Positions 1 through 64,000 of a stretch of DNA of 64,000 nucleotides are shown piece after piece; the first letter of the stretch is position 1, and the number at the start of each line of letters is the position of its first letter. This stretch comes from Scyliorhinus canicula (taxonomy: Eukaryota). The notes under the pieces were generated by a model, which had not been told where the DNA came from, searched no databases, and was given only the letters and a program-made list of their open reading frames with translations. Location: the NCBI RefSeq assembly GCF_902713615.1, contig NC_052157.1, forward strand, positions 154,169,004-154,233,003. The letters are read 5' to 3'. Made by a program: the position numbers and the translations under genes.

Positions 1-1426
1 CCCATTTTCATTCCGAGGGCCTTTTTTAGGAGGGTGAACAGCAGCATTACGGGATTGGTTTGGGCACACGGGACTTCGAGGGTGAGGAGGGTCTTTTTGG
101 AGCGGGGCAGGGATACAGGGGGGCTGGCACTGCCCAACCTCAGGGTACTATTGGGCGACTAACGTCTCGATGGTACCTAAGTGGGTAATGTATGGGGAGG
201 GGGCAGCATGGAAACGGATGGAGATGGCGTCCTGTGGAGGTACGAGCCTGAAGGCACTGGTAACGGCGCCGTTGCCGCTCCCTCCAACAAGGTACACTAC
301 GAGCCCGGTGGTGGTGGCTACCCTCAAGATTTGGGGGCAGTGGAGGCGACACAGGGGGGAAGTGGGGGGCTAGGTGGAGGCCCCGCTACGGGGGAACCAC
401 CGGTTTGTCCCAGGGAACATTGATGGCAGGTTCCTGGGGTGGCACAGGGTCGGCATAAGGAAGTTGGGAGACCTGTTCATTGCCGGGAGGTTTGCGAGCC
501 TGGGTGAGCTGGAAGAGAAGTTTGAGCTCCCCCCGGGGAATATGTTCAGGTACCTTCAGGTTAAGGCGTTTGCTAGGCGGCAGGTGGAGGGGTTCCCTTT
601 GCTGCCCCCGCGGGGGGTAAGGGATAGGGTGCTTTCGGGGGTGTGGGTCGGTGATGGGAAAGTGTCTGACATCTACCAGGTGATGCAGGAGGTGGGGGAG
701 GCGTCGGTAGAGGAGCTGAAGGCTAAGTGGGAAGTGGAGCTGGGTGAGCAGATCGAGGAGGGGACATGGGCCATCGCCCTGGAGAGGGTGAACTCCTCCT
801 CTTCATGTGCGAGGCTTAGCCTCATCCAGTTCAAGGTACTGCACAGGGCTCATATGTCTGGGACGAGGTTGAGCAGGTTTTTTGGGAGTGAGGACAGATG
901 CATTAGGTGTTCGGGGAGCCCAGCGAACCATGCCCATATGTTTTGGGCATGCCCGGCACTGGAGGAATTCTGGAAGGGGGTAGGAAGGACGGTGTCGAGG
1001 GTGGTAGGATCTAGGGTCAAACCAGGCTGGGGACTCGCGATATTTGGGGTTGGGGTGGAGCCGGGAGTGCAGGAGGCGAAAGAGGCCGGTGTTTTGGCCT
1101 TTGCGTCCCTAGTAGCCCGGCGGAGGATCTTGTTGCAATGGAAAGATGCGAGACCCCCAAGCGTGGAGACCTGGATCAATGACATGGCGGGATTCATTAA
1201 GCTGGAGAAGGTCAAATTCGCCCTGAGGGGGTCGGTACAAGGGTTCTTTAGGCGGTGGCAGCCTTTCCTCGACTTTCTGGCTCAACGTTAGAGAGCTAGG
1301 TCAGCAGCAGCAGCAACCGGGGGGGGTTTCAGGGAGGCGTTGTTTATGTTAATTTAATTTATTGTTAATTTATTTTGTTGTTGATTGGGTTGGGGGGGGG
1401 TTTTGTTATATGCGGTGTTACGGGTG

Positions 1427-1457
<31 letters not shown>

Positions 1458-1540
1458 TGTTTATTATTGTTATTATTACTATTGTTTTGTTGTTACATTT
1501 TTCAACAAATTTCAATAAAAAAATTTTATTTTTTTTTAAA
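1..1540 (+). mobile_element. L1-clade LINE, 3' part (end of ORF2, 3'UTR with G-tracts, AATAAA); cut by the window edge
   Basis: ORF 374..1291 has the L1 C-terminal CxxC..H..C motif (RCIRCSGSPANHAHMFWACP); G29 run at 1429-1457; nearly identical to 21450-22924. Confidence 0.95.
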
Positions 1541-1779
1541 TGATTGTGACTAACGTACCTGTGAAAATTCATCCATGTTGTTCAGTCAACCCAAAGATCA
1601 AACCAAGAAAACCTAAAACTCCTCTTGATACACTTGGTAGTTTTATTCAAAACAAACTACTCCTATTGCAGTAAATCAGTTTTACTGCTCATTGCTTGTG
1701 CGTTACAAGGTCACCAAGTGTTTATTCTGCATAAACCACTGACCACTCCCTAAGCCGGTAAAGTTGAATAACATTTGGA

Positions 1780-2220
1780 ATAGAATCATGGAATTGTTAC
1801 AGTGCACAAGGCCATTCAACCCCTCGTGTCTGTACCGGCTCTCCCAACGAGCATCGTCCTTCGTGCCATTTCTCCTGCCTTCTCCCCGTAACCCTGCACA
1901 AACAAATAAATCATCCAACACCTTCTTGAATTCCTCGGTTGAACCTGCCTCCACCATGCTCTCAGAGAGAACACTCGCTGTCTGAAAAAGTTTTTTCTTA
2001 CATCATGTTTTCTTCTTTTGCCGATTACTTTAAATCTATGCCGTCTCGTTCTTGATCTTTTCACTGGCAGGAACAGTTCCCCCCGTGCCCGCATCTACTC
2101 TGTCCAGGCCCCTTGTGATTTTGGATACCTCTGTCAAATCTCCTTTCCAAGAAGAGTCCTTACCCCTCTAATCTACCGTCATAACTGAAGCTTCCCATAT
2201 TTGTAAACCTCTTCTGCTCT
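1780..2220 (-). mobile_element. CR1 LINE 3' fragment
   Basis: RTRRHRFKVIGKR..RKNFFRQRV C-terminal CR1 motif and CR1-type 3' tail. Confidence 0.8.
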
Positions 2221-2750
2221 CTTGCCAATCTACAGTTGGCCGGGGTGAACACATACACGTTCCTTAATAATAGACTTGGGCTCAACTGCGCAATATACAC
2301 GTGTCCAATGTTCCAGCAAAAATCAATCTATAAATGGTTAACGCCATTGACAGAAGTCTGTAATAAAAGCTGAAGGATAAAATCCAACTTGTACAGCAAT
2401 GTAAACAACCCCCCCACCTCCCTACCCCAGGCTCGGTCTAGTTAAATGTTCTTCCAAACCTTTCATCATTCTCTGGCCAAAAAAAGGGGAGGCATTATTC
2501 TCCCAGATCTCTCCACTCCTCTGCAAGCAGCTGCGAGGAGAGTGTCGGCACAGTGCAGATCACTCACCCACTGATTATCTCCCTCCATTTTTGTAGGGAT
2601 GTACCTTTTGTTTGGCACCTTCCCAACAACTTGGCCATAAACTGGGAACTCACCGCTATGAACATGTATCCCATTACGCCATGGCGAACTGCATTGATAC
2701 ACCAACCCATTGCGCCCTGGGGTGCGGTTCCAGTGGATTCTTAAAGGAAG

Positions 2751-3341
2751 TGTCATGTGAGAGTACCTTTAAGTAATGGATGTTTAAGAAATGGAGCAGC
2801 TCATATTACTGAAGTGATGTCAGAGGGTGGGGGTAGCCGAGTTGAGATCACCTTCTGCTTTTTGGGAGTTTTTTTTAGTTTCATTTTGAGAGAGAGCAGC
2901 TGAAAAGTGTCTGGCTGGTTTGCTGTGAGCTGTTTAAAAAGAGAAAGCCAGTTTTGAGGAAAAGAGCTTGGGTGTGTCTGTGTTTGCAGTGAACTGGATC
3001 TGCGGTGATCACTGGCAGGAAAGATTATCTCGGAATCATTTGGGTGATTTAAACTCATAATAGTAATGTCTTTAACCTGATGTGTTTCTGTTTAAAGGTG
3101 TTAAGTCTTTTGAAGGTTTGAACGAACATTTTGAGGGATTATTTAGTGTTGTATTATTTTTGGGGTTATCTTTGAAGTAAGGGGTGGCAAGTGATCCAAT
3201 GTTTATTTAAAAAGGTTAAGTTGAATTCATGGAATAAACATTGTTTTGTGTTTAAAAACCCAAGTGTCCATAATTGTAATACCACACCTGGTTGAACTCC
3301 ATGATACATTTTGGGGTTCTAAAAACGCCGCTCCCATAACA
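2751..3341 (+). mobile_element. Solo LTR (Gypsy-like), about 590 bp
   Basis: Starts TGTCATG and ends CATAACA (imperfect inverted termini); internal AATAAA near 3233; flanks gaag/aaag form a 4-bp TSD with one mismatch. Confidence 0.7.
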
Positions 3342-4167
3342 AAAGAAAGACTGCATTATCGTACATACACACACAAAAAAACCCCCACAACCGTCAGCAC
3401 CTTCTCAATCTTCAACTGCAATTTTTCATCAGCAGAAATGTACACAGTGTACATATGTGGAAAAATGCGACATAACAGATGCTACTGGACAGAGCACCAA
3501 GGCAGTTTCCTCCAATTAAATTCAACATTTTTGCATTGTTAAATAAAGGTGTCAATCCAGGGAAGGGGAGTAACTTGAAATTCTACCTTTCACAGCCTTC
3601 ACATTTCACTTGCAAATGAATACTTGTCAATATGGGCTGCATAAAATCACCTACAAGAGAGCAACACCGATTTCCTTTTCACCAATCTACCCCAATCTCT
3701 TCTGCAGTAAAGTTCCATGTGCACTGATAGATCTCCAATATCTCTATTAAATGGCTATTCAAGTGAATTATCAAAGGCAAGCTACTAACTGTGGAAGGCG
3801 TAATAATTCACAGCAACATCCACACACAAACATTTTCCTTGAGACAACAATGACACCGTGGCTAAATTATGGTGTTAAGTGGATGCCCCAGGTATCAGTA
3901 AAGCACAAAACAAGAATTTAATTTAGACTTCTCCGATCTGTACCATACCAACTGGCCCCATTTAACCATCCATCGAGCCAACCATCCATCGTGCCTCGAG
4001 GAAGTTAAAGCAAAACTCATTTGTATTAATAGAATTAAATGTTTACAAGTAAAAACCAAGCCGAGGCACATTTGTTGACCTCTCCAGAAAAGTTCCTGCA
4101 CTTCAGATGCTCACCGCAGAGTCAGTTATGCTGCTAGGCCAATAACAATTCAATAATGCACACAACT

Positions 4168-4437
4168 TCATAAGACGTAGGATCAGAAGGCGGCCATTCA
4201 GCCCATTGAGTCTGCTCCACCATTCAATGAGATCATGGCTGATCTAATATAATCTTCAACTCCACTTTCCCGTCTTATCCCTAGAACCCTCCATTCCCTT
4301 ACTGATTAAAAATCTGTCCATCTCAGCCTCGAGTGTACTTAACGACCTAGCCTCTACACTCCCTGCGGTAAAGAATTCCTTCTGACCTCGGTCTTTATTG
4401 GGCAACACTTTACTATGAGATGATGCCCTCTGGTCCC
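4168..4437 (-). mobile_element. CR1 LINE 3' end fragment
   Basis: Reverse complement of the tail seen at 27180-27333 (cagccatgatctcattgaatggtggagcagactcaatgggctgaatggcc). Confidence 0.8.
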
Positions 4438-4699
4438 ATTCCGTGGATGGAATTTAAATACCATTCATAACATTACAACAATTTCCTCCAGAAAGCAAAC
4501 TTCAAGTCTCATCTTGGCACTTGAGCAAAGGAGAGTTAACTTGGAAGTGCGAAACTTACAAACAATTCAAGTGTAGCTCCTGATAGGCCAAACAACAAAT
4601 AAAGAAGCAAGATATTTTTGCCAGAGAAATGTTTCACTAATAGAAAAAATGCTTTGTTCTAAGAGTGGGAATAACTGAAGGGATAAATAGAATTTAATC

Positions 4700-5840
4700 C
4701 TGAGGTGCGAGGGAGTGTAGCTGCTCTTGAGATCAAAGCAGCATTTGACCGAGTGTGGCATCAAGGAACCCGAGCAAAACTGGAGTCAATGGGCATTGGG
4801 GGCATAGGCTCCGCTGATTGGTGCCATACATAGCACGAAGGAAGATGGTTGTGGCTATTAGAAATCAGTCATCGTAACCCAGGACAACTCTGCAAGAATT
4901 CCTCAGGGCAGTATCCCCAGTCCAACCATCTTCAGCTGTCCCATCAATAACCTTCCTGCCAAAGGTCAGAAGTGGGGATGTTCGCTGTTGACTGCACAAT
5001 ATTCAGCACCATTCACGATTCCTCAGATACTAAAGCAGTCCATGTCAAAATGCACCAAAACATGGAAAATATCCATGCTTGGGTTGATACGTGGCAAGTA
5101 ACATTCGTGCCACATAGGTGCCTGGCAATGATCACCTCCAACAAGATAGAGTCTAACCATTGGGCCTGTTCATTCAGTGGCATTACAATTACGGAATCCC
5201 CCACTTTCAACATCCTGGGGGTTACTATAAACTGAATTGGGCGAGACATATAAATACTGCAGCTACAATACAGGTCAGAGGCTCGGAATCCCACAAAGAG
5301 TAACTCACCTCCCGATTTCCCAAAGCCTGTCCACTATCTACAAGGCACAAGTCACATGCGACTTGCCCGGAGTGCAGCTCTAACCACACAAGAAGTCTAA
5401 AACCATCCAGGACAAAGCAGCCTGCTTGATTCGCACCCATCCAACAAACATTCACTCCATCCTCCACGGGCCCACAGTGGCATTAGTGTATGCCATCTAC
5501 AAGATACATTGCAGGAACTCACCTAAGTTCCTTCGGCAGCACCTTTCAAACACATGAACATTACCATGTCGAAGGACCATGACAGCAGACACATGGGAAC
5601 GCCATCATCTGGAGGTCTCTCCCATCCACACATCATCCTGACTTGGAAATATATTTCCATTCCTTCACTGTCCAGGGTCAAAATCCTGAAACTCCCTCTC
5701 TAACATCATTGTGGGTGTACCTACACCTCATGGACTGCTGCAGTTCAAAGCAGCTCACCACCATCTTCTCAAGGACAATTACAGATAGGTAATAAATGCT
5801 GGCCTAGTAAGCGATTCCCAAAGCCCATGAATTAAGTTTT
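4700..5840 (+). mobile_element. Decayed CR1/L2-group LINE, RT domain to 3' end
   Basis: Translates to IKAAFDRVWHQG..PQGS..WVDTWQVTFVPHRC; 3' end aataaatgctggcc..ccca is shared with 7860-8500(-), 58500-58810(-) and the SINEs at 16492 and 60332. Confidence 0.8.
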
Positions 5841-5879
5841 AAAACATTGTCCCACTCAGTTGGTGGCATGTTTGCCCAC

Positions 5880-6460
5880 AATACACTTCAGTGTAGCACC
5901 AAAGTAGTGTTACATGTTAGAGGTGTCATCGTTTGGATGACACATTGGCCTAAAAGCCCTGTGTTTCTATTCCGATAAAGTTGAAAGATTGCGCTGCACT
6001 ATTTGAAGAGCAGCAAGTTCACCTGATGGGGTCAACACGGTGCGTAGTGGTTAGCATTGCTGCATCACGGCTCCGAGGACCCGGATTCGATCCCAGCCCT
6101 GGGTCACTGGCCGTGTGGAGTTTGCACATCCTCCCCGTGTCTGCGTGGGTCTCACCCCACAACCCAAAGATATGCAGGGTAGGTGGACTGACCACGCTAA
6201 ATTGGCCCTTAATTGGAACAAAAGAACTGGGTACTCTAAATTTAATTTTTTTTAAAGAAAAAGGTTCCTGATGTCCAGGTCAACATTTCCAAGTGCAACC
6301 GACACCATAAACAGATTAACTGTTTTCTCACCTCGCTTGCCATTTGTGAAGACTCACTGCTGAGGAAGCAGAAGCTACATTTGCTCGCTCCACAGTGGCT
6401 TTACTTCAAATTTTAATTAACTGGCTGTGCGCCTTTGGGACATCCTGAATACGTGATCCT
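5880..6460 (+). mobile_element. Old Deu-domain-type SINE interrupted by a V-SINE
   Basis: Degenerate ttggatga..aaagat..gcactatttgaagagcag..gtcc motif that resumes after the insert. Confidence 0.5.
6028..6262 (+). mobile_element. V-SINE, short-tail type (type B)
   Basis: tRNA A/B-box head, V core gtgtggagtttgcac..., tail gggtactctaaattt; flanked by cctgatg duplication. Confidence 0.88.
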
Positions 6461-6724
6461 GAACACATTCATTCTGTGACATGACAGCTGCTTAATTTGG
6501 TGCATGTCCAACACAAATTACTCAAGCTCCAAAACGCTTTTAAAAAACCGTTGTGGAAACGTGATATTAATGTTGGATTTTAAGGCAGCCACTGGATCAC
6601 CATGCTGAGATAAATCCAAAATGAAATGCAAAGATTTCTGAAGGACTAAAGATAGTACCAAGTCAGTATAAGTAAACACACCTTGCTTTACAGATAGGTG
6701 CATCACTTTTTACAACAATTTCAT

Positions 6725-6990
6725 AACTTGCATTAAACAATCTAACAAAATAAAATGCCCCACTGAGTTTCATTGAGCGTTATAAAACAAAATGAGAGAC
6801 TGAACCACAGAGAGATATTAGGACAAATGACCAAAAGCTTGGCCAAAGAGATAGGTTTAAAGGAGTGCCCATAGTAAGAATGCAGGGTAAAGAAGAGGAG
6901 GTGTCTTCAAAGAGAATTCCAGAACTTAGGGCTAAGTTAAACGAAGGCATGGGCGCCAGTGATGGAGTGATTCAAAACAGGATGCTCGTT
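6725..6990 (-). mobile_element. L2-like LINE 3' remnant
   Basis: gaccaaaagcttggccaaagagataggtttaaaggag motif, also present near 27740. Confidence 0.55.
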
Positions 6991-7854
6991 TTTAAATAAA
7001 TAGATTGACACGGTTTCTATTCTGGATTTGGTGAAAATCCAAAGGTTCTGGATTTATGTAAGCAGAAGCGATCCGCAGGTGGATGCAACATAAACCTTTG
7101 AAGGATTTCTCTTTCAAATCCTAATGCTAAAAGTACAAAGGGTTTAAGAAATGCACCAAGACACAAGATCATGGAGCTCAGTAGAAGTGACTTCCCTCTC
7201 AAAACTCCTAATTATATAGAGGACGCAATATGAAGTCCCGTGGAATATTATTTGCACCCCACAAGTCGGCCGACTAGAGAACTCTCAAATTAAATCAGCA
7301 ACAGGTTCTGGTCAGCAGCAGAAAATGATTAAGTATGCTTCATATTTGTCAAATGCTCTATTTGTATCATATATTCGTTTGACAATGAATTAGGCAACCA
7401 GGACAAATATAAATTAACAGGTTTTACTGGTACAACAGATTGCTCTCCGGCTTGGATCCACTGCAGCATGAAACAGCAGACGATACTTGATCTTTAGATA
7501 AGTGGAGTGGATTTTGTGGATGCTTTTACATTTAAGTTTTTGTTTTAAAAAAGGCAATGAAAAAAATGTTAGTACCTGTCCATAGATAACCTAACCTCCA
7601 TGACATGAACATGATTCGCAAGATGGCTCATATGGTACAAAATACTGCCCTGAAGATATAACATGAAATGAAAATCGCTTATTGTCACAAGTAGGCTTCA
7701 AATGATGTTACTGTGAAAAGCCCCTTGGAGGAGGATCGCTGCATTACATTCCACTAACCAACCTTTAGCTTGTTGGTACTTATATATTACGAGTTGAAAT
7801 CTAATAAAACAGGTGGTTTTCAACAACGGGAGCTTTGATTTAGTGATGCCATGT

Positions 7855-8510
7855 GACAGGGACATTTTAAAAATTCTTTCACAGGATACGGATATCACTG
7901 ACAAGACCAGCATTTGTTACCCATCTACATGTGGTAGTGGAGTTGCTTTCTTGAACTTCTGCATTCCATCTGGTACAGGTAGGCCCACAGTACTGATGGG
8001 AAGAGTGTGCCATGATTCTGATCCTGCAGCAATGAAGGAATGCCAACAATGTTTCAAACCAGGACGGCGAGAGGCTTAGAGGGGAACTTGCAGGTGGTGG
8101 TGCTCCCATATGTCTCCTGCCCTTGCCCTTCTAGGTGGTAGGAGTCACAGGTTTGGAAGCTACTGTTGAAGGAGCCTTAGTGAGTTGCTGCAGTGCATCT
8201 TATATAGAGTACATGCTGCTGACACTCTTGGTGATGGAGGGAGTTGCTGCTGGAGCTTTCAGAAGGGGGTGACTATCAGGGCGGCTTTATCCTGGATGGT
8301 GGGTAGCTTCTAGTGTCTAATGTTGTTACAGCTGCACTCATCCAGACAAATGGTGAGTCCTCCATTACATCCCTGATCTGTGCCTTATAGATGGTGAACA
8401 GGTTTTGTCACAAAATGAGCTACTCCTAGCCTTTAACCTGCTCTTGAGCGTTAGTAGTTATTTGGCTGGCCCAGTTCAGTGTCTGGTCAATGGTAACTCT
8501 GATTGTTGGG
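7855..8510 (-). mobile_element. LINE 3' fragment, same family as 4700-5840
   Basis: Reverse-complement similarity to 5250-5840. Confidence 0.7.
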
Positions 8511-8549
8511 AGTTATTTTCAATTATACAAGAAGAAAATCATGTGCATA

Positions 8550-8766
8550 GGGCAGCACGGTGGCCCAGTGGTTAGCACTGCTGCCTCATGGCGCCGAGGT
8601 CCCAGGTTCGATCCCGGCTCTGGGTCCGTGTGGAGTTTGCACATTCTCCCCGTGTCTGCGTGGGTTTCGCTCCCACAATCCAAAGATGTGCAGGTTAGGT
8701 GAATTGGCCACGCTAAATTGCCCCTTAATTGGAAAAAATGAATTGGCTACTCTAAATTTATAAAAT
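8550..8766 (+). mobile_element. V-SINE type B with 14-bp TSD
   Basis: TSD aaaatcatgtgcat at 8535-8548 and 8767-8780. Confidence 0.92.
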
Positions 8767-9654
8767 AAAATCATGTGCATTAACAGAAATGCCACTTTTG
8801 GTGGTTTTCCTTAGGATGTTATAAACATTGGCTCTCACGTCAGAAGGTTCGCTTCCCTGTCTCAAAAATGTATTACTTTCCTCCACAAAAATTGCTAGCC
8901 CAAAAGTATTCTGATCTGAAAAAGTTAAAACTATAAGCTATCAATCTGTGGATAAATGATAAAACTATTACGAATTCATTTTGGTGTTTTCCAAGTATAG
9001 TCTCAGATGTGGCTCTCTAACAGATAATGAAATACTGGAGATTTTGCTTGTTTTGTGCACTGGTTTGAGCTCAAATGGGCTGAACCAGTGCCAAAATTGG
9101 TGAATTTAAAACATTGGTGAATTATGCCCAAAAGCACAAAAAATCAGATTTTCCATGTTTTAAAAAAAGATATTGATTCAATATTTAATTTAGCTCAGTC
9201 AGGCCCAACTTGTATAAATTGGCCAAAGTCAAACTTGGGAGATTTGCCAATTGCATTGGTTTGGGAAAGCACTTCAACTTGGACACATTTTCCTGGGCAA
9301 GTTTTAAATTAAATATTTTTCATGTGGAAAACCATTATGTAGAAATGTACAGCAATTAATCTATTAAATGGTTATGTGTGTATGTTTTAAAATAAATTTT
9401 TAATGACCAGGTTACCACTCCTTAATACAAAGAATGATTTTTAACAAAAAAATAAACAGGTGTGTTCAATTACACTGCCTGATTGCGCTCGTTCGTGAAA
9501 TATTTTACATCTGTAATTGTTCAAAATAATTTTAGTGGGAACCTGAAGCTGTAACTTAAACAACAAAATTTCAAGTGCATTTCTCGACTGTGTCCAAAGC
9601 GGAAACTCTACCCCGGATGCTTATTCCTTTATAAACTCTACATGAAGGTCCTAC

Positions 9655-9747
9655 CTGTTGGCCGAGCTAGAAGAGCTTGACCTGGATGAGGCTGAGGAAG
9701 GTCTCTGCAGAACTGCTGAGCCCCCAGAAGAGGTTAAAGGTGACTGC
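9655..9747 (-). CDS. ULK2: Probable additional ULK2 exon (93 nt; GQSPLTSSGGSAVLQRPSSASSRSSSSSSANR)
   Basis: Pyrimidine-rich acceptor ...ctcatcag|G CAG TCA...AAC AG|gtagga; open in the phase-2 frame required by the preceding exon; Ser-rich like the ULK linker. Confidence 0.75.
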
Positions 9748-10892
9748 CTGATGAGTTGGTGGAGACAGAAAAATCGAAGATGCTCATTTAATTTTCTATT
9801 TTGCATCTATAGTGTTTGTCGTGCTAACCTTTTGAGTATTTCAGCCTCAAGGCCCATACCCCAACACCTCCTCCTTCTGGCTGGCTAAAATTAAGCATCT
9901 GTCATGAACTTTTTCTCAGGACTTCCTTCAGAACATACAGTAAGAAGTAATACTTAATTTTATTTTGCCACTCTGTTACATATCTTTCACAGGGGCAAAG
10001 TTGATAGTCATAGAAAACTTGAATAGTTGGTACAGCTTATGTATCTCTACTTTTTGCATTCTCCATAGTCATTGCTATTTGCATCTCAGCAGTTAAAAAC
10101 GTTCAAACACATTTCCTTAAAAAGCCTCATTTATTATTCAGCCATTGATACCCAAATTATTAAAAGACTGGAAAGAATTTTGAAACTGTTCCGAATGACC
10201 AATTTGACTGAATATTTATTGTACTGAGATGCAATGCTGCCTTCTAATATTTTCAAGAATTCAGCATATATTTTTGCATTTTAACAATATTGCTCTACTT
10301 GAGTGAATAATGTGTTTAGACATTTACACAGTTTACATAAGCAAATACATTAAGGTGCCATGCAAAGCAACATGGAGCTATGCTTCTTACAGGAGGCACT
10401 ATTATTCATCTTCTGAGGTTGCAAATCCGGTTCAAGAAATGCACCCCACAAATAGGCTAAACAAACAGTTGTGCGCGTTGTTTGACAATTCCCAACGTCA
10501 CATTTTATCAAGTTGAATTATGAAACTTGTTTCTCAAGAAATTCAATAATAGTGAAATCATTTTATTCCTTGAACTTCATCAAGTGTTTGCAGTCTGATA
10601 CAAACATTAATTCAGATACAGAGAAATGCTGATATTAGGCAAAACATAATACAGTCCAAAATGAAGAAAGCCTTTGGCCCAACCCATCTATACGTCCATA
10701 TACTGATTTCTCCAATTCTCCCCACATCACCCAAACACAGATCCTCGAAAAGCAGCACAGGAGACTCAAAATTACTGTTACAAATGTTAATCGACAAAGT
10801 ATTTGTGTTCCATCCCTTTGTATGGTTTTATTGAAAAGATTAGATCATGTTTTGCAAATGGACCTTTGTCAAAGGTCCCAACGGATATTAAT

Positions 10893-11103
10893 TGTTTTTT
10901 TACTATAGATTTAGAGTAGCCAATTATTTTTCTTTTCCAATTAAGAAGCAATTTAGCGTAGCCAAACCACCAAGCTTCACATCTTTGGGCTGTGAGACCC
11001 ACGCAGACACTGGGAGAATGTGCAAACTCCACACGGACAGTGACCCAGGGCCGGGATTCAAACCCGGGCCCTCAGCGCTGTGCCACATGCCGCTCCATCC
11101 ACT
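10893..11103 (-). mobile_element. V-SINE type B with 11-bp TSD
   Basis: TSD cggatattaat at 10882-10892 and 11104-11114. Confidence 0.88.
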
Positions 11104-11417
11104 CGGATATTAATGATTCATTTAGTACACTGTCATTTCTAAGTTCAAGTTCCTTTTCCTATCTCTTCTGGAGAGAGAGAACAAAACATGCTATTAATCC
11201 CCAGTTCTCATGCGATGTTGCTTCAACTCCTTTTAAAGGGAATTCCAAATCAGCAACCTTCTGAGTTATGAACTTGTGTCCCCTCTAATCCTAAAATCAC
11301 TAACGTGTGAATCCTGTTCATGACATGATCTCCAATGAATGTAGTACTATTCCAAATAATTCCTCCATCACTATTGAGCAATTACAAACTATAGAATTTT
11401 AGTTGATTCGTACGTAC

Positions 11418-11478
11418 CCGCCACACATCAAAAATTCACTGGAAGCTCGTCTGCCAACCGTCCCCAACGGCATGTCAT
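11418..11478 (-). CDS. ULK2: ULK2 coding exon (61 nt; YDMPLGTVGRRASSEFLMCG)
   Basis: ctacag|AT GAC ATG CCG...GGC GG|gtacgt; matches ULK2 [20 protein letters not shown]. Confidence 0.94.
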
Positions 11479-12280
11479 CTGTAGAAAGTTTTAGAATAGA
11501 CTTAGAAGCAGAAACACCAAATCCCGCACTAAGGTAAACACAATGGTTAAAGATAGCTGAATATTTATCTCTTAACTTTAAAAAGACAATGGAATTAAAA
11601 GCATCTGATAAGATAACTTTCTGATCCTCTATTTAATTCACAAGAGCAGGGCTACAGCAAAGCTTTGTGATAAGATTATGCGAGTAAATTAATTAGGAGC
11701 AAGCAGCAAATCAAGTTTCCAACTCAAAGCTGTTCAAAAAGATCTAGTTTGAGCCAACTCAGCTCACTGCAGCGTCAGCATCATCTGTCCACTGAGCTAT
11801 CAACCTTGGGTTAACGGGAACACTCTTCCTCTTTAGTGGTTGAAAAGGTCAAATTCAGAAACCTAATCTAGGCTGACCTACCAATGCAGTATTGAGGAGG
11901 GCTGTACTGCTGGAGGTGCCATCTTTTTGAATAAGTCTTGAATATGCTGTATGGGAAATTTGGAAAAGGGAAACAAAACCTTTACAGAAACCAAATACAA
12001 GTGTGACTTCACTTGATTGTCAATTATTCATATTTTTGGCAAATCTTGTGTGTCAGTGAAGAATGTTTATTGTATTGCTAGAGGTTGAAACATTTCTCCA
12101 TTTTTGGAACCCCCAATCAGAAAGAATAAAACACATTTACTCTACTCAGCTTCCCCCCCCCCCCCCCCCCCATCCCCCATCCCCCACCCCACCTCCTCTT
12201 GTTTATAAAGATATAACGGCAAACGTGAACATTTGAAAGGAGTGAAACAAAACCACCAGAAGCGAAAAGCAGCTGCTTAC

Positions 12281-12452
12281 ATGACTGATCTGAAGAGATG
12301 CTATGTGGAACGAGAACAAAGTCATCTGTGTCACATGAAGAGTTCTTACTGCCACTGCTGGCAGAGTCTTTGGAAACCTGCAGATAGTTAGGTGGACCCA
12401 AAGGTGGGGAAGACAGATTGTCTTCTTGTATACGTTGCATATCTGGTAATGA
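12281..12452 (-). CDS. ULK2: ULK2 coding exon (172 nt; [57 protein letters not shown]), contains the LIR motif DDFVLV
   Basis: ctccag|TCA TTA CCA GAT ATG...TCA T|gtaagc; [17 protein letters not shown] is ULK2-specific. Confidence 0.97.
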
Positions 12453-12809
12453 CTGGAGGAAAAAAGAAAGGTTATATTACAGTAACAATATCAGACGGTA
12501 CTATCACAATCTGCCTTTATAATCATGGAGCTGCATTAATAAAATTATAAATTGGAACTTATTCGGTTATATTGCAAGGTTTCTTGAACACAGTAGTTTT
12601 AGATTATGTCTGCTTAAAATGTTATCCTTTAGAGGATTGTGATTGTACATTTACTTCATCACATAAAATACAAGGCAAGATTGCACTGGTCTATTTTCTC
12701 TGCTATTTTTAATTTCTCCAGTCACCACATCATAACCATAATTTAGGGTGGCTTCTGAAAGGCAAAGGTATATTAAGGGTGCCAAAAATAGATCAAAATG
12801 TATAACCGC

Positions 12810-13397
12810 TAAAGTCTGCCTGTTTAGGTGGATGTAAAAGATCGAATGACACTATTTCAAAGAGGAGCCGGGGAGTTATCCCCAGTGCCTGGGCCAATAT
12901 TTATCCCTCAATATTTCAAGTGTTATCTGCTTATCATCACATTGTGCTACCATGCTGTGGCTAGCACTCTGACTTCGCAGCGCCAGGGTGCCAGGTTCAA
13001 TTCCCCGCTGGGTCACTGCCTGTGCTGAGTCTGGACGTTCTCCCCGTGTCTGTGTGGGTTTCCTCCGGGTGCTCCGGTTTCCTCCCACAGTCCAAAGACG
13101 TGCAGGTTAGATGGATTGGCCATGATAAGTTGCCCTTAGTGTCCAAAAAGGTTTGGAGGAGTTATTGGGTTATGGGGATAGGGTGGAAGTGAGGGCTTAA
13201 GTGGGTCGTTGCAGACTCGATGGGCTGAATGGCCTCCTTCTGCACTGTATGTTCTATGCTGTTGGGAGTTTGCTGAATGCAAATTAGCTGCTTCTTTGTC
13301 TGCATTGCAACAGTGACTACACTTCAAAAAAATACTTCAAAAGCACTTTGGGACATCCAGTGGTCACGAACAATGCTTTATAAATCAAAGATCTTTT
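12810..13397 (+). mobile_element. Deu-domain-type SINE interrupted by a CR1-tailed V-SINE (about 12948-13258)
   Basis: ggtggatgtaaaagatc..cactatttc..gggccaatatttatccctca Deu-like core; continues at 13259 with caacagtgactacacttcaaaa; the insert ends ..tgcactgtatgttctatg. Confidence 0.8.
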
Positions 13398-13857
13398 ACC
13401 GATTTCTTGAAATGCATTTTCATTGCAGAAATGCAGTATTTAGTCCCAATCACTCATGACCTTTAGTCTGTCACTAACTGGTCTGAAGAGCTGGGCACCA
13501 TGTCATACTAAACACAAGAGTACACAGCACACTAACTTTAGAGGGAAGAATATACTTCTATTTGGCCCGTAAGTCAAAACATCCCATGATAAATCATTTA
13601 CTGATTACTCAGCAAGTGATACAGCAGCTACATTATTGATCATCTGCCATTGTCAAGTTATCATGTTTAGTAAATACAGTAAAACACGAAAGGATAGGGA
13701 CTTCAAGATGATTCAAGGACTTGGGCAGCATTGAACCAGTGGGCTCAAGTTGGTGTTTTAAGATTGCTGCAATAAGAGCATGCTCGCTCCAGTGAAGCTT
13801 ATTTTTCTACTATTACGACACCTAGGGCGTGCACGACCAATTCCAGCTCCACTTGTC

Positions 13858-14021
13858 CTGGAGTCAACACAAGTGAACTAACCAATAATGCTGGAATCAA
13901 CACAAGTGAACTAACCAATAATGCTGGAGTCAACACAAGTGAACTAACCAATAATGCTGGAGTCAACACAAGTGAACTAACCAATAATGCTGGAGTCAAC
14001 ACAAGTGAACTAACCAATAAT
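13858..14021. repeat. 33-bp tandem repeat, about 5 copies
   Basis: Unit gagtcaacacaagtgaactaaccaataatgctg at 13861, 13894, 13927, 13960, 13993. Confidence 0.95.
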
Positions 14022-14261
14022 ACTCCAAACGTCTTTGGCCCTTGGTTGCCCAACAATTACAGTCACCAGGTTTGTAAGTTGAAACACAATTAGTTTTATT
14101 TCTAACCAGAACAATGATGAAATATGCAGCAAAAACGGTTGATTAACTATTAATAAGTATTTAACTCCTACTTTAACTTGCCTCCTACCCTCTATGCACA
14201 TACACACCCACACACACACACATCAGACAAACACAGGGGTGGAAAAGGGGAAACAAACATA

Positions 14262-14420
14262 AGTCCCAAAAGATGTGCTGTTAGGTGAATTGGACATTCT
14301 GAATTCTCCCTCCGAGTATCCGAACAGGCGCCGGAATGTGGCGACGAGGGGCTTTTCACAGTAACTTCATTGCAGAGTTAATGTAAGCCTACTTGTGAAA
14401 ATAAAGATTATTATTGTTAT
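14262..14420 (+). mobile_element. 5'-truncated SINE, type C tail
   Basis: cgaacaggcgccggaatgtggcgacgaggggcttttcacagtaacttcattgc..aataaagattatt. Confidence 0.8.
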
Positions 14421-15061
14421 TAAGTGAAAGAGAAAAGAGTCTTTGCTTCAGGTGATAGTTCTTTGCATGTTTTTTTCACAGTAAGCTTTTAAAAACACTG
14501 TACTCGCATCTTTCCTGGAGAGGCAGAGACTTTGTTTCCTCAAACCTTGCCTACATTTCATGGTTAGCCTTCAGGCCTCTATAGTGCAGAAAAGTTGTAC
14601 TTTCCGGAAAGAGATTTTATTTCGCTTCAAACTGGGCCTTCAGCTCGAGGTCCACATTCAGGCCTCTTAACTTCTGTAGGGAGAGTTAGTCGGGTCTGCC
14701 TTTGCTGTTCAGGAAAGAGAGTTGGTCGGTTCTGGACTCTGCCTGTACATAGATTCATCCAGGCTCTCTGCCAGTTCAGAAACACAGCCTTTCTGCAGAA
14801 AAACGGAGTGGGACCTCGAGGACGAAGGGACCTTTGTGCTGCCAGGAGTCAAACTTAAATTAAAATGGAACCATGGGACTCTGAAACTTTCCAGTGGGAT
14901 CAGATCCAGTCACCACCTGCTACCAGGCAGAGCACAGCCTTATGGGTCAATTCACTGGCCACCAGTCAAATCAATCAAACAGAGTCCCAGCCAATCTTGT
15001 CATTGGTGCCAGTCAGTCTGTGGTCTCCTGTTCAAACCAGTACAAGCTTCTGCTTGAATTA

Positions 15062-15276
15062 AAAAATTTTTTTTTAGAGAACCCAATTATTTTTTTTTCC
15101 CCAATTAAGGGGCAATTTAGTGTGGCCAATTCACCTAACCTGCACATCTTTGGGTTGTGGGTGTGAAACCCACGCAGACACGGGCAGAATGTGCAATCTC
15201 CACACGGACAGTGACCCAATGCCGGGATTCAAGACCGGGTCCTCAGCACTGCAGTGCCAGTGCTAACCACTGCGCC
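15062..15276 (-). mobile_element. V-SINE type B
   Basis: Flanked by an imperfect duplication agcttc(t/g)gctt(g/c)aattaa. Confidence 0.85.
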
Positions 15277-15354
15277 AGCTTCGGCTTCAATTAATGGCTA
15301 AAGCCACTGCTTCCATCTGCTTGAATTAAAGATTCAGGCTGCCTTAAAAGACAA

Positions 15355-15672
15355 ATAGAATCATAGAATCCCTCCAGTCTAGGAGGCCATTCCGCCCAGA
15401 ATCTGCACCAACCCTCTGAAAAGTGCCCGCTACCTCGGCCCACTCCCCTGCTCTATACCCAAAACTCCACCTAATCTGCATATTCCTGAACACTAAGGGA
15501 CAATTTTTATCACTGCCAATCCAGCCAACCCTGCACATCTTTGGACTGTGGATGGAAACTGGAGCACCCAGAGGAAACCCACGGGGAAAGTGCAAACTCC
15601 ACACAGACAGCCACTCAAGGCCAGAATTGAATCCAGGTCCCTGGCTCTGTGAAGCAGCAGTGCTAACCACCT
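15355..15672 (-). mobile_element. V-SINE with CR1-type tail (type A, HE1-like)
   Basis: tRNA head, V core and aatggcctcct..gattctatgattcta tail. Confidence 0.85.
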
Positions 15673-15713
15673 TGCTGACCTGTACATAAATGTCCGTAAA
15701 TCATCCATGGATC

Positions 15714-16395
15714 GGGCGGCACGGTGGCACACTGGTTAGCACTGCTGCCTACGGCTCTGAGGATCCGGGTTCGATCCCGGCCCTGCCTCAGTGTCCATTT
15801 AGACTTTGCACATGCTCCCCGTGTCTGCATGGGTTTCACCCCCACAACCCAAAGATTTACCAAACTGATTCCAGGGATGGCAGGACTGTAATATGAGGAG
15901 AGATTGACTAGGTTAGGATTATTCTCGCTGGAGTTCAGAAGAATGATGGGGGATCTCATAGAATTATACAACTCTAACAGGACTAGACTGGATAGATGCA
16001 GGGAAGATGTTCCCGATGGTGGGTGTGTCCAGAACCAGAGGTCACAGTCTGAAGATTCAGGGTAAACCATTTCGGACAGAGATGAGGAGACATTTCTTCA
16101 CCCAAAGACTGGTGAGCCTGTGGAATTACCACAGGAAGCAGTTGAATATATTCAAGAGGCGGCTAGATATAGCACTTAGGGCAAATGGGATCAAAGGTTG
16201 TGGGGAGAAAGGAGGATTAAGCTGGTGAGTTGAATGACCAGCCATGATCGTGATAAATGGCGGAGCAGGCTCAAAGGGCTCCACCTGCTCCTATCTTCTA
16301 TGTATCTATGTGCAGGGTAGGTGGATTGGTCACACTAAATTGTCCCTTAATTGGAAAAAAATAATTGGGTACTCTAAATTTATTTATTTTTTAAA
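15714..16395 (+). mobile_element. V-SINE type B split by a CR1 3' fragment (about 15857-16309)
   Basis: SINE reads ..cccaaagat|insert|gtgcagggtagg..; the insert encodes SRTRGHSLKIQGKPFRTEMRRHFFTQR; TSD core ccatggat at 15705-15712 and 16401-16408. Confidence 0.88.
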
Positions 16396-16491
16396 GTTAC
16401 CCATGGATTAAAAATGTAACGCCTAAACTAAAAGAAAGGGGAACCAAGGAAAAAAGGAGGGAATACAAACTTGTTTTAGGAAAGACAAAGG

Positions 16492-16860
16492 GTATTGTCA
16501 CTGGACAAGTAATGCAAAGACCCAGGATAATGGTCTGTGAGATTCTGAGTTCAAAACTCACCATGGCAGAGTGTGAAATTTGAATTCAGGAATTAAAAGT
16601 CTTATGATGGCCATGAACCCATTGCCGATTGGCTTAAAAACTCATCTGGTTCACTAATGTCCTGAGAGAAGGAAATCTGCCCTAGTTACCTGGTCTGGCC
16701 TACATGCGACTCCAGACCCACATAGCGATGTGGTTGACTCTTAACTAACCCCCACCCCAATAAAATGGCATAGCAAGCCACTCAGTTCAAGGGCAATTAG
16801 GGATGGCAGCAAATGCTGGCCCAGCCAGCAATGCCCACATCCCAAGAACAAATTTTTTTT
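16492..16860 (+). mobile_element. tRNA-derived SINE of a second family (core ctggttcactaatgtcc..gaaggaaatctgcc, possibly Meta-domain type)
   Basis: Second copy at 60332-60665; 3' tail shared with the LINE at 4700-5840. Confidence 0.75.
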
Positions 16861-17021
16861 AATGCTCAGGATCAAAACATAATCGATTTCACAACTTAGA
16901 AACATTCATCACAAAACACCAGGTTATCTCGGTCTGGATAAATCCACACACCAGGTATTCTCCGAGCTTGAGAGGTTATCAAAAATATGAAGACAGGTGG
17001 CAATGAAATATATGTATCAGG

Positions 17022-17296
17022 ACAAGTGGTTAGCACGGTTGCTTCACAGCACCAGGGTACCGGGTTCGATTCCCGGCTTGGGTCACGGTTTGTGTGGAGT
17101 CGGCACGTTCTCCCAGTGTCTGCGTGGGTTTCCTCCGGGCGCTCCGGTTTCCTCCCACAAGTCCCAAAAGACGTGCTTGTTAGGTGAATTACACATTCTG
17201 AATTCTCCCTCCGTGTACCCGAACAGGCAGCGGAGTGTGGCGACTAGGGGCTTTTCACAGTAACTTCAATGCAGTGTTAATAATAAAGATTATTAG
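17022..17296 (+). mobile_element. V-SINE with type C tail
   Basis: V core followed by gtcccaaaagacgtgc..ggggcttttcacagtaac..aataaagattatt. Confidence 0.87.
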
Positions 17297-18237
17297 TTGC
17301 AGATGACATGATTGGACTATAATTTAATCGACATGGGTGGCATGCAAGAGAAAATGTCATCAATTCTTCTGGAAACTGGCTGTCAATGGACAGGAAAAAG
17401 TTTGTTTTGCTGCACCATATGTTATGGCCAATTGTATGGGTGCTTGGCTTAACAGAACATTGACAAATAGAGGAGAGATCAGGTTACATACAACAAATTG
17501 TGGTTTTGTGTGTAGGTTTATTCTACAGCTAGCTTTGATGCAAATAAAAATGCAAACTTAGCTGGAATACACATTTAATTTACAACTCTGCAGCCAAATC
17601 TGATTTTTATATGTGCAAGTCAAGGTTAACAATTGTTCCCAAATATCTTTCTATGAAATGGACAGTCTTTGACCGGTTATGAATGGCAGGCTTGCTGAAC
17701 TAAAACTATTGCATTTACATGTGCCAAAGTTAAACTTCCAAGACCAAATGTTGAGTCAAAATAAAAAAATAGGGTATCGACTTTTAGGAGCAATATTTGA
17801 GAGGCTGAAATCCACCTTCTCCCATCATCTCGAAATCGCAGAGTTGCCAGATATATGATTGTTCCCCCCAACTCAAATCCCAGAAGCTGCTCAAAAGGAG
17901 TCAAATAATTTTTAATACATTTTTATTTACAAATAATAAGCTCTCTGGTGACAGATATCAATTTCTGCATATTAAATTCAAAGGCAAAAGCCATACATAC
18001 AAATTGATATAATTTCATTCAGTTTTTTCTCTGTGCAGAAAAGAACACACTGAACATGTATAAAAATCCATAAATATCACACTCATCTCCAGAAGCAAAT
18101 ACCATAATCCGATCGGTTTCTTGAATGGCATCATCAGATGGATCATCAACATAATTTTCAACAGCAAGTCATCATTGGCCATATAATTCCAGAAATAATA
18201 ATTTTCCTGTGGCATCAGTTCACTAGATATCCTACAT

Positions 18238-18538
18238 GGCGGCACGGTAGCACAGTGGTTAGCACTGTTGCTTCACAGCACCAGGATCGATTCCCGGCTT
18301 GGGTCACTGTCTGTGCGGAGTCTGCACGTTCTCCCAGTGTCTGCGTGGGTTTCCTCCGGGTGCTCCGGCTTCCTCCCACAGGTCCCGAAAGACGTGCTGT
18401 TAGGTGAATTGGACATTCTGAATTCTCCCTCCGTGTACCCGAACAGGCGCTGGAATGTGGCGACATGGGGATTTTCACAGTAACTTCAGTGCAGTGACAA
18501 TGTAAGTCTACTTGTGCCAATAAAAACGATTATTATTT
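18238..18538 (+). mobile_element. V-SINE with type C tail
   Basis: Full head ggcggcacggtagcacagtggttagc, V core and type C tail. Confidence 0.88.
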
Positions 18539-18559
18539 CTTACACGATTGGATGACAGT

Positions 18560-19990
18560 TTCCATTGATTTTATCGCAGGCCTCTACAACATATTGAGGA
18601 TTTTCAATGTCGGAGCCTGCATAGTCCCCTTACTGCAATGTCTTCTCTGATGATCCAGTCATTCCACTTTTTTCTCATGCTATCCTTGGAGGACATTTTT
18701 ATAGAGAGACACCCAATGAGGAGAGGTTCTTTCTCTTTACGCAATCCTCTAGACCGGAACCTCCAAACTTTCCTCAGCCATATTTTCAAGCCACCTTCAC
18801 CATCTTTTATTATGAATGTGGATGACTACTCCTGCTTCGGGAGGGATTTTCCCTTTAATATCACAATTGGCTTAAGCTCTGTCCCATCCAACAAACGCAA
18901 CTGCGCAATGGTGATTCTATGAGCAGTTGTCTTCACTAACACTTGTTTTCCCTCCAACTTTGCTCACTATTTTACTGGCTGGCATGTTCATGGGAGTCTT
19001 ATTCACGTTTCCAATACAGGCTAGTCTGTACCCATTTGTTTGTCGATGTCTGATTATAAACGGAAATGCAATAAGCCTGTCATCAGGTTCTGCAGGGAGA
19101 CGTTTTGAAATCTTGGTCTTCTGATGCAGTACAAAATTGTTTCTCTTCATAAAGCTGATAAACACCACCCAGTGCTGCCTTCGAATCTTGCAATGCCTCA
19201 TTTTAAGAACATAAGAGAAGGCCATTCAGCCCTACAAGCCTGCTCCACTATTCAATGAGACCATGGCTGATTTTCTACCTGATATAAGCATGTAAGGAAC
19301 ATAGAATTGCTAAGTACAGTCATAGACATAGAACATAGAATTACTACAGTGCAGAAGGAGGCCATTCGGCTGATTGAGTCTGCCCCAGCCCTCTGAAAGA
19401 GCACCCTACCTCGACCCACTTCCCCATCCTATCCCTGTAACCCCACCTAACCTGCACACCTTTAGACACCAAGGGTCAATTTTAGCATGGCCAATGCACC
19501 TAACCAGCACATCTTTGGACTGCGGGACGAAACTGGAGCACCCGGAGCAAACCCACACATACACAGGAAGAACATACAAACTCCACACAATCACCCAAGG
19601 CCGGAATTGAACCCGGGTCCCTGACACTGAGGCAGCAGTGCTAACCATGCCACAAGGAGGAGGAAATAAGAGCTAGCAGTTTTCTTGCTAATTTCAGGGC
19701 GAATATTCTCGATCTTGAAGAAACTGAGTCCATTCTGGGGATTTTCATTGACATATTTTGTAACTTTTGTCTTCCACTTGCAGCCATATGGTAGGCTTTC
19801 TTCGGTTTGTGCAGTTGTTCTTAAGTTTTATTTGTATCTTTGCAAGCAGTGTAGAGAGCATCCTGCAGTCTACGACATTCTTCTCCACTATCGTGAATTC
19901 TCCAGCTACTGCACAATTATTTGTCTGCTCTGCAACCTCATTGACTTCAAGTTTGAACTGGACCGTTCCTTCTTGATATTGTGTTGTCAC
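18560..19990 (-). pseudogene. Decayed pogo-family (POGK/Tigger-like) transposase
   Basis: Frame fragments: FKLEVNEVAEQTNNCAVAGEFTIVEKNV (Brinker-type DBD), FMKRNNFVLHQKTKISKRLP..IGNVNKTPM (HTH to DDE start), MKIWLRKVW (DDE_1); many stops and frameshifts. Confidence 0.72.
19321..19652 (-). mobile_element. V-SINE type A inserted in the transposase relic
   Basis: V core with CR1-type (ttctatg)n tail. Confidence 0.85.
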
Positions 19991-20003
19991 ATTAGAGGAA
20001 GGG

Positions 20004-22924
20004 GAGGGAGAGACTGGTGGGGGAGCTGCTGAGTGTAGATAGGAGGTATGCGGAGGCCCTGGAGGAGGGATTGTTGGGGGAGCGGCGTAGCCTGCAGGCC
20101 AAGTTTGATTTACTGACCACCAGAAAGGCGGAGACACAGTGGAGGAAGGCGCAGGGAGCGGTCTACGAATATGGAGAGAAGGCGAGCAGGATGCTGGCGC
20201 ATCAGCTCCGCAAGCGGGATGCGGCTAGGGAGATTGGTGGAGTGAAGGATAGGGGTGGGAATGTGGTGCGGAAGGGGGTAGAGGTCAATGGGGTCTTCAG
20301 GGACTTCTACAGGGAACGCCGATCAAGTTGGAGGAGCTGGTTAGAGGGATTGGCCACATGCAGTTGGGGAAGGCGCCGGGGCCGGATGGGTTCCCGGTTG
20401 AATTTTATAAAAAATATGCGGACCTGTTGGGCCCCCTGCTGGTTCGGACCTTTAACGAGGCATTGGAGGGGGGAGTTTTGCCCCCGACGATGTCACAGGC
20501 GCTGATTTCCCTGATCCTGAAGCGAGATAAGGACCCCCTTGCAGTGTGGATCATATAGGCCAATTTCACCGTTGAACGTGTACGTCAAGTTGCTGACGAA
20601 GATCTTGGCCACTAGAGTAGAGGACTGTGTGCCGGGGGTGATACATGAAGATCAGACGGGTTTTGTGAAGGGGAGGCAGCTGAACACTAACGTGCGAAGG
20701 CTGCTAAATGTGATAATGATGCCGGCGGCAGAAGGAGAGGCGGAAATTGTGGTGGCGTTGGATGCGGAGAAGGCCTTTGATAGGGTTGAGTGGGGGTACT
20801 TGTGGGAGGTGTTAGAGAGGTTCGAGTTTGGGGAGGGGTTTATTAAATGGGTGAGGTTGCTGTACGAGGCCCCGATGGCGAGTGTAGCGACAAATGGGAG
20901 GAGCTCCGAGTACTTCAGGCTCCACCGTGGGACGAGGCAGGGGTGCCCCCTGTCCCCCTTGCTTTTTGCATTGGCAATTGAGCCTCTGGCCATGGCGCCA
21001 AGGGAGTCGGGGAGGTGGAGGGGTCTGGTGCGGGGTGGGGAGGAGCACCGAGTGTCACTTTATGCAGATGACTTGTTGCTGTATGTAGCAGACGCGGTGG
21101 GGGGAATGCCGGAGGTGATGGAGATTCTTGCTGAGTTTGGGAGTTTCTCGGGCTACAAGTTAAACCTGGGCAAGAGCAAGCTGTTTGTTGTACATCCGGG
21201 AGATCAGGAGGAGGAGATTGATAGGCTCCCGCTAAAAAGGGCAGTGAGGAGTTTTAGGTACCTGGGGGTTCAGGTGGCTAGGAGTTGGGGGACTTTGCAT
21301 AAGCTTAATATTACTAGGTTGGTGGAGCAGATGGAGGAGGAGTTTAAAAGGTGGGACATGCTGCCGCTGTCGTTGGCGGGTAGAGTACAGTCCGTTAAAA
21401 TGACGGTGCTCCCGAGGTTTTTGTTTTTGTTCCAGTGCCTCCCCATTTTTATTCCGAGGGCCTTTTTTAGGAGGGTGAACAGCAGCATCACGGGATTTAT
21501 TTGGGCGCACGGGACTCCGAGGGTGAGGAGGGCCTTTTTGGAGCGGGGCTGGAGTTGCCCAACCTCTCTGGGTACTATTGGGCGGCTAATGTCTCGATGG
21601 TACGCAAGTGGGCAATGGATGGGGAGGGGCAGCATGGAAACGGATGGAGATGGCGTCCTGTGGAGGCACGAGCCTGAAGGCACTGGTAACGGCGCCGTTG
21701 CCGCTCCCTCCAACGAGGTACACCACGAGCCCGGTGGTGACGGCTACCCTCAAGATTTGGGGGCAGTGGAGGCGACACAGGGGGGAAGTGGGGTCTCGGT
21801 GGAGGCCCTGCTGCGGGGGAACCACCGGTTTGTCCCAGGGAACATTGATAGCGGGTTCCTGGGGTGGCACAGGGCGGGCATAAGGAAGTTGGGAGACCTG
21901 TTCATTGCCGGGAGGTTTGCGAGCCTGGGTGAGCTGGAGGAGAAGTTTGAGCTCCCCCCGGGGAATATGTTCAGGTACCTTCAGGTCAAGGCGTTTGCTA
22001 GGCGGCAGGTGGAGGGGTTCCCTTTTCTGCCCCCGCGGGGGGTAAGGGATAGGGTGCTTTCGGCGGTGTGGGTCGGGGATGGGAAGGTGTCTGACATCTA
22101 CCAGGTGATGCAGGAGGTGGAGGAGGCGTCGGTAGAGGAGCTGAAGGCTAAGTGGGAAGTGGAGCTGGGGAAGCAGATTGAGGAGGGGACATGGGCGAAC
22201 GCCCTGGAGAGAGTAAACTCCTCCTCTTCATGTGCGAGGCTTAGCCTCATCCAGTTCAAGGTACTGCACAGGGCTCATATGTCCGGGACAAGGATGAGCA
22301 GGTTTTGTGGGAGTGAGGACAGGTGCATTAAGTGTTCGGGAAGCCCAGCGAACCATGCCCATATATTTTGGGCATGCCCGGCACTGGGGGAATTCTGGCA
22401 GGGGGTGGCGAGGACGGTGTTGAGGGTGGTAGGGTCCAGGGTCAAGCCAGGCTGGAGACTCGCGATATTTGGGGTTGGGGTGGAGTCGGGAGTGCAGGAG
22501 GCAAAAGAGGCTGGTGTTTTGGCCTTTGCGTCCCTAGTAGCCCGGCGGAGGATCTTGTTGCAATGGAAAGATGCGAGACCCCCAAGCGTGGAGACCTGGA
22601 TCAATGACATGGCGGGATTCATTAAGCTGGAAAAGGTCAAATTCGCCCCGAGGGGGTCAGTACAAGGGTTCTTTAGGCGGTGGCAGCCTTTCCTCGACTT
22701 TCTGGCGCAACGATAGGGAACTAGGTCAGCAGCAGCAGCAACCCGGGGGGGGGAATTGTTTATGTTAATTTAATTTATTTTAAATTTATTTTGTTGTTCA
22801 TCGGGTTTTGGGGGGGGGGGGGGGGGTTCGTTATATGCGTTGTTACGGGTTCGGGGGTGTTTATTGTTATTATTATTATTGTTCTGTTGTTATACATTTT
22901 CAATAAAAATCATTTTTAAAAAAA
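20004..22924 (+). mobile_element. 5'-truncated L1-clade LINE (2.9 kb; RT to 3' end)
   Basis: RT motifs LDAEKAFDRV, GTRQGCPLSP, LYADD; 15-bp TSD acattagaggaaggg at 19989-20003 and 22925-22939. Confidence 0.97.
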
Positions 22925-23315
22925 ACATTAGAGGAAGGGATTGCCAGGGACATGGTGCGCAACAGTAACATCACATGTGATATGCACAGACACGAGGAGC
23001 TGAATCGTCACCTTAAATGGTGTGCTATTCTTTGATTCTACAAATAGATCTGCACCAGGGTACGTTTGACTTCAGCAGCGTGCAGGTGGGGAGTACACAG
23101 AGTTGCGATTTTTTGCCTAAAAGCCAGGGTTAACTTCGACCCTCGTTATTCGAATGGACACAGAAAATATACAAAAGCAAAGTCTTTACAGCAGTTTCAA
23201 ATTGTTCACTTATCAATGGTTATCTATTAATGAAACTAATGATGGTCAGATTCATTTGACATCAGTGGTAGAACGACGTGGAATGAATAAGGCATCAATA
23301 AAGTAGACTACTTAC

Positions 23316-23404
23316 AGGTGGAGAAGCAAAATGACAAGATGGAGAGCTGCCACAAGAGCTACCAGAAACGGAACCAGGGCACGTGGGTACAGGCACAGGG
23401 CACG
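23316..23404 (-). CDS. ULK2: ULK2 coding exon (89 nt; [30 protein letters not shown])
   Basis: ctgtag|CG TGC CCT GTG...CCA CCT|gtaagt; close to ULK2 [24 protein letters not shown]. Confidence 0.96.
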
Positions 23405-24349
23405 CTACAGATATAATGGTTACAATCCATTAGGTTTAAGTACTATATTTCATTATGGCTTTCCATTAGAACATCCAATTGCATTGATCAAATATTTCAA
23501 GCACACTCTCTTATCATCCAACTATGCCCAGATTTAAACAGGGCCTGATGAGGAGGCACAATATAAACAGTGATGGGCAATTTCCATAATATCATGTTTT
23601 CACTTCCCTTGATGCTGTTGAGCAGAGAAGTAGAGCAAAGCTTGAACAAAAGTGTCGGAGGGGAGACCCAACTACAGGCTATGTTATGCCTGCAGCAGAC
23701 AAATGCCACTCCAGTCACGGAAATTATAATTTATGTGAAATAATGCCTTCAGCTTCAGCCTCTCCCAATCCCGTTGATGTTAACTTTGCTGTTTCCTTTG
23801 GCAGGTAATTTATACACACCTTTTTAAATACGGTACACTGAGAACATAAAACAATAATGAGGAGCAGAAGCTATAGTTTAAAAGCTTTGTTTAACTTTCC
23901 CTGCGCTACCGAAGAGTTTTTGTCCAAATGCCTTCAGGCTCTAAGGACTGCTAAGCAGTGCTGATTTCAGAGCCAAAATGAATGTGTAAACCAATATATA
24001 ATTTAACTCAAAACATTCAGCTCAAGGAAATGGTTTAAGCCAGTGAAAAACTTTTTTTTAAAAAAAATTGTTATTGCAACCACTGAAATATACAATGACA
24101 GTCAATAGGAAGAGGAAACCAATAGCCAACAATAAATTGGCAGAGGCCACAAATATGCTTTGACAGATGGGCCTGCAAAGGGGAGGTACAATTGTATGAT
24201 CCGTGCAACTGGATGTAAAAATACATGAACAAAATAGTTTGAAGGAAATAGGGCGGGGTTGTAGCTGGGGAAAAATATTCTACCATTTCTAATAAAGTGA
24301 GCTGGACTCAACTCACTAACGGCTATTTGAGATTACGTATGATGCCCAA

Positions 24350-24581
24350 GGGCAGCACGGTGGCCTAGTGGTTAGCACAGCTGCCTCACGGCGCTGAGGT
24401 CCCAGGTTCGATCCCGGCTCTGGGTCACTGTCCGTGTGGAGTTTGCACATTCTCCCCGTGTCAGCGTGGGTTTCGCCCCCACAACCCAAAAATGTGCAGA
24501 GGTGGTGGATTGGCCATGCTAAATTGCCCCTTAATTGGAAAAAATAATTGGTTAACCTAAATTTTTATTTTTTTTTTTAAA
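24350..24581 (+). mobile_element. V-SINE type B with 13-bp TSD
   Basis: TSD gtatgatgcccaa at 24337-24349 and 24582-24594. Confidence 0.93.
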
Positions 24582-24801
24582 GTATGATGCCCAAATATCA
24601 CAAGTTGTTCAGTTTCATTGAAGTATCTTGAAAGACCACCCATGTGAACATTAGACGCAAATAAGGACCCAAGTATAAACACATGTTCTGGGAGCCATCA
24701 GTTACCCCGAGGAGATGCTTGGCTAATTACAGTCAATTGCTTTGGGAGATAAGGAGTGAAGTGGTCGAAATAGGATTTCTCTCCACATTTTTTTGGGATA
24801 A

Positions 24802-24849
24802 ATTTAGAGTACCCAATATTTAGAGTACCCAATATTTAGAGTGCCCAAT
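24802..24849 (-). repeat. Three tandem copies of a 16-bp unit equal to the type B SINE 3' terminus
   Basis: atttagagtacccaat x3 (third copy has one mismatch). Confidence 0.85.
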
Positions 24850-24980
24850 TTTTTTGTTGGCACTATTCATTGTTAGCACTATCTTCCTTATAAACCAAAT
24901 CAAAAAGACCTTTGCAGCAATTTCCCCTACGATTTAGAAACAACCACTCAAATTATAATAAAACAAAGCCACTGACTTAC

Positions 24981-25031
24981 ATTTTTTGACCGACAAAGTT
25001 TGATCCATGAAAGGATGGTTAAAGAATGTTT
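24981..25031 (-). CDS. ULK2: ULK2 coding exon (51 nt; ETFFNHPFMDQTLSVKK), end of kinase domain
   Basis: tttttcag|AA ACA TTC TTT AAC CAT CCT TTC...AAA AAA T|gtaagt; FFxHPF motif; phase 1-1. Confidence 0.93.
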
Positions 25032-25193
25032 CTGAAAAACAAAAATTCAGTTTGTTTTATTCCTTGAAACTCCTGACGATGTAGAGCTGCCTCTGAATAC
25101 TTTCAGCAAGATTTCAGTGAACAAAGATTACAAGCTACAAAGATGTGTCATTTGCCTCAAAAGGCACTGTACTTTCCAGTGAAACATTTTAAA

Positions 25194-25415
25194 AATGGAA
25201 TTTAGAGTACCCAATTCATTTTTTTTCCAATTAAGGGGCAATTTAATGTGGCCAATCCACCTATCCTGCACATCTTTGGGTTGTGGGGGCGAAACCCACG
25301 CAAACACGGGAAGAATGTGCAAACTCCACATGGACACTGACCCAGGGCTGCGATTGAACCTGGGACCTCGGCGCCGTGAGGCAGCAATGCTAACCACTGC
25401 ACGACCATGCTGCCC
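25194..25415 (-). mobile_element. V-SINE type B
   Basis: About 20-bp TSD ttcc(a/t)gtg(a/c)aacattttaaa at 25174 and 25416. Confidence 0.9.
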
Positions 25416-25889
25416 TTCCTGTGCAACATTTTAAATTCCACATTTAATACTCTTACGACACACAAACGTATATCCGCAGCATAATTTGCAACTGATGGCT
25501 GGAGGCAAATCAAATTGCCAGTTGGGATTAAAGCTTGGAGTTCAACGCAGACTGTTAATTTCTACTGTAGAAATAATTGTAAGAACACCCAAGTGAACTG
25601 TGAAATTACGGTCAATTAATAACGTGCAAGGGCTCCAGTATTCACATACAATAGCTTTCCCCTATAGGATTACTTTGTCGACCAGAATCAGCTTCTCACA
25701 GAATGTAATATTATACTTGTGTGGGCAGATTCAGGCCTGAGTGGGCCTGTAAACCGATTGTAGTGGTGATGCAATAATGTCATTTTTGGATGGGCTGGTC
25801 CTACCTTGAGTGGTGAAGAGAATTTTGGATGTAGGCAGAAAACTATGCTCCTTTCCAATGAATGTGTATGTTGCAAGGCCCGTGCACGA

Positions 25890-26085
25890 GTGGGCTAGAC
25901 AGCTGGTTTATGATGCAGATCAAGGCCAGCAGCGCGGGTTCAATTCCCGTACCAACTGCGAATTCTGAATTCTCCCTGTGTACCCGAACAGGCGCCGAAA
26001 TGTGGCGACTAGGGGCTTTTCACAGTAACTTCATTGCAGTGTTAATGCAAGCCTACTTGTGACAATAAAAGATTATTATTATTAT
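25890..26085 (+). mobile_element. Short SINE: alternative tRNA-like head (no V core) with type C tail
   Basis: gctagacagctggttt..gcgcgggttcaattcccgtacc followed directly by ..ggggcttttcacagtaac..gtgacaataaaa. Confidence 0.8.
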
Positions 26086-26089
26086 TCTG

Positions 26090-27540
26090 AACTCCAATTT
26101 AACCATGTATCCATCTACAAGTTTGCTGACGACACGAACGTAGTGGATTGTATCTCGAACATTGATGAGTCAGAATACAGGAGGGAGATAGAGAACCTAG
26201 TGGCGTGGTGCAACAATGATCTCTCCCTTAATGTCAGCAAAACTAAAGAGTTGGTCATTGACTTCAGGGAGAAAAGTATCGTACACACGCCTGTCTGCAT
26301 CAATGGGGCCAAGGTGAAGATAGATGACAGCTTCAAATTCCTAGGTATGCACATCACCAACCATTTGTCCTGGTCTTATGGACTGAACTGGACTGAAGGC
26401 ATTGTTGCTAAGTTTGCAGACAATACAAAGATCTGTAGAGGGACAGGTAGTATCGAGGAAAGGGAGTAGAAGTATTTGTACAGGCTAGGAAAGTGGGCAA
26501 TGAAGTGGCAAATGAAATGCAATGTAGAAAAGTGTGAGGTTATGCAATTTGGAAGGAGGAATTTAGGCATAGACTATTTTCTAAATGGGGAAATGCTTAG
26601 GAAATCAGAAGCACAAAGGGACTTGGGAGTCCTTGTACACGATTCTCTTAAGGTTAATGTGCAGGTTCAGTCGGCAGTTAAGAAGACAAATGCAATGTTA
26701 GCATTCATGTCAAGAGGGCTAGAATACAAGAGCAGGAATGTACTTCTGAGGCTGTAAAAGGCTCTGAGCGGACCCCATTTAGAGTATTTGTTAGCAGTTT
26801 TGGGCCCTATATCTAAGGAAGGATGCGCTGGCCTTGGAAAGGGTCTCGAGGAGGTTCACAAGAATGATCCCTGGAATGAAGAGCTCGTCATATGAGGAAC
26901 GGTTGAGGGCTCTGGGTCTGTACTCTTTGGAGTTTAGAAGGATGAGGGGGGGATCTTATTGAAACTTACAGGATACTGCGAGGCCTGGATAGAATGGGCG
27001 CTGAGAGGATGTTTCCACTTGTAGGAAAAACTAGAACCAGAAGACACCATCTCAGACTAAAGGGACGATCCTTTAAAACAGAGAAGAAGAGGAATTTCTT
27101 CAGCCAGAGAGTGGTAAATCTGTAGAACTCATTGCCGCATAAGGCTGCGGAGGCCAAATCACTGAGTGTCTTTAAGACAGAGATAGATAGGTTCTTGATT
27201 AATAAGGGGATCAGGGGTTATGGGGAGAAGGCAGGAGAATGGGGATGAGAAAAATATCAGCCATGATTGAATGGCGGAGCAGACTCAATGGGCCGTGTGG
27301 CCTAATTCTGCTTCTATGTCTTATGGTCTTATGATCTGATCTCTTCACATATCTTCTCTACTGAGTAGTAGTACACTCTTGTAGGCGTCACCCGATGCCC
27401 GTGGCTACGTATTTACATTGTGTATTTATGTTTGCCCGATGCATTTTTCTCATGTATGGAATGATCTGTCTGAACTGTATGCCGAATAATACTTTTCACG
27501 GTACCTCGGCACACGTGACAATAAACAAATCCAATCCAAT
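26090..27540 (+). mobile_element. Rex-Babar (Rex1-like) LINE remnant interrupted by CR1
   Basis: IYKFADDTNVV..ESEYRREIENLVAWC..LSLNVSKTKELVIDFR at 26100-26375; 3' end cttttcacggtacctcggcacacgtgacaataaac(aatcc)n at 27492-27540. Confidence 0.78.
26381..27333 (+). mobile_element. CR1 LINE 3' fragment
   Basis: KFADNTKI..WQMKCNVEKCEVMQFGRRN..QRDLGVLVH; tail tcttatggtcttatg. Confidence 0.9.
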
Positions 27541-27559
27541 CTCACAGTATTAATGACCT

Positions 27560-28190
27560 TCATTTAGATAGTGCCTTTAACATCCAACCTCCTGAAAACT
27601 ACCTTTGCACAGGTTTTTGTTCACCTGTCCTAATACATCCTTATGTGGCTTGATTTTCCTTGATAAAGCCCATCAAGCATCTTAAGAAGTCGTACTATGA
27701 TCAATATATTCCATAAATTGACGTTGTTATTGAGGACAGGTGACCAAAAGCTTAGTAAAACAGGTGGAGTTTAAAGAGCATGTCAAAAGGACATTGGAGA
27801 AGAAGCAGAGAAGTTTAGGAGGGAATTCCTTCGGGTCTCGGCACCGCCAATGCTAGAGCAATGGTCATTGGAGATGCACAAGTGATCAGCAGACGTCTTG
27901 GCGGGTTGTGGGGATACAGAGCTTATAAATATAGGAAGAATCTGAAAACAAGCACACTAATTTTACAAACTGAGGCATTGCTGGACCCAAGAGCCAATGT
28001 AGGACAGCGAGCAAAGAAATGATCAATGAACGGAATTTTGTGCGAGTTGGGATATAGGCAGCACCGTTTCGGATGAGTTCAATTTTACAAAGGGCGCAAA
28101 GCCAGCCAGAAGAGCATTAGACTAGTCAAGTCTGCAGGGAACAAAGGCATGGATGAGTGTTTCAGCTGAGGCAAAGGCGATTATAGGCAA
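27560..28190 (-). mobile_element. L2-like LINE 3' remnant
   Basis: Shares the gacaggtgaccaaaagctt motif with 6725-6990. Confidence 0.55.
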
Positions 28191-28276
28191 ATACAGCAAC
28201 AAAGTGAACACAATGAGATCCGCTAGATCTAAAACTTATTAAAGGACAGGAAATAAGGAAACTAAAACCAACTCAC

Positions 28277-28359
28277 CAAAATCCATTCTGTCCTTCTGGT
28301 TTCTCTGAAGCAAACCAAGCAATAGGCCACCCAGGTGACTGGAAGTTTCACTTGGGATG
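28277..28359 (-). CDS. ULK2: ULK2 coding exon (83 nt; [27 protein letters not shown])
   Basis: acag|C ATC CCA AGT GAA...GAT TTT G|gtgagt; [12 protein letters not shown] is ULK2 subdomain XI. Confidence 0.96.
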
Positions 28360-28872
28360 CTGTTTGATAGATAAATCACCATCACCAGTAGAAAACAATG
28401 GGAGGCAGTAATGCAAGATCAAATAACAAAATTAAGTTGTCCTTTACTATTGGGAGTGAGGAAATGTAATGCTGTAACTGAAGCGCATCACACCCCATGG
28501 ACTTGCAACACATTAATTGGCCCATCTGCCCTGTCAATTAGTCAATAAATCTAAAGCTTCTCCTCCTGATATTGACCATGCACACTTCGCAAGAACTTCA
28601 GCACATTAAACGTCAATTTCCTATTTAAAAGTGGTCAGCATTGGCTGTTGGGATTGAGACTTTAGCTCTTTGTAGTACTGGTCTTGAGAGGATTTGACAT
28701 GGGAAAGCTGCCTCTGCAGCACAGAACTCCTACACTTTGGTTCAAATGAGCAAACTCCCATCTTGAAAGATCTCAAGTGTGGATGATGTGGGAAATCTGA
28801 AAAGCTCACCTTTCAACTCAGAGTTGGGGCAGTTTATTGAAGCGTTTGAGGGGGTTTCCATTCTGTCTGCAA

Positions 28873-29039
28873 AGTGGGCGAAACAGCTGGTGCAGAACAA
28901 GGCCCGTAGCGCGGGTTCAATTCCCGTACCAGCCCCCCCCCCACAAACAGGCACCGGAATGTGGCGACTAGGGGCTTTTCACAGTAACATCATTGAAGCC
29001 TACTTGTGACAATAAGCAATTATTATTATAATTATTATT
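28873..29039 (+). mobile_element. Short SINE, alternative head with type C tail
   Basis: acagctgg..gcgcgggttcaattcccgtacc..ggggcttttcacagtaac..gtgacaataag(att)n. Confidence 0.8.
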
Positions 29040-29248
29040 GACAAGGGCTATGACAGATGCATTAGCACTCAACGACATTGTCCAAAATGGAAACGCTGGA
29101 CTTCCGGTGGCAGCGATGACGTAGGAAGCCGCACATTTGGGAGCTCCCGTTTCAAACTGACTTTTTGGCTCTTTTTAGAGCCCAAAACGGAAATTTTTCG
29201 ACGTCTCCCAGTGGGAGAAGGTGTGCTGATCGACTTTCTCCGCAGTGC

Positions 29249-30095
29249 ATGACTCGAACTCGGAGTGGAAAGGGGGGGAAAAACGGCAGCAGCTCTCAAG
29301 AAAAAACTGGGGAAGGAATCCAGGATGGCGGCCGACGGAGCTCCAGAGGGGTGGAAGCAGTGGGCCCAAGAGCAACAAGCTGCTCTCCTGCGCTGTTTTG
29401 CAGATTTCAAGGCTGAGGTACTGAGCTCTCTGCAGGAAACGAACTAAAGGCTCTCGGAGATTCAGACGACCCAGGATGCTGCCATCAAGGCGTTGCAGAC
29501 GCAGGCCACTGAACGAGAGGAGGAGGCCGTGGTCCTAGTGAGTAAGATGGAGGGGCACGAGGCACTCCATAAGAAGTGGCAGGACCGCTTCGAGGAGCTT
29601 CATCACCGCATGAGGCGGAAAAATCTGCGGATCTTGGGCCTTGCGGAGGGGCTGGAGGGGTCGGACCTAACAACCAACGTGGCAACGATGCTGAACTCGC
29701 TCATGGGGGCCAGGACTTTCCATCTGCCCCTGGAGCTGGAGGGAGCCCACAGGGTACTCCCCAAGAGGCCTAAGGAGAATGAACCCCCGCGTGCGGTGCT
29801 GGTGAGGTTCCACCGGTTCAGTGATCGGGAGTGTGTGCTGCGCTGGGCCAAGAAGGTGAAGAGCAGCAACTGGGAGAATGGGGTAGTACGGATCTACCAG
29901 GATTGGAGTGCGGAGGTGGCTAAGCGGCGGTCCGGGTTTAATCGGACGAAAGAGGTGCTTTACAAGAAGAAGATAAAGTTCGGAAAGTGGCAGCCTGCGC
30001 GCCTGTGGGTAACTTATTCGGACCGGCATTATTATTTAGAATCCCCGGAGGAGGCGTGGGTCTTTGTGCAGACGGAGAAACTGGACTTGAACTAG
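29249..30095 (+). pseudogene. L1 ORF1 (coiled-coil, RRM, CTD), disrupted
   Basis: RRKNLRILGLAEG, LEGAHRV, PRAVLVRF, RIYQDWS motifs; in-frame TAA at 29445-29447; apparent frameshift near the G run at 29272. Confidence 0.88.
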
Positions 30096-30595
30096 GGGTT
30101 GGGGGGTCGGTTGTAATACTTTATTGCTGGTTTCTGCTGTTGCAGTGTCCTTTTTTTGTTTCTGTACTTTTGCAATTTTGATATGGTTATTTATGGGGGT
30201 GTTGTTCTGTTTTTTTTTGCTGTGGGGCATTGTTTGAGTTTTGTATCTTGCGGGGAGGGTTGGGGGGGTTTGTTGTATTCTATGTCGGGTTGGGGGTATG
30301 GAGTGGGGCTGGTATTTGGGAGCTGCGTCAGAAGGTGAGAAAGCGCGGGCTTTCCTCTGGTTTCCGCGCTGCGGGGCTGGGGGGTGGAGACGATGACGGG
30401 GAGAGGCGGGGCCCTAACTGGTTCTTCCCCGCGCTGGAGCGGTGCCTGGAGGGATAGGATGGGGATGATCCCACTTTGGGAGGGGCCGGGTTATTGGCGG
30501 GAGTTTCCGGGGTCAGCAGAAGTTAGCTGACCCACGGAAGTACAATGGAAGACGGTTCGCGGCTAGGAGGGTTCCTAGCCCTGGGGGGGGGGGGG

Positions 30596-30599
<4 letters not shown>

Positions 30600-30676
<77 letters not shown>

Positions 30677-30713
30677 AGAGAGAGCGCGAGAGAGAGCGCG
30701 AGAGAGAGCGAGA
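30600..30713 (+). repeat. (GA)n microsatellite grading into (GAGAGAGCGC)n, preceded by a poly-G run
   Basis: Directly visible in the L1 inter-ORF spacer. Confidence 0.95.
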
Positions 30714-30846
30714 GGGGAATGCCGGGTTGCTGCTGGCAGGGTCAGGAAGGAGCTGGTGGGGGCCAGGTGGACAGAGGTGAGGTGTTGTCGCTGTGGGGAC
30801 TGGGGTGGGCGGGGGGTGCTGGCCTGGGGCGGGCAGTCGACGGGCT

Positions 30847-33800
30847 ATGGCTAGTCGACGGGGGAGGGGGGGCGGGATGCCCTCTGATCCGGTTGGTTAC
30901 CTGGAATGCGAGAGGATTGAATGGGCCGGTGAAACGGTCGAGGGTACTTGCTCATCTGAGGGGGCTAAAGGCAGATGTGGCAATGCTTCAGGAGACCCAC
31001 CTGAAGGTGGCGGACCAGGTCAGTCTGAGGAAGGGGTGGGTGGGGCAGGTTTTCCACTCTGGGTTGGATGTGAAGAACCGTGGAGTGGCGATTTTGGTGG
31101 GGACAAATGTGTCGTTTGAGGCATCGGAGGTGGTGGCGGATAAGGGGGGTAGGTATGTTATGGTTAGGGGCAGGCTACAAGGAGAGAAGGTGATACTTGC
31201 TAGTGTGTATGCCCCAAATTGGGACGATGCGGGCTTTATGAGGCGTATGTTGGGACGGGTCCCGGATCTAGAGGCGGGAGGTCTGATCATGGGGGGGGAC
31301 TTCAATACAGTGTTGGATCCTTCACTGGATCGGTCCAGCTCTAGGACGGGTAGGAGACCGGCGGCGGCCAAGGTACTGAGAGGGTCTATGGACCAGATGG
31401 GTGGAGTGGATCCATGGAGGTTTGTGAGGCCGAGGGCACGGGAGTGCTCATTCTTCTCCCACGTACATAGGGTCTACTCGCGGATAGACTTTTTCGTGGT
31501 GAGTAGGGGACTGATTCCGAGCGTGGAGGAGGCCGAGTATTCGGCCATTGCAATCTCCGACCACGCTCCGCATTGGATAGAGTTGGAGATGGGGGAGGTG
31601 CGGGACCAGCGCCCGTTGTGGCGGTTGGATGTGGGGTTGTTGGCGGAGGAGGAGGTGTGTAGGAGGGTCCGGGCAAGTATTGAGGGGTACAATCGAGGTG
31701 AATGATACGGGGGAGGTTCAGGTGGGGGTGGTCTGGGAAGCCCTGAAGGCAGTGATTCGTGGGGAGCTGATATCCATCCGGGCACACAGGGAGAGGAGCG
31801 AGAGGGATAGACTGGTGGGAAAGATGCTGGAGGTAGACAGGAGATACGCAGAGGCACCAGAGGAGGGACTGTTGGTGGAGAGGCGCAGCCTGTGGGCTAC
31901 TGATTTGATTTGCTGACCACTAGAAAGGTGGAGGCACAGTGGAGGAAGGCACAAGGGGCAGTGTACGAACATGGTGAAAAGGCGAGTAGGATGCTGGCTC
32001 ATCAGCTCCGCAAGCGGGATGCGGCTAAGGAAATTGCTGGAGTGAGAGACAAGAGTGGGAATGTGGTGCGGAAGGGGGTAGAGGTGAATGAGGTCTTCAA
32101 GGACTTTTACGGGGAACTGTACCGGTCGGAGCCAACGGGGGAGAGGAGGGGAAGGAAGAGGTTCCTCGACGGGCTTTCTTTCCCGAAGGTGCAGGAGGAG
32201 CAGGTGGAGGGGTTGGGTGCGCCGATTGAGCTGGAGGAGCTAGTTAAGGGGATCGGGCAGATGCAGTCAGGGAAGGCACCGGGGCCGGATGGGTTCCCGG
32301 TGGAATTTTATAAAAAGTTTGTGGACCTAGTGGGCCCCTTGCTGGTGCGGACACTTAATGAAGCGTGGGAAGGGGGGACTTTACCTCCGACAATGTCGCG
32401 GGCGCTGATCTCGTTAATCTTAAAGAGGGGCAAGGACCCCCAGCAGTATGGTTCATACAGGCCCATATCTCTCCTCAACGTAGATGCCACGGTGCTGGCA
32501 AAAATCCTGGCCACCAGGATAGAGGACTGTGTGCCAGGGGTTGTACACGAGGACCAGACAGGGTTTGTGAAGGGAAGGCAGCTGAACACGAATGTGCGGA
32601 GATTGTTGAATGTCATCATGATGCCGGCGATTGAGGGGGAGGCAGAGATAGTGGTGGCGCTGGATGCAGAGAAGGCCTTCGATAGAGTGAAGTGGGGGTA
32701 CGTATGGGAGGTGTTGGGGAGGTTTGGATTTGGTGAAGGGTTTATTAGATGGGTGAGGCTGCTATATGAGGCCCCGATGGCGTGCGTGGCAACGAATGGG
32801 AGGAGGTCGGAGCACTTGCGGCTTTACCGAGGGACCAGGCAGGGTTGCCCCCTGTCCTTGTTGTTTGCATTGGCAATCGAGCAGCTGGCAATGGCGTTGA
32901 GGGATTCAGAGAGGTGGAGAGGTTTGGTGCGAGGTGGGGAGGAACATAGGGTGTCGTTGTATGCCGATGACCTGTTACTGTATGTGGCGGACCCGGTGGG
33001 AGGGATGCCGGGGTGATGGAGCTGCTAGCTGAGTTTGGGACCTTTTCAGGTTATAAACTAAATTTAGGCAAGAGTGAGGTGTTTGTGGTGCACCCTGGAG
33101 ACCAGGAGGAAGGAATTGGTAGGCTCCCGCTTAGGCGGGCAGGGGAGAGTTTTAGGTACCTGGGGGTGCAGGTGGCCAGGGACTGGGGGACTCTTCACGA
33201 ACATAATTTCACCAGGCTTGTAGATCAGATGGAGGAGGAGTTCAAGAGGTGGGACATGCTGCCATTGTCGTTGGCGGGGAGGGTGCAGTCCGTCAAAATG
33301 ACGGTGCTTCCGAGGTTCTTGGTCCTCTTTCAGTGCCTGCCCATCTTCACCCCCAGGGCCTTCTTTAGGAGAGTGACTAGCAGTATCTTGAGCTTTGTGT
33401 GGGCACATGGGACTCCGAGAGTGAAGAGGGTTTTCCTGGAACGAGGGAGGGATAGAGGCGGGCTGGCGCTGCCCAACCTTTTGGGGTACTATTGGGCGGC
33501 CAATGTGTCAATGGTGCGTAAATGGGTGACGGAGGGGGGAGGGCGGCATGGAAAAGAATGGAGATGGCGTCATGTAGCGGTACGAGCCTGGGTGCCATGG
33601 TAACGGCGCCGTTGCCACCCTCCCCTAAGAGGTATACCACGAGCCCGGTGGTGGCGGTGACCCTAAGAATCTGGGGACAGTGGAGACGGCATAGGGGGGA
33701 AACGGGGGGCTCGATGGAGGCTCCATTGGGTGGCAATCATCGGTTCATCCCGGGGAACAAGGATAGGGGATTTAGGGGGTGGCAAAGGGTGGGCATCAGT

Positions 33801-34632
33801 AAATTGAGGGACCTGTTTATTGGCGGGAGGTTTGCGGGCCTGGGGGAACTGGAAGATAAATTTGGGCTTCCCAAGGGAACATGTTCAGATACTTGCAGGT
33901 AAAGGCGTTTGCTAGGCAACAGGTAGAGGGATTCCCTTTGCTGCCCTCGCGGGGGACGATGGACAGAGTGCTTTCGGGGGTGTGGGTCGGAGAGGGGAAG
34001 GTGTCTGACATCTATAAGGTAATGCAGGAGGTGGAGGAGTCGTCAGTGGAGGAGTTGAAGGCTAAATGGGAGGGGGAACTTGGGGAGCAGATAGAGGACG
34101 GGACTTGGGCGGATGCCTTGGAGAGAGTCAACTCTTCCTCTTCATGTGCGAGGCTTAGTCTCATCCAATTTAAGATGCTGCACCGGGCCCACATGTCTGG
34201 GACTAGGATGAGTAGGTTCTTTGGGGGTGAGGACAGGTGCACCAGATGTTCAGGGAGTCCAGCGAATCATGCCCATATGTTCTGGGCATGCCCAGCATTG
34301 GAAGAATTCTGGAAGGGGGTGGCGGGGACGGTGTCGAGGGTGGTTGGATCCCGGGTCAAACCAGGGTGGGGACTCGCGATTTTCGGAGTTGCGGTGGAGC
34401 CGGGAGTGCAGGAGGTGAAAGAGGCCGGCGTCCTGGCCTTTGCGTCCCTAGTAGCCCGGCGGAGGATCTTGCTGCAGTGGAAGGATGCGATGCCCCCCCA
34501 AGTGTGGAGACCTGGGTCAATGACATGGCGGGATTTATAAAGTTGGAAAGGGTCAAATTTGCCCTGAGAGGATCAGAACAAGGGTTCTATAAACGGTGGC
34601 AGCCTTTTCTGGACTTCCTGGCTCAAAGATAG
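30847..34632 (+). pseudogene. L1 ORF2 (endonuclease, reverse transcriptase, C-terminal Cys domain) with several frameshifts
   Basis: TWNARGL, MLQETHL, GGDFN, SRIDFF, SDH (APE); KAPGPDG, LDAEKAFD, YADD (RT); split over ORFs starting at 30545, 31629, 31910, 33013, 33522, 33881 and 34237. Confidence 0.93.
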
Positions 34633-35346
34633 GTATCTTGGTCAATAGCAGCAGCAACCGTGTGGGGGGGGGTTCCTTACTGTAGTTTCTATTTTATTTA
34701 TTTTTTCGCTACGGTTATGTAACTTAACATTGTGTTAATTTAAGTTGTTGTTAATATGTTGGGTTGTTCATTGAGGAGGGGCGAAGGTTCATGATTGTTG
34801 TCATTATTGTTATTGTTGGTATTTTAGTATGGTTTGAGGTTGTTGTATAAATTCAAAATTTTTCAATAAAAATTATTTTTTTAAAAACCAAAATGGAAAT
34901 GTTCAGTTTCTGAGTTCCAACAGCCTAGACATTACATAATGTCATGACAAAGCAGGGCTATAATCCTACTCGCACTGAATGAGTGCACAATTCTAAACTT
35001 GCTTGACAGTACTAAAGTAATGCTCATTACTAAATTAACAGTGGAAATCTCTCAAACTATGGCCATCAAAAAATTCCCTTCTTGAAACATAATCTTTCAC
35101 TTTTGACAGTTCAGACTGAATTCTATAGTCTGTGCAACAGACAATTCCTCAAAAATTGAAGTTGTACCCAAGTCCTAGTATTGAAACAGTAGGAGGCAAA
35201 GTATTACGGCTACTAGTTTTCCAGAATCTATCATGCATATTCCCACTTGCGTGAAGAACAGTCTTACACCTCTGATCACAACAAGTCGGGGGGAAAAAAA
35301 AAACTAAAAATAAATTTGACCCAGGATCAAATAGGTAATCACTCAC

Positions 35347-35405
35347 TTAGGCACTAAAGTCTTGTTCTTCTCATAGAAGAGCCTTAAATCTTGTGGGCTG
35401 TTGGC
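35347..35405 (-). CDS. ULK2: ULK2 coding exon (59 nt; ANSPQDLRLFYEKNKTLVP)
   Basis: gtag|GCC AAC AGC CCA CAA GAT...CCT AA|gtgagt; phase 0-2. Confidence 0.95.
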
Positions 35406-36390
35406 CTACAACAGAAAGATATTTCAAATGTAAATCAGGTGTTGGCTCAGTTACTCGAGAGAACAATAACGATCAAGAAATTGCCCTGGTGGGTGTAAGC
35501 ATCGAGTAATATGCCACATATTGCAATTCGATATTTTAAAAACACTGGAACAGACATTGCAGAGAGATATCAATCATTAGTTGAAGGTGACCTAATTCTG
35601 ATGTCATAATAAGCTGATGAACGTTAAATCAGCGTAATACCGCATTGTTTGAAAATAAAAGGTATTATTCCTTTTTTCTATTTTCATTTTGTGCATGGCA
35701 TGGCAGCAATATTCAATCCTTCCAACTGATCCGGAGGCGTTTATCCATCGTGGGCATGTATATCCCTGGAAGTATCCCATACAATCTATGTTACACAGGA
35801 TTTTAAATTAAGGTGGACTTTAGAACAAATTGCTTTTACCTTAGAAGAGAAAGTTCTTCAAAAGGAGGAGGAAATTTGGGAAATCAAGACTAAATCAAGC
35901 AATTCGTACTATTAAAATGTTATTTCTGCTCTCAATCCCCGCAAGGTATTCCCAGCTAATGAACTCCATGTGTACGGTTGATTGGCAAAAATTTGATCCA
36001 CTTGTTTACCTGTCAACTTAGTAACAGTATAATTGTTAACAAGACGAGTTTCAATATAACTTAACCTCTACCATCCCCACTTCAAACACCCGTTTCTCAC
36101 AGGACAAAGCCTCGTGTGAGGTGAGGTGTCACATCATTACAAGGCTATTCGCGGAACTGCACAAAGCATCTTAATACCCATGCCTACCATTTTGCTGTGC
36201 CGCATGTGCAATGTTACGTGCAAACCTTGGGAACTCTTGATTACCCAATGTCGATTATCCCCTAATTGGTGAGAGTTTTGCCACAGCAGATAGTGGGATT
36301 TCCACAGCACTTCAGACAAACGACTGCACCATTTGAAATAAAAACAAATAGTCTCAGAACATTCAAAAGCATCTTATTCTCAATCAATAC

Positions 36391-36492
36391 CTGGAAAGGA
36401 GGCTTGCCAACAAGACACTGAAATATTACAGTGCCAATACTCCAGAGGTCTGCCTTGGCATCATAATGTTGCGACATGATGACCTCGGGTGC
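36391..36492 (-). CDS. ULK2: ULK2 coding exon (102 nt; [34 protein letters not shown])
   Basis: ttcag|GCA CCC GAG...TTC CAG|gtattg; YDAKAD and CLVGKPPFQ are ULK2-type rather than ULK1-type (YDGKAD, CLTGKAPFQ). Confidence 0.97.
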
Positions 36493-36596
36493 CTGAAACA
36501 AAAAAAAATGTCTAGTATCATGGAAGGAAAGGCCTTAACCCTTACTACAGCCCCCATTTTAGGTTTAATTATGCATTCTCTTAAATGCATGGTGCA

Positions 36597-36722
36597 ATCA
36601 GAGCACCCGGAGGAAACCCACGTAGATCCAGGGAGAACATGCAGATTCCGTATAAACTGTGACCCAAGCTGGGAATCGAACCTGGGACCCTAGCGCTGTG
36701 AAGCAACAGTGCTAACCACTGC
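36597..36722 (-). mobile_element. V-SINE 5' fragment
   Basis: tRNA head and partial V core. Confidence 0.75.
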
Positions 36723-37356
36723 ACACAACAGGCAAGTTTAAAAAGTAACTATACAATCCCCAAAAGTAACTTAATGTAGATTGTCCCTTCTGTACTCCTG
36801 TTCCTCCCTTCCCCTATCAACCCCAACAAAAACAGGTTATAATCTTGCACCAGGGAGTAGGTTATATGATAGAGCAGGACAGCAAGAAAAATAACAGGTG
36901 ACATGAAAATGCAACATTATAATGGGTTTCTACTGAGCAAGTTGAATTTGTTGATTATATATTTATCCCTCTTCATTCTCTTGCTCGAAGTGTCTAAATA
37001 CACCTCAGCATTTTCTAATCAAAAAGATAGACAGCCAGGCATCATTATGTTATTCAGATTTCAACTGTTCCCTGTATAATTAAAGGATGTAATTTGTCTC
37101 CCCATCCACTACAGGCTCTAAACCGCAAATCTAGGTTTTAACATCCTGTGTCTACCCCGAATTGGATTTCCTACTATCTGAAAGATGTGGGTGGTGGAGG
37201 GTTGAGACACTACATATAAGCAGTAGCGTAAAATTACAGATTGAAGAAACAAGTACATATAATGACTCAATCGTAAAAAACAGTGCTGTACAAGATAGGT
37301 AACATTTTCAGAACAATCGCCATCCCACCTAGTGGACAAGCTGGTACATCACTCAC

Positions 37357-37430
37357 CATGTACATGGGGGACCCACAAAGAGTGGCAGCCATCATATTAC
37401 TCTGTAAATACCGGGCAAAGCCAAAGTCAG
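37357..37430 (-). CDS. ULK2: ULK2 coding exon (74 nt; [25 protein letters not shown]), DFG motif and activation loop
   Basis: tgcag|CT GAC TTT GGC...TAC ATG|gtgagt; also visible in ORF 37267..37509. Confidence 0.97.
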
Positions 37431-38179
37431 CTGCAAGACAATAACAAAGAAAAGCTTTCAATAATTGGATTGCAAGATCTGATGAAACGCACAAAGGAAA
37501 TATTTGCAATCATATCACTTCTCATCATGCCTAAACATTTCAAAGCTCTTACAGTACAGTGAATCACTGAATTAGTGAATTGCGATGTAGTCAGTTTGCA
37601 CTACTAAAGCAGCGGGGAATACTGTAAAGGTTCTTACTGTGTCTCTCAGTTGTAACTGAAGCAAAGCACCATCATAAGCTTGTAATTTTAAGAGAAAACA
37701 TAGCTGTAGTGCAATGTAACCTTCCCAGTAACTGGAGTGGGGTCAGATTCGAGAAACCAGAATGAAGCAGCAACTGTATATACAAGGTGCAAGGTTAAAA
37801 CGTAATTAGAATGGTTGCAACATGACTGGGCAATTGACTCAGGAAGGCATTTTTCCATAATTTCCATGATTAACTAAACTGAGAGAAGCTTAATAAAGAC
37901 AGCTTGTCTGTGAGAGCTGAGAGATAGAAGGGTAAAGGTGTACGGTTCATGCATTTGTAATGAACGACTATGATGAGGTTGGGTTTACAAGTAAATAGGT
38001 GGGTTTTAAATTTGCATGAGATAGGGAGAGACTTGATTTTTCAGCTGTTGAATTTTAACAGGGAAGATCCAAACTGACATGGGACTTTTAGGTACATTAA
38101 ATTTTAGTGACCCAAAAGTGGAAGCAAAGTACGAAAATGTGAAAACATATTTGGAAAACAACTTTCCTTTATATTACCC

Positions 38180-39020
38180 GCCAGTATGCTTTCATGTCTC
38201 CTTTTAAGTTCTCTCTCACATATTCTATACTCCAATGGCTTCTGCTGCTTTGGTCCCTCAATATGTGCCACAGCCTCCCTTTTTTTCTATTTATTCAATG
38301 CTGTATATCGCTTGATATCCAGAGTCCATTGGATTTCTTGGTCCCACCCTTTTTCTTTATTGGAACACGTTGGCCTTGCACTCTCCCTATTTCCTTCTTG
38401 AATGCATCCCATTGATCTGTCACTGGTTTACCTGAAAGTGTCTGCTCCCAATCCACTCTGGCAAAATCATATTTGATCTGATTAAAATCGGCCGGCCTCC
38501 ATATTGGAACTTTGATTTTAGGCCCTCCTCGTCCTTTTCCATAACAATCTTGAATCTAAATATATCCAAATAGGTGGATTGGTCACGATCAATGAGCGGG
38601 GTTACGGGCATAGGGTGGGGGAGTGGGCCTAGATGGTGCTCTTTCGGAGGGTCAGTGCAGACGCGATGGAGTGATTGGCCTCCTTCTGCGCTGTAGGGAT
38701 TCTATGGATTCTAACGGGAGTTATGATCGTTGTCTGCAAAATGCACCCCCACTGATAGTTCAACCACTTGCCAGACATTGTAACCTAAAATTAAGTCCAG
38801 TCCAGGACTACCCCCTCTCATAGGATCTATATACCGGCTTAAAAGATTTTCCTGGACACATTTTAAGAATTCAGGTCCCTCCAAACCTTTCCCATTATGA
38901 CTACCCCAGTTAATGTTGGGGAAGCTGAAATCCCCCATCACTGCCCTATTATTTTTACACCTCCCTGAGATTTGCCGACATGTATGCTCTTCTATTTCTC
39001 TTGGACTGTTAAGGGGCCTA
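38180..39020 (-). mobile_element. CR1 ORF2 endonuclease-region fragment with a SINE tail inserted at about 38570-38712
   Basis: MGDFSFPNINW..FLKCVQEN..LDLILG..DNDHN. Confidence 0.75.
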
Positions 39021-39470
39021 ACTGTCTTTTACGTGGAAATCTTTTGGATTTCCACATCAGAGTGGAGGTGTTTGAGTAATCACACGGTATACCTTTGTTG
39101 AAGCAACAACAATTCTTTGCCTTGGGTAACATTACTGGGTTTATAATTGTTAAATATCATGAGGGGAGTTGCTTCAAAGCCAGCAGTATACTAGTGTGCT
39201 CTGACACAGTGGGATTTCTAGGGGGCTGTTTCAACTGCGTTACTTTTTTCTCCTCAATAAATCTTAAGTTTTAAAATCTTAAAAGATGCTACTGGTATTC
39301 TATGCTTTTGGGGTCAGTAGCTTTTGCTCCTAATTTTCAAAAGAAAAAAAAGTTGTGATCAGTGAGACAGGTTTCCCTCTGGGACCTGGCTTGCTCAACA
39401 GATAACATCTGTGGTGGTCGTATTAGGGCAGCATCAACAAAACTAAGTATTTGAGGAGCATCATTCAAAT

Positions 39471-39820
39471 GGGCAGCATGGTAGCATTGTGGTCAGCAGA
39501 ATTGCTTCACAGCTCCAGGGTCCCAGGTTCGATTCCTGGCTTGGGTCACTGTCTGTGCGGAGTCTGCACGCTCTCCGTGTGTGCGTGGGTTTCCTCCGGG
39601 TGCTCCGGTTTCCTCCCACAGTCCAAAGATGTGCAGGTTAGGTGGATTGGCCATGATAAATTGCCTTTCACGTCCAAAATTGCCCTTAGTGTTGGATGGG
39701 GTTACTGGGTTATGGGGATAGGGTGGAGGTGTGGGCTTGGGTGGGGTGCTGTTTTGAAGAGCCGGTGCAGACCCGATGGCCCGAATGGCCTCCTGCTGCG
39801 CTGTAAATTCCATGATTCTA
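39471..39820 (+). mobile_element. V-SINE type A (HE1-like), full length
   Basis: gggcagcatggtagc head, V core, CR1-type tail. Confidence 0.9.
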
Positions 39821-41049
39821 AAAATCTATGCAGGAGTTGAGTGGCTCCTGAAACCAGTCACTTGTTCTTGGACAATGATTATTGGACAGTGAGCCAGACA
39901 AAAGACAAATTGGTGGGAGAGGGGGGGGGGGATCTATAAATATTGAAAATACCAAAGTCCAAAAGGGTAATCATTTCAGTTCAGATGCTGTTTTAAGATA
40001 ATGTGTGACTGCAACGTGTGCTTAACTTGAAACCCTAGACTATTTATTTGAGCTTATGCAGCATGGACAAAATTATTCTGTTTACCAAATAATTGCAATA
40101 ATCGAAGTGTGACGCTGGCAGTCAGTCAGTGAGTGCAGTGCCTCTGTTTATATCCCAAGCACATTCATGCTTGCCTTTCAGCAAATTGATAAATAATCTA
40201 CGTACTCGGAATTACTACCCAAATAGGAATACTTGGAACTTCCCGGAAGAATGTGTGATGCAGTAATAAATAAAAAGCCCTGTGTCAAGTTTCTCAGAGA
40301 GAAGTCCCAGAATAAACCATTATACCACATGAATTAGCGACTGCCAATTTAGGTGCCAAGGCATCTGTTGTCATTTTGCAATTTATTTTGATTAAAATAA
40401 AAATCACCATCTCTCCTGATGGTCCTGGACCCTCATTGGGAACTGACTCCTCTAGCGCCAGCTTTATGCACAGGAAGAATTTGTCATGTGAGAATCTGAA
40501 GAGTGAGCGTTGTTGGAAAGTTGTTAAACGATCATAGCCAAGCAATTCTGCCGTCACTAGACACCCGCACACATTCCAGCACGAGTCACTGGACACAAAT
40601 CATGACTAAGATTCCTGCCTAGTTTCCCTTTTCTATAGGCCAGCAGCATTGAGACAAACTGAAGCACTCGCCTGCTGCAAGTGCCCATTTTCTTTTGAGT
40701 GATTCAAAGTAGGGAAGTCCTTCAAGATGTTTCGGACATGTTGGAAAATACAATTTCATCCTGTCCGACAACTCAGCAAAATTGAACACAAGACTTTGCG
40801 ACAGTACAATGATTTTACCGAATGCTTAAAGAATCCACACAATGGGGAGTGATCCATTTTTGACCTTTGAAATCTAACAATTCTAGCCACAAAACTCAGC
40901 CAACACTGTTCAGTTAAAGCTTTGAAGTTTTATTTGGTCCTTTGCCCCTTTACGTGGTTTAAGCAGGGGCTGTTCCCTCATTGGAAACACCACAAAGTCT
41001 GTTTGAATCAGCAATTTGTGACAGGTGCAGATTGACAGGAACATTTGTG

Positions 41050-41645
41050 TAAAGAAGAAAAGTATAGCACAGGAACAGGCCCTTCGGCCCTCCAAGCCTG
41101 CGCCGACCACGCTGCCCGTCTAAACTAAAACCTTCTACACTTCCTGAGTCCGTATCCCTGTATTCCCACCCTATTCATTTATTTGTCAAGATGCCCCTTA
41201 AACGTCACTATCGTCCCTGCTTCCACCGCCTCCTCCGGCAGTGATGGCCCCTAGTAATTGACCCTTCTACTCTGGGAAAAAGTCTCTGATTATCCACTCT
41301 GTCTATGCTCCTCATAATTTTGTAGACCTCTATCAGATCGCCCCTCAACCTCCTTCGTTCCAGTGAGAACAAAACAAGTTTGTTCAACCTCTCCTCATAG
41401 CTAATGCCCTCCATACCAGGCAACAGCCTGGTAAATCTCTTCTGCACCCTCTCTAAAGCCTCCACATCCTTCTGGTAGTGTGGCGACCAGAATTGAACAC
41501 TATACTCCCTGTGGCCTAACTAAGGTTCAATACAGCTGCAAAATGATTTGCCAATTTTTATACTCAATGCCCTGGCCAATGAAGGCAAGCATGCCGTATG
41601 CCTTCTTGACTACCTTCTCCACCTGTGTTGCCCCTTTCAGTGACC
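41050..41645 (-). mobile_element. CR1 LINE 3' fragment
   Basis: ALERVQKRFTRLLPGMEG..FSLERRRLRGDLIEVYKIM. Confidence 0.9.
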
Positions 41646-41756
41646 TTGTAAAGGCCGTACAATCTCCAACTTTTCAAAAGGATGGGGGTCAACGCAACCT
41701 CTATGTCGTGCTCTGCACGAGACTGACTTTGCAAAAGAGAACAACCGTAGCCGTAC

Positions 41757-41930
41757 CTATTTTGACACGAATGCCGTTCATATTAGATTTCTTCCGGCTG
41801 ACGTAAGACAGTAGAATATTCTGTGGTTTCAGATCCCGATGGATTATTCCTTTGTTGTGAAGTATTCGCATGGCAGCTGCAATCTGCTGGAGAAAGACTC
41901 TAATGGTGTCTTCACTAAGGGTCCCTTTGG
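41757..41930 (-). CDS. ULK2: ULK2 coding exon (174 nt; [57 protein letters not shown]), catalytic loop
   Basis: AG/GT boundaries; HRDLKPQN catalytic motif; phase 1-1 fits neighbouring exons. Confidence 0.97.
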
Positions 41931-42099
41931 CTATTCAAAACAAAAAAATTAGTTACCTGTAACTCAAACTCTGGGGTATACTGTTCTAACAGAATCTTCT
42001 AATATCAGAGCCTACGCGACTTCAATGTTATTTTGATATTGTAGGCTGCTAACTAGATTTTTGTAATCGACCAAAAATAATCAATCTCCAAGTATAAGT

Positions 42100-42640
42100 C
42101 ATAGATGTAGGAAATCTGAAATTAAAATAGGCAATGCTGGAAACACTTGGATCAGGCTCAGCATCTGTATAAAGGTCATGGTTAATGCTTTGGGTGCACC
42201 ATCGCACAATGGATTTGATGACGGTCCCATGAGCAGCACGTGGTTAGCACTATGGCTTCACAGCTCCAGGGTCAGAGATTCGATTCCTGGCTTGGGTCAC
42301 TGTCTGTGTGGAGTCTGCACGTTCTCCCCTTGTCTGTGGGGGTTTCCTCCGGGTGCTCCGGTTTCCTCACAGTCCAAAGATGTGCGGGTTAGGTGGATTG
42401 GCCATGCCAAATTGCCCGTAGTGTCCAAAAAAGTGAAGTGGGAGTTATTGGGTTACGGGGATAGGGTAGATACGTAGCCTTGAGTAGGGTGCTCTTTGTC
42501 AGGGCCGGTGCAGACACGATGGGCTGAATGGCCTCCTTCTGCACTGTAAATTCTATGATTCTCTGATGAGAAACATCAATTCCAAAGCTCTCATAAATGC
42601 TGGTTGCCCTGCTCAGTGTTTCCAGTTTTTGACTGACAAA
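42100..42640. mobile_element. Degenerate inverted Penelope-like terminal repeat split by a V-SINE type A (42231-42562)
   Basis: Left arm aatgctggaaacact..agcatctgt is the inverse of right arm atgctg..ctgctcagtgtttccag; same family as 62812-62925. Confidence 0.5.
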
Positions 42641-43331
42641 TGTTGCATCCTGCTCGTTTACAACAAGAAATGCACTTTGTGCAGTTCAACACCAAGAAGC
42701 ATTTGGGAAGATCAATAACTTTGGGGAGAACATCTTTATTTCTCCAGAATTATGACTTCAGCACGTGCCCAAAACAATTGCAACATTTTGTATTCACACT
42801 GATCCTGAATTACAAAACGTTCTGTTCCGATATTGAGTCAAGGTAATCAAATCAATTTATGACTTAAAGCACAGGATCAGTTATAAACAGCAAGACACGC
42901 CCACTGAAGACAATATTATTTTCCAGTTTAAGATTTGGAGACGTGGGAAGTCATGCATTAATTACCATGTAGCCTTATTTCAGCTCGAGAGCAATTTCGA
43001 GAACAAATGCATACTACTGTTGTGGTATTTTGAAGTCCCTGTTTTTCCATAATCTAGAATTTAACCAATTAAAATCCGAAAAAACTTACTCAAAATGCTT
43101 GTGCAATAGTCACAGTTAAGCAATTATAATACAAATATTACCGAAGCATTCACCTTTTCCATAATATCTTTAAATTCACGAAATTTTCTGCACAGGCTCT
43201 GTTCTGCTGCAGATTTTGTTTAACCTACAGTAACAGAGTCCCTGCTCTGCCAACTCAAGTAAAGCGAAGAGTAGAACAGAGAGAACAGAACATGTTTTCA
43301 AACAAACTTAAAAGTAAATGGAAAAGAGATA

Positions 43332-43488
43332 TAATAATAGTCTTCACTGGTGTCACAAGTAGGCTTACATTAACACTGCAATGAAGTTACTGTGAAAACC
43401 CTCTAGTCACCACATTCCGGCGGCTGTTCGGGTACACAGAGGAAGAATTCAGAATATCCAATCCACCTAACAAGCACGTCTTTGGGAC
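43332..43488 (-). mobile_element. SINE type C tail fragment
   Basis: tgtcacaagtaggcttacattaacactgcaatgaagttactgtgaaaa. Confidence 0.8.
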
Positions 43489-43653
43489 ATTTTGGATGTA
43501 TTTAAGTAGGGAAGTACTGAATTGACAACCCCTTTCACATCGATGAGGCCAGCAGTTATCTTTGCATCAGAGTTTTGAATACTAATACTTTGAACAATAT
43601 TCACTCCAAGAGCTACATCCACATCAACTGTAATAAAGAACATTTTAACTTAC

Positions 43654-43690
43654 TTTGCAGATAATCTGCCAGGTCACCTCCATTGCAGTA
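43654..43690 (-). CDS. ULK2: ULK2 coding exon (37 nt; YCNGGDLADYLQ)
   Basis: catag|TAC TGC AAT GGA GGT GAC CTG GCA GAT TAT CTG CAA A|gtaagt; kinase hinge motif of ULK1/2. Confidence 0.96.
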
Positions 43691-43847
43691 CTATGAAGTA
43701 GAAGGAAAAAATGTCAGCATAATATTTGCAAGTTTTAAAATACCACGTATATTAGACAGTGTCCCTTGTTAAAGGAAATACATTTTTTGTGCATCCGCTC
43801 TCAAATCTAACCAAGTGAAATAAGCATAATTACAGAGTACTTATTAA

Positions 43848-44192
43848 CGTAGAACTACAGTGCAGAAGGCCATTCGGCCCATCAAGTCTGCACACACCTA
43901 CTTAAGCCCTCACTTCCTCCCTATCCCCGTAACCCAATAACCCCATCTAACCTTTTTGGTCACGAAGGGCAATTTAGCATGGCCAATTCACCTAACCTGC
44001 ACGTCTTTGGACTGTGGGAGGAAACCGGAGCACCCGGAGGAAACCCACGCAGACACGGGGAGAACGTGCAGACTCCGCACAGACAGTGACTGAGCGGGGA
44101 ATCGAACCTGGGACCCTGCGAATTGAAACCGCGCTGCTGTCCTCGCTCTGCATCACAAACCAGCTGTCCAGCAAATTGAGCTAAACCGGCCC
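43848..44192 (-). mobile_element. Chimeric SINE: alternative tRNA head fused to a V-SINE type A body
   Basis: Minus strand gggccggtttagctcaa..gcgcggtttcaattcg|cagggtcccaggttcgattcc.. V core..CR1 tail. Confidence 0.8.
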
Positions 44193-44311
44193 ACAATATA
44201 ATCATCGATGACAAAACTGAATAACCAAAAGAAAGATACCAAACAGACCCAAGGTTCATCTGACATGAGGTTGTAGTCACCAGCTTCCCCAATTACAAAG
44301 AGCTACAAAGG

Positions 44312-44628
44312 ACGGTAGCACAAGTGGATAGCACTGTGGCTTCACAGTGCCAGGGTCCCAGGTTCGATACCACACTGGGTTGTTGTCTGTGCGGAGTCTG
44401 CACGTCCTCTCTGTGTCTGCATGGGTTTCCTCCGGGTGCTCCGGTTTCCTCCCACAGTCCAAAGACATGCAGGTTAGGTGGATTGGCCATGCTAAATTGC
44501 CCTAGTGACCAAAAAAAAAGGTTAGATGGGGTTATTGGGTTACAGGGATAGGGTGGAAGTGAGGGCTTAAGTGGGTCGGTGCAGACTCGATGGGCCGAAT
44601 GGCCTCCTTCTGCACTGTATGTTCTATG
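44312..44628 (+). mobile_element. V-SINE type A
   Basis: Head, V core and tgcactgtatgttctatg tail. Confidence 0.9.
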
Positions 44629-44703
44629 GCTGTAAAAATATTCCATCACACTCCATGCAGAATGAACAATATCTGAATGAATAAAAGTATCCTTTACGCT
44701 TAC

Positions 44704-44736
44704 CTCCATCACTAAGTGGACAGAGTTTGGAGTCTC
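44704..44736 (-). CDS. ULK2: ULK2 coding exon (33 nt; ETPNSVHLVME), equivalent to mammalian exon 4
   Basis: Minus strand ttccag|GAG ACT CCA AAC TCT GTC CAC TTA GTG ATG GAG|gtaagc; matches ULK2 ELPNSVFLVME; phase 0-0. Confidence 0.93.
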
Positions 44737-46849
44737 CTGGAAATGGAAAAAAATGAATTCAATTACTCACTTAAATAAGAGATCCAAAGAGATAGAAAAT
44801 ATAGACTTGCCTGGGAACATGTGGTATTGAAATGCATTCTTCAGAAAAACAGCTTCAGAAAAGCCAAATAATTTTATAAGCACTTCCAGGCAATAATTAA
44901 GTAAGGTTTAGCGTCAGCAATAATAGGTCAGAACAACTAAGGGCATCTGTTGTTAGTTTGACTTGTCCTTGCATGTCTCGGTTTATTGTTGTGCATGGCA
45001 GGCTGCTGAAAGTACAAGTGATAATCTCTCCAGCCAGGTCCCGAATGTATGACTGCTTATTTCTCTCCCCCTTAACTCCCTCAACAGAGGCCAACCTCCG
45101 TCAGTCCGCTTGCTAGAGTTCTCCCCCAAAACTATTTCACCTTCCTACTTCATTCCCTGCCTTCAAAACTCTCCTTCAAACAAAAAAAAAAAATCAATTT
45201 TTCTGCTCAGTCTTTGGGCTCTGCCACACAAAATGCTCTTCCTTTGCTCAGCAACCTCTCGGATTGTCAAGTGCACCCAACGGTTTAAAACAAGACTAGC
45301 ATGTGAAACGTGACTGCCCTTGTTTTCACGCAGCCGAGTCAAAAGTATCAACATAAACTGTAGAGGAGAACTATGGCCCAAATCAACTTATCCTGAAAAA
45401 TGAATGGCAGGAATCTGAAGATGAAAATAAAATACTTGTTAGTTAAAATGTTCTCATTAGAAATGCAAAATATTTACAACAGCATTTGCAAAACCAAAAA
45501 GAAGAATCGTGGTCACAAGCATTGACCGATGATGAATGCTGAATATGGTTTATTCATTTATCTTTCCCCCACTAGCAACCATTTACATCTGGCCACTTTG
45601 GTCAATACCAATTCTATCAGACTTTAAATAAATGCAGACATTAGAGATGACCCGTCTCGGGGATCACAAAAATTTTGGATTGTCCCATGGAGTGGCGAAA
45701 TGCGAGTCGGTGTACCCCATGATATTCCCAACTTCAACCACGTCACTGTGGTGGGCACCAAAAAAAGGAACGAGAAAGAGGCAAAAAACTCTGCAGCTGC
45801 TTTGCTGTTACTCAACAAATCTTGCTGCTGGGAGATGAAACGGGACAATAGACAATGTGGAATAGTTTAATATTAAATCATCTCAAATATTTAGCCGGAG
45901 CAACTGCTTTCATTCTGGACAGTTTGACCGGCCAAAGATAGGGCAATCTTGGTTTTCTCAGGGAGCTAACTCATTTAAAATCCCAGAGCTCAAACCTGTA
46001 TCAGGTTCAGGGTACAAAACCATGGCTCAGTTGTAAAAATAAGTTCCAAACTTGACGTGGAACTTGGTCATATTTTTACATGCTTGCATAGCAAGAGCAC
46101 ATTTTTTTCAGATCACAAGCATTATTGGCTTGCAGTTGAGCCTCACACTGAAATGTGGGCAAAGTACCAACAGCAGCAGCTGGCAACCAACTATAAATAT
46201 CACTTCCAGCAGCGTGCATGCACGTGATTAGTCAGATGGCAGATTGTGCAGTTCTTCCCAGTATTAAAACAGACTCCATTCATAGCAATTACCTACGGTA
46301 CGCCTACATTATTCATTTGTTTGTATATATATATATATATATTTATCTTTTTATACGTTTATCGCCAATTTGAATTTCCATTCATGCAGTCCCTGATGGA
46401 TGAGTGGATGCGTAATAAACAAATAAACAAACTACCTGAACCAACACTTCTCTAACAAAATTACAGCAGATATCCAAAACAGATACGGGTATATGGAAAT
46501 AAAAGACAAATCAAAATTCTGAAACAACAAAAAACAAAGTTTACAAAGTCAAGAGACAGTAGGCAAGCTTCAGTTAGGCACAGAGGAACTCGAGGAAAAC
46601 GGAGTTACAACAGATGGAGACTTAACTGACACCAAGGAAGATGGCTGCCAGATACCAATCATCACGGGCCAGGACATTGTTGCAGAAGTCCTTCACGAGC
46701 ACAGCCTTGATCCAATATCCTCAGCTATTTCATCAATGATCTTCCTGCCATCATAAGGTCAGGAAGGGGGTCGTTCTCTGACAATCCCAATATTCAGTTT
46801 CATTCATAACTGCTCCACTAACGAAGCATAGCAAAGCACAGCAACCACA

Positions 46850-47811
46850 AGGATCTGTTTTGGGGCCGCTGCTGTTTGTCATTTTTATAAATGACCTGGA
46901 GGAAGGCATAGAAGGACGAGTAAATTTGCAGATGACACTAAAGTCGGTGGAGTTGTGGACAGTGCAGAAGGATGTTACAAGTTACAGAAGGACATAGATA
47001 AGCTGCAGAACTGGGCTGACAGGTGGCAAATGGAGTTCAATGCAGAAAAGTGTGAGGTGATTCATTTTGGAAGAAATAACAGGAAGACAGAGTACTGGGC
47101 GAATGGCAAGATTCTTGGTATTGTGGACGAGCAGATAGATCTCGGTGTCCATGTACATAGATCCCTGAAAGTTTCCACCCAGGTTGAGAGGGTTGTTAAG
47201 AAGGCGTACGGTGTGTTAGCTTTTATTGGTAGAGGAATTGAGTTTCGGAGCCGTGAGGTCATGTTGCAGTTGTACAAAACTCTGGTGCGCCCACATTTAG
47301 AGTATTGCGTGCAGTTCTGGTCGCTGCATTATAGGAAGGATGTGGAAGCATTGGAAAGGGTACAGAGGAGATTTACAAGGATGTTGCCTGGCATGGAGGG
47401 AAGATCTTACGAGGAAAAGCTGAGGGACTTGAGGCTGTTTTCGTTAGAGAGAAGATTAAGAGGTGACTTAATTGAGGCATACAAGATGATCAGAGGATTA
47501 GATAGGGTGGACATTGAGAGCCTTTTTCCTCAGGTGGGATGTCCAGCACAAGGGGACATAGCTTTAAATTGAGGGGAGATAGATATAGGACAGATGTCAG
47601 AGGTTGATTCTTTACTCGGAGAGTAGTAAGGGCGTGGAATGCCCAGCCTGCAACAGTAGTGGACTCGCCAACACTAAACGCATTCAAATGGTCATTGGAT
47701 AGGCATATGGACGATAAGGGAATAGTGTAGATGGGCTTTAGAGTGGTTTTACAGGTCAGTGCAACATCGAGGGCCGAAGGGCCTGTACTGCGCTGTAATG
47801 TTCTATGTTCT
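46850..47811 (+). mobile_element. CR1 LINE 3' fragment, nested in an older LINE remnant (about 46620-48520)
   Basis: ORF 46955..47572: WQMEFNAEKCEVIHFG..LVRPHLEYCVQFW..LRGDLIEAYK. Confidence 0.92.
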
Positions 47812-49260
47812 TGTCAACATACAAGCTGCAAGCTGTGGTTGACAAGTAGTCAACAGTGGTTTCACACAGGCACGAAGGTAATAGTCACAGGGACATAGGA
47901 TCACCTGAAATAAGAAGAATGGCAAATGTCCTTTCCCCAAACAACTGGGTTTGCCAATGACAAGATGGTCAGAATGGAGCAGTCCAATGCTGTGGCATCA
48001 GTAGAGTATGGAAAAGATCATCGTGACGGCGTTTATCTCGACATCACAAGATTATTTATCTACTATAACTCTCATCAGGAATATGTTGCAAAATTCACCT
48101 GAATAGATGTAGCTGCAACAGTAACTCAATTCTGTTTAGTACCAAGCCTGATTGGCTACTTGCCACTGGACTCAATATCCAGCCTCCTCAATCAGAAGCA
48201 CACTGTGGTTGCAGTGAATACAATTCCTAGGACGCACCGCCAAGAACTCACCAAGGTTACCTCAAGAGTACCTCCCCAACGACCTCAACCATTGAAAAGC
48301 AGGAATGCAGAAGGAAGACCATGAAGCTTGCCTTAATCACACAGCATCTTTACTTTTATATAGATAGCCATTCTTTCAGAGGTGCTGGTTCAATAATTAG
48401 AAATTCCTTACCTAATACCATTGTAGAATTAGGGGATGTAACATTTCATGGTCAACACTGGCCGACACCAAGAATAAATGCAGCCTTTCACTAGCTTTGC
48501 CCACAATCCTGAATTGTACAATGCTAGCCAAGACCAAACATTCAGTATTCTCGCCGTCACCAGCGATGCTTATTTCCAAACACTAACCACTTCCACGTGC
48601 ACTTCAACCACCTTCTACCAACTACTGAAGCCTGCTTTCAAGTTCAACATCTCCGGACTTCACTCCAATCCCAGTCTCCTGCTAACCTGCCTGCATCCAC
48701 ACTTTGGAAAATCCTCCAAACTGTTCCAAGATGAAGCTGCTTGTTTTGCATTCTGCGCTCAGCCATGCCTGTTCTTTGTGCTTATCCTACGCGACCTTTG
48801 ACAGACTCCTCCTTCCTCAAATTTGAAATGTTCATCCATGTAATCTTTCACAACCTCACTCTGCCCCAACTTTGCACTGGACTCCACTAGACATACTCGA
48901 GCGCACTCTTTGGTCTTCTGCCTCTGAGGTGATCAACCTGGTGATTTCTGTCCAGGGAAACAAAAAAAGTCTCGAAACATTCTCATATCAAATGCTGCTT
49001 GCAACTTGGTAGTTTTGAGAAGCATAAATATGTCCCATAAATCACACATAAAACATCGTCACATTTTCTTCTGTGGCTATGCATCCCAAGCTATGGTCCG
49101 TGGGTTTAAATTCTGGGCAGTCAACCCATTCTGCTGAAACCCACGAGTCAGCTGCCAGATGGAATGTAAATTGCAGTCCAGGATAATTGACCCATACGTC
49201 TCCTCCTTCCCCCTTCTACCACCTCCCCAACAGGGTGACTGGGATATACAGTAAATTGTG

Positions 49261-49477
49261 GGTTTTTTTTTTAAATTTAGAGTACCCAATTATTCTTTTT
49301 CCAATTAAGGGGAATTTAGTGGAGCCAATCCACCTAACCTGCACATCTTTGGGTTGTGAGGGCGAAACCCACAGACACGGGGAGAATGTGCAAACTCCAC
49401 ACGGACAGTGACCCAGAGCCAGAATCAAACCTGGGTCCTCAGCACTGTAGACAGCAGTGCTAACCACTGTGCAGCCC
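49261..49477 (-). mobile_element. V-SINE type B with 14-bp TSD
   Basis: TSD tacagtaaattgtg at 49247-49260 and 49478-49491. Confidence 0.92.
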
Positions 49478-49656
49478 TACAGTAAATTGTGTGTTATCAG
49501 ACACTTTACCAATTGGAATTCCATACTGACTGGAATTTCTGATGTTCCCCTAACCAGAATAGTCAGCAATTACCGGGAAACCCATATACTTGCTTTTTTA
49601 ATGTATTGTTGAAGAGTGAATTTTTTTAAAATTGCTCTTCTACACTTCGAATACTT

Positions 49657-50524
49657 TGTAGCCACCTGGGGTGGCCACTTCCCGATTCCAAAATGGAGAC
49701 CCGCAAAGAATACAGGGAAAATTAGCCAGGCACAGAAAACAAGCAGGTGCAAGGTTTCCTGTGTATTAAGATTTGGAAAACCCAGACAGAACCGAAACCA
49801 GTAGCCATCTACATATTAATGAGCAATCCCCAGGAACAATTAGATACATTGAAGTGATCGGGACCAAACCGGACTCCCCGGCGCCAGCGGGAGCCAGGTC
49901 AAAGGAAGGCCAACAGACACATAGGAACCGCCCAGCGATCAGCTCCAGTATTGGAGAAATCGATCGGAACGATTGGAACTTGGTCCAATTAATTGGGGCC
50001 AGGTCCGGGGACCGCCCAAAAGGGCGCGAAACCCCTGGGGGACTATAAAATAGAGTCCCCAAGATCAGCTTGTCCTTCTTGGCAGGTTCTCTTAGCAGCT
50101 TGAAAGAACTCTTGACCGTGACTCTCAACAAGGAGAGGCCTGCCTAGCAGCTGCACCAACCAAGTAAGTTTCCAGTCAACGCACGCTACGAGATAGGCGC
50201 TCCTAGCTACTATTCCATGCCAGCTTGAAACCTGCAGCCTCAGAACCGAACAAAGGCCATTGTTCCTCTGACCTGGTGGGCACTTCCAAAAGCTAAGTAT
50301 AGGCCTTTAGTGTTAGTAATAGTCTAGTAAGTATAGTTTTATGCATGAGTAGTGATTGACTGTGTATAATAAATGTGTTTTGGTTTGAAACTTACTAACT
50401 GGTGTATTGAGTTATTGATCAGCACTTGACCTTGAACCTCGTGGTGGTATCAGAAAGATACCTGGCGACTCTAGAGCAAAGGTTATTAAAACAGAGCAAT
50501 TAAGTAAAAGCACAATTAGCAACA
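49657..50524 (+). mobile_element. Solo LTR, 868 bp, with perfect 4-bp TSD
   Basis: TGTAGC...GCAACA termini; TSD actt at 49653-49656 and 50525-50528; TATAAAA at 50044; AATAAA at 50368. Confidence 0.88.
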
Positions 50525-50715
50525 ACTTCCATATTAATTCATATGACAATTATTGTTGTGTATTCCACTGGCAAATGAAAGTCTCTATTAACAGGCATTT
50601 TTGATTAACCAACACCACCCATTCCCCTTGCGTGCCAGAAAAAGATTTTACAGTATTAAGGCCATGAGGGGGAGACTATTTCACCACTATTCAGTCCTGA
50701 ACCCCTCAGACTGAA

Positions 50716-51709
50716 GAACTATACTCTGCAATCATCAAGGTGTCATCTTCATTATACTCGGCAATCATCAGGGTGTCATCTTCACTACACTCTGCAATCA
50801 TCAGGGTGTCATCTTCACTACACTCTGCAATCATCAGGGTGTCATCTTCACTACACTCTGCAATCATCAGGGTGTCATCTTCACTACACTCTGCAATCAT
50901 CAGGGTGTCATCTTCACTACACTCTGCAATCATCAGGGTGTCATCTTCACTACACTCTGCAATCATCAGGGTGTCATCTTCACTACACTCTGCAATCATC
51001 AGGGTGTCATCTTCACTACACTCTGCAATCATCAGGGTGTCATCTTCACTACACTCTGCAATCATCAGGGTGTCATCTTCACTACACTCTGCAATCATCA
51101 GGGTGTCATCTTCACTACACTCTGCAATCATCAGGGTGCCATCTTCACTACACTCTGCAATCATCAGGATGCCATCTTCACTACACTCTGCAATCATCAG
51201 GGTGTCATCTTCACTATACTCTGCAATCATCAGGGTGTCATCTTCACTACACTCTGCAATCATCAGGGTGTCATCTTCACTACACTCTGCAATCATCAGG
51301 GTGTCATCTTCACTACACTCTGCAATCATCAGGGTGTCATCTTCACTACACTCTGCAATCATCAGGGTGTCATCTTCACTACACTCTGCAATCATCAGGG
51401 TGTCATCTTCACTACACTCTGCAATCATCAGGGTGTCATCTTCACTACACTCTGCAATCATCAGGGTGTCATCTTCACTACACTCTGCAATCATCAGGGT
51501 GTCATCTTCACTACACTCTGCAATCATCAGGGTGTCATCTTCACTACACTCTGCAATCATCAGGGTGCCATCTTCACTACACTCTGCAATCACCAGGATG
51601 CCATCTTCACTACACTCTGCAATCATCAGGATGCCATCTTGACTGTGCTCTGCAATCATTAGGGTGTCATCTTCACTATGCTCTGCAATCATTAGGGTGT
51701 CATCTTCAC
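50716..51709. repeat. 33-bp minisatellite, about 30 copies
   Basis: Unit ctctgcaatcatcagggtgtcatcttcactaca; explains the repetitive 328-aa and 300-aa ORFs. Confidence 0.97.
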
Positions 51710-51961
51710 AAGGTTTTCATGTGCGACAATTTCATAACATTTAATCAATGGTTCTTTGGAAATAATTTCTCAGATTAACAAATTTTCAATGTCGCACAAC
51801 AAACTTTAGAACAATGTCATCCAAATATTCCCGGGGCTTGCTGCTTTTCCTTCAGTTCTATTGGTGAATATTTTTCCTCTCCCCAAAAACACCAATAGTA
51901 CACTTCCAAAGATGCCAACTCCCTTCTATCTCACACAACCGACCACTCAATGAGAGAGTTT

Positions 51962-52255
51962 AGTAAGAGGTCTTACTACACCAGGTTAAAGTCCAACAGG
52001 TTTGCTTGGAATCACTAGCTTTCGGAGCGTAGCTCCTTCATCAGGTGAGATAATATAATTGTCCTATGAATTAATATGGAAGTACTCTGGAAGTGAAGAG
52101 CATTTTTTAAAATTTCCATCTTTCAGCAATACATTAAAAAATCAAGTATACGGGTTCTGGGTAATTGGTGCCGATTCTGGTTTGGACTTTAACCTGGTGT
52201 TGTAAGACTTCTTACTGTGCCCATCCCAGTCCAAAGTCAGCATCTCCACATCATG
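51962..52255. mobile_element. Penelope-like element remnant with inverted terminal-repeat pieces
   Basis: 35-bp inverted repeat (33/35) at 51962-51996 and 52182-52216; contains a hammerhead motif. Confidence 0.7.
52012..52048 (-). ncRNA. Minimal type I hammerhead ribozyme motif
   Basis: Minus strand UCAC-CUGAUGA-A-GGAGC uac GCUCC-GAAA-GC-UA-GUGA: complete core, 5-bp stem II, 4-bp stem I, palindromic stem III. Confidence 0.8.
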
Positions 52256-52439
52256 AGAGCTTTGACAGACTACGGACAAAATATTCCAATTGGGGCAAAT
52301 AATAAGTGAAACTCCACACCGAGCACAGATCACAGCTGGCTTTATTGTTTTATAACCTTGGAATACAAGAATTTATTTTCATTGCATTCCACACTCAACG
52401 GAGGTCCCCTAGATTCTTGCACACTGTTCAGAAACAAAA

Positions 52440-52860
52440 GACTTGCTTTTGATGACCAGTGCCAGAATGTCTCAAAGTGCTTTATGACTAACAAGGTACT
52501 TTTGAAGTGTAGTCATTAAAGTGAAGTAGGGAAAGAGCAGCAAATTTGCACACAGCAAGCTCCCACAAGTAGCAGTGCGAATCACAAAACCTGTTTTTTG
52601 TGATGGTGGAGGGATAAATATTGGCAAGGATATGCGGGATATCTCCCCTTACTCTTCTTTGATGAGTGCCATGGATCTTTTCCTGACAGACCAGATGGAT
52701 GCCTTGGTCTAATTAATCCTTAAAAAACCCATCAACAGCACAGCATTCTTTCAGTGCTTCATTGGCATGCCACAGCCTTGATTTTTGTGCTCAGGTACTG
52801 GACTGAGATTTGAACCTGGAACAAAATGACTCAGTGCTAAAAATTGAATCACGCTGGCAA
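52440..52860 (-). mobile_element. Deu-domain-type SINE, degenerate
   Basis: tttgaagtgtagtca..gagggataaatattggc..agtgccatggatcttt is the inverse of the 12810-13397 element. Confidence 0.7.
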
Positions 52861-52924
52861 CTAAATAGTAGAAAATGTGAATCAGATCCTATTTGCGATA
52901 GTCGACCTATCTTAGGATCAAAAC

Positions 52925-53095
52925 CTATTGCCGCAGAAGGCTGTGGAGGCCAAGTCATAAGGCAGAGATAGATACGTTCTCGATTAATAAGGGGATCAGG
53001 GGCAGGAGAATGGGGAAAAGAAACATCAGCTATGATTGAACAACGGAGCAGACCCAGTGGGCCAAATGGCTTAATTTTGCCCCTATGTTTTATGG
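52925..53095 (+). mobile_element. CR1 3' tail fragment
   Basis: Matches 27130-27325. Confidence 0.8.
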
Positions 53096-55135
53096 GAGAT
53101 GTGCCCTTAGCACAAAATAAGTCATGTGGAATTGGAAACTATGAAGTGGGAAAACATGTGAAGCTGTAAGCTATAAAAAGGGCAAGGCAACACCACTGCT
53201 GAAAAATGTACATAAACAAGGTGGTGCATTAGAACATTCAGATGGGAATTATTTCTCTGGCTTAACTCTGGGTTACAAGCAGCTTTTATTCCATATTTAG
53301 CCTGTACTGGTGGGTTGTGCATTGCAGTCCATTGGTGGCTTTTGTTTTTATAGCAACACTTTTATTTCTGCTATAGACAGAGTAGAATCCAGATGTGTCA
53401 GCTATCTTGCAGTGTTTTTCAATTCTATATCATCCAACAAATCATGAGCATTTCACTCCACTGTATCTTTCATCCTCAAGAGCGTAAATTCCTATTGCAA
53501 ATAGCTCAATTACAAGTGCAATATACCTTGTTCAGACTTGATATCTTGCAAGTCGTTATTGTAGCAATTTTTCTCATTTACTTTTTGGGCAATCAGGATT
53601 TCTGTCTGTGGCAATGTAGTGAACTAACTGGTGCAAAAAATTACATTTGCAAACTACAGCTCGAAATGTAATGATTTCACAAGACTTGGAATCAATTAAA
53701 AAAAAAACAGAATTGAAAAGGTATCCTTGGACGCAAAATAGTTGCGAAGCACGTGATTTAAGCTGTTTATGTCTGTCAGATTCAAGCCAGTTGCTGATTT
53801 TAGTTTATATACTGCTCTGCAATTACATACATCGCCCAAGAAAAACACATTAGTCTCTCTTCTGCAGAAACATACTGCACAGCAATGCAGAAAGAGATAA
53901 TTAAATGATGAAACAGGTCTTGTGGAACAGTACTGGGACTTTGATAATATATTTACTACCTAAAGGTTAATGAGCTGGTGTTTCAGGGATTTTTTAAATA
54001 TAATTACTCAGTGATAAAAACTTGTACCAAAACACTTGCCTTTTAATGAACTTTATACCCATGTTAGGGAGGGACACTATCTACCTCCTCAACACATGAC
54101 CCAGTTGGCAGTTCCAGTTAGGTGTTAGGTGTCTGTAGGGCCCTTTAAGATCGCTGCACCAAAACACTGATGCAAAATGCTAATCATAGTTCTACATACT
54201 TGGAGCGCTCAATTCCTGTCAAGTCATACTACAGAGAAAAACAATATGACTGTATATAACAAAATGGCCAGGCCTAAAATCATCACTGCTTATTTCTGAA
54301 TATCTTCACAATTGTATGATTCGCACCAAAATGTTGATCGATTAATTTTAAAAAGGATCAAGTATAACATCATGAGCCAGAGAGAAGTGCTGGGCAATAA
54401 TTTGAAAAAAAAAGTTTTGTAAATGATTTCAAGCGAGCGTAAGCATATATTACCGTTGTTTGTAGTTTCATGTACAATCTGGCCTGTTTTTCAATCCAGG
54501 CTGCGTTTTGCAAAACGGCTGGCCAACGCTTTCTTCTGTGCCTACTCAATAAAACAGCACCTTTCAAGGTTCTTTGGCCTCTTTCACAAGTTCTCTTTTA
54601 TACATTAGCTGTGGTGTTTTCTGTCAGCCTTAGGGTTACACGAGGACTTATCTTCCACTGATAATTTGCTGTTGTCCCTCGTTATTTTCCGACTAATTTT
54701 TTTTTAAATGGAAGGGAAGCCACTGAACCCGTTCTTCCAATCCACATTCGGTTTACAGTTTACAGGGGCATTTTTGAAGGTTTTTTTTGATGCAAGGCTC
54801 TTGGCCAGTGGGACTTCTAGAATGTGACTGGCATTTGGAAAATTTACATTATGATTAATAAGAGTTTGCTTGAAAAGGATCCGTAGCATTTTTTTTAATC
54901 AAACAAAAAAATAATAACCATCTCACTTGGACAAATACAAGGTCATGACTGCATGGGATGTAGGACCACTGTATGACACATAGTATAGTGTTCCCCTATA
55001 ATGCTGCAAATAACTACAGTAGGTCAACAGTGCTTATTCTGTATTCAGATAATCAATATCATTTATCCGTCAATGCATAAATACCAAAAGGACCCATTTG
55101 AGCTTGCTGAGCAAACTGGACATGCACGCAATGTA

Positions 55136-56230
55136 TTTTTTTTTTTTTTAAATAATTTTATTCAGATTTTCCAACAACAAATTTTATCCCAACAATGAAA
55201 GAAAAACAGAAACCCCTCCCCCCCAATACAAAACAATAAATTAACAAGAAAAAGTAATAAACATATAATCGTAAGAACAAACCCCCATAACCGACCCATA
55301 GTTCTCCCCCCCCCCCCCCCCCCCCCCACCCCGGGTTGCTGCTGAGATTGACCACCCTCTAACACTCCACCACAAAATCAAGAAAGGGCCGCCACCGCCA
55401 GAAGAACCCTTGCACCGACCCCCTCAGGGCAAACTTGACCCTCTCCAGTTTAATGTCACTGATCCAGGATTCCGGGCTCGGGGGCCTCGTGTCCCTCCAC
55501 TGAAGAAGGATCCTGCGCCAGGCTACTAGGGACGCAAAGGCCAGAATACCGGCCTCTCTCGCCTCCTGCACTCCCGGCTCCGATACCACCCCAAAAATAG
55601 CGAGCCCCCAGCCCAGTTTCACCCTGGAACCATCCACCCTGGACAAGGTCCCCGCCACCTCCTTCCAGAAACCCTCCAGCGTCGGACAAGCCCAAAACAT
55701 GTGGGTGTGATTCGCCGGGCCTCCCAAACACCTCTCACACCTGTTCTCACCCCCAAAGAACCGGCTCAGCCTGGTCCCAGTCATATGCACCCTGTGCAGC
55801 ACCTTTGGCTGAATTAAACTAAGCCGTGCGCAAAAAGAGGAAGAATTCACCCTCCCCAGGGTGTCCGCCCACGTCCCCTCGTCAATCGCCTCCCCCAGCT
55901 CCTCCTCCCACTTCGCTTTCAGCTCCTCCGCCGAAGCCTCTTCCCCCTCCTGCATCACCTGATAAATTGCAGAGATCCTGCCCTCACCGACCCACGTCCC
56001 CGAGAGCACCCTATCCTGAACCCCCCTTGGCGGCAATAGCGGAAACTCCGCCACCTGCCGCCTAACAAACACCCTAATCTGCATATACCTAAAGGTATTC
56101 CCTGGGGGAGACCCCACTTCCCCTCCAACTCCTCTAAGGTCGCAAACTTCCCGTCGAGGAAGAGGTTCCCCCATCCGCCTGACACCTGCCCTATGCCAGC
56201 TCAAAAACTCTCCATCTATCCTCCCTGGTA
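55136..56230 (-). mobile_element. 5'-truncated L1-clade LINE (1.1 kb), more diverged subfamily
   Basis: ORF 55359..56306 with RCERCLGGPANHTHMFWACP; poly-G 3'UTR and A tail on the minus strand. Confidence 0.93.
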
Positions 56231-56232
56231 CA

Positions 56233-56571
56233 AATGAAATGAAATGAAATGAAAATCGCTTATTGTCACGAGTAGGCTTCAATGAAGTTACTGTGAAAAG
56301 TGTCACAAGTAGGCTTACATTAACACTGCAATGAAGTTACTGTGAAAATCCCCTAGTCGCCACATTCCAGCGCCTGGTCGGGTACACAGAGGGAGAATTC
56401 AGAATGTCCAATTCACCTAAAAGCACGTCTTTTGGGACTTGTGGGAGGAAACTGGAGCACCCGGAGGAAACCCACGCGCACACAGGGAGAACGTGCAGAC
56501 TTCGTACAGACTGACCCAAGCCAGGAATCGAACCTGGGACCCTGGCGCTGTGAAGCAACAGTGCTATCCAC
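56233..56571 (-). mobile_element. V-SINE type C with a duplicated tail segment
   Basis: Two successive tgtcac(a/g)agtaggctt..aatgaagttactgtgaaaa units and (gaaat)n. Confidence 0.85.
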
Positions 56572-58499
56572 TTTTATCTCAAGGCCACAGATGATTTGTC
56601 CCCGGGGCTCACTCAACATTGTTGTTACGGTTTGTCAGAAGATGAAATAAGGGATCACTTTTGAAAAACATTTCCTCCATATCTACGGCTTGTCAGCCGA
56701 ATCGTGGCACCCAGCACAAGAGAAACCCGACCTCGGCTTATAACTTGATTCATCCGGATAAACTAAGTAGGTCCTCCTGAAATACTCTTGCAAAGCTTTA
56801 ACTAACTAGATTTAACAAGGGTCGCTGGTAAACAATCTAAGGCAATGTGCATGCGAAAGAGAAGAAAACATACAAAACTGCTGCCAGAACATTTTGTTCC
56901 TGCCCATTAGTTAAGGTGCAGCTAGAGGTCGAGATGCAACCTTCCCATTGCTATTCTATCTGACCACATGACTGATTAATGCACAAAGCTCAAGCCTGTA
57001 AACATTAAATGAACAGCGTCATGGTTGGGAATATTTAGACAGAATTAATAGAGAGCCTCATACAGCAAATGACTATTCTCACTACCACTCTGCCACAGCT
57101 TTGCGCGATAGAAAACGCTGCGGGATAATTATGGCAAGTTTTTCTTCACTTTTCTTATCAATGCAAAGACAAAATTAATTCACGATAACGACAAGCATTG
57201 CAAAGACTTCATTCTGCGTTATAACTCTCAATCTTCCACCATGACAATTATCAGTCCTTTATTTAAAAAGCAGCAAGTCCCAAGTTGTCCCCTGCCACAC
57301 TGAAATAACCAATAAATGCAGTAAAGCACCTCATAAAGCATGTCTGCTTGTTTAATCACTGCAGTAATATTCCAATCCAGTACTCAAAACTATGAATAAT
57401 ATCAAACCGGCTGTCATCAAGGAAATAATTCCTTGCTGACACGGAATGTTCTTTTTATTTGAGCTAGTCCAAAGAAAAGTTACTTCATTATCAGAACGCC
57501 AATCCTACAGGGATTAAAGCTCCCAAATTAAAGTCCAAATCATTTGTTTTACTTTGAAGCACTGAAAGCAATCAAAAAATATTCAGGAAAATTCATTCTA
57601 TATAGAGGGATGAGAACTGTCGGAGTAATTTTCGAATTAAAAACTGCATGCTTTGCAGCATTGGGGAAAATGGTGAAAAGTACGTTTCAGCACAACTCTC
57701 AAATGACATCTTCAGCGACTTCGAACATGGCATTTTAATCCGGCTCATCCACTGTGACTTCCACATGCTTAATATTAGGAAAGTTGAAACTTTGGATTTG
57801 AGTTCAAACCACAAAATTTCATAGGCTTGCCACCGGCTCCACGTATCAGGCTAAACTGGACTGTTTCGCAACCTGGGCACCTGTCAAATCAGAAAATGAA
57901 CTTCCAATTCCATATTCTCTCCATCACAATTTCACTAACCCTAATTGCCCATAACCACCTTCATCTCAGCTCACATTCCAATAAATTTCACACGACGTTC
58001 ATGAGGTTCCCAAACTGGAGTAATCCAATACTCCCCTGACTGATTTCTTTACTTCACAAACTTCAGCCCTTCCAAAACTCTCTTACAAGTATCATATACC
58101 ACACCAAGTCCTGCTTGCCCATTAGACCTGCCCTCACTGATCTACAGTAGCGCCAAGCTAAAGCTGCCCCTTGCCCACATACCTCGAACTTCAACATTTT
58201 CATCATGTTTAAATCTGCCCATTGCTTTACCCTGCCCCACATCTAATCTCATCCAGCCCTAAACCTCACCCCTCTTATCGTTGGCTCAGTTTGTTTTTTC
58301 CACTTATGGTACTACGATTGCCTCAACAGTGACGATAATGTCAACAGTGTTGCATAAATTAAATTTGATCTTTGTGCATAAACCACCATGAACAAAGATG
58401 TTTATTCTTTTACAATACTATCTGCACTACTTTAAACCTACCCTTAAAATCCCACAGCCACCCACAAGGCAAGGCAAATCCAGTTTTTTTTAAAATTCA

Positions 58500-58810
58500 T
58501 TTTCTTTTACAGGATGTGGGCTTTGCTGGCTAGGCAAGCATTTATTGCCCATCCTTAATTGCGCCCGAGAAGGTGGTGTCGAGCTGCCTTCTTGAGCCGC
58601 TACAGCCCATGTGGTGTAGGTACACCTACTGTGCTATTAGCGAAGGAATTCCAGGATTTTGACCCAATAACAGTGAAGGAATGGCGATATATTTCCAAGT
58701 CAGGGTGGTGAGTGACTTAGAGGGGAACCTCCAGCTGGCAGTGTTGTGTCTGCTGCTTTTGTCCTTCTAGATGGCAGTGGTCGCCGGTTTGGAAGGTGCT
58801 ATCTAAGGTG
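58500..58810 (-). mobile_element. LINE 3' end, same family as 4700-5840
   Basis: ggatgtgggc..gctggctaggc..gcatttattgcccatcc. Confidence 0.75.
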
Positions 58811-59882
58811 CACCCACAGTGAGGACAGAGCTGCACAACAATTTACCAAATAAAAAAGCCTATAAAAATTTATACAGCTTGTAGGATGAAAATGAGGGAC
58901 TATCTACAGAATTTGGATCTATGCTTTGCAAGTGGCTGATCAGACGAGTAACTGTTGATTCAATTACCTGAATAATTCACTGGAATGATTGCCCAACTAA
59001 CTGCTGGCAATATAGGCAGGAGAAAAATGCAGGTTCCTGGTCAGATCTTAATACAATGTAAATGTAACAAGTTCTTTACAACAGATTTCAATACCAATGA
59101 AACTGATAAGCATGTCACCTCAATTGTTCGAATTATATATATTCTAATAAATAAATGCCAAAGTTTGAATCTGACTAAAATTTACAATGTCAGTAATGAA
59201 GTTAGAAAGCTAACAACAAACATGCTTGCAAAGGACACTGTGCCCTTTCAGTAATTGTTTTATTTAGAAATAAAATCCATTGAAAGCAAAGCTTAAATCC
59301 ATGAGCTTTGATTTTTTTTCTCTAAAGGGTCATAATAATTGACAACTGTTACTAATAAACAAACTGTAACATGATAAATAACATTGTGGTAAGATTGCTT
59401 AATTTGGGAGATCCCAGAGGACTGGAAAGTGGCCAAGTAACACCACTGTTTAAAAAAGAAACTGGAGATTTCAGACAGGTTAGTCGAATTAGGTTTTGTA
59501 GAAAATAAAAGCTTAATAACTGACAAAGCAATGACTCACAAAAGGAATATCTGCTTATTTACTGGAAGTTTTCGGAAAATATTACTAATGTTGCATAAGG
59601 AGGTTGATGCACTTGAACTTTCAAAGTTCCTGACAAGGTCCCACATGCGTGTTTACTAACAAGGTCACAAAATGAGAAGATCAGAGAATAGAAAATTGAT
59701 GCTGAACAGGAAACAGAAGGCATCCATAATGGGGAGGTTCTGAAGTTTGAAAGGGGCAAAGGCAGGCTTAAATGCCCTCAGACTCTAGCTTTTTGACGTA
59801 CGATTGTCAATGAAATTTCCAAGCTGGCCGGGGATACAAAGAAGAGCATAAATACAAATATATATTGCTGAAAAAAAGGGGC

Positions 59883-59918
59883 ATGTCAAAGCTTTTCGTC
59901 TTGAACTCATCAGGGCAT
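59883..59918 (-). ncRNA. Second minimal hammerhead ribozyme motif (different family, slightly decayed)
   Basis: Minus strand AUGCC-CUGAUGA-GU ucaag AC-GAAA-AGCU-UU-GACAU; core intact, stem I 4/5 paired, palindromic AGCU. Confidence 0.6.
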
Positions 59919-60331
59919 TTCGCAAGAATACCAATACAAGGGATAAACAACAATTTCTACTCTATGGAAAGAGAGATGTGATTGGTTGGCAAGCAGACTC
60001 TGATACTGGTAAAGTTTTCAGCAATACTAAAGTTGTGCCAAACAACTAAATATAACTATGTTCAGAAGGATTTAACCGGAAATATCAGCAGTTCCCAAAC
60101 TGGTTTTTACTCCACTTGGGGTCACAGAAAAAAGCAAATGAAATCCGAGACTATGCTCCACACTGGCAGAAAGGCCTAGGCAGCATCCGGTGAAGTCCTG
60201 GTCCTGTCCATCTCGGTTTCTCGCACACAATGGGATCCACCCGTGGCCACTTCAACGAGTCTCAAAGCTGAGCCCCGGCCATGAACTCGATGGCTGAAAA
60301 AATGAAGTTTAACAACTGACAAAGCAAGGGG

Positions 60332-60665
60332 AGGTGTTGGCGTAGTGGTATTGTCGCTAGTAATACAGAGACCCAGAGTCATTCCCCAGGTTCGAATCCT
60401 ACCACAACAGATGGTGAAATTTGAATTCAATAAAACAAAATCTAGAATTAATTGTCTACAGATGACCATGAAACTATTGTCAATTTTGTAAAAACTCATC
60501 GGGTTCATTAATGTCCTTTAGGGAAGGAAATCTGTCATCCTTACCTGGCCCAGCCTATATGTGACTCCAGACCCACAGCAATGTGATCGACTCTCAAATA
60601 CCTTCAGAGATGGGCTATAAATACTGACCCAGCCAGCGACATCCACATCCAATGAACGAATAAAA
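60332..60665 (+). mobile_element. tRNA-derived SINE, same family as 16492-16860
   Basis: ggttcgaatcc B box; taatgtcctttagggaaggaaatctg core. Confidence 0.78.
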
Positions 60666-62061
60666 ACATAATACCAGAAGTGTTCCGCTGATCTGCGACT
60701 TTGTGAGCCCAAGCTTTTCACTGTGGGATGGCCTGGGCTCCAACATCAGCTACCTCAAGAACTTCAACTCGCTCTTTTGCTGCTTTTTGGCAGAGGTCCA
60801 TGAGCGGGCGCACATAAAATAACATTTTTACAACGTGCTTTAAAAGCATGGTTTTCATATTTCTATGGTGTATTATTTCTTATTTATCTGCAATATGTGA
60901 ACTTCAAGAATTCGATACTGCATTTAACTATGCTGCTTTATTGTTGCTTTTCCTTGTCATCTGAGATTGCATTAATTTTCAAATGTTAAAATGGAAAACT
61001 GTTTGGGAACTAGTGTTGTTTTAGGTCAGTCGATGCAATGTAAGGTACAAAATGATCATGCAAGAAAGAAATAGAATAGAGGCACCATTATACAAAGGAA
61101 AATTTATACTTCAAGTTACTCCGAAGCATCCCAAAGAGCTTCACATGGAAGGAATTTTATTGTGCAATAATTTTGCAGCTATTTTGCATACAGCAACTTG
61201 GTTTCAAAACAATAATGGCAACAACTAAGCTAATTTGTTGTTAGTGGTGTCATGGTAGATATGTTGGCATCACCAGAAAACCAAGAGAACTTGAGAGCTT
61301 TTCTGACAATAACTTTAACCATCTGATTAAGCAGATGGAGCCACAATTTTCACTGACCTGTAGTGCAATGGTGATTCAGCATTCCTACAATACTATACAA
61401 AGCATCAAACTGGACTATGCTCTCAAGACTACTGAAGTGAACAGAATAAGCTGTTTCAAGCTGAAGTGACATAAGCTTGGGAGAACAGATTGAGGGGAAT
61501 GCTTAGAATATATATAGACCAAGATCAAATGGTCATTCTTGAAAAATTATATTGCATGCACTGTTTAAAGTACTGTTGGGAAAACATGTCAAGCAAATTC
61601 AATTCTTCAACACTCATAAGCCATCACAATGGCTACTGGGACATTAATTCTCAGGCATCATAAACTACAGCGATCAATTCACACATGATATAAAGCAGTA
61701 ATTAGATGCCAGTCACATGTAACTGTTACAACTTTCTTAATGAGACCTGAAAACAAATGTCTCTCTGTGATCTGCAATTCTACTATGTGACAGCTTTTTA
61801 AAAGTAAATTTAGAGTATCCAATTCTTTCAATTCACCTACCCTGCACATCTTTGGGTTGTGCAGGTGAGACCCACACAAATACGGGGAGCCAACATGACC
61901 TTGATAGCCACATGAATACAGCGCTGATCTCAAGAACTGATTAGAAATTGATGTAATGGGGTACTGGTCAGATTATACTTTGTGCTGTGTACCATCCTGG
62001 TGGCTCTATCATGGGAAATTAATCCAGACAATGAGCAGCATGCAACAAACGCCAACTAAAC

Positions 62062-62396
62062 GGCAGCACGGTAGCATAGTGGTTAGCATCAATGCTTCAC
62101 AGCTCCAGGGTTCCCGGCTGGGTCACTGTCTGTGCGGAGTCTGCACGTCCACCCCGTGTGTGCGTGGGTTTCCTCCGGGTGTTCCGGTTTCCTCCCACAG
62201 TCCAAAGATGTGCAGGTTAGGTGGATTGGCCATGCTAAATTGCCCGAAGTGTCCTAAAAAGTAAGGTTAAGGGGGAGTTGTTGGGTTACAGGTATAGGGT
62301 GGATATGTGAGTTTGAGTAGGGTGATCATTGCTCGGCACAACATCGAGGGCCGAAGGGCCTGTTCTGTGCTGTACTGTTCTAAATCTAAATCTAAA
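62062..62396 (+). mobile_element. V-SINE type A
   Basis: Tail gggccgaagggcctgttctgtgctgtactgttcta matches the CR1 end at 47770-47811. Confidence 0.9.
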
Positions 62397-62811
62397 CTGT
62401 TAGCTGGTAATGAGCAACTGAGTCACAAGGAATCTGTTGAAGTTGGCGATTTGCTTTTACACTGAAGAGCAAAATACTTTGGTCTGTTCCTAGGTATTCA
62501 AGATTCTAAAGGATTGCACATGGCTGAATCCAAGCTGTGTTCTGAAAACTGTTCTTAAAAAGCAGATGCTATTTTTGGATAAGGAACCCTGCTGCATAGA
62601 CAGAAATTTCAATTCAACAATTAAAAAATCCAAAACATTGCTACACTTTAAATAAACTATTTTCATTAATAATGTGCAATGCCTTCTTAGAATTAATGGA
62701 CGTTGATGGTGGTTGAAAAGCAAAACTAAAACAGTGACTGGTATCAACTGGACTTTCATCATCTGGAAAATTACAGCAGCAACATTGAACAACGTTCTGT
62801 AGATCGGTCTT

Positions 62812-62925
62812 AGTTCTGATGAAAGGTCATTAACCTGAAATGGTGACTCTGCCCCTCTCTTCACAGATGCTGCCTGGTCTGCTGAGTGTTTGCAGCATTT
62901 TCATTTTTTTTTCCTGATTGCTTCC
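62812..62925 (+). mobile_element. Penelope-like terminal repeat with a decayed hammerhead motif (62812-62848)
   Basis: agtt-CTGATGA-a-aggt cat ta acct-GAAA-tggt-gact, then cacagatgctgcc..ctgctgagt..cagcatttt. Confidence 0.6.
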
Positions 62926-63532
62926 AAAATAGTATTTTTCCCCGAGCAGATAATCAAGCACTCATCGGGTCCCCCGAACTTATGTCCAAAGCCAGCGGCA
63001 GCAAGTCAGAGGAAAATAATCATGGCAGAACTCATTTACTATTTGAATCCAAAAATAACATCCCATTTAATAATCTCCTAAATTCTTTCACAGACTCTCC
63101 AGGACCCAGGGCTTTGAAAATCTGTGTACCACAACACACCAAAATCCGAGTTACTGCGAACCCACCAATCTGCAAGTTCTTTCACTGAGTTCAAGCACAT
63201 TTGCACACAGGATCCTGCTCAAATGGGTTGATCGTCTCTTACCAGGATGACCTGCATGACACGTCAATGCAAAACAATATTTCTCAAAAAATGTTGGATA
63301 ACAAAGTTCCTTTCTTGTACCTCAGAAAGCATTCATGGTTTTACTTTTTATTCAGTCAGCCAGGATGGGCAAATGTAATAAACAAAACAGAGAAAGGAAA
63401 GTACATCAATTTCTTGGGCCAAATACACAAAGAAAATTGCTTTCTTAGCTTGCTGAATGAAACAAATTCCTTTGGATTACACTGGCAACAACATGTATTA
63501 CATATATTATACCAACTCTGCTACTGCATGGA

Positions 63533-64000
63533 GTGGCACAGTAGCACAGCGGTTAGCAACATTGCTTCACAGCTCCAGGGTCCCAGGTTAGATTCCCGGC
63601 TTGGGTCACTGTCTGTGCGGAGTCTGCACATTCTTCCCATGACTGCGTGGGTTTCCTCTGCGTGCTCCGGTTTCCTCCCACAGTCCAAAGATGTGCAAAT
63701 TAGGTGAATTGGCCATGATAAATTGCCCTAGTGTCCACAAAAAAAGGATAAGTGGGGTTACTGGGTTACAAGGATAAGAGTGGAGGTGTGGACTTAAGTA
63801 AGGTGCTCTTTCAGGGCGTGAGCACAATGGCACAGTGCATTGCTGCCTATGGCGCTGAGGACCTGGGTTCAAATCCCAGCTCTGGGTCACTGTCTGTGTG
63901 GAATTTGCACGTTCGCCCAGTGTCTTCAACCCAAAGATGTGCAGGATAGTTGGATTCGCCACGCTAAATTGCCCCTTAATTGGAAAAAATAATTGGGTAC
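63533..64000 (+). mobile_element. V-SINE type A (63533-63817) followed or interrupted by a V-SINE type B (63820 to window end)
   Basis: Two heads in tandem; the second ends ggaaaaaataattgggtac at the window edge. Confidence 0.85.

Follow-up and report, generated by a model that had tools for sequence, protein, structure and literature searches.

The hammerhead motif and its ULK2 intron

The window analysed here, the whole stretch of 64,000 nucleotides, carries ULK-type kinase exons on its minus strand at approximately positions 43690, 41841, 37428 and 36453. For the exon at 41916-41761, the best PDB match is ULK2 (6qat, E 2.5e-23) versus ULK1 at E 3.3e-20, and no exon further upstream can be recognised up to position 64000. 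The plus strand of the ULK2 gene region also harbors LINE-type ORFs (20539-22716, 30545-33016, 374-1291 and 33881-34540), with matches to reverse transcriptase and AP endonuclease and weak, sub-cutoff matches to zf-RVT.

Within a ULK2 intron longer than 20 kb, approximately 8.3 kb upstream of the next exon and in the same transcript, the minus strand at 52048-52012 contains a hammerhead motif. The motif reads UCAC-CUGAUGA-A-GGAGC/uac/GCUCC-GAAA-GC-UA↓GUGA as RNA, the arrow marking the predicted cut (DNA: TCAC CTGATGA A GGAGC TAC GCTCC GAAA GC TA GTGA). Its parts, all read from the sequence, and the exon that follows it are:

52012-52048, minus strand: minimal type-I hammerhead motif (sequence, with a descriptor match at 52044)
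52048-52045 / 52015-52012, minus strand: helix I
52044-52038, minus strand: core CUGAUGA
52037, minus strand: extra A
52036-52032 / 52028-52024, minus strand: helix II, with loop UAC
52023-52020, minus strand: GAAA
52020-52017, minus strand: palindrome AGCU
52016, minus strand: A17, with the predicted cut between 52016 and 52015
43655-43690, minus strand: next downstream ULK2 exon (...YCNGGDLADYLQ), after a polypyrimidine tract and AG

The invariant core of the motif is complete (C3 U4 G5 A6 U7 G8 A9, G12 A13 A14, A15.1/U16.1 and an A at H17). Helix II consists of five Watson-Crick pairs, including the G10.1-C11.1 pair formed by G 52036 with C 52024, and is closed by the loop UAC, whereas helix I comprises four pairs (UCAC/GUGA) and is open, which makes the motif type I. 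Helix III is a palindrome, A-G-C-U, that has no loop and cannot close within one molecule, and an extra unpaired A (52037) stands between A9 and G10.1, directly after CUGAUGA. These observations bear out the description given in an earlier reading of this DNA made from its letters alone (the sequence-only reading), which had proposed a minus-strand hammerhead with all conserved core bases, sense to ULK2 in a long intron, with perfectly paired stems I and II, a stem III reduced to a palindrome and a cleavage position near 52015-52016. The same reading had set the motif inside a 35-bp inverted repeat. The repeat is real, with 35-nt arms at 51962-51996 and 52182-52216 that share 94% identity, but these arms flank the motif without containing it, the left one at a distance of 15 nt.

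A hammerhead descriptor search over both strands of the 64-kb window matched solely at 52044 on the minus strand, and no second hammerhead was found in the window, on either strand, for the C3-G8 core or the U3-A8 variant. On Markov-2 random sequence, the same descriptor yields approximately one match per 20 Mb (both strands), or about 0.003 per window. A few hundred chance matches are thus expected in a shark-sized genome, so that chance needed to be excluded by other means. The Rfam search that the sequence-only reading had put forward as a check returned no hammerhead model, either across the whole window at gathering score or at E<=10 on stretches of 701 nt and 81 nt. The hammerhead of a control contig linked to Penelope-like elements (PLEs; contig L002, described below) was likewise missed, and the Rfam negative therefore says little for this class of hammerhead. 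The sole Rfam overlap with the motif is a group-II-D1D4-5 hairpin at 52020-52041 on the minus strand (14.6 bits, E 1.3), which covers helix II and flanking core bases, a weak match that we took as a coincidence. Viral contigs searched with the hammerhead and with the repeat arm gave no match.

A very high-copy repeat family and a head-to-head insertion

To positions 51750-52650 we aligned, at 80% likeness, two raw RNA runs and one RNA-like contig set from the same species, together with contigs of a related species (organism B). The pile-up in this alignment covers 51962-52049 and 52182-52255 and nothing else. The contigs of organism B reach a summed depth of 0.5-1.46 million on both blocks, versus approximately 9-15 on the unique flanks (about 10^5-fold), a quantity that is not equivalent to copy number but shows a very abundant repeat. 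The RNA runs have a depth of 0 on the unique flanks; the repeat blocks are matched by thousands of RNA reads derived from other copies. Similarly, words of the element are common to the RNA-like runs of many studies and to organisms B and C. Many unrelated contigs align exactly to 51962-52049, and their sequences disagree beyond both edges (agreement 0.37-0.45), indicating that 51962 and 52049 are real unit boundaries. Other copies extend 5' of 52182 with ...GCTCCGAAAGCTAGTGATTCGAAACAAACCTG (agreement ~0.7), from which it follows that other members carry the same 3' half of the hammerhead. The motif is a built-in hammerhead of a very high-copy repeat family, and neither a lone nor an exapted ribozyme.

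The family presents two alternative 3' ends approximately 38 nt apart, one at 51962 (52216-52218 in the right copy) and the other at 52253-52255; the loose ends beyond each of them agree poorly. Many copies in organism B end at 52218 with unrelated flanks, and across all runs many end at 52253-52255. On the 5' side, the edge of helix I (52048/52049), 33 nt short of the predicted cleavage site, is where many copies of the family stop, and a subset continues upstream of 52049 with shared sequence (loose-end consensus, agreement ~0.4). A 5' boundary at the helix I edge suggests that the RNA used as template apparently does not owe its 5' end to the hammerhead's own cut.

At the ULK2 locus, two copies of this repeat are arranged head to head, with their 3' ends outward against the flanks. 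The components of the composite are:

51950-51961, no strand: probable target-site duplication, left half, ATGAGAGAGTTT (flank comparison)
51962-52049, minus strand: left copy, an 88-nt short-form unit bounded by the helix I 5' edge (52049/52048) and the first of the family's 3' ends (contig pile-up)
52050-52181, no strand: filler of 132 nt between the two copies, at single-copy depth
52182-52255, plus strand: right copy, 5'-truncated and without hammerhead, with a tail of ~38 nt (52217-52255) that is absent from the left copy (pile-up and inverted-repeat arms)
52253-52264, no strand: probable target-site duplication, right half, ATGAGAGCTTTG, the first 2-4 bases of which may be the element's end (flank comparison)

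The sequence ATGAGAG(AG/C)TTT is found on both flanks. This flank repeat is imperfect and may overlap the last bases of the element, and it is probably a target-site duplication of ~11-12 bp that brackets the whole composite. From approximately 52054 onwards, the filler duplicates, in inverted and diverged form, 49547-49660 plus 50520-50553, which lie 1.5-2.5 kb upstream, and it resembles local sequence taken up during the joining of two cDNA ends. A short microhomology (TTGG / TTAGG) is present where the filler joins the truncated right copy. The upstream paralog of the filler is itself split by an insert of ~865 bp (49661-50524), to which a TATA-like box and an AATAAA signal give the look of a solo LTR and which is apparently absent from the organism B contig.

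With respect to the family majority, the left copy differs in at least 5 of its 88 positions (51969, 51977, 52005, 52008 and 52030), and only 52030, in loop 2, falls within the motif. At ~6% divergence, an intact motif would survive in approximately 14-40% of copies even in the absence of selection, and the intact core is hence no argument for function.

The contigs of organism B also bear on the age of the insertion. One of them starts inside the tail of the right copy and runs into the right flank, and another ends just before the left copy; flank divergence between the two species is ~4-6%. Because an organism B contig runs from within the right-copy tail into the right flank, the insertion is probably older than the separation of the two species. 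In one organism B contig, 51750-51941 and 52055-52182 seemed to be matched in opposite orientations. An inversion in organism B was rejected as the cause, since the inverted paralog upstream accounts for the opposite orientations through its similarity to the filler. The neighboring sequence also holds a 33-bp tandem array at 50718-51709 (30 copies, 97% identity), which yields spurious ORFs of at least 300 aa on both strands. The spacing across the array region is 239 nt in the organism B contig versus 1196 nt here, suggesting approximately one array unit in the related species and a recent expansion of the array here.

Comparison with Penelope-like elements

The minimal hammerhead ribozymes (min-HHRs) of metazoan PLEs (Cervera & de la Pena 2014, PMC4209133) are type I motifs with four hallmarks: an additional unpaired base separating A9 from G10.1; pairing of G10.1 with C11.1; a 15.2-16.2 palindrome that leaves helix III without a loop; and a helix I of 4-5 bp in which no loop 1 is defined. 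They are present as thousands of mostly solitary copies per genome and include opposite-strand pairs 100-700 bp apart. Their place is the terminal repeat of elements that encode a telomerase-like reverse transcriptase and a GIY-YIG endonuclease. All four hallmarks are found in the shark motif (A 52037; G 52036-C 52024; AGCU; 4-bp helix I), which also resembles PLE min-HHRs in belonging to a multi-copy family, in its solitary hammerhead and in its opposite-strand pairing. Unlike the described PLE min-HHRs, in which helix II has 6-8 bp, the shark motif has a helix II of 5 bp.

The same hammerhead, differing only in loop 2, is also present in three marine metagenome contigs, probably from a chordate host. 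In two of these, L002 and L003, a GIY-YIG-like ORF precedes it by ~750 nt on the same strand:

L002, same strand: ORF at 90-581, hammerhead at 1334-1360 (metagenome contig scan)
L003, same strand: ORF at 281-1036, hammerhead at 1789-1815 (follow-up contig)
L001: hammerhead at 970-996, without a GIY-YIG-like ORF (metagenome contig scan)

The ORF of L002 and L003 ends ...CKTCPVL...VIYLIRCKHGCDNAWYIGETSQPLHIRLNGH..., and its pattern VIYLIRC..C...WYIGET corresponds by eye to GIY...YIG. ESM Atlas places the contig ORF with chordate GIY-YIG clusters at 0.97. Searches of the ORF in Pfam, NCBIfam and a large protein search gave no family name and no Pfam GIY-YIG match, and its PDB matches to designed 'Ika' proteins look spurious. 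In L001, a reverse transcriptase fragment below the Pfam cutoff is located on the strand opposite to the hammerhead. The contigs carrying both the hammerhead and the GIY-YIG-like ORF are probably Penelope-like elements, and this connection lends the shark family the support of a lead, not of proof. A weak similarity between the shark unit and L003 downstream of the hammerhead (CCAAAGTC...CCACATCA, near the 3' end of the unit; p ~0.02 by shuffling) may likewise be treated as a lead only.

No PLE ORF is present in the window, the ORFs of which are LINE-type only, and no autonomous PLE (reverse transcriptase plus GIY-YIG) with the exact shark unit was seen in the sequences examined. The assignment to PLEs consequently rests on the motif hallmarks, the tail signature and the foreign contigs. 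The tail signature can be read against PAc, a Poseidon PLE of Anolis carolinensis (Frangieh et al. [quoted passage not shown] The ~38-nt gap between the two family 3' ends in the shark matches this optional tail. As in the shark family, the PAc hammerhead is located near the 5' side of the template RNA segment, and no RNA-seq ends map to the ribozyme site. PAc differs from the shark family in being a full coding element in tandem arrays, whereas the shark units measure 88 or ~126 nt and have no ORF. The protein of the Anolis element cuts and extends both target strands (PMC11167929), and such action on both strands predicts the head-to-head layout seen at the ULK2 locus. Our literature search found no report of shark hammerhead repeats. 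Together, the four hallmarks, the very high-copy family and the GIY-YIG-linked contigs support the attribution to Penelope-like minimal type-I hammerheads made in the sequence-only reading, and we infer a PLE origin for the shark family.

The reading that we favor, with a probability of roughly 0.85, is that the motif is the minimal hammerhead of a PLE-derived, gene-less mini-repeat, left by a double insertion and persisting as a passive fossil. The mini-repeat, a unit of 88 nt, or ~126 nt with the optional tail, is present in very many copies in the shark and in a related species. A single insertion event probably generated two cDNA copies, primed from both sides of the cut target; the outward 3' ends of the copies, which abut the flanks, would correspond to the reverse-transcription start sites, and the 5' ends face each other. 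The two copies would then have been joined via the 132-nt filler, copied from nearby DNA, and the resulting composite would be bracketed by the target-site duplication of ~11-12 bp. The left copy, complete, retains its hammerhead; the right copy, truncated at its 5' end, has none. The sense orientation of the hammerhead to ULK2 would simply reflect that about half of intronic copies are expected in that orientation.

Expected activity and alternative explanations

In a local fold of 77 nt, helix I has a pair probability of 0.68-0.80 and helix II of 0.98-1.0, whereas in a 336-nt context fold the 35-nt arms make a long stem and helix I is displaced. A helix III formed in trans by AGCU/AGCU would comprise 4 bp at ~-2.5 kcal/mol before initiation. 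Published single min-HHRs did not cleave in vitro, and dimers cleaved weakly (PMC4209133). The hammerhead of the Anolis PLE cleaves only with the element's protein, and no RNA-seq reads begin or end at its ribozyme site (PMC11167929). Likewise, the two raw RNA runs present, at the family level, no pile of read starts or ends between 52016 and 52015. These runs are oligo-dT libraries, in which 5'-OH ends are poorly captured; with zero RNA depth on unique intron sequence, their end data describe the family and not the ULK2 copy, and their read directions, equal both ways, are uninformative. The motif stands alone as a monomer, its helix III has no loop, its helix I is limited to 4 bp and it makes no loop-loop contacts; little or no activity is therefore expected of it in the pre-mRNA. 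The sequence-only reading had envisaged a potentially self-cleaving RNA that could influence co-transcriptional processing of ULK2, a proposal left unsupported by a lone monomer of a kind that was inactive in published work and by the lack of a family-level end pile-up.

Several alternatives to a passive fossil can be weighed against these results. The ribozyme might be occasionally active and cut a fraction of the ULK2 pre-mRNA, via trans AGCU pairing or a PLE protein, with little or no selected function. In favor of this are the intact core in sense orientation to the gene, a local fold that admits helices I and II, the abundance of family RNA among the RNA runs and the protein-assisted cleavage of the Anolis hammerhead (PMC11167929). 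Against it stand a trans helix III of just 4 bp (~-2.5 kcal/mol before initiation), the dominance of the 35-nt arms and displacement of helix I in the 336-nt context, the family-level result at the cut site and the poor cleavage of dimers in vitro (PMC4209133), which make occasional activity unlikely. It is conceivable that, when an autonomous PLE is expressed, its protein could help minimal hammerheads cleave host pre-mRNAs, that of the ULK2 copy included, although we consider this a very long shot. Should such conditional cutting be true, thousands of sense intronic copies would couple transposon activity to host gene output.

Non-LTR retrozymes and the satellite hammerheads of newt, Schistosoma and cricket work as dimers and have a short palindromic helix III. 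The shark family shares with them a type I motif, the short palindromic helix III and a non-autonomous repeat, and a short gene-less unit with a type-I hammerhead could in principle belong to this kind of repeat, spreading via small circular RNAs, instead of deriving from a truncated PLE. Retrozymes related to PLE pLTRs have been reported in a chondrichthyan, and the retrozyme and PLE-derived categories overlap (bioRxiv 10.64898/2026.07.22.740005). In contrast to retrozymes and satellite hammerheads, which are characterized by tandem arrays, loop-loop contacts and circular RNA, the shark copy is solitary, head-to-head and stripped down: the copies at the ULK2 locus are inverted, with no tandem arrangement and one hammerhead in the window, the canonical loop 1/loop 2 contacts are missing, and the units are bounded by the helix I edge and two 3' ends, whereas circle-derived units are bounded by the cleavage site. 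A retrozyme-type origin is, on this evidence, quite improbable. The sense orientation in a long intron and an insertion that appears older than the organism B split would also be compatible with an exapted, conserved ribozyme regulating ULK2 processing, comparable to amniote HH9 and HH10 (Rfam RF02275, RF02277), which are likewise sense-strand hammerheads in introns of protein-coding genes. HH9 and HH10, however, are single-copy and deeply conserved, with stable helices and tertiary contacts, whereas the shark motif is one among very many equivalent repeat copies, has neither a stable helix III nor tertiary loops and lacks an Rfam hammerhead match. These features, together with a divergence from the family majority that looks neutral, make exaptation highly improbable. 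The least credible explanation is a chance match to a short degenerate pattern, for which the permissive descriptor (~200 random matches when extrapolated to a 4-Gb genome) and the Rfam result might be invoked. It was rejected on the grounds that the motif is a built-in part of a repeat family, with reads and contigs piling up on its copy, that other copies share its sequence (loose-end consensus ...GCTCCGAAAGCTAGTGA...) and that an identical hammerhead recurs in unrelated contigs.

If the motif is, as we favor, the passive fossil of a PLE-derived mini-repeat, the single locus matters little, as a decaying copy of a retroelement type already known to carry ribozymes and not a ULK2 regulatory ribozyme. 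The family may merit a proper description, as a gene-less unit of 88 or 126 nt that extends from the hammerhead edge to two reverse-transcription start sites, apparently at very high copy number in sharks and often inserted head to head, a layout that is in keeping, in vivo, with what the Anolis element does in vitro, namely two-strand priming and internal initiation.
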